From the NCBI GenBank assembly GCA_963732385.1, contig CAVSZB010000001.1:81193-145192 (forward strand): a stretch of DNA of 64,000 bases. Direction: 5' to 3'. Source of the stretch: an uncultured bacterium. Lineage in GTDB: Bacteria > Krumholzibacteriota > Krumholzibacteriia > LZORAL124-64-63. The notes beneath the pieces were generated by a model. The model had not been told where the DNA came from. It worked only from the letters and a program-made list of their open reading frames with translations, and searched no databases. Shown here piece after piece: positions 1-64,000 of this stretch. A program made the position numbers and the translations under genes. Position 1 is the stretch's first letter, and each line of letters begins with the position of its first letter.

Positions 1-1
1 C

Positions 2-205
2 TTCACCGGTCAGATCGTGGTCGCGAACAAGCGCAGCAAGTTCCTCGCCGGCGGCGACTCCGGTTCGCTCATGGTGCAGAACGTCACGACGAACCCGAAG
101 CCGGTCGGCCTGCTGTTCGCCGGCAGCACGACGACGGCGATCGCCAATCCGATCAGCTCGGTGCTCTCGTTCCTGGGCAGCGGCTGGACGATGGTGGGCA
201 TCTGA
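2..205 (+). CDS. Trypsin-like (Nal1-like) serine protease, C-terminal fragment (5' truncated by window)
   Basis: Open frame from position 2; catalytic GDSGS motif (AGGDSGSL) followed by VGLLFAGS and ANPI..VL typical of this group. Confidence 0.75.
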   Translation, partial: FTGQIVVANKRSKFLAGGDSGSLMVQNVTTNPKPVGLLFAGSTTTAIANPISSVLSFLGSGWTMVGI

Positions 206-302
206 GCCGCACCGTTTTCCGGCTGAGGTTGTGAATTCGCAAGTGGACACCCGCCCTCCCCCGGGGGGGGGCGGGTGTCCTGTTACGAAGGGGGACGCGA
301 CC

Positions 303-635
303 ATGGCGATCCTGCGCGCGGCGACCCTCGCGCTGGCGGCGATGTTCCTGATGGGCGGCTGCCGTTCCGGCGCGCGCCACGAACCGGGGGGAGAAACAGC
401 AGTGGCACAACGACCCATCGAGATGGTGCTGGCCGATCACACGCCGCGCCTGATGGCGTTGGCGGGTGTTGCGGGGACCTATCAGGGGGCTCTCGACGAT
501 GGCTCGCCCTGCATCGCGATCATGGTCGTGACGCTGACTCCGGCCCTGCGCGACAGTCTGCCAGAGACGCTGGAGGGGTGGCCGGTGCGGGTCGAAGAGA
601 CGGGCGAGATCCGGCCGCTGGACACGGAACGCTGA
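303..635 (+). CDS. Small lipoprotein resembling the N-terminal pro-domain of Nal1-like proteases
   Basis: ATG 303 after GGGGA; lipobox-like LMGGC; LMALAGVAGTYQG...PCIAIMV...LPETLEGWPVRVEETGEIRPL. Confidence 0.65.
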   Translation: MAILRAATLALAAMFLMGGCRSGARHEPGGETAVAQRPIEMVLADHTPRLMALAGVAGTYQGALDDGSPCIAIMVVTLTPALRDSLPETLEGWPVRVEETGEIRPLDTER

Positions 636-656
636 GTCGCCGCGCGGCGGCGTGGT

Positions 657-1532
657 TCACGGAGTCCAGCGGGCGTAGACGCCGGCCGGCAGGGGCGGCG
701 CGCCGGCGGCGCCGCACAGCAGCATCTCTCCCGCCTCGACGCTTCCGCCCAACGGCGCCAGCAGCGTGCGCAGCACGGCGGCGGTGACCCCGGGCGAATG
801 CGCCGTCAGCAGCACGCCGAGCGGCACCTTGGCCAGCACATCCCGACAGGCGATCAGCAGCGGGTGGAGGTCGCGTTCGATTTTCCACACCTCGCCGCGC
901 GCGCCGCGCCCGAAAGACGGCGGATCCAGAATGATGATGTCGTAGCGCCGGGAGCGCCGGGTTTCGCGGCGGACGAACCCGAGGGCGTCGTCGGTGAGGC
1001 AACGGAGGCGGTTTTCCGGGATACCGGACCGTTCGGCGTTGAGGGCGGCCCAGGTGTTGACGGCGCGCGCGCCGTCGAGGTGGGTCACTTGGGCGCCCGC
1101 CCGCGCCGCCGCGAGCGAGGCGCCGCCGGTGTAGGCGAAGAGATTGAGCACCTCCAGAGGCGCGCTGCCGGGACCGTTGGCCGCCGTCTGCCGCCCGATC
1201 GTCTCCTCCAGCCAGGCCCAGTGCGCGGCGTGTTCCGGGAAAAGTCCCACGTTCCCGAAACCGGTCAGACGCAGTTCGAAGCTCAGGCCCCGCCAGAGCG
1301 CGTTCCAGGTGGACGGCGCCACGCCTGGGCCGGTCTGCCAGTCGCCGGTTCCCCCCTCGCCGCGCTGGAAGGCGGCATTCGCCTCGGCCCAGGGGGCTGA
1401 GGGGTCGGCCGGCCAGATCGCCTGGGCGGCCGGCCGGTCGAGGAGAACGCCGCCGAAACGCTCCAGCTTGCGGCCATCGCCGCAGGAGACGAGCTCCCAA
1501 CCTTCCGGCCAGCCGTGCACTTCGAGGTCCAT
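657..1532 (-). CDS. Class I SAM-dependent methyltransferase (RlmI/RlmK-like)
   Basis: DGRKLERFG, GLFPEH, VLNLFAYTGG and IILDPPSF motifs. Confidence 0.85.
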   Translation of the reverse strand: MDLEVHGWPEGWELVSCGDGRKLERFGGVLLDRPAAQAIWPADPSAPWAEANAAFQRGEGGTGDWQTGPGVAPSTWNALWRGLSFELRLTGFGNVGLFPEHAAHWAWLEETIGRQTAANGPGSAPLEVLNLFAYTGGASLAAARAGAQVTHLDGARAVNTWAALNAERSGIPENRLRCLTDDALGFVRRETRRSRRYDIIILDPPSFGRGARGEVWKIERDLHPLLIACRDVLAKVPLGVLLTAHSPGVTAAVLRTLLAPLGGSVEAGEMLLCGAAGAPPLPAGVYARWTP

Positions 1533-1623
1533 GGACGGAAGTATAGGGGCTGCGGGGCTGGCGCGACAACGGTCGGTCGCCGACGGCGTTCCCGGAGGTG
1601 CCTGACGCCGGCGGCCGCGACCG

Positions 1624-2574
1624 TCAACGGGCGGCAGCCAGCAGTGCGGTCCAGCTCGTGGGGAGGTTCTGATCGATGATGCCGTCGCCATCCTCGTCGA
1701 GCCGCAGGCGCGCGCGGTCGGGCCCGGTGAACAACACTGCCACCGAGCCGCCGCCTGCCTGCCGCACCACGAGGCGGCCCGCCTCGGCCGGGCCGAGCGC
1801 GCCGTTGGGAAGCAGAGCGCCGCTCAGCCGCGAGGTCGTCTGCAGGGTGAGGGCGCCGAACCGGGCGTGGGCCAGCGAGGCCCGCACCCGCAGGGTCCAG
1901 GCATGGGAATAGGGCTGAAGTTCGAGTGTCAGGTCGAGGCTGTCGAGCACGGCGTCGCCGGACGGGGCGGTGCAATGGAAACCGGCGGCTCCGCAGCCAA
2001 CGGTGAGTCGCTCGCCGATCGGCCCACGGACGTAGGCCATGGCGAGGGTGCCGGAGAGGGCTGTGGCGGTGGAGTCGGTCACGGCGGCGGCAAGGTCGGC
2101 ATAGAGGGCGGGGGTGGTGAAAGCGCCGGCGCCGAACGTCATGTCCGGCACGTGCAGCCCGGCCGGCCGGGCGCTGGACTGCGTGCCCGGAGGCGCAACC
2201 GGGCGCGGGGCGGTGTCGAGGCGCAGACCGTCGCCGCTCGAGAGCGCGCCGTCGCGATTGGCGTCGAACCACCTCAGGAAGAAACGGTCGCTGCGGCCAG
2301 GCAGGGCGATGAGCGAATCGCTCTGATCGACTCCCTCTTCGAGCAGTCGCGGCGCCTCCAGGACGGCGAAACGGCCGGTGTCGAGGGCGAGCTGCAGCGC
2401 GTCGCGCACGGGGGCCAGGGCGGCGGTGGCCAAGTGGCCAGGGTCGGACGAGGGTGGCAGCGCGTCGGCGTCGCCGGCGCTGACTCCTCCACCCCCGCAG
2501 CCGGCGGCGGCCAGGATCGCGAAGAACGCGCCCGCGGCGGACGCGCGCAAGTGTGGCAGGGGCGTGAACATCAT
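1624..2574 (-). CDS. Hypothetical lipoprotein with DxDxDG-type Ca-binding loops
   Basis: Signal peptide ending LAAAGC; DANRDGALSSGD and DEDGDGIID. Confidence 0.6.
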   Translation of the reverse strand: MMFTPLPHLRASAAGAFFAILAAAGCGGGGVSAGDADALPPSSDPGHLATAALAPVRDALQLALDTGRFAVLEAPRLLEEGVDQSDSLIALPGRSDRFFLRWFDANRDGALSSGDGLRLDTAPRPVAPPGTQSSARPAGLHVPDMTFGAGAFTTPALYADLAAAVTDSTATALSGTLAMAYVRGPIGERLTVGCGAAGFHCTAPSGDAVLDSLDLTLELQPYSHAWTLRVRASLAHARFGALTLQTTSRLSGALLPNGALGPAEAGRLVVRQAGGGSVAVLFTGPDRARLRLDEDGDGIIDQNLPTSWTALLAAAR

Positions 2575-2680
2575 TTTCCCCCCCTCCACACATAATCATA
2601 CCACTTCGTCGCGGCCACAGCCGACCCGATTTGGCTGGGCGCAGGATCCGCTCCCGCCACGCGTTAAGGATGGGGCTATC

Positions 2681-2709
2681 TTGACGGGGCCGGGGGGCGG
2701 CCATAGTAT
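2681..2709 (+). promoter_or_regulatory. Putative sigma70 promoter of first MacAB operon
   Basis: TTGACG-17 nt-TAGTAT. Confidence 0.4.
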
Positions 2710-2782
2710 GGAAAAATCTGTTAGTTGCGAAGACTTTGAACAACCGGCGCAGCCTCGTCTCGCCGGGGGAGGCCTGACGCCG

Positions 2783-4113
2783 ATGGGTCGCAGGGGCATG
2801 GCAATAGTGATCTTGGTGGTGCTGGTCGCGGCGGGCGGATTTTATGCCTGGCGCAGCGCGAAGGCCCGCCACGCGAAGCCGAGGTACCGCACCGAAGCGG
2901 TCCAGCGCGGAGACATCCAGGTGCAGGTCACGGCCACTGGCAATCTGCAGGCGGTGACCACCGTGCTCGTCGGCAGCCAGGTGAGCGGCACGATCTCGGC
3001 GCTCTACGCTGATTTCAACGACCGCGTGCGCAGCGGACAGGTGCTGGCGCAGCTCGACCCGACGTTTCTCAAGGCGCAGACAGCGCAAAGCCGCGCCGAC
3101 CTCCAGCGTACCGATGTGCAGGTGCGTCAGTCGGAGCGGGACAGCGCGCGCGTCTACCCGCTGCTGGGCGAGGGGCTGGTTTCCGTCGCCGACATCGACA
3201 TGTCGCGCACCGCGCTTGACCAGGCACGCGCCTCGCGGGCGTCGGCGCAGGCGGCGCTCGACCGCGCCGAAACGAACCTGCGCTATGCGACCATCCACTC
3301 GCCCATCGACGGCGTGGTGATCTCGCGCGACGTGGACATGGGCCAGACGGTGGCCGCATCGCTGTCGGCGCCGACTCTCTTCACGATCGCCAACGATCTC
3401 CAGAAGATGCAGCTCGAGGTGGCGGTCGACGAGGCCGACATAGGCATGGTCAAGGGGGGCAGCGGGCCACCTTCACCGTGGACGCCTACCCGTCACAGCT
3501 CTTCCAGGGCGTCGTGCATCAGATCCGCCTGGCGCCCGAGACCGTCCAGAACGTGGTGACCTACACCGTCGTCATCCTCGTGGAGAATCCCGGCGAGAAG
3601 CTGCTGCCCGGCATGACCGCCAACGTCTCGATCCTGGTGGACGAGGCGACGGGCGTGTTGAAGGTGCCGGCCCTGGCGCTGCGCTTCCGGCCCCCGACGG
3701 GCGCGGTGGCGGCGGGGCCCGGTGGCGCCGCGGCTGGACGGAGCGGGATGCGGCAGGCCGCGGGCGGCGAGGGCGCGCGCGAAGGGGGACGCCGCGGCGG
3801 CGCCCGGCCCGACGGTGCCCGTCCGGGCGGCCTGCCCGGCGCTCCGGCCGGCAGCGGGCCTGCCGGCGAAGCCCCGGGCGAAAGCGCCTGGCAGCCCGGC
3901 AAGCTCTACGTGCTCGACAAGGGGACGGAACTGCACCAGCTGGACGTGATGACGGGGCAGACCGACGGCACCTTCGTGGCGGTGCGGGGCGCGGCGCTGA
4001 GCGAAGGGGCGAGGATCGTCGTCGGGCTGGAAGTGGCCGGCCAGGGCGGCGCCAACAGCCAGGGGGCGGTCAATCCGTTCACGCCGCGGATGCCCTCCGG
4101 CGGGCGGCGATAG
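2783..4113 (+). pseudogene. MacA-like efflux periplasmic adaptor, frameshifted at the G6 run 3454-3459 (real frameshift or sequencing error)
   Basis: N-terminal half (VGSQVSG, SPIDGVV, GQTVAASL, VDEADIG) continues in another frame as GQRATFTVDAYP...NVVTY...LLPGMTA. Confidence 0.85.
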
Positions 4114-4115
4114 AC

Positions 4116-4853
<738 letters not shown>

Positions 4854-6071
4854 ATGCGCATCGCCCTGCTGCTCAAGGCCGCGCTGCGGGCCATCGCGCG
4901 CAACAAGATGCGCTCCACGCTCACTGTGCTCGGCATCATCATCGGCGTGGGCGCGGTCATCGCCATGGTCGGCATCGGCGAGGGCGCCTCGAGCATGGTG
5001 CAGTCGCAGATCGCCAGCCTCGGCGACAATCTCATCAACATCTTTCCCGGTTCTCGCATGGCGGGCGGCGTGCACGGCGGCGCCGGCACCTACTCCATGC
5101 TGACGGAGGACGACGTCGTCGCGATTCGCACGCAGGTCCCGTGGGTGACCGCAGTCAGTCCGGTCGCTCGCACCGGCGCGCAGGTCGTTTATGGCAACCA
5201 GAACTGGGGCACGCAGATTTACGGCGGGAGCGAGAGCATCTTCGCCATCCGCCGCTGGGCGATCGTCAGCGGCACCGGCTTCAACGATTCGGCCGTGCGC
5301 GGCGTGGCCAAGGTGGCGGTCATCGGGCAGACCGTGGCCGAACAGCTGTTCCAGGGGTCCGACCCGGTCGGGCAGTCGATCCGCATCAAGAAGATCCCGT
5401 TCACGGTGATCGGCGTGCTTGACAAGAAAGGGCAGAATTCCTGGGGTCAGGACCAGGATGATGTCATCTTCGCGCCGTATACCACCGTGCTGAAGAAGAT
5501 CTCCGGCGAGGACCACCTGAACATGATCCTCGCCTCGGCGACGTCGATGCAGGCGCTGCCACAGGCGGTCGAGGCGATCTCGCAGCTGCTGCGCGCCCGC
5601 CACCGCATCGCGGCCGGCAAGGATGACGACTTCACGGTCCGCACCCAGCAGGACATCGCGAACATCGCGGGCTCGACCTCGCAGGTCATGCGCACGCTGC
5701 TGGCCGTGATCGCGTCGATCTCGCTGTTCGTCGGCGGCATCGGCATCATGAACATCATGCTGGTGTCGGTCACGGAGCGGACTCGCGAGATCGGCATTCG
5801 CATGGCCGTGGGGGCCAAGGGCTGGCACGTGATGCTGCAGTTCCTGGCCGAGGCGGTCGTGCTGGCGTGTTTCGGCGGGCTGCTCGGCATCGGCGTGGGG
5901 GTGGGGGCGGCCAACATCGTGCGCAAGACGGCGAACTGGCCGGTCCTGATCCAGCCCCAGGCGATCCTGGTGGCGTTCCTGTTCGCCGCCGCGATCGGCA
6001 TCTTCTTCGGCTTCTGGCCGGCCCGCAAGGCGTCGCGTCTCGACCCGATCGAAGCGCTGCGCTATGAGTGA
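4854..6071 (+). CDS. MacB-type ABC transporter permease
   Basis: RSTLTVLGIIIGV, GGIGIMNIMLVSVTERTREIG, LDPIEALRYE. Confidence 0.95.
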   Translation: MRIALLLKAALRAIARNKMRSTLTVLGIIIGVGAVIAMVGIGEGASSMVQSQIASLGDNLINIFPGSRMAGGVHGGAGTYSMLTEDDVVAIRTQVPWVTAVSPVARTGAQVVYGNQNWGTQIYGGSESIFAIRRWAIVSGTGFNDSAVRGVAKVAVIGQTVAEQLFQGSDPVGQSIRIKKIPFTVIGVLDKKGQNSWGQDQDDVIFAPYTTVLKKISGEDHLNMILASATSMQALPQAVEAISQLLRARHRIAAGKDDDFTVRTQQDIANIAGSTSQVMRTLLAVIASISLFVGGIGIMNIMLVSVTERTREIGIRMAVGAKGWHVMLQFLAEAVVLACFGGLLGIGVGVGAANIVRKTANWPVLIQPQAILVAFLFAAAIGIFFGFWPARKASRLDPIEALRYE

Positions 6072-6870
6072 CGCCCTGCGCGGCGCGGCCGATCAGGCGC
6101 TTCCGCTGTGCGGTCGCCGCGTCATCGTCACCCGCGCGGCCGACCAGGCTGAAGACATCGTCGGCGCGCTGGCCATGCGTGGAGCCGAAGTGATCGCCTG
6201 CCCCGTCCTGCGCGTCGAGCCGCTCTCCGCCGCCCACCTCGTGCCGCTGCGCGATCGGCTGGCTGACTACGCTTGGGTTGTTTTCACCAGCGGCAACGGG
6301 GTGCGCGGCCTGCTGACGCAACTCGCCGGACGGAGTCTCGACGCGCGCGCGCTCGGCGCGGCGAGAATCGTCTGCGTCGGCTCGACCACCGCCGCGGCGC
6401 TTGCCACCGGCGGCCTGCGCGTCGATTTCGTGCCGACTGATTTCCGGGCTGAGGCGATGCTGCGGGAATTTCTCACCGCCCATGACGTGAATGGCGCGCG
6501 CCTGTTGCGTGTGCGCGGCGGCAGGGCCTCGACGGAGGTGGAAGACGCCCTGCGCGAAGCCGGCGCCGAAGTCGATGTCCTCGACACCTACCGCACCGTG
6601 CCGGCCGAACCGTCGCCCGAAGTGCGCGCCGACATTCTCGCCCGCGGCGCCGCAGCCGTCACCTTCGCCAGCGGCTCCGCCGTGGACGGCTTCGACCGCG
6701 CGGTGCCGGAGCACGGTCTGCACGCGAAGGCGCTGGCCGCCTGCATCGGACCGGTCACGGCGCTGGCGGCGGAGCGGGCGGGCTGGGGGCAAATCGTGGC
6801 GCCCCCGGAGAGCACGGCCGGCGCGCTGGTGGACGCGCTGGTGGACGCGATCGTGCGGCATCCGCTCTGA
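6064..6870 (+). CDS. hemD: Uroporphyrinogen-III synthase
   Basis: VIVTRA, WVVFTSGNGV, CVGSTTA, TFASGSAV, CIGPVT. Confidence 0.9.
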   Translation: MSDALRGAADQALPLCGRRVIVTRAADQAEDIVGALAMRGAEVIACPVLRVEPLSAAHLVPLRDRLADYAWVVFTSGNGVRGLLTQLAGRSLDARALGAARIVCVGSTTAAALATGGLRVDFVPTDFRAEAMLREFLTAHDVNGARLLRVRGGRASTEVEDALREAGAEVDVLDTYRTVPAEPSPEVRADILARGAAAVTFASGSAVDGFDRAVPEHGLHAKALAACIGPVTALAAERAGWGQIVAPPESTAGALVDALVDAIVRHPL

Positions 6871-6894
6871 GCTTCGCTCCTCCGGGCAGCTTCG

Positions 6895-7803
6895 TCACTC
6901 CTGCGGCTCCAGAAACGTCCCCCGGTCTAGCTCCGCGAACGCCTGCTCCAGCTGTTCCTGGGTGTTCATGACGATCGGGCCGCGCCAGGCGACCGGCTCC
7001 CGCAACGGCCTGCCCGAGACCAGGAGGAAGCGGATCCCTTCGTCTCTCGCCTGCACCGTGATCTCGTCGCCGCGATCGAACAGCACGAGCGTACGATTGT
7101 CGGCCGCGGTCGGCGGCGACGTGTCGACCCGGCCCACCACCTCGGTCGGTACAGCGAGAGGCTTGGACGCGTGGGCGAAATTCCCGGACCCCGCGAAGAC
7201 ATACGCGAAGGCGTGGCGCGCGGTCTCGATCGGGAGAGTCCGCCGCACGCCCGGGGGCACTGAAACGTCGAGGTAGAGCGGATCGGCCGCGATGCCGTCG
7301 ACCGGCCCCGTACGGCCCCAGAAGTGGCCGCACACGATCCGCACCCCGGTCCCGTCGTCGTCGGTGATCAGCGGGATGTCAGGCGCTTTGATCTCCTGGT
7401 AACGGGGCGCCGTCATCTTGAGCGCCGCCGGGAGGTTCGCCCAGAGCTGGAACCCGTGCATCCGGCCGGCGTCGTCGCCCCGGGGCATCTCCTGGTGGAT
7501 GATGCCGCGGCCGGCCGTCATCCACTGGACATCGCCCGCGGAGATGACGCCGCGGTTCCCCATGCTGTCGCCGTGCTCGACGTCCCCCGCGAGGACATAC
7601 GTGATCGTCTCGATCCCGCGGTGGGGATGCCAGGGGAAGCCGGCCAGGTAATCATCCGGACGTTCGCTGCGGAAGTCGTCGAAGAGCAGGAACGGATCGA
7701 ATTCGGTGGTATTCCCGAAGCCGAAGGCCCGGCGCAGATTCACGCCGGCCCCCTCGCGGGTCGGCCGGGGCTTCGCGAGGCGCTTCACGGGTCGGATCGA
7801 CAT
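6895..7803 (-). CDS. Pirin family protein
   Basis: DPFLLFD, GFPWHPHRGIETITY, QWMTAGRGIIHQE, GPIVMNT. Confidence 0.95.
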   Translation of the reverse strand: MSIRPVKRLAKPRPTREGAGVNLRRAFGFGNTTEFDPFLLFDDFRSERPDDYLAGFPWHPHRGIETITYVLAGDVEHGDSMGNRGVISAGDVQWMTAGRGIIHQEMPRGDDAGRMHGFQLWANLPAALKMTAPRYQEIKAPDIPLITDDDGTGVRIVCGHFWGRTGPVDGIAADPLYLDVSVPPGVRRTLPIETARHAFAYVFAGSGNFAHASKPLAVPTEVVGRVDTSPPTAADNRTLVLFDRGDEITVQARDEGIRFLLVSGRPLREPVAWRGPIVMNTQEQLEQAFAELDRGTFLEPQE

Positions 7804-7916
7804 TGGTGCACTCCTTTCTCCGGGGGGCAGCCCCCGGGAGAACGGGTCCCAGGCTAGTGCGAACCGCGTCGGACCGCCCGTGGCGTGGCGTCCGGGACGC
7901 CGACAACCCGGTCGCA

Positions 7917-7935
7917 TTCTTGACCACTTCTTGAC
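7917..7935 (+). promoter_or_regulatory. Putative KdpE-binding tandem direct repeat
   Basis: TTCTTGAC twice with 11-bp period upstream of the kdp operon; TACTCT -10-like box at 7979-7984. Confidence 0.5.
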
Positions 7936-8032
7936 GCAATTACCCTTCTCCTGAAGCCCGGATTGACGCGGCGACCCTTACTCTGTGATCACGGCGCGCG
8001 ATTCGCGCCGGGTCGGTCGTGAGGAAGGCGTT

Positions 8033-8125
8033 ATGGACAGCCCCCATGCCATCGCGGTGCTCGTGACCTGCTTCATGCTGATGGCCCTGGCCTGGAGCAT
8101 CGTTCGCCCTCAGGGACGCCGCTGA
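8033..8125 (+). CDS. 30-aa hydrophobic KdpF-like micro-peptide
   Basis: RBS GAGGAAGG; MDSPHAIAVLVTCFMLMALAWSIVRPQGRR, one TM ending in RP like KdpF. Confidence 0.5.
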   Translation: MDSPHAIAVLVTCFMLMALAWSIVRPQGRR

Positions 8126-8151
8126 CCCTGGCTGTCATCGGGGAGGGAACC

Positions 8152-8247
8152 GTGCGGGACCTGCTGTTCGTCGGGATCACGCTGGCTTTCTTCGCGCTGG
8201 GTGCGCTGTACGCGCGGGTCTGCGCCAGGCTGCCGGGGGCGTCATGA
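8152..8247 (+). CDS. 31-aa kdp-associated membrane micro-peptide
   Basis: RBS GGGAGG, GTG start; MRDLLFVGITLAFFALGALYARVCARLPGAS; ATGA overlap with kdpF. Confidence 0.65.
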   Translation: MRDLLFVGITLAFFALGALYARVCARLPGAS

Positions 8248-8333
8248 CGGTCGAATACGCGGCGGGCGGCGTGCTGGCAGTGCTCCTGCTGGGGTACCTC
8301 GTTTACGCGCTGTTGCGGCCGGAGCGATTCTAG
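8244..8333 (+). CDS. kdpF: K+-transporting ATPase subunit F
   Basis: MTVEYAAGGVLAVLLLGYLVYALLRPERF; YLVYALLRPERF signature directly before kdpA. Confidence 0.9.
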   Translation: MTVEYAAGGVLAVLLLGYLVYALLRPERF

Positions 8334-8343
8334 GAGGCGCGGG

Positions 8344-10062
8344 ATGACGACCATCGGCTGGATGCAGATCGCGGTGTTTTTCGCCGCGGTGCTGGCGGTG
8401 GCCAGGCCGCTCGGGTTGTTCATGCACCGGGTGCTCGAGGGAGAGCCGCACCCGTTCACGCGGCCGCTAGGGTGGATGGAGCGGGGGGTGCTGCGTGCGT
8501 GCCGGGTGGACGGCCACGAGCAGCGGTGGACGGAGTACGCGTTCGGACTGCTGGCGTTCAGCGGGCTGACGATGCTCGTCACGTACGCCCTGCAACGGCT
8601 GCAACACCTGCTGCCGCTCAATCCGCAGGGTCTGCCGGCGGTGGGGGCGGCGTCGGCGTTCAACACGGCGGCCAGCTTCACCTCCAACACCAACTGGCAG
8701 GGCTACGCGGGCGAGACGACCATGAGCTACCTCACGCAGATGGCGGGGCTGGGGTGGCACAACTTCATCTCGGCGGCGGCGGGAATCGCGGTGGCGGCGG
8801 CGTTGGCGCGCGGGCTGACGCGGCAGGGCGCCGGCAGGGGTCCGGGCACGGTGGGCAACGTCTGGCTGGACCTGACCCGGACGATCGTGCACATCCTGCT
8901 ACCGCTGAGCGTGTTGCTGGCGCTGGTGTTCGTCTCGCGCGGCGTGATCCAGAATTTCGCTCCGTACCGGGAGGTGAAGACGATCGAGGGCGACCGCCAG
9001 GTTATGGCCATGGGACCGGTGGCGTCGCAGGAGGCGATCAAGCAGCTCGGCACGAACGGCGGCGGCTTCTTCAACGCGAACTCGGCGCACCCGTTCGAGA
9101 ACCCGACCCCGCTCACGAATTTCCTCTCGCTGCTGGCGATCTTCGCCATCCCGGCGGGCCTCACCTTCACGTTCGGGCGGATGGCGCGCGACCAGCGGCA
9201 GGGGTGGGTCCTGCTGGCGGCGATGAGCCTGTTCTTCCTCGCCGGTGTAACTGCGGCCTACCGGGCGGAGTCGGCGGACAACCCGGCGCTGCGGCAGGCG
9301 GGCGCGGCGCCGGGCGGCGGCAACCTGGAAGGGAAGGAGACCCGGTTCGGCGTGGCGGCCTCGTCGCTCTACGCCGTCGTCACCACCGATGCCTCCTGCG
9401 GCGCCGTCAACGCGATGCACGACAGTTTCACGCCGCTCGGCGGGCTGGTGCCGCTCTTCAACATCCAGCTGGGCGAAGTGGTGTTCGGCGGGGTGGGTGC
9501 GGGACTGTACGGAATGCTGGTGATGGCGCTGCTGTCGGTGTTCATCGCCGGGCTGATGGTGGGACGCACGCCGGAGTACCTCGGCAAGAAGATCGGGGCG
9601 CGCGAGGTCAAGCTGGCCATGCTCTACGTGCTGATCTTCCCGCTGCTCGTCCTCGCGCCGACGGCGGTGTCGGCGGTGCGGCCCGCGTCGCTGGCGTCGC
9701 TGAACAACGCCGGACCGCACGGACTGACGGAGATCCTCTACGCCTGCACCAGCGCGGCGGGAAACAACGGGTCCGCGTTCGCGGGGCTCAACGCCAACAC
9801 GCTCTGGTACAACCTCACGCTCGGCCTGGTGATGCTGGCCGGGCGCTTCCTGATGATCGTGCCGGTGCTGGCGATCGCCGGGTCGCTGGCCGGAAAGACC
9901 CGCGCCCCGGCCGGTCCCGGCACTCTGCCCACGACCGGACCGCTGTTCGCCGTGCTGCTCGTGTCGGTGATCATGATCGTGGGGGCGCTGACCTTCTTTC
10001 CGGCCCTGAGCCTCGGCCCGGTCGTGGAGCATTTCCTGGCGCAGGCCGGAAAGGCGTACTGA
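8344..10062 (+). CDS. kdpA: K+-transporting ATPase subunit A
   Basis: NTNWQ, LGTNGGGFF, NSAHPFENP, GRTPEYLGKKI, NNGSAF. Confidence 0.98.
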   Translation: MTTIGWMQIAVFFAAVLAVARPLGLFMHRVLEGEPHPFTRPLGWMERGVLRACRVDGHEQRWTEYAFGLLAFSGLTMLVTYALQRLQHLLPLNPQGLPAVGAASAFNTAASFTSNTNWQGYAGETTMSYLTQMAGLGWHNFISAAAGIAVAAALARGLTRQGAGRGPGTVGNVWLDLTRTIVHILLPLSVLLALVFVSRGVIQNFAPYREVKTIEGDRQVMAMGPVASQEAIKQLGTNGGGFFNANSAHPFENPTPLTNFLSLLAIFAIPAGLTFTFGRMARDQRQGWVLLAAMSLFFLAGVTAAYRAESADNPALRQAGAAPGGGNLEGKETRFGVAASSLYAVVTTDASCGAVNAMHDSFTPLGGLVPLFNIQLGEVVFGGVGAGLYGMLVMALLSVFIAGLMVGRTPEYLGKKIGAREVKLAMLYVLIFPLLVLAPTAVSAVRPASLASLNNAGPHGLTEILYACTSAAGNNGSAFAGLNANTLWYNLTLGLVMLAGRFLMIVPVLAIAGSLAGKTRAPAGPGTLPTTGPLFAVLLVSVIMIVGALTFFPALSLGPVVEHFLAQAGKAY

Positions 10063-10065
10063 GTC

Positions 10066-12117
<2,052 letters not shown>

Positions 12118-12125
12118 GAGAAGCC

Positions 12126-12719
12126 ATGTTTCGCCAGTTCGGCATCGCCGCGCGGATGACTCTCGTGACGTTCGTGCTCACGGGGCTGCTGTACCCGCTG
12201 CTCGTGACGGGGCTGGCGGGGGCGCTGTTCCCGCGCGCGGCGGCCGGAAGCCTCGTCGCGGTGAACGGCCGGACGGTCGGTTCCGCGTTGATCGGGCAGC
12301 GGTTCGACGGTCCGGCCCGGTTCCAGGGACGGCCGTCGGCTGCCGGGGTCGACGGGTATGACGCCGCCGCCTCCGGGGGCTCAAACCTCGGCCCGACCTC
12401 CGCGAAGCTGCGCGACCGGGCGGCCGTCGAACTGACGCGGCTGGTGGCGGAGAATCCGGAGGCTGACGGGCCCCCACCGGTGGAGTTGCTGGCGGCCTCG
12501 GCCAGCGGCCTCGACCCGCACCTTAGCCCTGCCGCGGCCCTTTGGCAGGCTCCGCGCGTGGCGGCGGCGCGAGGGGTCGCGCTGCGGGAAGTGCAGGCGC
12601 TCGTGGCGGCGCGGACGGAGCCCCGGACGCTCGGATTCCTCGGCGAACCGCGGGTGAACGTGCTGTTGCTGAACCTCGACCTCGACCGACGGTTCGGCCA
12701 GTCTGGCCTTTCGCCGTAG
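12126..12719 (+). CDS. kdpC: K+-transporting ATPase subunit C
   Basis: GSALIGQ, SGGSNLGP, SASGLDPH, GEPRVNVLLLN. Confidence 0.97.
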   Translation: MFRQFGIAARMTLVTFVLTGLLYPLLVTGLAGALFPRAAAGSLVAVNGRTVGSALIGQRFDGPARFQGRPSAAGVDGYDAAASGGSNLGPTSAKLRDRAAVELTRLVAENPEADGPPPVELLAASASGLDPHLSPAAALWQAPRVAAARGVALREVQALVAARTEPRTLGFLGEPRVNVLLLNLDLDRRFGQSGLSP

Positions 12720-12811
12720 AGGTTGCGCCGCTGGTGCGCCGCGGGCGGACCTTGCCCTGTTCCTAAGGACGGGGATACCATGACCGCGGCAGGACGGTCC
12801 GTGACGGGGAG

Positions 12812-15538
12812 TTGCCAATGCCCATTGATGACGGATCCGCCGGCGGCCGCGATGAACGGCCCGACCCCGACACCTTGCTCTCGCGGGTCGCTGCAGAGGA
12901 AGAACGGGCGCGGCACGGGCGCCTGCGGGTTTTTCTCGGCTATGCCGCCGGCGTCGGCAAGACCTACGCGATGCTCCAGGCGGCGCAAGCCCGCCGCGCG
13001 GAGGGTGCAGATGTCGTTGTTGCGTACGTCGAAACGCACGCCAGGCCCGAGACGATGGCCCTGCTTGAAGGCCTCGAGGTCATCCCGCGACGGAGCCTGG
13101 AGTACCGTGGCGCCAGGCTGAGCGAGCTCGATTCCGACGCGGTTCTGGCGCGGCGGCCGGCGCTCGCGCTCGTGGATGAGTTTGCCCACACCAACGCGCC
13201 CGGCTCGCGTCACCCCAAACGCCACCTCGATGTCGCGGAGCTGCTGCAGGCCGGCATCGATGTCTACACGACGCTCAACATCCAGCACGTGGAGAGCCTG
13301 GCCGACGTGGTGGCCGGCATTACCGGCGTGGAGATGCGGGAACGGGTGCCCGACGGCGTGCTCGACGCGGTCGCCGAGATTTCGCTCATCGACCTGCCGC
13401 CCGACGAGCTGCGCCGCCGGCTGCGGGACGGGAAGGTCTACGTTCCCGAGCAGGTCGCGCTGGCGACCGAGCGGTTCTTCCGGACCGGCAACCTGATGGC
13501 GCTGCGTGAACTGGCCACGCGCTGGGCCGCGCGGCGCGCCGACGACGACATGCAGGCGTTCATGCAGGCGAACGCCATCAAGGGACCGTGGGCGGCCAGC
13601 GAGCGGCTGCTGGTCTGTGTCAGTGGAAGTCCGCAGAGCGAGCGCCTGATCCGCGCGACGCGGCGCCTGGCCGACGAACTGCGCGCCGAGTGGCACGCCG
13701 TCCACGTGGAGACGACGGCGGTCGACCGGATCAGCCGGCAGAACCGCGAGCGCATCTGGAGCGATCTGGCTCTGGCGGAGCGTCTCGGAGCGCGGACGGC
13801 CACCATCGCCGGGGATTCGGTCAACGAGGCGCTCATCCGGTTCGCGCGCGACCACAACATCACGAAGATACTGGTCGGGCGATCGAGCCGGGGCAGGGGC
13901 GGCTGGTTCCGGAGTCCCGCACCCGCCGAGGCGCTCATCCGGGCTCGGATCCCCATCGATCTGATCCTCGTCGGCGACGATGGCGTCCCGCATCCACCCG
14001 AGCCGTCGCGCGAGTGGCGAAGGCACGCCTCGGCCGGCGACTACCTGAAGAGCGCCGCGTACGTGGCGCTCGCCACGCTGTTCGGCGAGCTGCTGCGCCG
14101 CCAGGTCTCGCCGACCAACCTGGTCATGCCGTACCTGGTCGCCGTAGTGCTGGCCGCGCTCCGTCTCGGGCGGGGCCCGGCCATCGCGGCGGCCGGCCTG
14201 AGCGTTTTCGGTTTCGATCTGTTCTTCGTGCCGCCCCGCCTCTCCATCGCCGTGAACGACACCGAGTACCTGCTGACCTTCCTCGGGCTCTTCCTGGTCG
14301 GCGTGGTGGTCAGCGCGCTCGTGGCGCGGGCGCGTGACCGCACCGAGGCGGCGCGCGACCGGGAGGCGCAGACCGCCACCCTTTTCGGGCTCAGCCGCGA
14401 CCTGGCGGTGGCCGGCGACGCCGACGCCATCGCCGACGCCACCGTGCGGCACATCGGCGCCTTCCTGCATGAGGAAGCGGTGGTATTGGTGGTGCGCGGC
14501 GCCCTGCTGGAGCCGCTCGGCGCCACGCCGCCCCCGGCGTTCGGTCACGAGGAACTGGCAGTGGCCGGCTGGGTGGTGAAGAACGGCCTGCCGGCGGGGC
14601 GGGGCACCGATACGGTCGGTTCCCTCGAGCGGACCTTCTTTCCTCTGAAGACATCCTCCGCCGTGGCGGGGATCATAGGCGTGCGTCTGCGCCAGCCGGT
14701 GACCGACCTGCTCGATCCCGGCACACGGCACATGCTGGAGGCGTTCGCGAGCCAGGTGGGGCTCGCCCTGGAACGCGTGGTGTTCGCCGGTCAGGCGCAG
14801 CAGACGAAAGTGCTTGAAGAAGCCGACCGTCTGCACCGGGCCATCCTGAATTCCCTTTCGCACGACCTGCGCACGCCGCTGGCCACCATCACCGGCGCGC
14901 TCAGCAGTCTGTCTGGGGACGGCGTGTCGATACCCGACTCCACACGGCGCGAATTGCTGGCCAATGCCCGCGAGGAGGCGGCCCGGCTGAACCGTTTCGT
15001 GGGCAATCTGCTGGACATGTCACGCCTGGAGGCGGGGGCGTTGACGGTGCAGGCCGACTGGCACGATGTCGACGACCTGATCGGGGCCGCATTGTCAGCG
15101 GTTGGCCCGCGGGCCGGCAGCCGTCCGCTGCACGTGCGGGTTCCACCGGACCTGCCGCTGATCCGCGTGGACTTCGTGCTGCTCGTCCAGGCGCTTGTGA
15201 ACGTTCTGGACAACGCGCTCAGGTATGCGCCGCCGGACAGCCCGATCGACGTCAGCGCTGGCGTGGTCGCGGATGCGGCCGGCGACGTGGTCGAGATCAT
15301 AGTCATGGACCGGGGGCCGGGCATTCCGGCTGACGACTTGGAAAAAGTGTTTGAGAAGTTCTATCGCGTGGAGCGTGGTGATCGCGGTAGTGGCACCGGC
15401 TTGGGACTGGCTATATGCCGCGGCATCGTGGAAGCTCACAGGGGAAGCGTGCGGGCGGAGACCGCCGTGCAGGGGGGCGCCCGCATCGTGCTGAGGCTGC
15501 CGGCCGGAGTGGCGCCGGCCCTGGAAACGGAACCATGA
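12812..15538 (+). CDS. kdpD: Sensor histidine kinase KdpD
   Basis: GYAAGVGKT, VDEFAHTN, Usp domain, TM block, SHDLRTP, GTGLGL. Confidence 0.97.
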   Translation: MPMPIDDGSAGGRDERPDPDTLLSRVAAEEERARHGRLRVFLGYAAGVGKTYAMLQAAQARRAEGADVVVAYVETHARPETMALLEGLEVIPRRSLEYRGARLSELDSDAVLARRPALALVDEFAHTNAPGSRHPKRHLDVAELLQAGIDVYTTLNIQHVESLADVVAGITGVEMRERVPDGVLDAVAEISLIDLPPDELRRRLRDGKVYVPEQVALATERFFRTGNLMALRELATRWAARRADDDMQAFMQANAIKGPWAASERLLVCVSGSPQSERLIRATRRLADELRAEWHAVHVETTAVDRISRQNRERIWSDLALAERLGARTATIAGDSVNEALIRFARDHNITKILVGRSSRGRGGWFRSPAPAEALIRARIPIDLILVGDDGVPHPPEPSREWRRHASAGDYLKSAAYVALATLFGELLRRQVSPTNLVMPYLVAVVLAALRLGRGPAIAAAGLSVFGFDLFFVPPRLSIAVNDTEYLLTFLGLFLVGVVVSALVARARDRTEAARDREAQTATLFGLSRDLAVAGDADAIADATVRHIGAFLHEEAVVLVVRGALLEPLGATPPPAFGHEELAVAGWVVKNGLPAGRGTDTVGSLERTFFPLKTSSAVAGIIGVRLRQPVTDLLDPGTRHMLEAFASQVGLALERVVFAGQAQQTKVLEEADRLHRAILNSLSHDLRTPLATITGALSSLSGDGVSIPDSTRRELLANAREEAARLNRFVGNLLDMSRLEAGALTVQADWHDVDDLIGAALSAVGPRAGSRPLHVRVPPDLPLIRVDFVLLVQALVNVLDNALRYAPPDSPIDVSAGVVADAAGDVVEIIVMDRGPGIPADDLEKVFEKFYRVERGDRGSGTGLGLAICRGIVEAHRGSVRAETAVQGGARIVLRLPAGVAPALETEP

Positions 15539-16221
15539 GTCGGTTGTGCGTTCTGGTCATCGACGACGAGCGACCGATCAGGCGGCTCCTGCAGAGCGCG
15601 TTGACGGTGCATGACTACGACGTGCACGAGGCCGCCGACGGCCTTGCCGGCATCGCCGCGGCCGCGAACCTGCGGCCCGATCTGGCGCTCGTCGATCTCG
15701 GGCTGCCCGATCTGGACGGGGTGGAGGTGATCCGCCGCCTGCGCGAGTGGGCGACGTTCCCCATCATCGTCCTGTCGGTGCGTGAGCGGGAGGCCGACAA
15801 GGTGGCGGCGCTCGACGCGGGTGCCGACGACTTCGTCACCAAGCCGTTCGGCATGAGCGAGCTGCTCGCGCGCATGCGCGCGGCGCTGCGGCGCGTGCTG
15901 CAGGAGGCTCCATCGCCGATGTTCCGGGCCGGTGGGCTCGAGGTGGATCTCTCGCGTCGACACGTTGCCGTCGAGGGGCGCGAAATCCTGCTCACGCCCA
16001 CGGAGTATGAACTGCTGCGGTTTTTCGTGATGCACGCGGGGAGGGTCGTTACGCACCGCCAGGCGCTGAAGCAGGTGTGGGGAGCGGCTTTCGCCGGACA
16101 GGCGCACCTGCTGCGCGTCAACGTGAGCAATCTGCGACGCAAACTCGAGCCGGAGCCGGCGCGTCCACGATATTTGCTGACGGAGCCAGGGGTGGGGTAT
16201 CGTCTGCTGGGCGATGATTGA
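15535..16221 (+). CDS. kdpE: Response regulator KdpE
   Basis: ATGA overlap with kdpD; VIDDE, DLGLPD, KPF, winged helix ending TEPGVGYR. Confidence 0.95.
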   Translation: MSRLCVLVIDDERPIRRLLQSALTVHDYDVHEAADGLAGIAAAANLRPDLALVDLGLPDLDGVEVIRRLREWATFPIIVLSVREREADKVAALDAGADDFVTKPFGMSELLARMRAALRRVLQEAPSPMFRAGGLEVDLSRRHVAVEGREILLTPTEYELLRFFVMHAGRVVTHRQALKQVWGAAFAGQAHLLRVNVSNLRRKLEPEPARPRYLLTEPGVGYRLLGDD

Positions 16222-16445
16222 CGGCGCGGAGGGGTGCGTCGAGATGGTGGCCTGAGGGGCTATCCGTATGGAGACAACTGCCGCAACAATGAGTTTGTGG
16301 CCTGTTGCTATCTCATCCCATCCACTGACCCGTTCATATCCGTACTTATTGCAATTCTGAACTCATCAGGAATTCCGCAAACTCATTGCCGCGATAAGCA
16401 GCCTCTGTCCGGAAGCGCTTCGCAACCCCCAGCCCCCCGCGGGGG

Positions 16446-18341
16446 TCAGGCGATGGTCCCGGGCGACTCCGCGGCTGCCGTCGCCGATCCCGCACGCAGC
16501 GTGAACCAGAAGGTGGCGCCACGCTCCGGTGCGCTCTCGGCCCAGACGCGGCCGCCGTGGCGTTCCACGACCCGGCGCACGATGGCCAGGCCGACGCCGG
16601 AGCCTTCGAATTCAGCGTGTGGATGCAGGCGCTGGAAGACACCGAAAAGCCGATCGGCCAGGGCGGGGTCGAAGCCGATGCCGTTGTCGCGCACGCCATA
16701 GGCGGGCGTCCCGCTGTCCGGATCGGGCGCGGAAACGACCTCGATAACGGCCTCGTCGCGGGGGCGGCTGAATTTGAGCGCGTTTGCCAGCAGGTTCGCC
16801 AGCACGAGGCGCACCATGGCGGAGTCGCCGTGCGCGGGCGGCAGTTCGACGACCTCCAGGCGTGTCCGACGGTCCGGCTCGTGGCGGCTCACGCGCGCGA
16901 ACTCTTCCCGCGCGAGCGCGGCGAGGTCAAGATCGACCGGCGCCATCGCCTCGTGGCTGAGCCGGTAGAAGACGAGCAGGTCGTCGAGCAGGTGGCGCAG
17001 GGCGCGGGCGTTGCCGCGCACGATCTCCAGCAGACGATGGCCGTCCTGCCCCAGACGGTTGCCGCATTCCTCGTCGAGCGCGGTGGCGAAACCGTCGATG
17101 GCGCGCAGCGGACCCCGCAGGTCATGGGAGACCGTGTAGGTGAACGCCTGCAGGTCGGCCGTACTCTCGACGGCGCGGCGCTCCATCTCCCGGGCTTCGC
17201 GCACGACCTGGGCGTGGAGTCGGGAGTGGTAAATCGCCAGGGCGAGCGGCGAGGCGACCTCGCGCGCGACCTCGACCGCCTCCGCGCCGAAGGCCCGCGG
17301 CGTGCGCGCGGCCAGGTTGAGGGCGCCCAGCAGTTCGCCCCGGGCGACGAGCGGAACGATGACGACGGTGCGCATCCCCTCTTCCCGCAACTTTCCGAGC
17401 ACGGGGCCGGAGTCGGACAGTTCGTCGAGATCGGGGAACTCGCCCACCCTGCCGGCGCGCAGGCGGTCGAGGTCGCTGCGCAGGTCCGCCAGCGGAAAGC
17501 GGCGGTTCGCGGTGATTTCCGTGTTTCCGTCCTGCCAGGCGGCGAGCAGCAATGCGTCGCGGGCCGCGAGATCGTACAGCGTCACACTGGCCCGCTGGCA
17601 CGGCGTGAGTAGCGCCATGCGCTCGACCGCGGCCTGCGCGATCGCCGCCGGCGAGCGCGCGGCGAGGATGCCGGTGTCGATATCCCTCAGCACCTTCAGC
17701 CGCTGGGCGTAGCCGCGCAGCGATTGCTCCGCGCGCCGCTGCTTCGTGACGTCGGCAATGAAGCCCTCGAGCGCGAGCAGCGCGCCGTCCGGAGCGAACA
17801 CGCCGCGCCCCCGTTCCCAGACGTGGCGCTCGTCGCCGCCGGAGCGGACCAGGCGGTAGGTCAGTTCGAACGGCTGCTGCGCGGCCACCGCGGTCTGCAC
17901 AATCCGCCAGACCGACTCGCGGTCATCGGGATGGATGAGGTCGTTAAAGGCCACCCGCGTGTTTCCAACCAGGTCGGCGGGGGGGTGCCCGGTCAGCTCG
18001 GCGCAGCCGTCGCTCACGAACTCCATCGTCCAGTCGCGGTCGTTGCGACAGCGGTAGGCCATGCCTGGCAGGTTGCTCAGCAGGGTGACCAGCACCCGCT
18101 CGCTCTCGCGCCTGGCCGAATCGGCGCGCTGGTGGCGGGCCGAGACCCAGGCGAGGGCGAAACCGAATGCCAGGATGGAGAGGAACGCCGCCGCCCGGAT
18201 CGAGAGGTCGTGGGGCTGCACGTGGAGGAGCAGGGCATCGAGGAAGGAGCGCTGGTGGAGCACAAAGGCCTCCAGCGCCGCGTCGGCCGTCCAGAAGAGG
18301 GCGCCGGACACGAATGCGAGGCCTGTGGCTCTGCGATCCAT
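16446..18341 (-). CDS. Membrane PAS-GAF sensor histidine kinase
   Basis: Two TMs, PAS (NLPGMAYRC...IHPDD), GAF, SHDLRGP, NALKF, DNGIGF, GVGLA. Confidence 0.9.
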   Translation of the reverse strand: MDRRATGLAFVSGALFWTADAALEAFVLHQRSFLDALLLHVQPHDLSIRAAAFLSILAFGFALAWVSARHQRADSARRESERVLVTLLSNLPGMAYRCRNDRDWTMEFVSDGCAELTGHPPADLVGNTRVAFNDLIHPDDRESVWRIVQTAVAAQQPFELTYRLVRSGGDERHVWERGRGVFAPDGALLALEGFIADVTKQRRAEQSLRGYAQRLKVLRDIDTGILAARSPAAIAQAAVERMALLTPCQRASVTLYDLAARDALLLAAWQDGNTEITANRRFPLADLRSDLDRLRAGRVGEFPDLDELSDSGPVLGKLREEGMRTVVIVPLVARGELLGALNLAARTPRAFGAEAVEVAREVASPLALAIYHSRLHAQVVREAREMERRAVESTADLQAFTYTVSHDLRGPLRAIDGFATALDEECGNRLGQDGHRLLEIVRGNARALRHLLDDLLVFYRLSHEAMAPVDLDLAALAREEFARVSRHEPDRRTRLEVVELPPAHGDSAMVRLVLANLLANALKFSRPRDEAVIEVVSAPDPDSGTPAYGVRDNGIGFDPALADRLFGVFQRLHPHAEFEGSGVGLAIVRRVVERHGGRVWAESAPERGATFWFTLRAGSATAAAESPGTIA

Positions 18342-18550
18342 GGCGGGCATTGACGCCACCGCGGAGAATAATCCGTCGCACGCCGGGCGGGGCGACATCA
18401 CGGCTCGCGGCAAAATGGGAAATCCGGAACCCCCGCCATCCTGCCGCCGATTGCCAGCGTCAGGCCGATCACCAAGGCTTAGTGTAGAGCGGACGCAAAG
18501 CGCCGTCAATGGCGGGGCGGGGATTCCCGCGCAACGGCGCCGTCAGGGCC

Positions 18551-20167
18551 TCAGAAGGCGGCGTTCCACTCCAGGAACGGTCGCGGCAGGTCGGCGAGCG
18601 CGTTGGCCACCAGCTCCACGAGGCCGCCGTAATGGATGCCCGAGCGCTCGGTGGCATGATAGAACGCGAGCAGGTCGCGCAGCTGCCCCTTGCAGTTGGA
18701 GCAGGGGGCGCACAGGTATTTGCGCACGGACGGATCCGGCCGGTCGGCGAACGCGTCGAGCACCTGCTTCAGCTTCATGCGCCCCGCCACGCTCAGTCGC
18801 CAGTCGGCGAAATTGTGCGGTGACATGATCGCGAAGCCGCTGCCGCCGCCGCAGCAGTAGTTGTGCACCCCGTGCGGTGTCATTTCGCGGAAATCGGGGC
18901 AGACCGCCCGCACGACCCGCCGCTGCGGCTCGACGATGCCCATCAGCCGCACGATGTTACAGGGGTCGTGCAGCGTGACCGGGAAGTTGTTGCGCGACGG
19001 GTCGAGGTTCAGCCGCCCGCGGTCGCAGACGAGATCGGCCAGCAGCGTCAGGATGCTCTCGCGCGGGACGTCGTACTCGACGCCGAAGATCCGGTCCGCC
19101 ACGACGGTGAGCGCCTTGTGCGCGTGCCCGCACTCCGCGATGACTATCTTCTTCACGCCGAGCTTCTTCGCGACCTGCGCATGCCGCAGCGCTACGCGCG
19201 CGAACTGCGCGTCGTCGTACCAGAGGCCGTAGTTCACGGCGTCGTAGCCGACCAGTTCGCTCGACAGGGTCCAGCTCACGCCGGCGGCGTTGAGCACGAC
19301 GGCGGTGGCGCCGGGGTTCTCCGGCCAGGCCACGAACTCGCCCGCGTTGTGCACGACCAGGATGTCGGCGCCCGCCTTGTCGATCGGCGTGGCGACCGGC
19401 CAGCCGGTCTTCTCCGTCATCTCGTCGTCGATGAACTCCACCGCGTCGCGCAGGGCGGCCGGCCCCATGCCGGTCGTGGAGCCGACCCTAAGCTGGAGCG
19501 CCGAGCCGTCGCGGTGCAGCTCGGCGGGCGCGAGGCCGAACTCCTGGCTGAACAGTTTGCGGATCTCGTGCGTGATCAGCCCGTTGTCCACCCCGACCGG
19601 GCAGGCCTGCGCGCAGCGCCGACAGAGCGTACAGCGGTACGCCAGTTCCGCCAGCCGGCCGATCGACTGCCAGTTGACCGGCACGTCGTGCCCCGCCAGG
19701 CGGCGCAGCACCGCCGGGCCGCGCCGCCGCGAGGCGGCCACGAAGGCGCGCAGCGCCTCGCCGCGGAAACCTGGCCGATAGATCTCCTCGCCACCGCTCG
19801 CAGTGTAGATGGGACAGGCGTCAGAGCAGGTGAGACAGCGGGCGCAGTGCTCGAGCGACAGCTGCAGCGGCTGCAGGAACGCCCAGTTGTCGTCGGCGGA
19901 GAGGAGCTTGCGCAGGCCGGTGAGGAACCGCTCCACGAGCGCCTCTTCCTCGGCCGGGCTCGCCGGCTTCGGGAAGCCGAGCGCCAGCACGCCGTCGATC
20001 TGCGCGAAGCGCTCGCTCGCGTCGGCCGACAGCGGCGGCCAGCCCGGCACGCCGTTGAAGTCCTCGTACGGTGGTGGCAGGCGCATCAGCTGCTGCAGGT
20101 CGCGCGTGGTGAGCAGGTCCGTATCGCGCCGGCCGAGATCGCGCGGGGTGACGGGACGCCGCGTCAC
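18551..20167 (-). CDS. DsrK/HdrD-like Fe-S oxidoreductase (2x[4Fe-4S] + CCG domain)
   Basis: CARCLTCSDACP, CTLCRRCAQACP, ECGH, HDPCN, CCGGG, APCSNC; GTG start overlaps upstream stop (GTGA). Confidence 0.85.
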   Translation of the reverse strand: MTRRPVTPRDLGRRDTDLLTTRDLQQLMRLPPPYEDFNGVPGWPPLSADASERFAQIDGVLALGFPKPASPAEEEALVERFLTGLRKLLSADDNWAFLQPLQLSLEHCARCLTCSDACPIYTASGGEEIYRPGFRGEALRAFVAASRRRGPAVLRRLAGHDVPVNWQSIGRLAELAYRCTLCRRCAQACPVGVDNGLITHEIRKLFSQEFGLAPAELHRDGSALQLRVGSTTGMGPAALRDAVEFIDDEMTEKTGWPVATPIDKAGADILVVHNAGEFVAWPENPGATAVVLNAAGVSWTLSSELVGYDAVNYGLWYDDAQFARVALRHAQVAKKLGVKKIVIAECGHAHKALTVVADRIFGVEYDVPRESILTLLADLVCDRGRLNLDPSRNNFPVTLHDPCNIVRLMGIVEPQRRVVRAVCPDFREMTPHGVHNYCCGGGSGFAIMSPHNFADWRLSVAGRMKLKQVLDAFADRPDPSVRKYLCAPCSNCKGQLRDLLAFYHATERSGIHYGGLVELVANALADLPRPFLEWNAAF

Positions 20168-21120
20168 GACGGCGTCTCCCGGTTGCGCGGCGTCTGGCCG
20201 TCGTCGTCGCCCACCACGTCGCCCCAGGTGCGGCCGCCGCCGCCGCCCACGTGCGGCGCCCGCCAGTTGACCGGACGCCGTAGTGCCGCGTCGAGACGCG
20301 GGTCGGTAGGCTCGCCTGGCCGGCGTGGCCGGTCGTCCCAGCGCACCGAGTGCCAGGTGAAGAACTTCATATAGGCGTGCGACATGAACGTGAATGGCAG
20401 GTAGCCGACGAACAGGCCGAACAGGCAGAGCTCCAGGTTGACCAGCGTCGGCGCGGGCGCCCCGGCGCGCAGCGTGAGGATCTCCCCGACGCGCGCCCGC
20501 AGCAGCGCCGCGGTGGGATCGGCGTACCGGCGCGCCGCCAGCCCGACTCCCAGCACGCCGATCAGGAACACCAGGTTCAGTAGCGCCGCCGGCGACGTGT
20601 ACGCCCGCAGCGCGCGGTCGCCCAGGCGCCGCGCCAGCAGCCCCACCGTGCCGATCAGCGCCAGCAGCGGTCCCTCCCACTCGAGGCTGCGGGTCGTCCA
20701 GTGCAGCGCGACGCCGAAGCTGCCGCTCTGCGCCAGCCGGAATCCGCCGAGAGTTTCCGCGATGCCGCCCGCCGCCAGCAGCAGCGAACCGGCCGCCATC
20801 AGGTAGAATCCGAGGTGGAACGGCAGCGACCAGAACCAGAGTTGCGGGTTGTGCTCGCGCACGCCCCGCAGCAGCAGGATCTCCCCGGCCATCGCACGCA
20901 GCATCGCCCGGCGATCGTGCGGCAGCGGCCGCGTCCACCAGTCGAGCTGCTCGAGGTACGAGCCGCCGTGCGCCGCCCGCGCCCCCTCGTGCGGGATCGG
21001 GTACAGCTCCCACCGCAAGTGCATCGGCATGCGGGCGTAGCGGACGATTTTGGCCGCCGCCCCCCCCAGCAGCAGGAGCAGGCCGAGCCACAGCAGAACG
21101 GGCGCGATCGCTTGCAGCAT
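20164..21120 (-). CDS. NarI/DsrM-like membrane cytochrome b subunit
   Basis: MPMHLRWELYPIPHE, SLPFHLG, YLPFTFMSH; several TM helices. Confidence 0.8.
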   Translation of the reverse strand: MLQAIAPVLLWLGLLLLLGGAAAKIVRYARMPMHLRWELYPIPHEGARAAHGGSYLEQLDWWTRPLPHDRRAMLRAMAGEILLLRGVREHNPQLWFWSLPFHLGFYLMAAGSLLLAAGGIAETLGGFRLAQSGSFGVALHWTTRSLEWEGPLLALIGTVGLLARRLGDRALRAYTSPAALLNLVFLIGVLGVGLAARRYADPTAALLRARVGEILTLRAGAPAPTLVNLELCLFGLFVGYLPFTFMSHAYMKFFTWHSVRWDDRPRRPGEPTDPRLDAALRRPVNWRAPHVGGGGGRTWGDVVGDDDGQTPRNRETPS

Positions 21121-21123
21121 CCG

Positions 21124-22365
21124 TCAGCGCTCCTCGCGCTCCCGCAGCCCCGTCGTCAGGGCGCAGCCGGCCAGCAGCAGGCAGCCGGCGCAGATGAACG
21201 ACGACCGGTAGGAATGGCTCGCGGCGTAGAGCGTTTGCGACAGCCGGCTCATCACGAAGCCGCCCACGCCCCAGGCCGTGAAGATGATGCCATAGTTCAT
21301 GCCGAAATGCTTCAGGCCGAAGCGGTCCTTGGTGAACGAGGGGAAGAGCGACAGGTTGCCGCCGTAGTTGAAGCCGATGGCGGCCGCCAGCAGCAGCAGG
21401 ACCGCCACGCCAGCCGTTCGTCCCGCCGTCAGCCAGGCGCCCAGGAACATCAGCCCGGCCTGCGTCGCCAGCAGCAGCATGAGGGTCCGTGGACGGCCGA
21501 GCCGGTCCGACGCCACCCCGGCGGCGATGCGGCCGCCGGCGTTGCCGATCGCCATCACCGCCACCGCCACGAACGCCGCGCTGCCCAGCGCCTTCTTGGC
21601 CATCTCGCCGATCGACCCGATCACCATCAGGCCGGCCCCGGCTCCGGCGAAGAAGGCGCCCCACAGCAGCCACGCCGTGCGGGTGCGCACCATGCGCGAC
21701 GGCGACATGTCGGCCGCGGCCGTCGGCGAGGGCCCCGCGCCGCCGGGCGGCGCCCCGCGCGCCGCCACGCTGTCAGCGGAGGGATTGACCAGCCGCAGCG
21801 ACAGCAGCGAAACGGCCACCATGAAACCGGCCCCCAGTACCAGCATCGCCTGCTGCAGCCCGGAGCGGTCGATCAGGTAGCGCGACAGCGGCGCGATGTA
21901 GACCGACGCCAGCCCGAACCCCGACACCACCAGCCCCGCCACCAGGCCGGTGCGCGCCGGCGGGAACCACTTCAGCGCCGGGGGGGTGGCCGCCGAGTAC
22001 CCGAAGCCGAACCCCAGGCCGGCCAGCACGCCGAAGCCGATCACCCAGGCCCAGTAGCCCGACGACTGCGACACGATCAGGAAGCCGAGTCCGACCAGCA
22101 GGCCGCCGGCGAACGCGGTCACCCGCGGCCCGAAACGGTCCTGGATCCGCCCGGCCAGGATCATCGAGAAGGCGAACACAAGGCACGCCACCGAGTACGG
22201 ATCGTTGAGCTGCTCGATCCGCCAGCGGAACGCACCGCCCCCCTCGATCGACTCCTTGATGGCGACTTTGAAAATGCTCCAGGAGTAGAGCACTCCGAGC
22301 GCGAGATTGATGCCGATGGCCGCCGCCGCCACGACGTAGCCCTGGTGCCGCGAACTCTTGGTCAT
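21124..22365 (-). CDS. OFA (oxalate:formate antiporter) family MFS transporter
   Basis: LGVLYSWSIF, GRIQDRFGPR, KWFP..RTGL, FGLKHFGMNYG. Confidence 0.9.
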   Translation of the reverse strand: MTKSSRHQGYVVAAAAIGINLALGVLYSWSIFKVAIKESIEGGGAFRWRIEQLNDPYSVACLVFAFSMILAGRIQDRFGPRVTAFAGGLLVGLGFLIVSQSSGYWAWVIGFGVLAGLGFGFGYSAATPPALKWFPPARTGLVAGLVVSGFGLASVYIAPLSRYLIDRSGLQQAMLVLGAGFMVAVSLLSLRLVNPSADSVAARGAPPGGAGPSPTAAADMSPSRMVRTRTAWLLWGAFFAGAGAGLMVIGSIGEMAKKALGSAAFVAVAVMAIGNAGGRIAAGVASDRLGRPRTLMLLLATQAGLMFLGAWLTAGRTAGVAVLLLLAAAIGFNYGGNLSLFPSFTKDRFGLKHFGMNYGIIFTAWGVGGFVMSRLSQTLYAASHSYRSSFICAGCLLLAGCALTTGLREREER

Positions 22366-22590
22366 GCCGAAAATGTCCCCCCGGACCGGGAATGCCCATC
22401 CGCGCGAACGGCAACGATCGCACCCGGAGGCGCCGTCGCGCAAACGCCGTGCGGTTGGGATGGCGAGGGGCACTATCGGCGATCCGCGGCGAGGCAGAAT
22501 AGTGATTGCATCCGGTTTCCTGCCTGTGGTCGAATGATCTGTCCGCGCCGGAACGGGGTTTCAGCGAGCCGGATTGCGAGGCGGTGCGAC

Positions 22591-23106
22591 ATGGCGAGGG
22601 CAGAAGTGTCCGGGGTGGTCCGCCGCGGCGGGTTCACCCTGATCGAGCTGGTCGTAGTGATCTGCATCCTCGGCATCCTGGCCGCCGTCGGCCTGCCGAA
22701 GTATGTCGCCATGACCAAGGCCGCGGAAAAAGCGAGCGTCGAGAGCGTCATCGCCGCCGCCGGGACGGCTGTCAACATCTCTTCCATGAAGCAGGTGGTC
22801 GACGGCCTGCCGATCACCGCCCACAACCCGTTCGACGACATGTCGGTTCGCCCCGACAATTATGTCGGGGTCTTTCCCGACGTGACTCTGACCAACTGCC
22901 CCCCGGGGCACTGGGCCTATCAGAGCGGGAACGCGGATAACGCCTTCTGGCCGGTCGTCGCCTACCGCGCGCAAGCGACCCTGGCGACCGCGTTCGGCTG
23001 GGGCAGCGTGCAATGGATCATCTTCACGATCCAGCCGATCACCAACAGCGCCGGCACGGTCGTGGGGCTGTCCATGGTCGAGTACCCGCCGCTCCATCTC
23101 TGGTAG
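22591..23106 (+). CDS. Type IV pilin / pseudopilin-like protein
   Basis: Prepilin cleavage/methylation motif RRGG|FTLIELVVVICILGILAAVGLP. Confidence 0.9.
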   Translation: MARAEVSGVVRRGGFTLIELVVVICILGILAAVGLPKYVAMTKAAEKASVESVIAAAGTAVNISSMKQVVDGLPITAHNPFDDMSVRPDNYVGVFPDVTLTNCPPGHWAYQSGNADNAFWPVVAYRAQATLATAFGWGSVQWIIFTIQPITNSAGTVVGLSMVEYPPLHLW

Positions 23107-23111
23107 CGGAG

Positions 23112-23321
23112 CTACCGCTTCCGGCCCGTCCGGTACCACCAGACGACTGTGCCCACAACGAGCGCCACGAGCAGGCCTGCCAGGCCGAGCGCGCTCGGGG
23201 GCGGACCGGTGTGCGGCGCGACCGCGGGGGCGTCGCCCGGCGCCGGCTTCGCAATGGCCAGAGCCTCCGCCGCTCGCATCAGGAAGCAGAACACGGTCGC
23301 CAGGATGCGCGCGTTTTTCAC
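23112..23321 (-). CDS. Small protein: signal peptide, Pro/Ala linker, C-terminal TM and basic tail
   Basis: RBS GGAGAGG, GTG start; ends PPPSALGLAGLLVALVVGTVVWWYRTGRKR. Confidence 0.5.
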   Translation of the reverse strand: MKNARILATVFCFLMRAAEALAIAKPAPGDAPAVAPHTGPPPSALGLAGLLVALVVGTVVWWYRTGRKR

Positions 23322-23365
23322 TTGTAGCCATCCTCTCCCGGGCCCGGCCCGGTCGCGTCGCCGGC

Positions 23366-24094
23366 TCAACTCAGGCCGAACTGCAGCCGCACCGTGACGA
23401 GGCCGGTCTTGCGCTTGGACGAGGTGTTGAAGGCGCCGGCCCACGACATCTCCTCATCGGAGTTGGGGGCGGTGATCTGGAAGACACCGAGGCTGGCCGA
23501 CTTCAGCTTCGCCAGCCGCGAGCCGGCGCTGGCGGCGATGCGCTCGGCGCGCTGCTTGCCGTCCTCGGTGGCGGCGGTGATCATCTGGATCTTCAGCTCG
23601 GCGAGCTTCGTGTAATAGTAGCGGGGGTCGCCGGACATGAATTCGATGCCGCTCTTGATCAACTCGGTGACCTCGCGCGAAACGCTCTCCACGCGATCCA
23701 CGTCCTGCGATTCGATGGTAACGCTCTGGCTCAGGACGTAGCCGGTGAACCGGTTGCGGACGCGGCGGCCGTTCTCGAACTCCTCGTCGTACTCCTTGCG
23801 GATGTCGATCGACGAGAAGACCTGCAGCTCAGGCTGGATCCCCTTGGCGGCCAGGTAGTCGTGGATCGCGGTGCGGTCCTTGTCGAGCTGGGCGAACGCC
23901 GCCTGGATCTCCGGGGCGCGGCGGGTGAACGAGCCGCTCCAGACGATGAGGTCGGAATCGAACTCCACGCGGGTGGAGCCGGTGACGGCGATGCTGCGCG
24001 CGCCGTCGTTACGTTGCAGGAACGCGCGGGTGCCGATGACCATGCTCAGCACGATCGCGGCGCAGACCGCGAGGACTCCGCCCAGGCTCTTCAT
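23366..24094 (-). CDS. SIMPL (DUF541) domain protein
   Basis: IAVTG, SDLIVW, YYYTKLAELK, ATEDGKQRAE, GVFQITAPNS. Confidence 0.85.
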   Translation of the reverse strand: MKSLGGVLAVCAAIVLSMVIGTRAFLQRNDGARSIAVTGSTRVEFDSDLIVWSGSFTRRAPEIQAAFAQLDKDRTAIHDYLAAKGIQPELQVFSSIDIRKEYDEEFENGRRVRNRFTGYVLSQSVTIESQDVDRVESVSREVTELIKSGIEFMSGDPRYYYTKLAELKIQMITAATEDGKQRAERIAASAGSRLAKLKSASLGVFQITAPNSDEEMSWAGAFNTSSKRKTGLVTVRLQFGLS

Positions 24095-24198
24095 GGTTCC
24101 CTCCCGTGTGCCGGTGGGTGGGCGCGCCGTGTCGGCACGGCGCCGCCGTCGGGGGTCAGCATAGGCGGCCGCGGAGCGGGGGGTCAATGGGGATGGAG

Positions 24199-24227
24199 GG
24201 GGGCCGGGGCCTTGCGGCCCCGGCCCG
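24199..24227 (-). terminator. GC hairpin downstream of EF-hand gene
   Basis: GGGCCGGGGCC-TTGC-GGCCCCGGCCC. Confidence 0.45.
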
Positions 24228-24236
24228 GCGTTGCCG

Positions 24237-24656
24237 TTACACCTTGATGTTCAGGATCGAGGTGTTGCGGCTTCCGTCGTCGGACAGGTAGGCCAGGAGG
24301 CCGGCATTGACGACGTCGGAGGCCGAAGTCGCCTGCACGGTCCCCTGGGCGGCGTTCGGCGGAGGTCCCGGCGGGGGGCCCTGCGGTCCGCCCTCGGGAC
24401 GTCCCGCCTCGAGCTCGGCGGTGCTCAGCTCTCCGTCGCCGTCGGTGTCGAGCTTGTCCATCATCTCCTCGGCGGACGGGACCGAGCCGCCCATCTTCTC
24501 GGCCAGCTGGTCGAGCATCGCCTGCAGCTCGTCGAGGTTCAGCGTGCCGCTCTGGTCGCTGTCGACCTTGGAGAACACCTCCTTCGGCGGGGGCGGTGGC
24601 CCCGCCCTCTGCATGGTCGACATGGCGACGCCGGAAGTCCCTACGGCCTGGATCAT
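24237..24656 (-). CDS. EF-hand domain protein, Pro-rich
   Basis: DSDQSGTLNLDE and DTDGDGELSTAE loops. Confidence 0.85.
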   Translation of the reverse strand: MIQAVGTSGVAMSTMQRAGPPPPPKEVFSKVDSDQSGTLNLDELQAMLDQLAEKMGGSVPSAEEMMDKLDTDGDGELSTAELEAGRPEGGPQGPPPGPPPNAAQGTVQATSASDVVNAGLLAYLSDDGSRNTSILNIKV

Positions 24657-24805
24657 GTCACCCTCCTGCGCTGTGATCCGGCCCGCGGCGGACCGGATCG
24701 GTAACGGTGCCCCGGGCCGCTCCCGGGCGCGTGCGGACGGCGCCGCCCCTCGACGGCGCGGGGGGGGGGCGCAAGGTCCGGTCCACCGTCCGTACAGGTC
24801 TCGTA

Positions 24806-25492
24806 TCAGCGGGTGGACGGCAGGAAAAGGTACCCCTCGCCCCGCACCGACTTGATGAAGCGGGGCGACCGCGCGCCATCACCCAGCTTCCGGCGGATTC
24901 GCGCCACCCGCAGGTCGATGCTCCGGTCGCGCCCGTCGTGCGGCAGCTCGCGCAGCTCGCGCGAGATGAGGTCGCGCGTCACGACATGCCCGGCATGGCG
25001 CGCCAGCAGCAGCAGCAGGTCGAATTCTGCGTCGGTGAGGTCGACCGGCCGCCCGTCCCGCACCGCCCGCCGCGCCCCCGGATCCACCTCGAGCGCCCCG
25101 AAATCGAGCCGATCATCCGCCGCCGGCCACGCCCGCCCCAACGCCCGCAACTGCGCCACCAGCAGATCCATCCCGACCGGTCGCGCCATCGCAATGTCCG
25201 CCCCCATCTCCAGTGCCGCCGCCAGCTCCGGCACCGCGCCGTTGGGCAGCAGTACGCAGACCCGGCAATCCCGCCGCGCCGCCCGAAACTCCCGGCACCA
25301 GGCAAGCCCGGCCCCGACCGGCGCCTCGATGTCGATCAGCACGACCCCCCCCATCCGCGGCTGCAGCGCAGCCGCCTGCGTGCCCTCGCGAAAATGAACT
25401 CTGACCTCGCAGCCGGCATCGGCCAGAGCACGCCCGAACGAGTCGGCGCGCGGCCCGGGATCGCACACGAGTCGCAACGGCAGGGTTGGCAT
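24806..25492 (-). CDS. OmpR-family (RstA-like) regulator with degenerate receiver domain
   Basis: Intact winged helix (LTDAEFDLL, DRSIDLRVARIRRKL, IKSVRGEGY); receiver lacks canonical acidic pair, Thr/Ser and Lys. Confidence 0.85.
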   Translation of the reverse strand: MPTLPLRLVCDPGPRADSFGRALADAGCEVRVHFREGTQAAALQPRMGGVVLIDIEAPVGAGLAWCREFRAARRDCRVCVLLPNGAVPELAAALEMGADIAMARPVGMDLLVAQLRALGRAWPAADDRLDFGALEVDPGARRAVRDGRPVDLTDAEFDLLLLLARHAGHVVTRDLISRELRELPHDGRDRSIDLRVARIRRKLGDGARSPRFIKSVRGEGYLFLPSTR

Positions 25493-25534
25493 GGCGCAAC
25501 GCCTCCGGGGTCGGGAGTGGAATCCCAGGCCGAT

Positions 25535-25638
25535 TGCAATGGGCGGGCCATGACGCAACTCGTTGCAGTGTAGCGGATTGTGTGATGCTCGACTCGTGCA
25601 TCCGCTGCGGAGTCCGCAGTCCCGGTGCGGATCTCGCA
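25535..25638 (-). promoter_or_regulatory. Sigma54 promoter with two upstream TGCG-N5-CGCA enhancer palindromes
   Basis: Minus strand TGGC-CCGCCCA-TTGCA (25535-25550); palindromes at 25606-25618 and 25626-25638. Confidence 0.75.
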
Positions 25639-25681
25639 CCGCAGGCCGCCGGGACCCCCGAGGGCACGCGGTACCCCGACC

Positions 25682-27010
25682 TCAGTCGATGCCGTAGCGC
25701 CGGAGTTTCTCGTAAAGGGTGCGCAGTCCGATGCCCAGGCGCGTGGCGGTCTGGCGGCGGTTGCCGCCCGCTTCGGCCAGGGCGGCCTGGATCGCCTCGC
25801 GCTCGATCTCGGCCATCGTGCGGGCGGTGGGGGCGCCGGCGGTCGGCGCCGTTGGCTCGAGCGCCAGTTCGTGCTGACGGATCAGATCGGCGTCGGTCAG
25901 GATGGCGGCGCGCTCGAGGGTGTTGGCGAGCTGGCGGATATTGCCGGGCCAGGGCTGCGTTTCGATCCAGCGCTTGGCGGAATCGTCCAGGCGCAGGGGT
26001 GGGCGGCCGAGTTCCACGGCTATCCGGGCGAGCAGGGTGGTGGCCAGGGGGAGGATGTCGCGCGGTCGGTCGCGCAGCGGCGGCAGGCGGAGCGGGAAGA
26101 CCGCCAGGCGGTGATAGAGATCCTCGCGGAACGTGCCGGCGCGCACCATGGTGTCGATGTCGCGGTTGGTGGCGGCGATCCAGCGGACGTCGACCTGGAT
26201 GGTGCGGCTGCTGCCGAGGCGTTCGAAGCAGCGCTCCTGCAGGACGCGAAGCAGCTTGGCCTGGAGTTCAGGCTTCAGTTCGCCGATCTCGTCCAGGAAC
26301 AGCGTGCCGCCGTCGGCCAGTTCGAGGCGGCCGCGGCGCTGGGCGGTGGCGCCGGTGAAGGCCCCCTTCTCGTGGCCGAAGATCTCGCTCTCCATCAGGG
26401 TGTCGGTGATGGCGGCGCAGTTCACCGGGACGAACGGGCCGTCGGCGCGGGGGCTGCGCTGGTGCACGGCGCGGGCTGCGAGCTCCTTGCCGGTGCCGCT
26501 CTCGCCGAGCAGCAGCACCGTGGCGGCGGTGGGGGCCACCCGGTCGAGCGCATCGACGACGGCGGCCATGGTCGGATCGCCGTAGCTGAGCGGGGGGGAG
26601 GCCTGTGCCTCCTGGGTTGAGCGGTCCTTGAGGGTGCGCAACTGCCGGCGCTCGAGCGCGCGGGCCGCCAGCAGACGCAACTCGCCGGGGCCCGACAGCG
26701 GCTTCTGCAAATAGTCGAAAGCCCCCAGCTTCATCGCCTCGACGGCGGTATTGACCGAGCCGTGCGCAGTCAGGACCACGACCTCGAGATTGGGCAGGTC
26801 GGCGCGGGCGCGGCGCAGCAGCTCCATGCCGTCGGGAGAGCCCGGCATGCGCAGGTCGGTGATCATCAGGTCATACGCGCGGGCGCGCAGCAGGGCCAGC
26901 GCCTCCGGGCCGTCGGCGGCACAGACCACCGTGTGGCCGGCGTCGGTAAGGGCCTCGGCCAGGAACTCGCGGATCCCCTTTTCGTCGTCGACCACGAGGA
27001 TGAGCGACAT
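25682..27010 (-). CDS. Sigma54-dependent response regulator (NtrC/AtoC family)
   Basis: [34 protein letters not shown], Fis-type HTH. Confidence 0.95.
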
Positions 27011-27016
27011 GGCTGG

Positions 27017-28342
27017 CTACTCCCGTGCCGGCGGCAGCGCGAGGCGGAATTCCGCTCCGCCCTGCGGATGGTTGTCGGCGGTCAGGCTGCCGCCGTGCAG
27101 TTCGGCCACGCGGCGCGCCACGGCCAAACCGAGTCCGGTGCCGCTGGTGCGTTTCGTGAAGAACGGCTCGAAGATGCGGTCTTCGTCGCCGCGGGGCAGG
27201 CCGTCGCCGTGGTCGCGGATCCGGAACACGAGCCGGCCCACCTCCACGGCCACGCCCGCGGTCGGCGGCACGCCCGACGGCGACGCCTGCTGTGCGTTGC
27301 GCAGCAGATTGGTCAACGCCTGGTGCAGGCGACCGCTGTCGAGCCGCCAGCGGCGGGGCGCCCCCGCCGTGTCGACGGCGAAGCCGCCCGGCGCGACCTC
27401 CTCCGCGGCTGCCTGCAGCAGCGCCGCCGGGTCGATCGACAGCAGCTCGAGCGGCCCGGTGCGGACGAAGTCGAGCAGGTCGGTGGTGAGGTTCTCGAGC
27501 CGCTGGGTCTCGTGGATCACCCGTTCCGCCTTGTGCCGCTCCGCGGAGTCGGGCGGCAGCTTCTCGGCGAGCAGTTGCGCATGCCCCTTGAGCGAGGCGA
27601 GCGGGTTGCGGATCTCGTGCGCAAGCACCGCCGACATCTCGCCGAGCGAGCTGAGCCGCCGCTCGTGCTCGAGGCGCCGGCGGGTCTCTTCGTGCCGCAG
27701 CGTCAGCCGCCAGAGGATGAACGCCGCCAGGGTCATCACGACGGCGGCGGCCAGGCCGAAGCCGAGCGACCGCCCCGCCCGCTCGCTCAGCCGGGTGGCG
27801 ATCAGCGGCTCGAATTCGAAGATCAGTCCCCGGAACTCGCGCCCTTCCGGTGGCGGCGGTGGTGGCTGTGGCCCTCCCTGCCGTGACGCGGCGGGGCGGA
27901 ACGGGAAGGCGAGAACGCGGATCCGTCCGCCCACCGGCACCAGCACCGGGCCGTGCCCCCCGCCTTCGCGGCGCGGGTCGACCAGCGGCTCGGGCATCGG
28001 TTCGCCGATGCTGCTGGCCACGCGACCGTCGCTGCCGACGAGGCCGATGTAGCGCAGACCGTCGGCCCGGTGGGTCTCGAGCAGCTGTGCCAGCTCTTCC
28101 CGGCCGGGATCGGCCGGGCCGGCGAACAGCGCGGCGAGGATCGCCCGCTCGAGCAGGTCGGCCTGGCCCTGGTGCAGGGTGGAAAGGGCGTCGCGCGCGC
28201 TGCGGTAGTTGGACCATGACGTGAGGGCGAGCGCCAGGCCGAGGGCGACCGTGCTGGCGAGCCAGCCCCGGCGTACCCAAGCTCCGGGGGAACCGAATCG
28301 TCCGGTCACCGTGGCACTCCTCCTCTTCGTCGTGCGCGTCAT
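27017..28342 (-). CDS. Membrane sensor histidine kinase
   Basis: Two TMs, [28 protein letters not shown]. Confidence 0.93.
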
Positions 28343-29556
28343 TCGAAGCGCAGCGCCTCGATCGGCACCAGCCGTGCCGCCCGCCGCGCTGGATAATACC
28401 CGAAGAAAACCCCCACCGCCGCCGCGAACAGCAGCGCCACGGTCACCGTCGGGGCGGAGATCGACACCCCCCAGCCGGTGGCGACGTGCAGCAGCCGGCT
28501 GCCGGCGCCGCCGAGCGCCACGCCGATCAGCCCGCCGGCGATGCTCATCACCAGGCTCTCGATCAGGAACTGGGTCAGGATGTCTGTGGCACGGGCTCCG
28601 AGCGCGCGGCGCAGGCCTATCTCGCGCGTCCGTTCGGTCACCGACACCAGCATGATGTTCATGATGCCGATCCCGCCGACCAGCAGCGACACGCTGGCGA
28701 TCGCCGACAGGAGCAGTGTCATCACCCGCGTGGTCTCCCCGGCCGTGGCGGCCAGGTCGGCCTGGTCGCGCACCGTGAAGTCGTCCGGCTCGCCGGCCGT
28801 CAGGCCGTGCGACACGCGCATGATCGCGCGGATGTCCGCCTGCACCGCATCGAGCTCCCCGGGGCTGCCCGCGCCGGCCAGGATCTGGGAGATGAACGTA
28901 CGGCCGGCGAGCCGTGTCTGCACCGTTGTGTACGGGGCGAGCACGACGTCGTCCTGGTCGCCGCCGAGCGCCGCCTGCCCCTTGGCCGCCAGCACGCCGA
29001 CGATCCTGAACGGCACGCTGCCGAGCCGGATCTCGCGCCCGGTGGCGTCCTCGCCGGCGAACAGGTTCGCCGCCACCGTGTGGCCGATGACCACCACCTT
29101 GCGCATCGCCTTCAGGTCGGCGGCGGTGAAGAAGGCGCCGCTCTCGAGCGTCCAGTCGCGGATGGCCTGGTAATCGGTGCTGACGCCGTGCACGGGGGCC
29201 CGCCAGTTGCCGCTGCCGCCGACGATCTGGGCGAACGTGTTGACGACGGGTGAAACCCCCGACAGCAGGAAGCTCTGTGCTTTAAGCGCTTCGGCGTCGG
29301 CGATGGTGAGGCGGTTGAAGCTCTGCGCCCCCTGGCTGACGCCGCTCAGGCTGGTCGAGCCGGGCGTCACCACGATCAGGTTGGTGCCCAGCCTGCCGAT
29401 GCGGTCCTGCACCTGGTGACGCGCGCCGGTGCCGAGCGCCACGACCATGATCACGGCGGCCACGCCGATGATGATGCCCAGCATGGTCAGCGCCGAGCGC
29501 ATCTTGTTCCGCAGGATGCTCTCGAGCGCCACCCCGATCAGTGTCGAGCCTTTCAT
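28339..29556 (-). CDS. MacB-type ABC transporter permease
   Basis: RSALTMLGIIIGV, GGIGIMNIMLVSVTERTREIG. Confidence 0.95.
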   Translation of the reverse strand: MKGSTLIGVALESILRNKMRSALTMLGIIIGVAAVIMVVALGTGARHQVQDRIGRLGTNLIVVTPGSTSLSGVSQGAQSFNRLTIADAEALKAQSFLLSGVSPVVNTFAQIVGGSGNWRAPVHGVSTDYQAIRDWTLESGAFFTAADLKAMRKVVVIGHTVAANLFAGEDATGREIRLGSVPFRIVGVLAAKGQAALGGDQDDVVLAPYTTVQTRLAGRTFISQILAGAGSPGELDAVQADIRAIMRVSHGLTAGEPDDFTVRDQADLAATAGETTRVMTLLLSAIASVSLLVGGIGIMNIMLVSVTERTREIGLRRALGARATDILTQFLIESLVMSIAGGLIGVALGGAGSRLLHVATGWGVSISAPTVTVALLFAAAVGVFFGYYPARRAARLVPIEALRFE

Positions 29557-29569
29557 GTCGTGCCTCTTC

Positions 29570-30733
29570 TCACATGCCCGGAGGGGGCGGGCCGGCCGGC
29601 TGCTGCGTCTGGAACGGGCTGGTGCCGGTCGCGGTGACGGTAGTGGTGGCGGCGGCGATAACCCGCAGACCCTCGCGCAGTCCCGCGCCAGCGACCACGG
29701 TGTTCTGCCCGTCGCTCAGGCCGGTAGTTACCGGAATAGCGCCGGGCCGGCCGTCGGCGCCGAGCGACCAGAGCAGGATCGGCGCGGCGGACGCGTCGGC
29801 TTCCGACGCGGCCGGCGGGGCCGGCTGCGTCGCGGGGCGGAAGCGGAGCGCCGAATTGGGCACGAGCAGCACGTCGGCCGCGCGGTCGAGCACGAAGTCC
29901 ACGGTGGCGGTCATGCCGGGCAGCAGCGCTCCATCGGGGTTGGAGGTGGCGATGACGACGGAGTAGTTGACGACGTTCTCCTTCACGGTCGACTGCAGAC
30001 GCACCTGCGTCACTTCGCCGGCGAAAATCCGGTCCGCGAATGCCTGCACCGTGAAGTGGACCGCCTGTCCCTGCACGATCCGTCCGATGTCGCTCTCGTC
30101 AACCGAGGCGAGGATCTCGAGCCGCGACAGATCCTCGGCGATCAGGAACAGCTGCGGCGCGGCGAGACTGGCCGCCACGGTCTGGCCGACATCGACGTTG
30201 CGGTCGATGACGATGCCGTCGATCGGGGCGCGGATCTCCGTGTAGGCTAGATTGCGCTCGGCCCGCTCGAGCGCGATGGCCGCCGACTTGCGCGATGCGT
30301 CGGCCACGGCGAGCTGGTAGCGCGCGTCGGAGTCCTCCTTCTCCATGACGACCCCGCTGGCGTACAGCCCGCCGATCCGCGTCTGCTCGCGCCACGCCTG
30401 TTCGTACTCCGCCACGCTCCGTTCGACCGCTGCTGCGGCTGAGCGCACCTCCTGCTCGAGCAGCGTGGGATCGATCCTGGCCACGAGCTGGCCCTGGGCG
30501 ACGCGGTCGTTGAAGTCCACATAGATGTTCGAGACCTGCCCGCTGACCTGGGTGCCGACCTTCACGGTCCTGATGGCCTGCAGGATGCCGGTGCTCGACA
30601 CCGTCGACTCGACGGTCCCCCGGCGGACCGCCACGAAACGGTAGGAGTCGGCGCCGGGGCTGCCGCTTGTTGTCAGCCGCCAGGCGAGCAGTCCGGCTGC
30701 GAGCAGCAGCGCGATGATGATGATCCTCTTCAT
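29570..30733 (-). CDS. MacA-like efflux periplasmic adaptor
   Basis: VGTQVSG, APIDGIV, GQTVAASL, VDESDIG, LLPGMTA. Confidence 0.92.
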   Translation of the reverse strand: MKRIIIIALLLAAGLLAWRLTTSGSPGADSYRFVAVRRGTVESTVSSTGILQAIRTVKVGTQVSGQVSNIYVDFNDRVAQGQLVARIDPTLLEQEVRSAAAAVERSVAEYEQAWREQTRIGGLYASGVVMEKEDSDARYQLAVADASRKSAAIALERAERNLAYTEIRAPIDGIVIDRNVDVGQTVAASLAAPQLFLIAEDLSRLEILASVDESDIGRIVQGQAVHFTVQAFADRIFAGEVTQVRLQSTVKENVVNYSVVIATSNPDGALLPGMTATVDFVLDRAADVLLVPNSALRFRPATQPAPPAASEADASAAPILLWSLGADGRPGAIPVTTGLSDGQNTVVAGAGLREGLRVIAAATTTVTATGTSPFQTQQPAGPPPPGM

Positions 30734-30808
30734 GCTGACGCTCCGTTCGCGCCGCGCCGGACGCGCCCCATGCGCACCGGCGCTTCCCGGCGCCAGGGGA
30801 CGCCAAGG

Positions 30809-30911
30809 GCAGGGAACGGGCCACTGCACAACTCACTGTCATGATTGAAATTACGAAACGAAAAGCGGCCCGCGGCGCTGCGGTGTCCGCAGTCGGAGTG
30901 CGAATACCGCA
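30809..30911 (-). promoter_or_regulatory. Sigma54 promoter with two upstream TGCG-N5-CGCA enhancer palindromes
   Basis: Minus strand TGGC-CCGTTCC-CTGC (30809-30823); palindromes at 30879-30891 and 30899-30911; same geometry as 25535-25638. Confidence 0.75.
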
Positions 30912-31057
30912 CCGCGCCGTCAACGAGCGCAAGCGTGTCGAGGGCGACGAACGAGGCAGGTCCCGCGGTTCTCAGGGAGGCAGGCGGAAATATGTCTGTT
31001 ATCATGGGCGGGTGGCCGGCCCCGCGGCGCGCGGCCCCATCAATTGAAGGAGACGAC

Positions 31058-31396
31058 ATGCCGGGCAGACGCCCCCCCCTGCGGCGGCCGCAACCGCCGA
31101 AGGTGAAGAGCCCCGAGGAGATCGCGAAGCTCGTCAAGGAGCTCAAGAAGATGTCCGCGCCGGGGCACAACTACCGTGAGCGTTCACTCGCCATCCACGG
31201 CATGATCTGCGCGAAGTGCGCCCGCGAATTCACCGACGAGGATCGACACCTCCTCACAGTCCACCACAAGGACGGCAACGATGCCCATAACCCCCCCGAC
31301 GGCTCCAACTGGGAAAACCTCTGCGTCTACTGCCACGAAGCGGAGCACAGTCGCGGGCTGCTGGGCGACTACTGGACCGGGAAGAGGAAGCCGTAG
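31058..31396 (+). CDS. YajD-family HNH nuclease
   Basis: RBS AAGGAG; YRERSL, CAKCAREF, LTVHHKD, NPPDGSNWENLCVYCH. Confidence 0.85.
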   Translation: MPGRRPPLRRPQPPKVKSPEEIAKLVKELKKMSAPGHNYRERSLAIHGMICAKCAREFTDEDRHLLTVHHKDGNDAHNPPDGSNWENLCVYCHEAEHSRGLLGDYWTGKRKP

Positions 31397-31522
31397 TACT
31401 TTGGAATCTGACCACCGCATTTTGGGCTTATGTGATATAATGTGAGTTATTGGCGTGCGAGAGGCCGCGCAGGGCGGCGTGATCGAGCCAGCTTCGATCG
31501 GGCGAGGGGAGTTGCAGACATC

Positions 31523-33349
31523 TTGAGGGCCTGCAATAGTTTACGCGCCAAGTCCACATTCCCTGGCCGCCGGCTGTTCGCGGTGGCCGCCCTTGTGCTC
31601 GGACTCGCCGGCCCCGGGACGGCCAGGGCCCTGCTGCACATCGACTTTGAGCAGGCCATCTTTGCGCCGGCCGGTCTGGCGGTGATGGATTTCTGCGTGC
31701 TGCGTGAGGATGGTTTGTACCACATCTTCTATCACGCCATCCCCGAGGAGCTGCTGGGTCCGCCGGCAGTGAAGACCATCTACCACGCCACGTCGCCGGA
31801 TCTTGTGCACTGGGACCAGTGCCTTCCCGCCATCGAGCGCGGGCCGGAGATCTGGGAGGGGCTGGGTGTCTGGGCGCCCGACGTGGTTTGGGACGCGCCG
31901 CGCGGACAATGGCGGATGTTCTACACGGCGGCCGATTCCCTGTGGGTCCAGCGCCCCTGCGCCGCGTGGTCCGATGATCTCTATTCGTGGACGAAGGTCC
32001 CTGCGAACCCCTTGTTCCTCCCGGACACGCTGCAGTACTACTGGTCTCCGACATTGGCGTGGAGTTCGTTCCGCGATCCTTTCCTGTTCTTCGCCGACGG
32101 CGTCTGGCAGATGCTCTCCACGGCCGGCCTGCGCGTGGGAGGATATCCCGGCACCAAACAAGGCATCGTGCACCGCGCGGTGTCCACCGACCTGGAAACA
32201 TGGGCCGACGCGGGGCCGTTCTGGGCCCACGACGGGGCGACTCTGGCCTGGCATGATCTCGAGAGCGCGCAGTATCTGGTGCGGGGGGGCTGGCATCACC
32301 TGTTCGTGACCGAGCAGGATGTCGCCGGCGTCAGCCACATGGTCGCCGACACGGCAGGTGCCTGGACAATCGCGACCCGCACCCGGATCGACTACGGCTA
32401 CGCGGCCGAGATCGACGAGTTCGATCCCGGTGTGGACATCTTTTCACGCTATGTCATAAGTCAGCACCTCGATACAGGGAAACTGTTCTATGTCGCGCGC
32501 TTCGACACGCTGCGCTGGCTCGACGGCGGAAAGGTCCCCCAGGTCTGGAAGCCCCACCCCCTCAACCGGGATTTTGCGAATCTAACCGGACTCGCAACGT
32601 ATGGGCAGCCGACCTGGGGCGACAACCCGGTAGAACGCGGCGAACCTTCGAGCGGCCTGGTAGGAAAAGGCTGGTTCGGCAGCCAGGAGTTCTATCAGGG
32701 CCCCGGGTCGGGCCGCGGCTCGCCGGGCTCTCGCCTGGGAGACGCGGTTACAGGAAGCTGTGACAGCCGTCCTTTCGTCATCGAGGGCGACTTCATCAAA
32801 CTCCGGGTCGGCGGCGGGTACTATCCCGAGACCTGCTACGTCGCCCTCGTTGCCACCGACCCAGACACGATACTGGCCCGTGAGACCGGCACGGGCGTCG
32901 ATTTCATGACCGAGCGCATCTGGAACGTGCGCCCCTGGCGCGGGCGGTCTGCCTGCATCCGGATCGTCGACGAGGAGGTCGGCCCGTTCGGGCATATCAA
33001 CGTGGACGAGATCGAAGAAATTCTCGACCCGGTGACGGACGTCGGGCAGGGCCAGGGGGGGCCGGCCACGGGCCTGACGCTTCACGCGGCCAGCCCCAAT
33101 CCATTCAACGCCAGCACGGCCATCCGCTTCACCCTGCACGAGCCTGGACCGGTCGAAATGGTCGTCTACAACACCCGCGGGCGCGTCGTGCGGCGCCTGC
33201 CTCCCCAGCAATTCGACGCGGGCGATCACGCGATCTCCTGGCGCGGCCAGGACGAGCGCGGGCGGCCGGTGAGCACCGGGGTCTACATCTATCGCTTGCG
33301 GGTCGCCTCCGGCGCCTGGACTGTTGGGCGTCTCACGCTCGTGAAATGA
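31523..33349 (+). CDS. Secreted GH32-like five-bladed beta-propeller glycosidase with C-terminal FlgD-Ig domain (start uncertain)
   Basis: Signal peptide; DF..YHIFY, WAPDV, FRDP, LES; SPNPFN...GVYIYRL...LTLVK*; extended -10 TGaTATAAT at 31433-31441 argues against the 31442 start. Confidence 0.8.
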   Translation: MRACNSLRAKSTFPGRRLFAVAALVLGLAGPGTARALLHIDFEQAIFAPAGLAVMDFCVLREDGLYHIFYHAIPEELLGPPAVKTIYHATSPDLVHWDQCLPAIERGPEIWEGLGVWAPDVVWDAPRGQWRMFYTAADSLWVQRPCAAWSDDLYSWTKVPANPLFLPDTLQYYWSPTLAWSSFRDPFLFFADGVWQMLSTAGLRVGGYPGTKQGIVHRAVSTDLETWADAGPFWAHDGATLAWHDLESAQYLVRGGWHHLFVTEQDVAGVSHMVADTAGAWTIATRTRIDYGYAAEIDEFDPGVDIFSRYVISQHLDTGKLFYVARFDTLRWLDGGKVPQVWKPHPLNRDFANLTGLATYGQPTWGDNPVERGEPSSGLVGKGWFGSQEFYQGPGSGRGSPGSRLGDAVTGSCDSRPFVIEGDFIKLRVGGGYYPETCYVALVATDPDTILARETGTGVDFMTERIWNVRPWRGRSACIRIVDEEVGPFGHINVDEIEEILDPVTDVGQGQGGPATGLTLHAASPNPFNASTAIRFTLHEPGPVEMVVYNTRGRVVRRLPPQQFDAGDHAISWRGQDERGRPVSTGVYIYRLRVASGAWTVGRLTLVK

Positions 33350-33390
33350 TATGGAACGGCTAGTCAAACGTTGATTAGTGCGCTCCTCGG

Positions 33391-33414
33391 GGGCCCCGGC
33401 GACAGCCGGGGCCC
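33391..33414 (-). terminator. GC hairpin 3' of the IS non-coding RNA
   Basis: GGGCCCCGGC-GACA-GCCGGGGCCC, perfect 10-bp stem. Confidence 0.5.
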
Positions 33415-33433
33415 TTCTTACGCCTGGTTGTTG

Positions 33434-33594
33434 GGAGCAGGGACTGCAACGACGGTTGATCAGACTGATATCCGCGGGTTGGTTACCGCACACAATTCTG
33501 TCCGTCTCGGGGTGACCTCCGTCTAACACCGCGGGTCCAGCTCATGGCCTGCCGCATACTTCAAACGAGGATTCCCCTGACCGGTCCCTGCTCC
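33434..33594 (-). ncRNA. Putative bridge/seek RNA of the IS110-family element
   Basis: 11-bp closing stem GGAGCAGGGAC/GTCCCTGCTCC enclosing two internal-loop hairpins with shared TGCGG...CCGCG cores; loops match target and donor junction. Confidence 0.75.
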
Positions 33595-33604
33595 ACTCAG
33601 CGTC

Positions 33605-34720
33605 CTAGTGTTGCTTCGTGGCTGCGACCCACATCGCGGCCCACACGAATCCACTCAGTTCACGGGCCACCGCGACGGCGACCTTGTTGCGATGCTTCGT
33701 CTTCTCCAGGTGATGGAATCGCCTGCCGAGTCGATGCTGGGCCTTCACGGCGATCGCGACCATTTCAGGATCCTGACCCATCCGGCGGCGATCGAGGATC
33801 AAGGTCGAGCCTACCCTGTACTGGTAGTGCCAAGCGGCTTCGACTAGGATCCGTCTTAGGAATGTGTTGCCCGCCTTGGTGATCGAACCACGATGTTGTT
33901 GCTCGCCGCTGGAGTGCTCCTTTGACACCAACCCCGTGTACCCCATCAGCCGGTCCGGGTGACTGAAGCGACGGATGTCTCCGATCTCGGTGACCAACGT
34001 CATCGCCGTCAGGGTCTTGATGCCGCGGAAGCACTGCAGCGCCTCGACGGTCGCCCGCCAGGGCTCGCGACAGGACCACTGCTCGATCTCGGCGTCGAGC
34101 GACCGCTGCTGAGACTCGAGGTACTCCAGGTGGTCGAGGTCGTAGGCCAGGACCGTCTGCAGCGGGCCCGTCATCTCGCGGCGCAACGTGGCCAGCCAGG
34201 CGCGATGCTGCTTCGTCCAATTGCTTTTGGTCCCGGTGAAACGATGTCCGTGGGTAGCCAGCACCCGGACGATCCGATGCTTGCTGCGCACGATCTGACG
34301 CTGCAGCGACAGTCGGCATCGCACGAGCTGGCGTACCGCCTCTTGCTCCTCATCTGGTATCGTCACCGCCCGCAGATGGCCGCTGCGATACATGCGCGCC
34401 AAGCGCACGGCATCCAGGCGATCGGTCTTGCGGTGATCGCCCGGGCAGCGGGGGATCAGACTCGGGGCGATCACCTCGCACTGGAACCCATCGTGGTCCA
34501 GGGCCCGCTGCAGGACGTAGCCTGCACCCGAGGCCTCGTAGCATGCCCGCGGGGAGCCCTGCTTGGTCAAGCGGCGGAAGAGCCGGCGAACCGCGTTGAG
34601 GTCCCCTGGCAACCGGACAATCTCCGGGATGTCCTTGTCTCCAAAGAGGATCGCCGCGGTGATGGACTCCTGGTGAACATCCATGCCCACCCAAACGGTC
34701 GCTGTGCTATCGTGTGTCAT
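33605..34720 (-). CDS. IS110-family DEDD recombinase/transposase
   Basis: GMDVH, YEAS, KTDRLD (D-E-D-D); C-terminal GLVSKEHSSG, ITKAGN, VAVAREL. Confidence 0.97.
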   Translation of the reverse strand: MTHDSTATVWVGMDVHQESITAAILFGDKDIPEIVRLPGDLNAVRRLFRRLTKQGSPRACYEASGAGYVLQRALDHDGFQCEVIAPSLIPRCPGDHRKTDRLDAVRLARMYRSGHLRAVTIPDEEQEAVRQLVRCRLSLQRQIVRSKHRIVRVLATHGHRFTGTKSNWTKQHRAWLATLRREMTGPLQTVLAYDLDHLEYLESQQRSLDAEIEQWSCREPWRATVEALQCFRGIKTLTAMTLVTEIGDIRRFSHPDRLMGYTGLVSKEHSSGEQQHRGSITKAGNTFLRRILVEAAWHYQYRVGSTLILDRRRMGQDPEMVAIAVKAQHRLGRRFHHLEKTKHRNKVAVAVARELSGFVWAAMWVAATKQH

Positions 34721-34997
34721 GGCTGGGTCCTTTCGTGAGCGGGAGTTTCGGCTCCCTAGTGTCCCTGGTCCGTGCGGACTAACACACGATACCCGAGGGG
34801 CCCAGCCGTTCCATTATGTCTAGCCCTGGGGGATCGTCGCCACAGCCCCATCAGGGGTCTCGGATTGACGATTCCCGCCGCAGGTCGCACATCCCGTCCT
34901 TGGCTCCACGCCGGCCATCCGCTACGTTTGTCTCCGCCCCCGGCGCTGCCGCTTCCCTTCGCGCCGCGCCGCGCCTGTACCGTCACCATCCAGGAGT

Positions 34998-35498
34998 ATG
35001 CGCATGGACGCCTGTCCCTGCGGTTCCGACCGCGCCTACGCCGATTGCTGCGAGCCGTGTATCCTCGGCGCCCGCCCCGCCGCCACCGCCGAACAGCTCA
35101 TGCGCTCACGCTACACCGCCTATGTGAAGCACGAGATCCCCTACCTGGTCGCCACCAGTCACCCGGATCACCGGGACGATCAGGACGAGGCGGGGATCCG
35201 CGAGTGGTCCGAGGGCAGCGAGTGGCACGGCCTGGAAATCCTGAACGTGGAGCAGGGCGGACCGGACGACGACGAAGGCGCCGTCGAGTTCGCCGCGGAA
35301 TACAGCCACGACGGCGACCGCACCCGCCACCACGAGCGCGCCACCTTCGCGAAGCGGGACGGCCTCTGGTACCTGGTGAAGGGTGAGCGCGTCAAACTGA
35401 AGCCGTTCGTGCGCGAAGAGGCGAAAACCGGCCGCAATGACCCCTGCCCGTGCGGCAGCGGGAAGAAGTTCAAGAAGTGTTGCGGCGTGGCGGGATGA
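34998..35498 (+). CDS. YchJ family protein with SEC-C motifs
   Basis: [43 protein letters not shown]. Confidence 0.93.
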
Positions 35499-35517
35499 GC
35501 CGGCCCGGGCGCGACGC

Positions 35518-35706
35518 CTAATCCTCCCGCGCCCCGCCTCCCCCGGAGGCGAGCACCCACCCCATGAGCGCGCCGAGCCCGGCGCTCAGGAGCGGGCTCG
35601 AGGTGATGCCTCAGGTGCCGCCCGAGCAGCGGGCGGCCCACGACACCAGCCAGCCGATGCCGGCGCCGAGCAGCGGGGCCGCGAGGGTGATGATCCGCCT
35701 GCGCAT
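35518..35706 (-). CDS. 62-aa two-TM protein with in-frame UGA (C-x4-U); candidate selenoprotein, DUF6132-like
   Basis: RBS AAGGAGAG; MRRRIITLAAPLLGAGIGWLVSWAARCSGGT-U-GITSSPLLSAGLGALMGWVLASGGGGARED*; UGA at 35611-35613. Confidence 0.75.
35573..35601 (-). promoter_or_regulatory. Putative bacterial SECIS hairpin
   Basis: CGAGCCCG...CGGGCTCG stem beginning about 10 nt after the in-frame UGA. Confidence 0.55.
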
Positions 35707-35839
35707 TTCGCCTCTCTCCTTCCTCAGGTCCGACCCAGTATAGCCGCCCTTCCGCCTGGACGCCGCCCGTCCCGGCGGCCATCATTATGGGAGCCCGCGC
35801 GCGATCACCGTGCGCGCCGCCGCTCTTGAGGAGGTTCCC

Positions 35840-37045
35840 ATGGACAGCCGCCGCACCGCCATCAAGCCCGCCTCGCGTACCGACAACATTTTGTACGCCG
35901 TGCGCGACATCGTCATGCTTGCCGACCAGGTCGCGAAGACGGGCAAGGAGATGCTGTACCTGAACATTGGCGACCCCAACAAGTTCGATTTCGTCACGCC
36001 GCCGCACATGATCGAAGCGGTGCATCGGGCGATGCTGGCGAACGAGTGCGGCTACACGCCTTCTTCAGGGATCAGGGAGGCGCGGGAGGCGATCGAGCGG
36101 CGGGCCGCGAGTCAGGGCATCCGCAACATCCAGGACCTCTTCGTCACCCATGGCGCGAGCGAGGCGATCGAGGTCGCGCTGACCTCGCTGGCCGAGGAGG
36201 GCGACAACGTCCTCACGCCGGCGCCCGGCTACCCTCTCTATACGGCGGTGTTGTCGAAACTGAAGGTGCGCGAGAATCCGTATTACCTCGACGAGGCGAA
36301 CGGGTGGCAGCCCGACCCGGCCGACATCGCGTCCCGGATCGACGACCGCACCCGCGCCATCGTCCTGATCAATCCGAACAACCCCACCGGATCGGTGTGC
36401 AGCCGCGAAACGCTGCTCGGGGTGCTCAAGGTGGCGCGGGAGCGCGGCCTGGTGGTGTTCGCCGACGAGATCTACGACCGGCTGCTCTACGCGGGCGAGC
36501 AGCACATCTCGATCGCCTCGCTCGATTCGGACGCCCCGGTCATCACCTTCAACGGACTGTCGAAATCGTATGTGGCGCCCGGCTGGCGCATCGGCTGGGG
36601 CATCGTCAGCGGCGACAGGGCCGTGCTCGCGCCCTGGATGGAGGCGATGAACAAGATCCTGCGCGCCCGACTCTGCGCGAACGCCCCGATGCAGGCGGCG
36701 ATCCGGCCGGCCCTCGAAGGCCCGCAGGATCATCTGCGGGAGGTGCTCGGCAAGCTCGAGCGCCGTGGCGACCTGACCTGTCGCATGCTCAACGCCATTC
36801 CCGGCGTCTCCTGCGTGAAGCCGCGCTCCGCGTTCTACGCCTTCCCGAAAATCGACATCCCGGGCGGCGATCTGCCTTTCGTGCAGGAGCTGCTCAAGGA
36901 GACCGGCGTGGTGGTCGTGCACGGCAGCGGCTTCGGTCAGGTGCCCGGCACGCAGCACTTCCGCGTCGTGTACCTGCCGCCGGAGGATGTGCTGACGAAG
37001 GCGTACGAGAAGATGGGGGCCTTCGTGCGGGCGTACCGGGGCTAG
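35840..37045 (+). CDS. PLP-dependent aminotransferase class I/II (AlaA-like)
   Basis: LNIGDP, INPNNPTG, ADEIYD, NGLSKSY..PGWRIGW. Confidence 0.93.
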   Translation: MDSRRTAIKPASRTDNILYAVRDIVMLADQVAKTGKEMLYLNIGDPNKFDFVTPPHMIEAVHRAMLANECGYTPSSGIREAREAIERRAASQGIRNIQDLFVTHGASEAIEVALTSLAEEGDNVLTPAPGYPLYTAVLSKLKVRENPYYLDEANGWQPDPADIASRIDDRTRAIVLINPNNPTGSVCSRETLLGVLKVARERGLVVFADEIYDRLLYAGEQHISIASLDSDAPVITFNGLSKSYVAPGWRIGWGIVSGDRAVLAPWMEAMNKILRARLCANAPMQAAIRPALEGPQDHLREVLGKLERRGDLTCRMLNAIPGVSCVKPRSAFYAFPKIDIPGGDLPFVQELLKETGVVVVHGSGFGQVPGTQHFRVVYLPPEDVLTKAYEKMGAFVRAYRG

Positions 37046-37080
37046 GGTCGCCGCGCGCGCCGCGCGCCAGGCGCCGGGGA

Positions 37081-37857
37081 TCAGGCGGTCTCGCGCCAGC
37101 CGACGATCGACGCGAACCGCTCCGCCCGCTCCCCCTCGCGCCGCCAGCTCGGGAAGAGATCGTTGCGGCAGAGGGTGCAGACCCCGGCCACGGTGATGTG
37201 TGCGGGGGGGACCCCCGCGCGCCGGAGCTGGTCGACGTTGGCGGCCCAGAGATCGAACACGAAGCGGCCGTCGTCGCGGGCCGCGAAGAATCGGTCGGCG
37301 TGCGGCCCGATGCCCGACAGTGCCGTGGCCCGCACCTCGGCGCCGACCTCGTAGCAACACGGTCCCGCCGACGGGGCGATCGCGCAGACCAGGCGCGCCG
37401 GATCGGCGCCACCGTGCGCGACCATCGTTGCGATCAGCCGTCCGGTGATGCCCTGGACCGTGGAGCGCCACGAGGCGTGCGCCATGCCGGCCACCCTGGA
37501 CACGGGGTCCGCCGCGAGCACGATCGGACAGTCGGCGCTGCGCCCGATCACCCCGAGTCCGTCCGCGTGCGTGACGAGACCGTCGGCCTCGCCGGCGAGA
37601 CCGCCCCGCCCGGCGACCAGCACGGTGGCTCCGTGCACCTGCCGACACCACGCCGCGTCGCGCAGCCCGACGGTTGCGGCCAGAGTTGCGCAGGCCGTGG
37701 CGGTGGCGGGGGATGCGGCGTGTGGCCCGAAAATCGGTCCGCGGCGCGTCGTGACGGCGTGTGCCAGGCCGGCCAGCCCGGTCAGCGCGGGGAACTCCCC
37801 GACGCTCCAGCCGCCCGGCAGATCGCGCAACGGCAAGGTGTGGGGGAGCGATGTCAT
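37081..37857 (-). CDS. PgeF/YfiH (laccase-domain) family protein
   Basis: QVHG, ADGL, SADCPI, AHASWR, CCYEVG, CTLC. Confidence 0.9.
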   Translation of the reverse strand: MTSLPHTLPLRDLPGGWSVGEFPALTGLAGLAHAVTTRRGPIFGPHAASPATATACATLAATVGLRDAAWCRQVHGATVLVAGRGGLAGEADGLVTHADGLGVIGRSADCPIVLAADPVSRVAGMAHASWRSTVQGITGRLIATMVAHGGADPARLVCAIAPSAGPCCYEVGAEVRATALSGIGPHADRFFAARDDGRFVFDLWAANVDQLRRAGVPPAHITVAGVCTLCRNDLFPSWRREGERAERFASIVGWRETA

Positions 37858-38071
37858 GCCGCCCGAGCCTCCAGACGGCGAACCATAGCGGCTGGCCGGG
37901 ATCCGTGCCAGCGCTGCGGCGTCCGGAAACGTCGAGCCGGGTGTTGGCGATTGCGCATCTTCTCTCCCGGTGTTGAGATGGGCGCGCGGCACGATCACAA
38001 GGACGGCGCGACATCGCTCCGGCCAGTCACGCCGCGGCGCTGGACACGCCTGCCGGCGGGGAAGGGATCCC

Positions 38072-38983
38072 TTGACTCACGACCGCCCTGAAGGCCGACT
38101 CGATCGCGCGGGGCTGCTCTATCTAGGCATCGTCTACGTTGTCTGGGGCAGCACTTATTTGGCGATCCGGCTCGCGGTGCGCCCGGGCGCCGGCTTTCCC
38201 CCCTTCACGCTCGGTGCGTTGCGCGTGCTCGTGGCGGCCGGCATCCTGTTCGCGGCGGCGGCGCTGACCCGTCAGCGCCTGTGGCCACGAAAGGCCGAGT
38301 TGCCGGTCCTGATCGGCGGCGGGCTGCTGCTCTGGCCGCTCGCCAACGGGCTGGTCGTGCTGGGCGAGACCCGCGCCGACTCCGGTTTTGCCGCGCTGCT
38401 CGTCGGTTCGATGCCGATCTGGGTGGCGATAATGGAAGCGCACCTCGACCGCCGGCTGCCGACCTTGAGGTTCATGGGGTCGCTGCTGATCGGGTTTGCC
38501 GGCGTGGCGCTGCTCGCCTGGCCGGTGCTGCGTTCTGGCGCGCGGGCCGACGTGCTGGCCGTCGTGGCGCTGCTGGCCGCTCCGATCACCTGGGGCGCCG
38601 GATCGCTCTGGCAGCGGCGGCGGCCGGTGGCGCTGGCGCCGCTGGCGTCGGCGGCGTGGCAGCAGTTCTTCGGCGGGCTCGGGTTCATCGTGGCCGTGCT
38701 GGTGCTGCGCGAACCGCGGCCGGCCCCCACGCCGGCCGCCTGGGGCGCCTGGGCCTACCTGACGCTGTTCGGCTCGGTGATCGCCTTCACTTCCTATGTG
38801 CAGACGCTGCGCCGTCTGCCGATGCGGATCGTCTCCACCTACGCCTACGTCAACCCGGTCGTGGCGGTGGGGCTCGGCTGGGTCGTCCTGCGGGAACAGG
38901 TGACCGGGTGGACGCTCGCCGGCGCCTCGCTGGTGCTGCTCGGTGTGGCGGGGGTGTTCCACGAGCGGGGGCGGCGGACCTGA
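38072..38983 (+). CDS. EamA/DMT family transporter
   Basis: VYVVWGSTYLAI, FGSVIAF, YAYVNPVVAV; about 10 TMs. Confidence 0.92.
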   Translation: MTHDRPEGRLDRAGLLYLGIVYVVWGSTYLAIRLAVRPGAGFPPFTLGALRVLVAAGILFAAAALTRQRLWPRKAELPVLIGGGLLLWPLANGLVVLGETRADSGFAALLVGSMPIWVAIMEAHLDRRLPTLRFMGSLLIGFAGVALLAWPVLRSGARADVLAVVALLAAPITWGAGSLWQRRRPVALAPLASAAWQQFFGGLGFIVAVLVLREPRPAPTPAAWGAWAYLTLFGSVIAFTSYVQTLRRLPMRIVSTYAYVNPVVAVGLGWVVLREQVTGWTLAGASLVLLGVAGVFHERGRRT

Positions 38984-39003
38984 CCCGCGTCGCCGCCCGG
39001 CTT

Positions 39004-39019
39004 TGGCACGACTCTCGCA
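39004..39019 (+). promoter_or_regulatory. Putative sigma54 promoter
   Basis: TGGCAC-GACTC-TCGCA upstream of the barrel gene. Confidence 0.55.
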
Positions 39020-39162
39020 TGGGTCGCGGCGCGCGGCGTTCCCCGGACGGCGCGCCAGGGCGCGCGCGGGCTCGCGCGGCACGATTGGGGACCGACGGGC
39101 GGCCCGATACTGTCCGGCAAGACCCCGGAACAGACGTTTCCCGCCCTTCAGGAGGACTGGTT

Positions 39163-40158
39163 ATGTTCCACTCACGCTCATTTTCGGCCGCTCTGGCACT
39201 GGCTCTCGGGCTGTCTTTCGCGATGACGGGCGTCGCGGCTCCGGCGGCGGCCCAGACCGACACCAGTGATCAGGAACTTCAAAATCTGCTCGAGGATGTC
39301 GGCATCGAGTATGCCCAGGGCTATCTCGCACCGCTGATCCAGACGCTCGGCGTGAACCAGAACAGTGGCCTCTACACCACCGCGTCGGTTCCGCGCGGGA
39401 AGCTGACCTTCTCCTTCGGCCTGAAGGCGATGGGCAGCCGCCTCGCGGACGCCGACTCGGCCTTCAGCCGCGTGCTCGACGTCACGCTCGACGAGACCTA
39501 CGGCGTGAATCCGGGCGATCCCGGCTACGGCGAGCAGGGCGTGGTGGAGATGACCGGCCCCACGGTGTTCGGCAACGAAAGCCGCAGGGGCGCAATCCGC
39601 GCTTACTATCTCGGCGCTCTGGTGGCCGAGGAGGAGGGGATCGAGGGGCTGATCGACACCCACTGGTCGCCGCTCGTCATGCCCGAGGTGTCGGTTGGCG
39701 GTATTGCCGGCATGCGCGTGACGGTGCGCTGGCTGCCCGAGATCGACGCCGGCGACGCCGGCAAGATCAAGCTGTGGGGCTGGGGCCTGCAGTACGGCCT
39801 CACCTCGGCCATGCCCAACCTGCCGGTCGACGTGATGGTCGGCTTCTTCAAGCAGAACCTCGACATTGGCAACGTCATCGAGACCGACGCCACGAGCTGG
39901 TTCCTGGCCGCGAGCAAGAGTTTCAGTGTCCTCACCCTCTACGGCGGCGCCGCGAAGGAGAGTTCCAATTTCAAGGCCCACTACACCTGGAACCGCAGCG
40001 ACGGCTCCGAGGTCCCGGTGGCGCTCGAGGTCGAAGGCACGCAGAAGAGCCGCTTCACGCTGGGCGCCTCCCTCGCCATCGGAGTGCGGCTGAACGCCGA
40101 CGTGAACATCGGCAGCGAACTCACAACCTACACGGCGGGGCTCGGCTTCGGGTTCTGA
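39163..40158 (+). CDS. Secreted/outer-membrane beta-barrel protein (DUF6588-like)
   Basis: RBS AGGAGG; signal peptide; GYLAPL..NSG, VRWLP, WGWGLQY; C-terminal GLGFGF. Confidence 0.7.
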   Translation: MFHSRSFSAALALALGLSFAMTGVAAPAAAQTDTSDQELQNLLEDVGIEYAQGYLAPLIQTLGVNQNSGLYTTASVPRGKLTFSFGLKAMGSRLADADSAFSRVLDVTLDETYGVNPGDPGYGEQGVVEMTGPTVFGNESRRGAIRAYYLGALVAEEEGIEGLIDTHWSPLVMPEVSVGGIAGMRVTVRWLPEIDAGDAGKIKLWGWGLQYGLTSAMPNLPVDVMVGFFKQNLDIGNVIETDATSWFLAASKSFSVLTLYGGAAKESSNFKAHYTWNRSDGSEVPVALEVEGTQKSRFTLGASLAIGVRLNADVNIGSELTTYTAGLGFGF

Positions 40159-40431
40159 CCACGGGCGGAGCGCCCGCCAAGAGCGGACGTTCCGCAGTAA
40201 CAGCAGGGGCGACCCGGGTCGGGTGATCCGGGTCGCTGTCGTCTGTTTCCGGCCTCGTCGGGTCGCCACGGTCGGGCTGGCTATCAACGACCTGCGCGGA
40301 AAGCTGGTGCGGGCACCGGAAGCGGGTCCCCGGTAAGTAGATCGCCACCAGGCAGACCGGGACGGCGACGAGACACGAAGATCAGATGGGGGCCCAGGCC
40401 GGCGTTATTGCCGGGATTCGGCCAGCAGGGC

Positions 40432-40451
40432 GCTGTTATTCCGGTAACAGC
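40432..40451. promoter_or_regulatory. Palindromic operator-like site
   Basis: GCTGTTA-TTCCGG-TAACAGC, about 75 nt upstream of an extended -10 (TGcTATACT, 40525-40533). Confidence 0.35.
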
Positions 40452-40708
40452 ACCGCGACCGTTCGCATAAAGCCGGGGCGGTCGTTCCTCTGTGGATGAC
40501 GAGAGGTTGATTCGCTGCCCGCCATGCTATACTATCACCCAGTCGCCCCCTGGCGTCACTCACGGGATGCCGCATCAGGCGGTTCGCTCCTCGCTGGCCA
40601 TCCCGTTTCGCCCATCGCCCATCACTTGTTCGCCTGCCTGCCCCGCGTACTGCTCGGGTCGGCAGCGCGACCGCTTGTGGGTCGGGATGGCAGCGAAAGG
40701 GAGTGGCG

Positions 40709-41314
40709 ATGGCCGAGAAGCTCGAAGCGGGCGGCGCGCAGGTCTTGCACGGACACACATCTGCAGGCACCGGTTCGTGGGTCTCGTCCAGATCCCATCC
40801 GCCGCGGGTCATCGTCAAGCCGCTCGAGGCACCGCTGCAGCACCCGCTCTCCAAGCGCGACGTCCAGTTCATCCTGTCGGTGCTGCCGTCGCACTCGACG
40901 GCGGGACTGCGCTCGGTGAGCCTGCTCGACGTCCGCACGCGGCCCGACGGGGCGCCGGTTTTCGCCAGCTACCGGCACGCCGGATTTCTCCGACTGCATG
41001 CGGTGTCGACGTTGCCCTGGTTGATTCCTGCCCTGCCGACGGACGCGGCCGTGGAATTCCGCCAGTACGGAGCGCTTGTCGAGATGCTGTCTGACGGCAG
41101 GTCGCGGGTGGCGTGGCCCGGCGACGCCCTGCGTCTGTACTACGCGCTCGGCGTGATGCTGCCCGGGGTGGCGTGGCACCGGCGGGAGCGGGATGACGGC
41201 GTCGAGCGGGAGGGGGACGTACGCTGGCTCGGCGCGCACGCCGAGCCGTGGTGGGTCTCCGACGCGGCGCTGCGCCAGTGGTCGGACCTGCTGCGGGGGC
41301 GTGCCGCTTTCTGA
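40709..41314 (+). CDS. Hypothetical protein, possible degenerate zincin-like fold
   Basis: RBS GGGAG; HPLSKRDV..L..LP...GLRSV pattern; no HEXXH. Confidence 0.55.
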   Translation: MAEKLEAGGAQVLHGHTSAGTGSWVSSRSHPPRVIVKPLEAPLQHPLSKRDVQFILSVLPSHSTAGLRSVSLLDVRTRPDGAPVFASYRHAGFLRLHAVSTLPWLIPALPTDAAVEFRQYGALVEMLSDGRSRVAWPGDALRLYYALGVMLPGVAWHRRERDDGVEREGDVRWLGAHAEPWWVSDAALRQWSDLLRGRAAF

Positions 41315-41382
41315 CGGATCCGCCTCGCCGGCCTCGCGCCGCAGCGCGAGCGCCGGACGTTCCGCCCGCCCGCCGGGCGCGG

Positions 41383-42762
41383 TCAGTCGCGCAGGTTCTC
41401 GTCGCTGCCGCCGTCGTCGTAGAGGCCGACGAGCTTCGCCACCAGGCCGCGCGCGTCGCGGGCGAATTCTGCCTGGAAAGTATCGACCCCTTCGAGCAGG
41501 AACAGGTCGTCGCCCGCCGGGATCAGCCGGCGGCGCGGTCCGTTCTCCCGCTGGTACATCAGGACGCCGTTCTCAAGCGTGATCCGCCGTGGGCCGTAGC
41601 TCCCGACGTACGCCCGCAACGCCTTCGTTTCGAGCCGGACAGGCATGGCCAGCGCCCGGACCCGCGTGCGGGCCCAGGCGATCCGCTGCGCCGTCTCCAC
41701 GCCATTGTCGCGGCCAGCCGCGCGCGCGGCGAGGGAGTCGAGCGCCGCCAGGTGTGCCGTGGCCAGAGCCTGATCGGACGCGACCTTCACGTCCGGTTCC
41801 ACGCCGGTCCCCTCCCAGTTCGTGCCGGTGATCGGGTTGATCGCGCGGCCGAACGGGATCATGGCGCCGATGTTCAGGCCGGCGAACGCCACCCGGCTGA
41901 CCGGATGGGCGCCGCCCCCGGTTGTCTCGCCGACGATCGTGGCGCGCTTCAGGTTCTTCAGGTTGTAGGTGAACTCCTCCGCCGCGGAGAAGGTGCGGGA
42001 GCTGGTGAGGACGAAGACCGGCACGCCGTCGAGCCGGGGACCGGCCACGTTCGCCTGGGTCCAGAACTGCATGGTGGAGCCGTCGCGCCGGACAAAGAAG
42101 TCGTTCAGGTGCGTCGGCTCGGCGAACAGGTAGCTGCACAGCAGCTGGATCATCGACGGCGAGCCGCCGCCGTTCTGGCGCAGGTCGATGATGAGCGCGT
42201 CGCTGTGGGCGAGGAAGTTCATGGCGGCTACAGCCGTGGCCCCGGCCGCCCCGGCGTCGGCGAACTGCCGCAGGTCGAGATAACCGATGTTGCCGTTCAG
42301 CCGCTCCAGCTTCTCGAAGCCGAAGTTGCGACGGGCCGCCTCGGCGATCCGGATACGCGCGCGCTCCGCGTCGGTGATCCCGGGGCGGTTCTCGGGCGCC
42401 TCGGGCGGCGCGGGGAAGACCCGCAGGTGGAGATCGTGGCTGACCGAATGCAGGTCTGCCGTGAGCCGCCGCGTGAAGTCGGGGACCGCGGTCAGGGCGT
42501 TGTAGCTCCCCTCCGCCAGCCGGGCTCGCAGCAGTTCGCCCATCCGGCGGGCGATGTCGGGAAAGACGTAGGTGGAGTCGAGCGCGGCGCAGAGGCTGTC
42601 TACGGTCGCGGCCCGGGACGCGGTGTCGAGAGGAGGCAGTTCGCGCGCTCCGGGCGGACCCGACGACTGCGCCGACGCGGGAGCGCCGATCAGGCAGGGC
42701 AGAAGCGACAGGAGGAATACGGCCGCGGCGGCGCGGCGCGCGCAGAGCCTACGAGCAGTCAT
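41383..42762 (-). CDS. S41 family peptidase (IRBP-like), secreted
   Basis: YVFPD, DLHL, NIGYL, IDLRQNGGG, TFSAAEEF, GETTGGGAHP, WEGTGVEPD. Confidence 0.93.
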   Translation of the reverse strand: MTARRLCARRAAAAVFLLSLLPCLIGAPASAQSSGPPGARELPPLDTASRAATVDSLCAALDSTYVFPDIARRMGELLRARLAEGSYNALTAVPDFTRRLTADLHSVSHDLHLRVFPAPPEAPENRPGITDAERARIRIAEAARRNFGFEKLERLNGNIGYLDLRQFADAGAAGATAVAAMNFLAHSDALIIDLRQNGGGSPSMIQLLCSYLFAEPTHLNDFFVRRDGSTMQFWTQANVAGPRLDGVPVFVLTSSRTFSAAEEFTYNLKNLKRATIVGETTGGGAHPVSRVAFAGLNIGAMIPFGRAINPITGTNWEGTGVEPDVKVASDQALATAHLAALDSLAARAAGRDNGVETAQRIAWARTRVRALAMPVRLETKALRAYVGSYGPRRITLENGVLMYQRENGPRRRLIPAGDDLFLLEGVDTFQAEFARDARGLVAKLVGLYDDGGSDENLRD

Positions 42763-43763
42763 GGGAGTGGTCCTTTCGGGCAGGGCGCCGGAGCGCCGTC
42801 CAGGTCGAGGATCATCGCGATGGAGCAGCGGCGGTACTTCGCCGGCCCGAGCGGCCCGGCCGGCACGCGCCGGAAGCCGAGGCTCTCGTACAGCCCGATC
42901 GCGGCCTTCAAACGGGGACTCGTCTCGAGGAACAGCGAGCCGGCCCGCCGCGAGCGCGCCGCCACGATGGCGGCCTCCGCCAGGCGGCGCCCGATGCCGC
43001 GTCCGCGCGCCCCCGGCGCCACCGCCATCTTGGCGAGCTCGCAAACTGCGGAATCGTGGCGGATCACGGCGCAGGTGCCGACCACCCGGCCGTCAAGCCG
43101 GGCGAACAGCACCTCGCCCCCCGGTTTGACGATCCGGCCGTGGGGATCGGCCAGCAGGGCCGCGTCGGCCGGCTCCACCGTGAAGAGGTTTTCCAGCCAT
43201 TCCCGGTTGAGCGCCTCGAAGTGGCGCCGCCAGGCGGGGCGGTAGGGCAGGATCTCGATGCGGTCCCCCTCGCACGCCCGCAGCCGTTCCGTCACCCGCG
43301 CGTGCATGCCGCGCACAGTCAGCGCCGTCTCGGTGGCTGCGAGGGCGGCGAGCAGATCGTGGCCGCTGGTCGTCCGCGCCTCCGCCAGCAGCTCGTGGTT
43401 CGCCCCCCGGATCTCCTTCCAAACCGGCGCCAGACGCGCCGCCACGTCGCGCCCCTTCTTCGACAGCCGCAGCAGACGCCGCCGCTCGTCGCGACGGTCC
43501 CGTGCCGTCAGCACGAGCCCGGCCCGCGCCATCTCGCCGGCGAGCTGATTCACGGCAGGATGCGTCAGGCCGAGGGCTCGGGCCAGCTGGGTCACCGCCT
43601 GGGGCGACTCCGCCAGCAGGGCCCGCAGCAGCGGGAACCACCGTGCCTCGAAAGGCGCGTCCAACTCCCGGTACACGCGCGACACGTCGCGTAACAGTCG
43701 CTCGCTCAGGCGTTTGAGGCGGCTGGCCAGGGCCAGTTCGCCCAGATCGGTGATGAGATCCAA
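42759..43763 (-). CDS. Bifunctional MarR-HTH / GNAT acetyltransferase
   Basis: LASRLKRLSE, THPAVNQ, DERRR; LNREWL, ELAKMAV, RGRGIG, LYESLGF. Confidence 0.92.
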   Translation of the reverse strand: MDLITDLGELALASRLKRLSERLLRDVSRVYRELDAPFEARWFPLLRALLAESPQAVTQLARALGLTHPAVNQLAGEMARAGLVLTARDRRDERRRLLRLSKKGRDVAARLAPVWKEIRGANHELLAEARTTSGHDLLAALAATETALTVRGMHARVTERLRACEGDRIEILPYRPAWRRHFEALNREWLENLFTVEPADAALLADPHGRIVKPGGEVLFARLDGRVVGTCAVIRHDSAVCELAKMAVAPGARGRGIGRRLAEAAIVAARSRRAGSLFLETSPRLKAAIGLYESLGFRRVPAGPLGPAKYRRCSIAMILDLDGAPAPCPKGPLP

Positions 43764-43973
43764 GGGTCCTCCCGTCGTGCGGGGGCATGACGCAGGAAAA
43801 GCGTAAGTGGTTTCCTAAATTCTGGCAAGGCGCTTGATTGCACGGTTGTGGATCCCGACGATGCAACCTTTCGCCGCCGGCCCGCGTTACCTGTCCATGT
43901 TGCCATATTCGGCACCCGCGGTACGATCCACCGGCGGGCGTCCAGCCGAACCTCAACACGCGGGAGTTGTGTC

Positions 43974-44537
43974 ATGAAGAAAGCCCACCTGATGCTCGCT
44001 GTGGCAGCGGTCGCGATGCTGGCCCCCGCGGCGGTCCTGGCGGAGAAGAAAACCGATACCCAGAACGGTCCCTTCATCCACGTCGAAGTGCGCGAGGCGG
44101 GCGGGGAAGAGGGCTCGGTCAACATCAACCTGCCCCTGGCCCTGGCCCAGGTGGCGCTGGCCACGATGCAGGAGACCGTCGATCAGCACGCCAGAATGAC
44201 GTTCGACAAGGGCGAGCTGAAGGTGAGCGACCTGCGCCGGATGTGGACGGCGATGCGCAATGCGGGCGACACCGAATTCGTCACCGTGCAGGATGCCGGC
44301 GAGACGGTGCGCATCTACCGCGAAGGCGAGATGGTCTTCGTGAAGGTCAACGAGGGCGACGCGAAGGACAAGGTGCGCATCCAGGTGCCGGTCGGCGTGA
44401 TGGACGCGCTGCTGTCCGGCGAGGGCGAGGAGCTCGACCTGGCTGCCGCCATCGATAAGTTGGGCAGCATGGGGAAGGGCGATCTGGTGCGGATCGAGGA
44501 AGAAGCGGGCGATAGCGTGCGGATCTGGATCGACTGA
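43974..44537 (+). CDS. Secreted hypothetical protein with internal repeat
   Basis: Signal peptide; HVEV..SVNINLPL and FVKV..KVRIQVPV repeats. Confidence 0.7.
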   Translation: MKKAHLMLAVAAVAMLAPAAVLAEKKTDTQNGPFIHVEVREAGGEEGSVNINLPLALAQVALATMQETVDQHARMTFDKGELKVSDLRRMWTAMRNAGDTEFVTVQDAGETVRIYREGEMVFVKVNEGDAKDKVRIQVPVGVMDALLSGEGEELDLAAAIDKLGSMGKGDLVRIEEEAGDSVRIWID

Positions 44538-44604
44538 CGTGTGAGCGGACGGGCGGTCGGCGCAACGCGGCGCCGGCCGCCTTCTCATTTCAGGGAGGAC
44601 GGCC

Positions 44605-45120
44605 ATGACCAGGTTGGCGTTGATCGTCGTGCTGCCGCTCGCGTTGCTCGCTTTGCCGGGGATCCTGCTCGTCGACGTGCAGGAGGGCGGGGCCGACGGC
44701 TGCCGCATCGTCGTGCCGGTGCCGCTCGCGCTGGCCCGGATCGCCACCGTCTTCGTGCCCGACCAGGTGCGGCACGTGAACTGCCCGACCGAGCTGCGGC
44801 GCTGGGCCCCCGTGGCCGACCAGTTCGTGGCCGGACTGCGCAACCAGCCCGATTTCACCCTCGCCGAAGTGAGTGAGCACGACGAGCATGTGACCGTCCG
44901 CAAGTCGGGCCGCCACCTGCTGGTCGACGTGTCGAGCGCCTGCGGCGACGAAGTCCACTGCCGCCTGCCGCTGCGCACCGCAGCCCGCATCCTCGAGGCC
45001 ACTTCGCACGGGCGCCTGGACACCGATGAGGCGGTGCGCGCCGCGTGCTGGATGCCCTCCGGACGGCTGGTCGACGTCACGAGCGCCGATGGGGACCGGG
45101 TGCGCATCACCAAGCTCTGA
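44605..45120 (+). CDS. Hypothetical protein, paralog of upstream gene
   Basis: RBS GGAGG; LVDV..RIVVPVPLALA and LVDV..EVHCRLPL repeats. Confidence 0.7.
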   Translation: MTRLALIVVLPLALLALPGILLVDVQEGGADGCRIVVPVPLALARIATVFVPDQVRHVNCPTELRRWAPVADQFVAGLRNQPDFTLAEVSEHDEHVTVRKSGRHLLVDVSSACGDEVHCRLPLRTAARILEATSHGRLDTDEAVRAACWMPSGRLVDVTSADGDRVRITKL

Positions 45121-45138
45121 GGCGGGGGGGCGGCACGC

Positions 45139-45215
45139 CCGTTCGCTCGCGCTGGTGACACAAAAACATCGGGCCTCCGGTCCGATGTTTTTGTGTCAGA
45201 CGAGCTCGCTCGCGG
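45139..45215 (+). repeat. REP-like hairpin element, copy 1
   Basis: Internal stem 45156-45198; inverted homolog at 46043-46120. Confidence 0.8.
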
Positions 45216-45358
45216 ACGTGTCGCCCCCCGGGCCGTAGGGCGCGGTGATGCGAACTCGGGTGCCCCTGGCGAGCGCGAAGGTGATGCCGGCCGGGCAGGC
45301 TGGGCGGGGGGCTGCGCGGAGGTAGGGCAACCTTCGCGTTTGACGGGATTTGGGAGGG

Positions 45359-45399
45359 TTGACGCGGCGCGGCCGTATGGTTATAATATAGTTATAACC
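45359..45399 (+). promoter_or_regulatory. TA promoter with overlapping operator palindrome
   Basis: TTGACG-17-TATAAT; GGTTATAA-TATAG-TTATAACC at 45379-45399. Confidence 0.8.
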
Positions 45400-45410
45400 C
45401 GGAGGTTGAG

Positions 45411-45641
45411 ATGATCAAGCAACTCCGTAAGGTTGGTAACAGCAATGCGTTGATTCTTGATAAGCCGATTCTGGAGCTCCTCGGCCTGGAGGAGGAAGGT
45501 CAGGTGCAACTCACAATTCAGGACGGCAACCTGATTATCACACCTGCCCGGCCGCAGCTCGTCCGCACCGAAGAGATGGGCGAAAAACTCGACTATGTCA
45601 TAAAGAAGCGTGCCGGCGTGTTGCGGCGGTTGGCCAGGTGA
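45411..45641 (+). CDS. AbrB/MazE-family antitoxin
   Basis: LRKVGNSNALILDK; overlaps the toxin start (GTGA). Confidence 0.9.
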   Translation: MIKQLRKVGNSNALILDKPILELLGLEEEGQVQLTIQDGNLIITPARPQLVRTEEMGEKLDYVIKKRAGVLRRLAR

Positions 45642-46033
45642 AGCAGCCGGTCGTTTTCCTTTCGGTGGACGTCGTACTGCAGATCCATCGCCGGGTCATT
45701 GAGGAATTCGGCGGGGACCCGGGCCTGCGTGAACGCGGGCTGCTGGAGTCTGCCGTCGCCATGCCACAGTCGACATTTGGCGGGGAGGAACTTCATGTCG
45801 GGTTACCGGAGAAAGCGGCGGCATATCACTTCCATCTATGCGCGAATCACCCCTTCGTAGACGGCAACAAACGTGTCGCTGTCGCTGCGGCTGAAGTGTT
45901 CCTGCTAATCAATGGGCAGGAATTGTCGGCGAGTGACAATGAAGTCGAAGTTTTAACGCTGGGTGTCGCTGCCGGGCGGTTGTCCAAAGATCAAGTGATC
46001 GAGTTCTTCGCAAAGTTCGTCAAGGAGTCGTGA
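45638..46033 (+). CDS. doc: Doc (death-on-curing, Fic-family) toxin
   Basis: GLRERGLLESA, NHPFVDGNKR. Confidence 0.92.
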   Translation: MKQPVVFLSVDVVLQIHRRVIEEFGGDPGLRERGLLESAVAMPQSTFGGEELHVGLPEKAAAYHFHLCANHPFVDGNKRVAVAAAEVFLLINGQELSASDNEVEVLTLGVAAGRLSKDQVIEFFAKFVKES

Positions 46034-46042
46034 GTGGGATGG

Positions 46043-46120
46043 CCGCGAGTGAGCGCGTCTGACAGCGAAACATCGGGCCTCATGGCCCGATGTTTTGCTG
46101 TCACCAGCGCGAACGAACGG
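46043..46120 (-). repeat. REP-like hairpin element, copy 2 (inverted)
   Basis: Internal stem 46060-46103; reverse complement aligns with 45139-45215. Confidence 0.8.
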
Positions 46121-46134
46121 CCACCCTGCCCCCG

Positions 46135-46884
46135 CTAGCGCGAGAACAGGTCCTTCACCGCCTGAACCGAAGTCTGCCCGCCCAGTTTCGCGATCGCGTC
46201 CGTCAGCTTGATCTCCTTGGGGCAGGCGCGCACACAGTTCTGGGCGTTGCCGCAGTCGGTGATGCCGCCGGGCCCCATGATCGCGTGGAGGCGGTCTTCA
46301 GCGTTGTTGCGGCCGGTCGGGTGGTTGTTGAACAGCCAGGTCTGGCCGAGCGGCGAGGGGCCGATGAACTTCGAGGCGGGGTGGAACTGGGGGCAGGCCT
46401 CCATGCAGCAGCCGCAGGTCATGCAGCGGGAGAAGTCGTAGTTGAGCTCCCACTGCTGCGGGCTGATGCGCGGGGCGTGCTCGTGGATGTCCCAGGCGCC
46501 GTCGATCGGCACCCAGGCGCGGACCTGACGCAGGGCGTCGAACATGCGCTGGCGGTCGACGAGCAGGTCGCGCACGACCGGGAACTTGCTCATCGGCTCG
46601 AGGGTGATCGGCTGGGTGAGCGGATCGACGAGCGTGGAGCAGGCCTGTCGCACCTTGCCGTTGATGAGCATGGTGCAGGAGCCGCAGACCTCCTCCATGC
46701 AGTTCGCCTCGAAGACGACCGGGGCCACGCGCTGCCCCTGGGCGTTGACGGGATTCTCGCGCAGGGCCATCAGCAGCGACACGATGTTGTGGCGCGGCTT
46801 CCAGGGCAGCGCGAACTCCTCCCAATACGGAGTCGCGTCGGGCCGGTCCTGGCGCTTGACCTTCAGACGGATGACGTCGGGCAT
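46135..46884 (-). CDS. sdhB: Succinate dehydrogenase/fumarate reductase Fe-S subunit
   Basis: CMEEVCGSC...QAC, CMTCGCCMEACP, CGNAQNCVRACP. Confidence 0.95.
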   Translation of the reverse strand: MPDVIRLKVKRQDRPDATPYWEEFALPWKPRHNIVSLLMALRENPVNAQGQRVAPVVFEANCMEEVCGSCTMLINGKVRQACSTLVDPLTQPITLEPMSKFPVVRDLLVDRQRMFDALRQVRAWVPIDGAWDIHEHAPRISPQQWELNYDFSRCMTCGCCMEACPQFHPASKFIGPSPLGQTWLFNNHPTGRNNAEDRLHAIMGPGGITDCGNAQNCVRACPKEIKLTDAIAKLGGQTSVQAVKDLFSR

Positions 46885-46898
46885 CTCGGCCTCCCCCT

Positions 46899-48794
46899 CT
46901 AACGGTAGTCCCGCGGGTCTTCCGGCGGGAGCACGCTGGTGTCGACAGGTTCGTAGGTGATCGTGGGGCCGCCGGGCGTCCAGTCCGCGATCGTCGTCTT
47001 GAGCCACTTCTCGTTTTCCTGCTTCCACTTCGCCCGGTATGCCTCGAATTCAGGATCGCCGGGGAACTTGCCCGCCGGGATCTCCAGTTCGAACTCCGGC
47101 TTCCAGTGGCTGCCGCGGCACTCGTCGCGCAGGCGGGCGCTCTTCACGATCGCTTCGGCGAGGGGGATCATGTCCTGCACCTGGCGGGCGTAGACCAGCG
47201 GGGCGTTCGACCAGCCCTTGGTGTCGTCGAGCTTCATCCGCTTCGCGCGGGCTTTCAGCGCGGCGAGACCTGTAAGCCCTTCGTCGAGCTTCCGGTTGTC
47301 GCGGATGATGGAGCACTTCGTGCGCATCAGCTCGCCCATCTCGCGGTGCAGAGTGTAGGGGGTGTCCTCGCCGGGGCTGGAGAGGAGGTCGTTGTTGAGC
47401 GAGTCCTGGCGCTTCTTCTCGTCGACGAACGCGGCGTCGGTCGGGCCGGCCGGCGACAGGGTCTTGCCGAGGCCCTTCACATAGGCCGCGGCGCTCTCGC
47501 CCGCCACGCGGCCGCTGTACGAGGCCGACAGCAGCGAGTTGGCGCCGAGGCGGTTGGCGCCGTGGTACTGGTAGTCGCACTCGCCGCAGGCGAACAGGCC
47601 GGGGATGCTGGTCTGCTGGTTGCGCGCGCTCGGCTGCTTGAGGCCGCCCGACTTGGGGTCCTTCTCGAAGTCGACCCAGAGGCCGCCCATGCTGTAGTGG
47701 ACGGCGGGAAAAATTTTCATCGGGAGCTTCGTGGGATCCTCGCCGGAGAACTTCTCGTAGATCTCGAGGATGCCGCCGAGGCGCGTGCGCAGGAACTTGG
47801 AATCGAGGTGCGAGAGGTCGAGGTAGACCAGGTTCTCGCCGCCGAGTCCCATGCCGAGATCGTGGCACATCTTCCAGATCGCGCGGGAGGCGACGTCGCG
47901 CGGCACCGTGTTGCCGTAGGCGGGATACCACTCCTCGAGGAAGTACCAGCGCTCGTCTTCGGGGATGGCGCCGGGGTCGCGCGTGTCGCCCTTCTTTTTC
48001 GGCACCCAGATGCGGCCCCCCTCGCCGCGCGACGCTTCGCTCATCAGGCGGTGCTTGTCGTCGCCCGGCATGGCGGTGGGGTGGAACTGGATGAACTCGC
48101 CGTTGGCGAAACGCGCCCCCTGCTGCCAGGCGCGGCTGGCGGCGGCGCCGGTGCTGTTCGTGGAGTTGGTGGAGAGGCCGAACAGCAGCCCCAGCCCGCC
48201 GGTGGCGAGCACGACCGCGTCGGCGGCGAAGGCGCGGGTCTCCATCGTCTTGAGATCGATGGCCGTGATGCCGCGGCAGCGCCCCTGGGCGTCCTTCACG
48301 AGGCTGAGGAACTCCCACCATTCGTACTTCTTCACGCGCCCGGCATCTTCGTGGGCGCGCACCTGCTCGTCGCAGGCGTAGAGCAGCTGCTGGCCGGAGG
48401 TGGCGCCGGCGAAGCAGGTGCGCTTGTTCTTCACGCCGCCGAACAGACGCAGGTCCATCATTCCTTCGGGCGTGCGGCTGAACGTGACCCCCATGCGGTC
48501 ATAGGTGCGGATCAGGCCCGGCGCGTCCTCGCACATCGACTTCACCGGCGGCTGGTTCGAGAGGTAGGCGCCGCCCTTGATGGTGTCGATGACATGCTGC
48601 CAGACGCTGTCACGCTGGCCCTTCAGGTCGAGGCAGGCGTTGATGCCGCCCTGGGCGCAGGCGGAGTGGCTGCGCTTGACCTGGAAAAGTGAAAACAGAT
48701 CGACGTCGTAGCCGGCCTCGGCGATGCGGATCGTCGCCCACAGACCGCCCAGCCCGCCGCCGACCACGATGATTCTCGGTTTCTTGACTGCCAT
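46899..48794 (-). CDS. sdhA: Succinate dehydrogenase/fumarate reductase flavoprotein
   Basis: VGGGLGG, RSHSACAQGGI, QFHPT, SEASRGEGG, HYSMGG, HGANRLGANSL. Confidence 0.97.
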   Translation of the reverse strand: MAVKKPRIIVVGGGLGGLWATIRIAEAGYDVDLFSLFQVKRSHSACAQGGINACLDLKGQRDSVWQHVIDTIKGGAYLSNQPPVKSMCEDAPGLIRTYDRMGVTFSRTPEGMMDLRLFGGVKNKRTCFAGATSGQQLLYACDEQVRAHEDAGRVKKYEWWEFLSLVKDAQGRCRGITAIDLKTMETRAFAADAVVLATGGLGLLFGLSTNSTNSTGAAASRAWQQGARFANGEFIQFHPTAMPGDDKHRLMSEASRGEGGRIWVPKKKGDTRDPGAIPEDERWYFLEEWYPAYGNTVPRDVASRAIWKMCHDLGMGLGGENLVYLDLSHLDSKFLRTRLGGILEIYEKFSGEDPTKLPMKIFPAVHYSMGGLWVDFEKDPKSGGLKQPSARNQQTSIPGLFACGECDYQYHGANRLGANSLLSASYSGRVAGESAAAYVKGLGKTLSPAGPTDAAFVDEKKRQDSLNNDLLSSPGEDTPYTLHREMGELMRTKCSIIRDNRKLDEGLTGLAALKARAKRMKLDDTKGWSNAPLVYARQVQDMIPLAEAIVKSARLRDECRGSHWKPEFELEIPAGKFPGDPEFEAYRAKWKQENEKWLKTTIADWTPGGPTITYEPVDTSVLPPEDPRDYR

Positions 48795-48812
48795 CGCGGT
48801 TCCTTTCGGGTG

Positions 48813-49490
48813 TCAGCGCAGGGCCAGATGGCCGCCGGCGGTCGTCACGGCCTGGAAGCCGAACAGCGCCAGGCCGCCGAGCAAAAGCAGCAGCACGCCG
48901 GCGCACGCCCACACGCCGGTGGCGAGGCGCTGCGCGCGCGGCGCGGTGGTGAGACCCCACGTGATCCCGACCAGCCACAACCCGTTCACGAAGTGCACGA
49001 CCGCGGCGAGGATCCCCACCGCATACCACGCCTGCTGCGCGGGCGAGCTGAAGAGCGTGGCCATGCGCTCGTAGAGCTGCTCCTTGGCGACGTGGCCGAG
49101 CAGGACCTGCACCCGGGTCTGCCAGACGTGCGTGAGAATGAAGGCGAAGGCGATCGCGCCGGCGATCCGCTGCAGGACGTACATCCAGTTGCGGAAGTAG
49201 CCGTAGCGGGTCGGGTTGGCGCGGCCTTCGAACCAGATTATCGCGCCGTAGATCCCGTGGAACAGGATCGGCAGCGCGATGAGCAGGATCTCGGCGGCGA
49301 GGATGTAGGGCATCCGGTCGATCTTCATCACCACATCTTCGGTCCACTGCGCGGCGGTCAGGCGGTGCAGCGGGGAGGCGAGGGAATTCTCGAAGAGGTG
49401 GAAAGCCAGGAAGGCGCCGATCGGGACCACGCCGAGCAGGCTGTGCAGCTTGCGCAAAGCGAAGTGCCGGTCGATGGGGGGAGCGGACAT
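48813..49490 (-). CDS. sdhC: Succinate dehydrogenase cytochrome b558 subunit (single anchor, Bacillus-like)
   Basis: RKLHSLLGVVPIG.FL.FHL, FHGIYG, LQRIAG, HFVNGLW. Confidence 0.93.
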   Translation of the reverse strand: MSAPPIDRHFALRKLHSLLGVVPIGAFLAFHLFENSLASPLHRLTAAQWTEDVVMKIDRMPYILAAEILLIALPILFHGIYGAIIWFEGRANPTRYGYFRNWMYVLQRIAGAIAFAFILTHVWQTRVQVLLGHVAKEQLYERMATLFSSPAQQAWYAVGILAAVVHFVNGLWLVGITWGLTTAPRAQRLATGVWACAGVLLLLLGGLALFGFQAVTTAGGHLALR

Positions 49491-49741
49491 CAGGAACTCC
49501 TTCAACGGGACGGTGTGACAACGGACTCCGGGGCGCGCGAAGCGCTCCGCGCTGGCGGCACGTGACCGTCCCGTGGAGATTAATATCTGGCAGCGCGGGA
49601 GGAAAGCAGAGACTGATCTGTTGCGTTCAATGCCCCGGGGGGGCTAGGCTGGCAGGGACGCCGGCCCTCGCGGGAACGGGCGTTCCCCTGGTCGTGGCTG
49701 GAATCCCCCCCTGAGCGGACATCACGAAGGAAGGAGAGACC

Positions 49742-50419
49742 ATGGGCGGCAGGGCACTCTGCAGGACAGCGTTGACGGCGGCGGCGCTGATGCTGGTGGC
49801 GGGCGCGGCGATGCCGGAGGCGGCGCAGGCGCGGCCGCGGGCGCGGGGCTGGTCGCCGCTGGCGCGGACCGATCTGGTGATCGAGGCGGGCGTGGCGCTG
49901 CCTCTGGGCGACCTCGGCGACGACTACCTGAACACGGAATACGGCTTCGGCGCCGAGACCGGCTACGAAGTGGGAGTGCGGTACCGCGCCTTGTGGCGCT
50001 CCGGCTGGGCGCTCTCTCCCTCGTTCCATTTCGCCGACTACGGCGATTTCGCGGGGCGCGGAACCGACGACACGCCGTTCGTGGTAAAGGCGTCGGTGCT
50101 GCGCTACGGGCTCGACGCACAGTACTTCTGGAATCCGAACGGGTCCGGACCGCAGCCGTTCGTGTCGTGCGGGCTCGCGCTCTGCCGCAACCGCTATCGC
50201 GACGAAACGCTCGGCTCCTTCCCCGACTTCTACGCCGCGTCGACGAACGCGCTGGCGCTGGCGGTCGGGGCCGGTCTGAAGGTCGAGACCTTCGAGATCT
50301 CTCTCGCCTACAACCTGAACCGCTTCGAATCGGCGCAGCTGCTCTACTTCGGCGAACGTACCGACTACAACTGGGACTCGCTCTCGTTGCGGGTCGGACT
50401 GGCGCTGCCGGGCAGCTGA
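49742..50419 (+). CDS. Outer-membrane beta-barrel protein
   Basis: RBS AAGGAG; signal peptide; amphipathic aromatic-rich strands. Confidence 0.65.
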   Translation: MGGRALCRTALTAAALMLVAGAAMPEAAQARPRARGWSPLARTDLVIEAGVALPLGDLGDDYLNTEYGFGAETGYEVGVRYRALWRSGWALSPSFHFADYGDFAGRGTDDTPFVVKASVLRYGLDAQYFWNPNGSGPQPFVSCGLALCRNRYRDETLGSFPDFYAASTNALALAVGAGLKVETFEISLAYNLNRFESAQLLYFGERTDYNWDSLSLRVGLALPGS

Positions 50420-50519
50420 TCGGGCTCCGTTCGTGGTCTCCCCCCAAAGTTGACCGGCGCCGCAGCGGGCGGCGCCGGTCGGGGTGACGGGACATCACCC
50501 AGGCGAAATCGGATCGGGG

Positions 50520-50894
50520 CTACGGGATCACGACCGGCTTGCCGGGCTGTCCGGGCGCGCCGGGATCCGGCGTGTAGGGATCGGAGGCCAGCGACCAGAC
50601 GCCCTGCCGGCTCAGCGCGTCGACGCCGGCCACGCGGATCTGGTGCGACTCGCCGATCGTGGCGGTGAGGACGTAGGAGAGCGTGGTGACCGAGGCGATC
50701 TGGATCCACGCGCCGCCGTTGATCGAGTGCTGGACGAGGTAGTGATCCACCGCGGAGCCGGTCGTCGGCGCGGCCCAGGTGTAGGTGACCTGCTGCGTGG
50801 TGGTCTGCGCGAACGCGACGGGGGCGATGAGGGCCACCAGGGCGATCATGACCAGCCAGCGGGCGTTGGCGGCATGACGATGGCAGTGATGCAT
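50520..50894 (-). CDS. Small secreted fibronectin type III-like protein
   Basis: Signal peptide; TWAAP, Y.VQHS, IRVAGVD, G.WS..S, PGAPGQPGKP. Confidence 0.75.
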   Translation of the reverse strand: MHHCHRHAANARWLVMIALVALIAPVAFAQTTTQQVTYTWAAPTTGSAVDHYLVQHSINGGAWIQIASVTTLSYVLTATIGESHQIRVAGVDALSRQGVWSLASDPYTPDPGAPGQPGKPVVIP

Positions 50895-50995
50895 GATCGG
50901 TACCGGCCTTTCTGATGACGTCGAAGGTGTGGGTGCCGCTGCGATCCCGAGATATCCGTCTGATCTGCGAGTGTGGCGGTTACGTCCGACAGAGT

Positions 50996-51011
50996 TGCAT
51001 ACCGGGTGCCA
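50996..51011 (-). promoter_or_regulatory. Putative sigma54 promoter of FN3 gene
   Basis: TGGCAC-CCGGT-ATGCA with AT-rich upstream tract. Confidence 0.65.
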
Positions 51012-51231
51012 ATGAACGTCGAACGCGACCCCGCATTCGTCAACTCACGTAATTATTGATACTTGGCTACATCACCATACCACTCTTGATTACCAACGAT
51101 TTCGCATGACGGCGCAACGCGTGACGGGCTCTCCGCCCGCTCCGCGCCAGCCCGCTGCAAAAGCCGTCCACCTTCGCGCGCCCTCATGCCGGATTGCAAC
51201 GCCGCCCCCGATGGGCGATGATCAGCGCATC

Positions 51232-53064
51232 ATGTCACGCTCGGCCACCGCGCTTCTGATTCTCCTTATCGCCGCGCTGCCGGTCGGTTTCTCCACAACC
51301 GGCTGCAATCCGGACACCCGCGAACTCCTGCTCGACCCGCGCCTGCCGGTCGCCGAACCGTACGCCGGCGGCACCTGGACGAAGACCCCGGTGCTGACCT
51401 GCGGGCGCAGCGTGGACGCGCTCGCGGCCTGGAGCCGCGACGACGTGCTGATGGTCGGCTATGACGGGCTCGCGGTGCGGGTGCAGGGGGGCGTGGCGCG
51501 CAACGTCGATGCGCCGACCACCGCGAGGCTCGTCGCCGCCGCGGCGCAGCCGGACGGACCGGCGTGGGTTTCGGCTTCCGACGGCAGCATCTATCGGCTC
51601 GACGGCGAGACATGGACGATCGAGCGGCGGACCTCCGTCCGCGCGCAGGCGTTGTGGCGCTTCCCCGACGGCTCCCTGCTCGGGGCAGGCAACGCCGGAT
51701 ACGTCCTGCGGCGGACGCCCGACGGCGTCTGGGAGGATTTCAACACCGGCGCCGGCGTGAGCCTGACGGCCCTGTGGGCGCGAAACCGCGACGACTGCTG
51801 GGCGTTGGGCGGTGCCGGCGTCGTGGCGCACTTCGACGGCACGACCTGGAGCGTGGAGCGGCCATTCGGCGACGACGTATGGAGTCTCAGCCGCATTGCA
51901 GGGGACGCGGACGGCCGCGTTGCCATCGTCGATGGCTCGCTGATCCACCTGCGCGAGGATGGGGTCTGGCGGGATCTGCCGGAGCTTCCGAATTCCGACT
52001 GGGCCAGTGATGCCTCCTTCCTGGGGGGGCAGCTCCTTGCCTGGTATTCGCGTGGCTGGTACCGCTGGGACGGCGTTGCATGGGTGGAGGAGGGGGAACT
52101 CGGCACGGCCCCGTTCAGGCACATTGTCCAGGGAGACGACCTCCTGCTGCTGGATTCCAACGGCGGACTGCTGCGCCTCGCGGATGGTGACGTGGAGACC
52201 CTGCTGCCGTCCCTGGGGGGCATCGCGGATTTCGAGGCGACACCCGATGGCGTGGTCATTCTCACGGACATGAACTGGATCCTGCGCGAGACGGCCACGG
52301 AGTGGCGGGTCGAATCGAAATTGAGCCAATACGGTTCCTACTCGAGTGTCGGACGACGCCTGCTGCGTTCGGCGGCGGGATATTTGGTGGTTCTAGCGAA
52401 TGGCGTGCTCTACCGCGAAGCCGAGGGAGGCTGGGAACCGCTGGCGCCGTCGCTGGGGTCGAGCGTCACCGCGATCTTTCCGCTGGAAGATGGCACCCTG
52501 CTGCTCCCCAGCGGCTCTCGTCTCTGGGCCTGGCGCGACGGCCTCTGCGCTTTCCTGTGCGAGGCTCCGACCGCGTGGAGCTCCCTCCTCAGTGTGGCGG
52601 GCGAATCGCCGGCGCAGGCCCGCTACCTGTTCGAGGAGTGTCTCGCCCGGTATGACGGCGCGACGATGCAGACGGTGGCGGATCGCCCGAGCATCGAGGT
52701 GGCCCTGCTTGCCCGGGACCCGGTTGAAGGCCTGCTGCTGGCGGGACGCGGCGGCCTGTTCGCGGGTGAGGGAGCGGGCACGCTCGACATCACGCCGCGC
52801 TGCGAAGTGGGCGTGAGGCCGGAGCGGGCGTTGATCGGCGATTTCGCCGTCACTCCGGCGGGAGACTGGCTGGCCTGGATCGATGACGGTTACCTGTTGC
52901 GGCGGCGAGCCGGGCTCTGGCAGCGCCTCGACGGCACGAACGGTTCTCCGCTCGGCAACCGGTGGCCGGTGGCCGCGGGGAGGTCCATTCGGGTTGTTGG
53001 CGGGGGCGACATCTGGCTGGCCAGCTATTCCCACCTGTTTCGCTTCCGCGACACCGCGCCCTGA
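51232..53064 (+). CDS. Beta-propeller repeat lipoprotein (WD40/YVTN/BNR-like)
   Basis: Signal peptide ending TTGC; repeated L.A.W / G..G / (Y/F)DG..W blades. Confidence 0.7.
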   Translation: MSRSATALLILLIAALPVGFSTTGCNPDTRELLLDPRLPVAEPYAGGTWTKTPVLTCGRSVDALAAWSRDDVLMVGYDGLAVRVQGGVARNVDAPTTARLVAAAAQPDGPAWVSASDGSIYRLDGETWTIERRTSVRAQALWRFPDGSLLGAGNAGYVLRRTPDGVWEDFNTGAGVSLTALWARNRDDCWALGGAGVVAHFDGTTWSVERPFGDDVWSLSRIAGDADGRVAIVDGSLIHLREDGVWRDLPELPNSDWASDASFLGGQLLAWYSRGWYRWDGVAWVEEGELGTAPFRHIVQGDDLLLLDSNGGLLRLADGDVETLLPSLGGIADFEATPDGVVILTDMNWILRETATEWRVESKLSQYGSYSSVGRRLLRSAAGYLVVLANGVLYREAEGGWEPLAPSLGSSVTAIFPLEDGTLLLPSGSRLWAWRDGLCAFLCEAPTAWSSLLSVAGESPAQARYLFEECLARYDGATMQTVADRPSIEVALLARDPVEGLLLAGRGGLFAGEGAGTLDITPRCEVGVRPERALIGDFAVTPAGDWLAWIDDGYLLRRRAGLWQRLDGTNGSPLGNRWPVAAGRSIRVVGGGDIWLASYSHLFRFRDTAP

Positions 53065-53077
53065 AGGAGAGAGGGAC

Positions 53078-54877
53078 GTGACCGGACCGCGCGCGTTGCT
53101 GCTTGGCAGCCTGCTCCTGTGCCTCGGCTGCTCCGGCACCGAGGAGACGCCGGTTTTCGGGCCGGGGCCGCAGGTCTGGGCCGGTTGCGATCCGGCCTGG
53201 AGCGTCGTGCATCCGGCCAGCGGGAGCGAGCGGCTGCTGGCCGCCTGCGCCCTGCCCGGCGGCGAGGCGTGGGCCGTGGGGACCGGCGGCGTCGTGGTGC
53301 ACCACGTGGGTCAGCGCTGGCGGCGGGAAAACACCGGCACCGACGCCACGCTGGCGGATGTGGCGACCGACGGGCGGCTGGTCTGCGCCGTGGGCAGTGA
53401 CGGCACGATCCTCGTGCGCGAGGGCGCTGCGTGGCGCCGCGAGGCGAGCGGCACCGCGGGCACGCTGCGGGCGGTCGCCGTCGCGGCCGATGGCGCGGCC
53501 TGGGCCGGCGGCGAGGGTGGCGTGCTGCTGCAGCGCGCGCCGGAGGGCTGGCGCGGGGCGGGCCGGCCGGATGCGTCCGATGTGACCGCGCTGGCGGCGA
53601 TGGGCGACACGATGGTCGTGGGCTACGCCAGCGGACAGGTGATCGGAATGGCCGCGGGGCAGGGACGAACCCTGGCCTCGTTCGGCGGTCTCGGCGTGCT
53701 GGGGCTGGCCGTCTCCCCTTCCGGCACCCTGTTCGCGGCCGCGGACAGCCTTTACCGCTACGACTCCGGTCGCTGGGTCGCGCTGCGTAATATTTCCGAC
53801 CGGAGGCTCGCGGCCAACGACAGCCTCGTATTCTGCGGTATGCGTGCGTTCCGGCATGATGGCACCGGAAGCTGGTTCGATCCCTTCTTCTATGTTCGCG
53901 TTCCCGACCCTCTGGTCGCTGTCTGCCCGGTGGGGCCGGCCGGCGCTCTGGCCGTCGGCCTGTACGGAGCCTTCTCCTGGTTGCGGGAGGGGGCCTGGCT
54001 CAGGGATCTGGGCGGCGGCTACACGGGACAGATCGTGGGGCTGGCCGACGGAACGGCCTGTGGTGTCGTCGACCGTCGGGTCATCGCGTGGGATGATGAT
54101 TGCTGGCGGGTCGTTAGCTTCCCCGACGGAGATGTTTATCAGCTTTTCGATGGACAGGATGCGACCCACCTCCTGCTCCGGGTGGCTTCCGGCCTCGTGC
54201 TTGCCGGCCCGACCGGACAGACGGCGGTGCCTTCCCCGCCCGTCTGGCCGTACCAGATGCTGGTCGATTCGGACGGTGCTCTGGTCGGCCGGGACCGGGA
54301 CGGGATCATCGCCTGGACCGGCCGGGAGTGGCGGCGCGAGATCAGCGTTGATGAGGGGACGGAGGCCCCCCGCCTGAGCCGCACCCGCGCCGGCGAGTTG
54401 TTCGCGGTCAACAGTGCGCGGGTCATGCGCCGGGCCGGAGGGCGTTGGCGGAACGAGGCGCGGCTGGTCTACCCCGGTGCCGGAAGCTGGCCCTACAGTT
54501 ACATTTATCAGTGCGGGAAAATCCCCGCGGGCCGCTTTCCGGATGCCTTCGTGCTGGTCGGCGGGGACTATTGGTTGAACTGGGACGCCCGGGCCGATTC
54601 GGTGCAGGGCGATTGGCGGCTGTATGATCCTCCCCTCAATCAGGTGCGGGTTTCGGTGTTCTGCGAAGCCGCGGGCGCCGTCTATGTGCTGGACTCCAGC
54701 GCGAACCGCGTGCTGAGAATGCGGTTTGAGAGCCCCGAGACCCGATCGTGGGAGGCGGTGACCGGGGCGGGGCCGGATCAGATCACGGCCCTGCGGATCG
54801 AGCCCGATGGCGCGATCACCGCCTTCGCTTCGTCTACCGGTCGTGTCTGGCGACACCCGGGGCCACACCTGTTCTGA
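53078..54877 (+). CDS. Beta-propeller repeat lipoprotein, paralog
   Basis: RBS GGAGAGAGG; lipobox CLGC; WAVG..G, W..E.(S/T)GT...L repeats. Confidence 0.7.
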   Translation: MTGPRALLLGSLLLCLGCSGTEETPVFGPGPQVWAGCDPAWSVVHPASGSERLLAACALPGGEAWAVGTGGVVVHHVGQRWRRENTGTDATLADVATDGRLVCAVGSDGTILVREGAAWRREASGTAGTLRAVAVAADGAAWAGGEGGVLLQRAPEGWRGAGRPDASDVTALAAMGDTMVVGYASGQVIGMAAGQGRTLASFGGLGVLGLAVSPSGTLFAAADSLYRYDSGRWVALRNISDRRLAANDSLVFCGMRAFRHDGTGSWFDPFFYVRVPDPLVAVCPVGPAGALAVGLYGAFSWLREGAWLRDLGGGYTGQIVGLADGTACGVVDRRVIAWDDDCWRVVSFPDGDVYQLFDGQDATHLLLRVASGLVLAGPTGQTAVPSPPVWPYQMLVDSDGALVGRDRDGIIAWTGREWRREISVDEGTEAPRLSRTRAGELFAVNSARVMRRAGGRWRNEARLVYPGAGSWPYSYIYQCGKIPAGRFPDAFVLVGGDYWLNWDARADSVQGDWRLYDPPLNQVRVSVFCEAAGAVYVLDSSANRVLRMRFESPETRSWEAVTGAGPDQITALRIEPDGAITAFASSTGRVWRHPGPHLF

Positions 54878-54998
54878 CCTTCCCCCCGTGCGGCTTGACG
54901 CCCGGCCCGGCGGCTGCGCACATTGGGGCGCGGTTCGTTCATCGCCGGCGGTGCGTGGGGCGCCGCGGCTTCCGGTCACGTCCCGCAAGGAGTCTGGT

Positions 54999-55535
54999 AT
55001 GACCCCCGAAGTCCTCAAGCTCTGGCCCGAACTCGAGTGGATCAAAGACGCGAAGCTGCGCGAGGCGACGGCGAAGACGTGGGAGACCGCGCTGGCCGAG
55101 AGCGATCTCGACGCGGCCGACCTGGACGTGATCCCGTTCACGCTGCTGGTGAAGGACTGCAAGGTGAGTTTCATGGCGCACAAGCGGTGCGTGGTGCACG
55201 TGGCGCGCGACGCGGCGATGAAGATGAACGAGTACTTCGGGCGGGAACTGCCGGTCGACCTCGACACGGTCATCGCCGGGGCGATCCTGGCCGACGTGGG
55301 CAAGCTGCTCGAGTACACGAAGAAGGACGGCCAGGCGACCGAGAGCGATCTCGGCAAGTCGCTGCGGCATCCGTTCACCGGGGTCGCGCTGGCGATGCGC
55401 TGCGGCGTGCCGCACAGGGTCAGCCACATCATCGCGGCGCACGCGGGCGAGGGGGACCTGGTCAGGCGGTCGACCGAGGCTTACGTGGTGCACCACGCCG
55501 ACTTCATGACCTTCCTGCCGTTCAAGAACCGGTAG
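54999..55535 (+). CDS. HD-superfamily (HDIG-like) protein with AD in place of HD
   Basis: RBS AAGGAG; H...GAILADVGKLLEY, LRHPFTG, IAAH, HHADF. Confidence 0.8.
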   Translation: MTPEVLKLWPELEWIKDAKLREATAKTWETALAESDLDAADLDVIPFTLLVKDCKVSFMAHKRCVVHVARDAAMKMNEYFGRELPVDLDTVIAGAILADVGKLLEYTKKDGQATESDLGKSLRHPFTGVALAMRCGVPHRVSHIIAAHAGEGDLVRRSTEAYVVHHADFMTFLPFKNR

Positions 55536-55685
55536 GGCCGGGGCGTTGGGCTGCCGGCCGGTGGGGGGCGAGCGCGGCCTTGACATTGACAGTTCGTGAA
55601 AAGAGAGTATTTAGAGCTTCGCGCGCGGACGCGCGCGCCCGGATCGTCGAATTCCCATGTTTATCCCCCCAGGAGGGACAAGGTC

Positions 55686-55916
55686 ATGGCCAACAGGGAC
55701 GAAAAGGTGGCCCTGAACGTTGAGGGCGCCTTCTACGTGGATACCAACTGCATCGATTGCGATCTCTGCCGCCAGACCGCGCCCAACCACTTCGACCGGA
55801 GCGAAGAGGGGGGCTACAGCTTCGTATACAAACAGCCCGAGACGGCCGAAGAGATGGCCCTCTGCCACGAGGCGACGGAGGAGTGCCCGGTCGAGGCGAT
55901 CGGCGACGACGGCTAG
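55686..55916 (+). CDS. Single-cluster ferredoxin
   Basis: CIDCDLC...CPVEAI. Confidence 0.93.
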   Translation: MANRDEKVALNVEGAFYVDTNCIDCDLCRQTAPNHFDRSEEGGYSFVYKQPETAEEMALCHEATEECPVEAIGDDG

Positions 55917-55945
55917 GCCGTCGGCCTGCTCGCGTCCGGCTCCTG

Positions 55946-56001
55946 CCCCGCTGACGACACGGGCCCGGTCTTGTGCGACCGGGCCCGTGTCGTCAGCGGG
56001 G
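55946..56001. terminator. 25-bp perfect hairpin after ferredoxin
   Basis: CCCCGCTGACGACACGGGCCCGGTC-TTGTGC-GACCGGGCCCGTGTCGTCAGCGGGG. Confidence 0.6.
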
Positions 56002-56085
56002 GCGGGAACGGAAACTTTCGTCGCCGGGCTCTGTTGAAGCCGCCCACGACAGCGAGCATGACCCCCTGAAGAAGGAGACCTCCCC

Positions 56086-57600
<1,515 letters not shown>

Positions 57601-57609
57601 CCGCGCGCG

Positions 57610-58734
57610 ATGGCCGGCCCGGTCGCGATCGCCTTCGTGTCGTCGCTGCCGCGCTGGGGCGGCGGGGAGAAGTGGATGCTCCACGCGGCGCTGGCGATGG
57701 CCGGGCGCGACCACAAAGTTTGTCTCATCGGGCAGCCCGGCGGGGAGATCACCCGCCGGGCTGCCGCGTCAGGGCTTCGTGTCCACCCGCTGAAGATGGG
57801 CGGCATCCTGGTGCCGTGGACGCTCGCGGCGCTGCGCGCGATCCTCGTGCAAGAGCGCGTCACCGTGGCGTGCGTCAACCAGGACCGTGAAGTGCATCTG
57901 ACCGCGCTGGCGACCGCCGGCCTGCCCGGTTTCCGGCTCGTGCCGCGCCGCGGCAGCCCCGACCCGATCAAGGGCAGGCCGTTTTACCGCTATTCCTACG
58001 CGCGCCGGGTGGGCCGGCTGATCGTGAACTGCGCCGCGCTCGGCGACAAGGTGTGCGCGCGGGCGCCGTGGTTCGACCGGGCGAAGCTGCGCGTCGTCCA
58101 CAACGGGATCGACGCGGACGCGTTCGCCGCGACCGCGCGGCGCGGGCGGGTGCGGGCGGAACTGGGGCTGGCGCCCGACCGGCTCGTCGTGTCGCTCGTG
58201 GGCGAAGTCGGCTGGCGCAAGGGACAGGCGGTGCTGCTCGATGCGGTGGCGAAGCTGCGCGCTGACGGCGCCACGCGCGACGCGGTGTTCCTGATCGCCG
58301 GCGAAGGGAGCGGCCGCGTCGATCTGGAAGCGCGGGCGCAGGCGCTCGGCCTCGTCGATGGCACGGTGCGATTCCTCGGCTTCCGCGCCGACGTGCCCGA
58401 CCTGCTCGCCGACACCGACCTGCTCTTGCTGCCTTCGTTCGAGGAGGGGTTTCCCAACAGCCTGCTCGAGGGGATGGCGCTCGGGCTGCCGGTGATCTCC
58501 ACCCCGGTGGATGGCATTCCGGAACTCGTGGTCGATGGCGTGACGGGGGTGTTGACGCCGCCGGGCGATGCGGCCGGGCTCGCGGCGGCGATCGGCTCGC
58601 TGCTGGGCGACGCGGGGCGGCGGCGGGCGCTGGGGGAGGCGGGACGGGCGCGGGCGCGGGATGCATTCTCCCAGGCCCGGGTGATGGACGACCTCGAGGT
58701 CTGTCTCACGCGATGGGGGTATGGAGGGCAATGA
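57610..58734 (+). CDS. Glycosyltransferase family 4
   Basis: WGGGE, VHNGID, KGQ, PSFEEGFPNSLLEGMA. Confidence 0.92.
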   Translation: MAGPVAIAFVSSLPRWGGGEKWMLHAALAMAGRDHKVCLIGQPGGEITRRAAASGLRVHPLKMGGILVPWTLAALRAILVQERVTVACVNQDREVHLTALATAGLPGFRLVPRRGSPDPIKGRPFYRYSYARRVGRLIVNCAALGDKVCARAPWFDRAKLRVVHNGIDADAFAATARRGRVRAELGLAPDRLVVSLVGEVGWRKGQAVLLDAVAKLRADGATRDAVFLIAGEGSGRVDLEARAQALGLVDGTVRFLGFRADVPDLLADTDLLLLPSFEEGFPNSLLEGMALGLPVISTPVDGIPELVVDGVTGVLTPPGDAAGLAAAIGSLLGDAGRRRALGEAGRARARDAFSQARVMDDLEVCLTRWGYGGQ

Positions 58735-58775
58735 AGCGGGCCGGCGAATTCGCGGCGCGGGCACCGTGACGGCTC

Positions 58776-60854
58776 TCAGAAGGTTGGCGGCAAGTCGATC
58801 CAGGACGTTCTGCCGTTCTGGATGAGCATCAACGGCAGGAAGCGGGCTTCGCCGAGAGCGTTGAGGCTGTCGGTCACCGACTTCATCCGCACATAGCAGG
58901 AGCGCGGGCGCAGATCCTCGTCGAGGAAGTAGTAGCGGCCGTCCCAGGTGTTGGCCGTGAGAACCGTCCGACCGTCCTGATCGTGGTTCAGCGTGAGCCC
59001 AATCACCTTGGAACCGAATTCCGGATGGATCAGCGGTATCGCGAGGTAGCTCGCCTCGCGGGCGCGTGGCATGCCGGGCCAGTCGCGCGGCTCGGGGAGC
59101 CCCTCTGAGTAAGGGAAGCCCTGACCGTCAACCTCGGGGGGTTCGAGAATCACCACACAGCCGACATGCGCCCTCGACTCGAAGGGGATCAGCGCCCGCA
59201 CGAAACGGGCGCTGCTGTTCGTCCCGGCGAACACGTAGCGCGAGGGCCCGCCGTCCGGCGAGTTCAGGGTCATGACGATACCGAACGGCCCGGGGTGGTG
59301 ATAGGTGCCCAGGGCGTTTCCGTCGCAGTCGAGGAACTGCAGCGCCGATCCGTACCAGCCGCCATCACCGATGTCGGCCACGATGACCGGCGCCTCGCGT
59401 CCCGGCCAGGTCAGCAGGCTCGTCCAGTCGATACGCAGGGTGCCCAGGGCGTTGACGGGGCGCTGCCACGCCGCCGGCCGACGCCAGAGCAGCGCTCCGT
59501 CGCGCGGGGACAGGAACCATAAGGCGCCCGGCTCGCCTGGGTTCTCCGCGCCGGTCGCCACGCAGACGCCACGCACCTGCCCGCCGGAGCGCACGATCTT
59601 CGGCGGGTCACTGCCCCATGTCCCGGCCTGTCCGCGATGGACGCGGGCAAGCGGAGCGGGAAAGACGTGCGTCCACACCAGCCTCCCTTTGGCATCGAGT
59701 GCGCGGATCACTCGCGAATCAGTGACCTCGATGCTGACGAGGGTCCGTTCGGCCAGGTAATCGCGCAGCGGCCCGAAGAACAGTATGAGCACCGCAGTGA
59801 GCGCGAGGACGGTCGCCCCCGCCAGCAGCCGTCGACGGTGACCGCCGTGGTGCGCAAGCGCGCGGTCCAGCATCCGGGCCATCTCCGCGGCCGAGATGTC
59901 GCGGTGTCGCGGATCGCGCTCCACGCAGCGGCGCAGCAGGTCGCGTATCTCCCGGGGGAGCGCAGGCGGAAGACTGCCCGTGTCGAGCCGGCCGCTCTCG
60001 TCCAGCGCATCGACGGCGCGTTGTCCGGACAGCGTTTCGAACAGGATGCAGCCCAGCGCCCAGATGTCGCAACTTTCGTCGATCGGGCCACCCGCGAGTT
60101 GCTCCGGGGCCATGTAGCCCGGGGTGCCCTGGGCGCGGGTCAGGTTCTGGTCGGGGAGTTTGAGCGGGCGGTCGGGCAGTTGCGCGTCGCTCAGGGCTCT
60201 GGCGATGCCGAAGTCGAGGATTTTCGCCCCTCCATCAGGCGTGATCATCAGGTTCGCCGGCTTGAGGTCGCGGTGCACGATGTGTTGCGCGTGGGCCCGG
60301 GCCATCGCCTGGGCGACCTGCTGGACAAGTCTGAGCGCCTGCAGCAGAGGCAGCGGACCCTCGCCCAGGCGGTCAGCCAGCGTGCGCCCGGGGATCATCT
60401 CCATCGTCAGGAAGTGGAAGCCATCCGCCTCGTCCAGGGAGTAGAGCGTGGCGATCCGCTCGTCGGAGAGAGCCGCCAGCAGTTGCGCTTCGCGGAGGAA
60501 ACGGTCGCGTGCCTCCGGAGCACGCGCCATCCAGGCCGGCAGGAGCTTGAGCGCCACGATCCGTCCGAGCTGCAGGTCGCGGGCGGCGTAAACCACGCCC
60601 ATGCCGCCTCGACCGCGTTCCTCGAGCAGTTCGTACTTGCCCAGGCGCGCGGGAACGCCGGCGGTTTCGGGGACGGCGGTCAGACCGGGATCCGCGTCCG
60701 CCAGCGCCAGCATGCGGCGCAGGGTCACCCGCAGGGCGGAGTCATCGGCGCAGGCGGCGTCGAGGAAGGCCGGACGTTCGCCGGGCGGCAGCTCGAGCGC
60801 ATCGTTGAACAGGTCCTCGGGCAGGGGGCGCGAGACGTCGTCGCCGTCAATCAC
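58776..60854 (-). CDS. Membrane Ser/Thr protein kinase with extracytoplasmic C-terminal domain
   Basis: GRGGMGVVY, VALK, HRDLKPAN, DFG, GTPGYMAPE; TM; N-terminal LF..AL...ER.AFL..AC motif. Confidence 0.93.
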   Translation of the reverse strand: MIDGDDVSRPLPEDLFNDALELPPGERPAFLDAACADDSALRVTLRRMLALADADPGLTAVPETAGVPARLGKYELLEERGRGGMGVVYAARDLQLGRIVALKLLPAWMARAPEARDRFLREAQLLAALSDERIATLYSLDEADGFHFLTMEMIPGRTLADRLGEGPLPLLQALRLVQQVAQAMARAHAQHIVHRDLKPANLMITPDGGAKILDFGIARALSDAQLPDRPLKLPDQNLTRAQGTPGYMAPEQLAGGPIDESCDIWALGCILFETLSGQRAVDALDESGRLDTGSLPPALPREIRDLLRRCVERDPRHRDISAAEMARMLDRALAHHGGHRRRLLAGATVLALTAVLILFFGPLRDYLAERTLVSIEVTDSRVIRALDAKGRLVWTHVFPAPLARVHRGQAGTWGSDPPKIVRSGGQVRGVCVATGAENPGEPGALWFLSPRDGALLWRRPAAWQRPVNALGTLRIDWTSLLTWPGREAPVIVADIGDGGWYGSALQFLDCDGNALGTYHHPGPFGIVMTLNSPDGGPSRYVFAGTNSSARFVRALIPFESRAHVGCVVILEPPEVDGQGFPYSEGLPEPRDWPGMPRAREASYLAIPLIHPEFGSKVIGLTLNHDQDGRTVLTANTWDGRYYFLDEDLRPRSCYVRMKSVTDSLNALGEARFLPLMLIQNGRTSWIDLPPTF

Positions 60855-61425
60855 GCTCCAACTCCCGGGCGAGCCAGACGCGGGCCCAGGCCCAGTCACG
60901 GTGCGCCTGACGGCGGCAGATGCCCAGCTCAGCCGCGGCCGCGGTCATGTCCATGCCGCCCAGCCAGACCAGTTCGATCAACCGCGCGTGCCGGGAGCCG
61001 TTGGGCAACTGGCGGGCGAGCTTCTCGAGCGCCTGATCCAGAGCCAGGAATTCGTCGGGGTCCACGGCTGACGGCCCGGGGATCGCCGAAAGCGTGGTGT
61101 CGACCCTCTCGGCGCGGCGCTTGTCGGCCTGGCCCCGACGCGCGTGGTCGATCAGCACCTGCCGCATGGCCCGCGCCGCGCAGCCGATGAAGTGATTCTG
61201 GCTCTCCCACGGGGAGCTCCGGCCCGCCCGCCCCAGCTTCAGGTAGGCCTCGTGCACGAGTTCCGTCGGCTGCAGCGTGTGGTCGTGGTGCTCGCGTCTC
61301 ATGTAGCGGTCCGCGAGCCGGCGCAGTTCAGCATAGGCCAGGGCATAGCGCTCATCGTCGGACAACCGCCCGGGCCCGCCCAAGCCCACGGTCGTCAAGA
61401 TGTCCTCATGTCTCACCTGAGCCAC
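60847..61425 (-). CDS. ECF sigma factor (kinase-associated type)
   Basis: YAELRRLA, HTLQPTELVHEAYLKL, AARAMRQVLIDHAR, RDWAWARVWL. Confidence 0.92.
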   Translation of the reverse strand: MAQVRHEDILTTVGLGGPGRLSDDERYALAYAELRRLADRYMRREHHDHTLQPTELVHEAYLKLGRAGRSSPWESQNHFIGCAARAMRQVLIDHARRGQADKRRAERVDTTLSAIPGPSAVDPDEFLALDQALEKLARQLPNGSRHARLIELVWLGGMDMTAAAAELGICRRQAHRDWAWARVWLARELERD

Positions 61426-61839
61426 GGAATACGCACTTTAGTATTGAAAACGATTCTGGGGAATTGTATCAAAGAAAGCGGGCCGGATCAAGCTGGCGGA
61501 ATCGCTGGGGGCGGAGCTGCCTGCCGGTCCAGAGCGGCGTCGGAGATCTTCAGGAGAGAGCACCCCATCCCGGAGTTGTCGTGGCGTCAGGGGAGGCGCA
61601 GAACGACCGCCTGGGTTTGTCTGTGGCAGGTCAGGCTGACGCCCGGCTCATGGCCCGGACATTGATCCTTGCTCACCTTGCGCGCGTCCACAAAGGTCCG
61701 ACCGGGATTCCGAACAGAACGGCTTTGGGCGAGAGCTGGGCTGGAAAGGATCCCGGTCGGCCGTTATGGCTTGCTCCGCGCGAACGGGCTGTACCGTGGT
61801 GTCTGCCGGCGCTATGTTGCCGACAACGAAAGGCTGCCC

Positions 61840-62817
61840 GTGATCCCGCTCGATACCGCCCTCCGGATCATCCGCGAAGTGCTCGCCGCGCCGCGCACCA
61901 AGTCCGGCCGCGTGCCGTTGCGCGAGGCGCAGGGGCGAGTGCTCGCGGCCGATGTGGCATTGCCGCCGGCGGCCGGCCTCGCTTCGCCAGACCAGGACGT
62001 GAAGTGCGGCGAGATCGTGGCGCGGGCGGGGGAGCGGCTGACCGCGGTGCGCCTGGCGCACCTGCTCTCGGCCGGCGTGGAGGAGGTGCCGGCGCGGCGG
62101 CGGGCCCGCGTGACGATCGCGTCGACCGGCGCCGATCCGGTGGCGCGGGCCGCCGGCCTGGCGCCGGGGCGGATCCTCGACACGAACGGGCCGCTGCTGG
62201 AGATGATCCTGCGCGGGGCCGGCTGCACGGCGGGGGCGCACGTCGCCATTCCCGATGATCAGCGCGAGACGAAGGCGCGTCTGGCCGGCATGCTCGGGCA
62301 GAGTGACCTGGTGGTCCTGACCGGCGAGGTGCCGGCGGGCGATCGCGACTTCGTGCCGGACGCGCTGCGCGCGCTCGACTTCACCGTCCACTTCGACCGC
62401 GTCGCGGTGCAGCCGGGCAGGTCGGCGCTGTTCGCCACGGGGGCGCGGGGCGTGGTCTTCGCGCTGCCGGGCAATCCGGTGTCGGCGTTCGTGACGGCGC
62501 ACCTGTTCGTGCTGCCGGCGCTGGCGCTGCTGGAGGGCGCCCAGGAGTGGCCCCGCTTCGTCACACTGCCGCTGGCGGAGGCGTGGAGCGGACGGGTGGG
62601 CGACCGCGTGCGCCTGTATCTTGCGTGCCTCACCGGAGATGGCGGCGTTCGTCTGTTGCCGGACGACGAATCGGGGCACCTGCGCGCGCTGATCGAGGCC
62701 GACGGCCTGGTGCGTATCGAGCCGGAGTGGGACGGGCGCGCGGCGGAAGCTCCGGTGCAGTTCTGGCCGCTGAGGGTGGCGGCATTCGCACCGGGCGAGG
62801 GGGAGGAGTCGTCCTGA
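61840..62817 (+). CDS. MoeA-like protein, internally deleted and degenerate
   Basis: GRVLAADV, DTNGP, QPG, LPGNPVS retained; SAMDGYA/TGA region absent. Confidence 0.8.
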   Translation: MIPLDTALRIIREVLAAPRTKSGRVPLREAQGRVLAADVALPPAAGLASPDQDVKCGEIVARAGERLTAVRLAHLLSAGVEEVPARRRARVTIASTGADPVARAAGLAPGRILDTNGPLLEMILRGAGCTAGAHVAIPDDQRETKARLAGMLGQSDLVVLTGEVPAGDRDFVPDALRALDFTVHFDRVAVQPGRSALFATGARGVVFALPGNPVSAFVTAHLFVLPALALLEGAQEWPRFVTLPLAEAWSGRVGDRVRLYLACLTGDGGVRLLPDDESGHLRALIEADGLVRIEPEWDGRAAEAPVQFWPLRVAAFAPGEGEESS

Positions 62818-63048
62818 GCGAGGCGGCGTCGGTGCGGCGCCTCGTCGTCATCACCGCCAGCGGTGGGGGAAATTCTTGCCGTGATGATGCCGCTCCTGCC
62901 ACACGCCCCGGCTATGGCGCGGGGAGCTGGCCGGCCCCCCCACTGAGGTCCCGCCCTTGACCCCGCGGTCGATTGGCCCGATCCTGTGGCCGTTCCCGGT
63001 CCGGCCCGGCGGCCGCCCATCAAGGTCAACTCTATGGGAGTTAATAAC

Positions 63049-63423
63049 ATGCGCAAGATCAGCGCCCTGGCGCTCGTCCTCGTGTTCGCCGTCGGTCTCG
63101 TCGCGGCCGGCTGCGGCGGGAAGGCCGAGGCGAAGCTCGTCACCTGTAGCGCCTGCGGCGGCAAGGTCGAGGCGTCGATGGTCAAAACGGTGGAGGGCAA
63201 GCAGATCTGCACGGCCTGCGCCGACAAACTGGAGGCCGCGAAGACGGCCGGCGGGGAGCAGGGGGAGACGCCGACCTGCGTGGTCTGCGGCATGAAGATG
63301 GCGAAGGCGGAGATGATCGAGGCCGACGGCAAGTGGTATTGCAGTCATTGCGCGCCGGAGGGGGCAGGGAAGGTCGAAGACGGGTCCGAAAGCCCCGACG
63401 GCAAGGACGCCGGCGGCGCCTAG
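63049..63423 (+). CDS. Lipoprotein with two C-x2-C-x17-C-x2-C repeats
   Basis: Lipobox AAGC; CSAC...CTAC and CVVC...CSHC. Confidence 0.75.
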   Translation: MRKISALALVLVFAVGLVAAGCGGKAEAKLVTCSACGGKVEASMVKTVEGKQICTACADKLEAAKTAGGEQGETPTCVVCGMKMAKAEMIEADGKWYCSHCAPEGAGKVEDGSESPDGKDAGGA

Positions 63424-63575
63424 CGGCCCGGTTGCGCCGGCGGCCGCGGGCTGGCCGGCCTTTTGCATGGAGAACACTTTGGTGTGATCGCGGCTCGCGC
63501 CCCGCGGGGCGGGTCCGGTCGATTCGCCCCGACGGGCCGGGCCCGCGCCGCCTGTCGCGAGGAGGCAGAATCCGC

Positions 63576-64000
63576 ATGTCGATCCTGAAGGTCGCCCGCC
63601 TGGGTCATCCGGTGCTGCGCGAGATCGCCCAGCCGATCGAACCGCGTGAGATCCGCGGGCCCGAGATCCAGCGGCTGATCCGTGACATGTTCGAGACCAT
63701 GGCCGACTACAACGGCGTCGGTCTGGCCGCGCCGCAGGTGCACGTGTCGAAGCGTCTCGTGCTGGTGGGCGGCGGCGAGGACGAGGATGGCGAACCGATC
63801 GTGCGCGTCCTCATCAATCCCGAGCTCAAGATCACCACGCCGGAGTTGGCCGGCTTGTGGGAGGGGTGCCTGAGCGTCCCCGGCCTGCGCGGCTACGTGG
63901 AGCGTCCGCGTGGCGTCGAGGTCAGGGCTTACGACGGGCAGGGTCAGAAGCTGCAGTTCACGCTCGAGGGATTCCCCGCCATCGTCATGCAGCACGAGTG
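63576..64000 (+). CDS. def: Peptide deformylase (3' truncated by window)
   Basis: GHPVLR, GVGLAAPQ, INP, EGCLS, QHE. Confidence 0.95.
   Translation, partial: MSILKVARLGHPVLREIAQPIEPREIRGPEIQRLIRDMFETMADYNGVGLAAPQVHVSKRLVLVGGGEDEDGEPIVRVLINPELKITTPELAGLWEGCLSVPGLRGYVERPRGVEVRAYDGQGQKLQFTLEGFPAIVMQHE

Follow-up and report, generated by a model that had tools for sequence, protein, structure and literature searches.

An IS110-family element with a bridge RNA probably directed at the final codons and the stop codon of FlgD-type genes

How does a mobile element come to lie inside the stop codon of a gene and leave the encoded protein unchanged? The question is posed by an IS110-family element in the window, by which we mean the whole stretch of 64,000 nucleotides analysed here (features in Table 1). 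The host protein ends in ...LTLVK and has PF00251 and PF13860 above cut-off and TIGR04183 at 26.8 bits (cut-off 23). Its stop codon, at 33347-33349, begins with the core T and takes its other two bases, GA, from the end of the element; the reading frame of the host thus terminates at a new TGA and the protein stays as it was. In this protein a T9SS-type tail is joined to a GH32/GH43-like beta-propeller region. The flanks of the locus are ordinary (a YajD-family HNH nuclease gene at 30845-31396 and a YchJ/SEC-C gene at 34998-35498).

The ends of the element were fixed by comparing three copies in the genome with differing flanks. All three are identical over 1472 nt, with unrelated flanks on both sides, and all (3/3) are inserted directly after ...LVK of an FlgD_ig-ending gene, at the stop codon. 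Uninterrupted paralogues of the gene hit by copy 3 give the pre-insertion site, Val-Lys-TAA. The crossover lies after the T of the stop codon, and the three copies and the empty paralogous sites show a single shared T in the target core, the invariant T9, and no target duplication. An initial annotation of this DNA had supposed that the target is a large paralogous family of secreted proteins. The genome indeed holds about 100 genes with FlgD-type C-termini (100 by iterated profile; 87 matches to PF13860, 82 of them over cut-off), together with SprA over cut-off and a PorU-like gene at 416.8 bits (cut-off 420), so the tails are probably T9SS sorting tails, their role in secretion being judged from family membership.

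Table 1. Coordinates of the element, its predicted bridge RNA, the host gene and related scars (window positions except in the last row).
Feature	Position	Strand	Basis or remark
Host gene	31442..33349	plus	GH32-like N-terminal domain and C-terminal FlgD_ig/T9SS type A sorting domain; start codon uncertain
Left target T1-T8 and invariant core T9	33339..33347	plus	Three-copy comparison and unoccupied sites in paralogues of this genome
IS110-family element	33348..34821	minus	1472 nt from core to core (33348-34819), followed by donor core 34820-34821; three genome copies, all identical
Right donor GATAT	33348..33352	plus	First 2 bases finish the new TGA stop of the host gene
Sub-terminal inverted repeat, 11 bp	33351..33361	plus	3 nt from the right end of the element
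-35-like hexamer TTGACT	33362..33367	minus	Sigma70-type pair with -10-like CATAAT (34813-34818), 17-nt spacing, in the inferred circle only
GC-rich hairpin and short T tail	33391..33414	plus	42 nt past the new stop; kept in remnants
Predicted bridge RNA: basal stem, target-binding arm, donor-binding arm	33434..33594	minus	Fold and 15-sequence alignment
Right donor guide, complementary to the donor core and the right donor	33465..33472	minus	Guide and end co-change in L023, L025, L036
Left donor guide region	33491..33497	minus	2/4 match in the covariation-supported register
Right target guide (stop-codon reading), core guide AG and handshake guide AC	33521..33529	minus	Covariation
Left target guide, reading TG AAG TA	33557..33565	minus	T4-T8 each 89-101/106
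DEDD recombinase, 371 aa	33605..34720	minus	PF01548, PF02371, NF033542; convergent with host gene
Sub-terminal inverted repeat, 11 bp	34804..34814	plus	7 nt from the left end of the element
Left donor and donor core CT	34813..34821	plus	-10 box inside, minus strand
Right target	34822..34826	plus	First 2 bases are the remainder of the host's original TAG stop
Right-end scars	C3+169061, C7-283778, C8+445413, C5+377573, C4-220798		Strand-wise coordinates

The recombinase scores 239 bits against NF033542 (cut-off 140) and has the two features of the IS110 family, a DEDD RuvC-like domain and a Tnp20 domain with a catalytic serine, with intact catalytic motifs (D14, E62, D100, D103, S271-G272). Its nearest named relatives are ISSfr2, ISEc45 and ISSso6 (43%, 39% and 38% identity), which stand among the IS110-type entries, apart from the IS1111 block, in a published source-data matrix (PMC11187229). 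The two arms of the sub-terminal inverted repeat match perfectly, and their placing is that of the IS1111 group, in which such repeats of 11-13 bp lie 7 and 3 nt from the ends (PMC11187229); transposases of that group have 330-350 aa, the present one 371 aa. We class the element as a member of the IS110 family with an ISSfr2/ISEc45-like transposase and IS1111-style ends, and we do not file it as IS1111. When the ends are joined in silico, TTGACT and CATAAT come to lie 17 nt apart, a pattern that fits 14 of 29 relatives; by analogy with IS621 (PMC11208158) this junction would act as a promoter. The contigs of four sequencing runs contained no circle junction; the sediment runs hold near-identical elements, and their contigs break at the element ends. 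One RNA run gave only a contig of a diverged relative, and relatives were not found in viral contigs. A contig of run X2 skips 33599-34794, so that the transposase is gone and the RNA and both ends are kept, a non-autonomous derivative.

Noncoding DNA amounts to 257 nt on the 3´ side of the recombinase gene and about 100 nt on its 5´ side, and it is 3´ of the gene that the bridge RNA is predicted. The 191-nt strand folds better than its shuffles (z -2.93; 1 of 200 shuffles as good), and an alignment of 15 sequences supports a basal stem and two arms with an internal loop in each, with compensatory changes in 13 of 36 pairs. A search of the window against Rfam gave no family at gathering scores. 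The motifs quoted in the initial annotation occur where it had placed them, namely UUGAAGUA at 33557-33564, GUUA at 33524-33527 and AUAUCAG at 33465-33471, as do the 11-bp closing stem (33434-33444 with 33584-33594) and the two UGCGG/CCGCG inner helices. AUAUCAG, which it had equated with the predicted circle junction, is complementary to the junction deduced from both element ends, and the match of 6/8 between the UUGAAGUA guide and the empty target was correctly given. The poor match that it reported for the left donor guide is also found, at 2/4 in the register backed by covariation; in close relatives this register gives 42 of 65 matches (22.9 when shuffled; z 4.5). An alternative register with a 6/7 match in this element was rejected on its covariation (z -1.0). 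Also set aside was pairing between the CUCG that precedes the left target guide and upstream target bases: this stretch forms a conserved helix in all relatives, and the match is therefore due to chance. In L068, L065 and L031 one arm of the RNA is deleted, or the arms are fused through recombination between the parallel modules.

Whether the RNA reads the target can be judged from the way in which guides and sites change together. The register set comprises 188 loci, with the right end in 138 distinct sites, a parsed left guide in 106 and both flanks in 58; a few rows of the guide table (L006, L026, L125, L160) are misparsed. Among the 106, the left guide matches T3 in 51 cases, T4 in 90, T5 in 89, T6 in 101, T7 in 96 and T8 in 90, against 27, 39, 39, 30, 29 and 56 when shuffled, and it does not match T2. 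The right guide forms Watson-Crick pairs with T10, T11 and T12 in 56, 51 and 29 of the 58 (shuffled 35, 22 and 16), and the handshake letters agree with donor position 7 in 42 of 43 cases and with position 6 in 28 of 43 (shuffled 23.2 and 17.7). Within the FlgD clade alone, covariation at T5, T6, T7, T10 and T11 has p of about 0.002 or less, values that are overstated because the shuffles ignore kinship. The covariation of guide with target that had been proposed as a check is thus present, with letters that track each other through Lys/Arg and TAG/TGA switches. At TGA sites both guides are switched to read TGA (3/3), and at TAG and TAA sites the guide has UA (18/18). Arg-codon guides belong to elements on Arg-ending genes (L018, L023, L029, L258); L067 has a Lys guide on an Arg-ending gene, and both it and L019 match their own left guide weakly. 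Where the element end is a variant starting with AG (L023, L025), the donor guide is changed to match and the host stop becomes TAG. Two insertions outside the target class, L017 and L036, match their own guides, as RNA guidance predicts.

Some details of the reading proposed at the outset have to be revised. A specific wobble at the third base of the Lys codon had been invoked to fit both AAG and AAA; among 28 sites, guide G stands against target A in 4, and guide A against target G, where wobble is impossible, also in 4. The tolerance of AAG and AAA appears rather to reflect a lax first core position, a base known to be less conserved (PMC11208158). GUUA had been said to fit both TAG and TAA. 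U:G wobble, by which a TAA guide would read TAG, is compatible with the data, although on thin evidence (3/21, with no C:A case), and the claim does not extend to the fourth base, which we rejected as a guide letter since T12 is Watson-Crick paired in only 7 of 21 cases in the FlgD clade.

Relatives of the element occur in 46 of 208 genomes of the phylum. Searching with letters of the element ends only gave 65 + 22 places, all of which were examined; two with less than 45 nt of flank were left out, which leaves 85 evaluable ends (63 + 22). FlgD stops account for 78 of these (57 + 21), WxxxKxxYR stops for 3 and other places for 4, in assemblies that are MAGs and among relatives that are not independent. 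At the 78 FlgD stops the penultimate residue is V in 31, L in 29, I in 14 and M in 4, and the last is K in 66 and R in 12. The proposed (V/L)-K-stop target therefore stands as to FlgD-type C-terminal stops (3/3 here, 78/85 in the phylum) and is too narrow as to sequence, the class being (V/L/I/M)-(K/R)-stop. Insertion at the ends of FlgD/T9SS-like genes, as it predicted, also holds for intact elements: a clade of 26 with intact transposase (support 100/100) has 20 at FlgD stops, 4 elsewhere and 2 truncated, that is, 20 of 24 evaluable. In the transposase tree, built from 49 rows with near-full protein, the FlgD-targeting elements form a separate long-branch clade apart from ISSfr2, ISEc45 and ISSso6. 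The pre-insertion triplet is a stop codon in 21/21 FlgD sites, 7/7 Tyr-Arg sites and 26/42 outgroup sites. Of 55 ends, RNA is missing from 26, of which 20 keep a strong hairpin, so that the census favours retained scars; the 29 with RNA lie at FlgD stops in 27 cases. As controls, a soil outgroup with the same RNA layout but other guides has an in-frame run of at least 100 aa at only 3 of 101 sites, and in another phylum matches in 12 of 251 genomes gave 19 loci with 13 called ends and no FlgD. The TGA-forming element end is present at 100 of the 101 outgroup sites, and is best read as a lineage-wide pre-adaptation, not an FlgD-specific invention.

We put at about 0.85 the probability that this is a bridge recombinase of the IS110 family with a target loop programmed to recognise the final codons and the stop codon of the genome's largest paralogous C-terminal motif. 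As the comparisons show, the left guide reads approximately T4-T10, covering bases 2-3 of the hydrophobic codon, the Lys or Arg codon and the first two bases of the stop, and the right guide reads the stop codon itself (T9-T11), with crossover after its T. The element end, GA or in the variant AG, then gives the host frame a new stop with no change to the protein. For the chemistry and expression we infer a course like that of IS621, in which cleavage follows T9 (PMC11208158): excision to a circle, a promoter at the junction, strand exchange after T9 and handshake pairing with donor positions 6-7. As the first core base differs (target G or A, donor C), the degenerate third base of the Lys codon would fall at a tolerant position. 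A guide this short would match many sites, and the FlgD bias would come from its programming plus the removal of insertions within genes, with the persistence of ends that provide both a stop and a hairpin, and possibly recognition of the upstream T (T1), as additions. The benefit would be that each genome, throughout the phylum, offers some 100 landing sites that are safe and conserved. The GC-rich hairpin (folding energy of 33375-33425, -31.0 kcal/mol) is a possible terminator for the host gene; a terminator scan called none at 33391-33414.

How much of the bias the guide itself can bear is seen from the sites that the genome offers. By rough gene calls, the 164 empty TGAARTAR sites divide into 125 in genes, 25 intergenic, 6 at other stops and 8 at FlgD stops. 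The FlgD share would be about 7% from the guide alone and about 26% from the guide plus harmlessness; with 31 harmless non-FlgD sites against 11 FlgD sites (8 empty and 3 filled), the chance of 3/3 FlgD is 0.018. The guide alone is thus insufficient, and selection or an unread upstream base contributes. T1 is T in 30/30 sites with no covarying guide letter, and requiring CT at T1 leaves 11 sites, 6 of them FlgD. Guide letter 2 and T1 are co-conserved (27/28 and 30/30), and a putative bulged pairing between them fits 26 of 71 outgroup cases against 19.4 expected (p 0.051). With so many matching sites inside genes, remnants of end and hairpin that persist, and a TGA-forming end throughout the lineage, one might suppose ordinary short-motif targeting at any TGAART(AR) site and an FlgD pattern produced by survivorship only. 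Yet intact elements sit at FlgD stops in spite of the more numerous harmless alternatives (binomial 8e-9 at p 11/42, overstated through kinship and the single-genome background), and the guide stays (hydrophobic)-(K/R)-stop across transposases of 55-100% identity as its third-position letters drift. Such constancy amid drift itself needs selection for the target class. Survivorship is accordingly unlikely as the whole account; it explains part of the FlgD bias and is folded into the reading of a programmed guide.

The invariance of T1, which the guide leaves unexplained, and a further upstream bias could instead point to the recombinase reading a longer FlgD-end consensus or a terminator hairpin, with the RNA match secondary; hairpins occur in many right flanks, and several IS1111 elements target folded sites (PMC11187229). 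Against this stand the position-specific covariation within the FlgD clade and the elements of the same clade that have altered guides and are located elsewhere (L036), and the protein motif alone would give an upstream bias; we regard direction by protein or structure as very improbable. Still less probable is that one or a few ancient insertions were multiplied when FlgD domain tails were duplicated or underwent gene conversion. The genome does contain paralogues whose tails are identical, and remnants could spread in this way, but the unrelated flanks of the three identical copies contradict it for intact elements, copy 3 is seen from its empty paralogues to have inserted recently and independently, and the flanks differ among the 78 sites.

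Guide-programmed insertion at gene ends appears to extend beyond the FlgD clade. A sister clade, with about 41% identity and a support of 100/99, has 7 of its 8 ends at stop codons that follow a ...W-x-x-x-K-x-x-(Y/F)-R tail, and its guides read Tyr-Arg-stop. L050, a second IS110 element of the source genome (C6:54036-55399; 41% identity), is inserted at the stop codon of a gene whose product ends in SWSAVKSLYR. At least 14 genes there have the WxxxKxxYR tail, of which one carries an intact element and two carry scars; their products are diverse proteins of 120-380 aa, many with signal-peptide-like starts, and the tail, which has no model in Pfam or NCBIfam, is a candidate sorting signal. L189 adjoins this clade in the tree yet sits at an FlgD stop. 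Three further cases are leads. L176, on a short metagenome contig, has a K-F guide at a TonB-receptor-like protein ending in K-F-stop, which aligns with the final 47 positions of TIGR01783 (E 4.5e-7); L173, also on a short metagenome contig with K-F-stop, is TonB-receptor-like by resemblance only; and L168 has what is presumably a TctC/Bug-like tail (V-D end, 14 aa, short contig).

Scars of the right end, comprising stop, repeat and hairpin but no transposase, lie directly 3´ of FlgD or WxxxKxxYR genes in the source genome (Table 1). A loose search found them at 7 of 100 FlgD stops but also at 159 of 7934 other frames and is thus unspecific, so that only three FlgD scars followed by a hairpin were accepted, by eye. 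At L261, a stretch of about 40 nt made of two facing right ends joins convergent FlgD genes and supplies both stops. At L207 and L202, two kinds of element ends lie between convergent FlgD and WxxxKxxYR genes, which suggests recombination between elements or shared scars. A broader proposal, to which we give slightly less than even odds, is that a lineage of bridge recombinases repeatedly evolved guides against DNA-encoded protein sorting signals: T9SS-type tails in two separate clades (including L189), the WxxxKxxYR tail, and possibly the tails of TonB receptors and TctC/Bug proteins. Its guides would read the second positions of codons and may bulge over the third position to T1, and stop-plus-hairpin scars would become permanent 3´ ends of secreted-protein genes.

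The target of IS621 is REP, and IS900, IS901 and IS902 insert between the ribosome site and the start codon. As IS621 is described (PMC11208160, PMC11208158), the present element resembles it in a pair of internal loops, each bearing a left and a right guide, a 14-nt target and donor with the core at 8-9, an invariant T9 and a lax position 8, handshake guides to donor positions 6-7 and, by prediction, a junction promoter. It differs in the RNA 3´ of the recombinase, the 11-bp sub-terminal repeats, a target core unlike the donor core, an extra letter of the left guide for T10, a short and weak left donor guide, and a target that is a coding end. The IS1111-group seekRNA elements ISEc11, ISKpn4 and ISPa11 share the 3´ non-coding RNA, the 11-bp repeats placed 7 and 3 nt inside the ends and, when the RNA is read in the orientation of the recombinase, the guide order; the targets given for them comprise attC, REP, repeats of transposons and short linear sites (PMC11187229). 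ISSfr2 has the same RNA layout, and its cluster with ISEc45 and ISSso6 shows no FlgD context, at one locus per named member with a readable end. IS900, IS901 and IS902 also insert at gene boundaries and rarely disrupt genes (PMC8141618), but at the starts of unrelated genes and not at a coded C-terminal motif and stop codon common to a single family of paralogues. Tn7 TnsD and CAST homing likewise find safe landing through conserved gene sequence, read by protein or guide RNA, but use one essential gene or tRNA per genome, downstream insertion and multi-protein DDE machinery (PMC10293859), where the present element has about 100 paralogue sites, a crossover inside the stop codon and a single recombinase.

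No report of IS110 elements targeting C-terminal codons or stops was found in the largely open-access literature searched. The term 'stop codon' has no match in the main text of PMC11187229, PMC11208160 and preprint 10.64898/2026.08.14.744561, and in the seekRNA preprint and PMC2516522 it concerns only the elements' own genes; the target tables of PMC11208160, in which three IS names were looked up, may contain unannotated examples. As a strategy of harmless landing, insertion at gene endings is apparently undescribed for the IS110 family.

In conclusion, the sequences indicate that gene-end targeting is real, extends over multiple genomes and is supported by the guides, and that the machinery itself is of a known kind. 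The coding ends of large paralogous families, with the protein left unaltered, would constitute a new target class for IS110 elements. The relatives are also a natural collection in which to study the tolerance of bridge RNAs for degenerate positions and for a mismatch at the first core base, with a bearing on reprogramming for insertion exactly at a stop codon where the target core is not CT. In addition, C-terminal sorting motifs that have not been described can be recognised from guide sequences, as with the WxxxKxxYR tail. Judged from the scars, IS ends appear to rewrite the 3´ ends of genes in this phylum.
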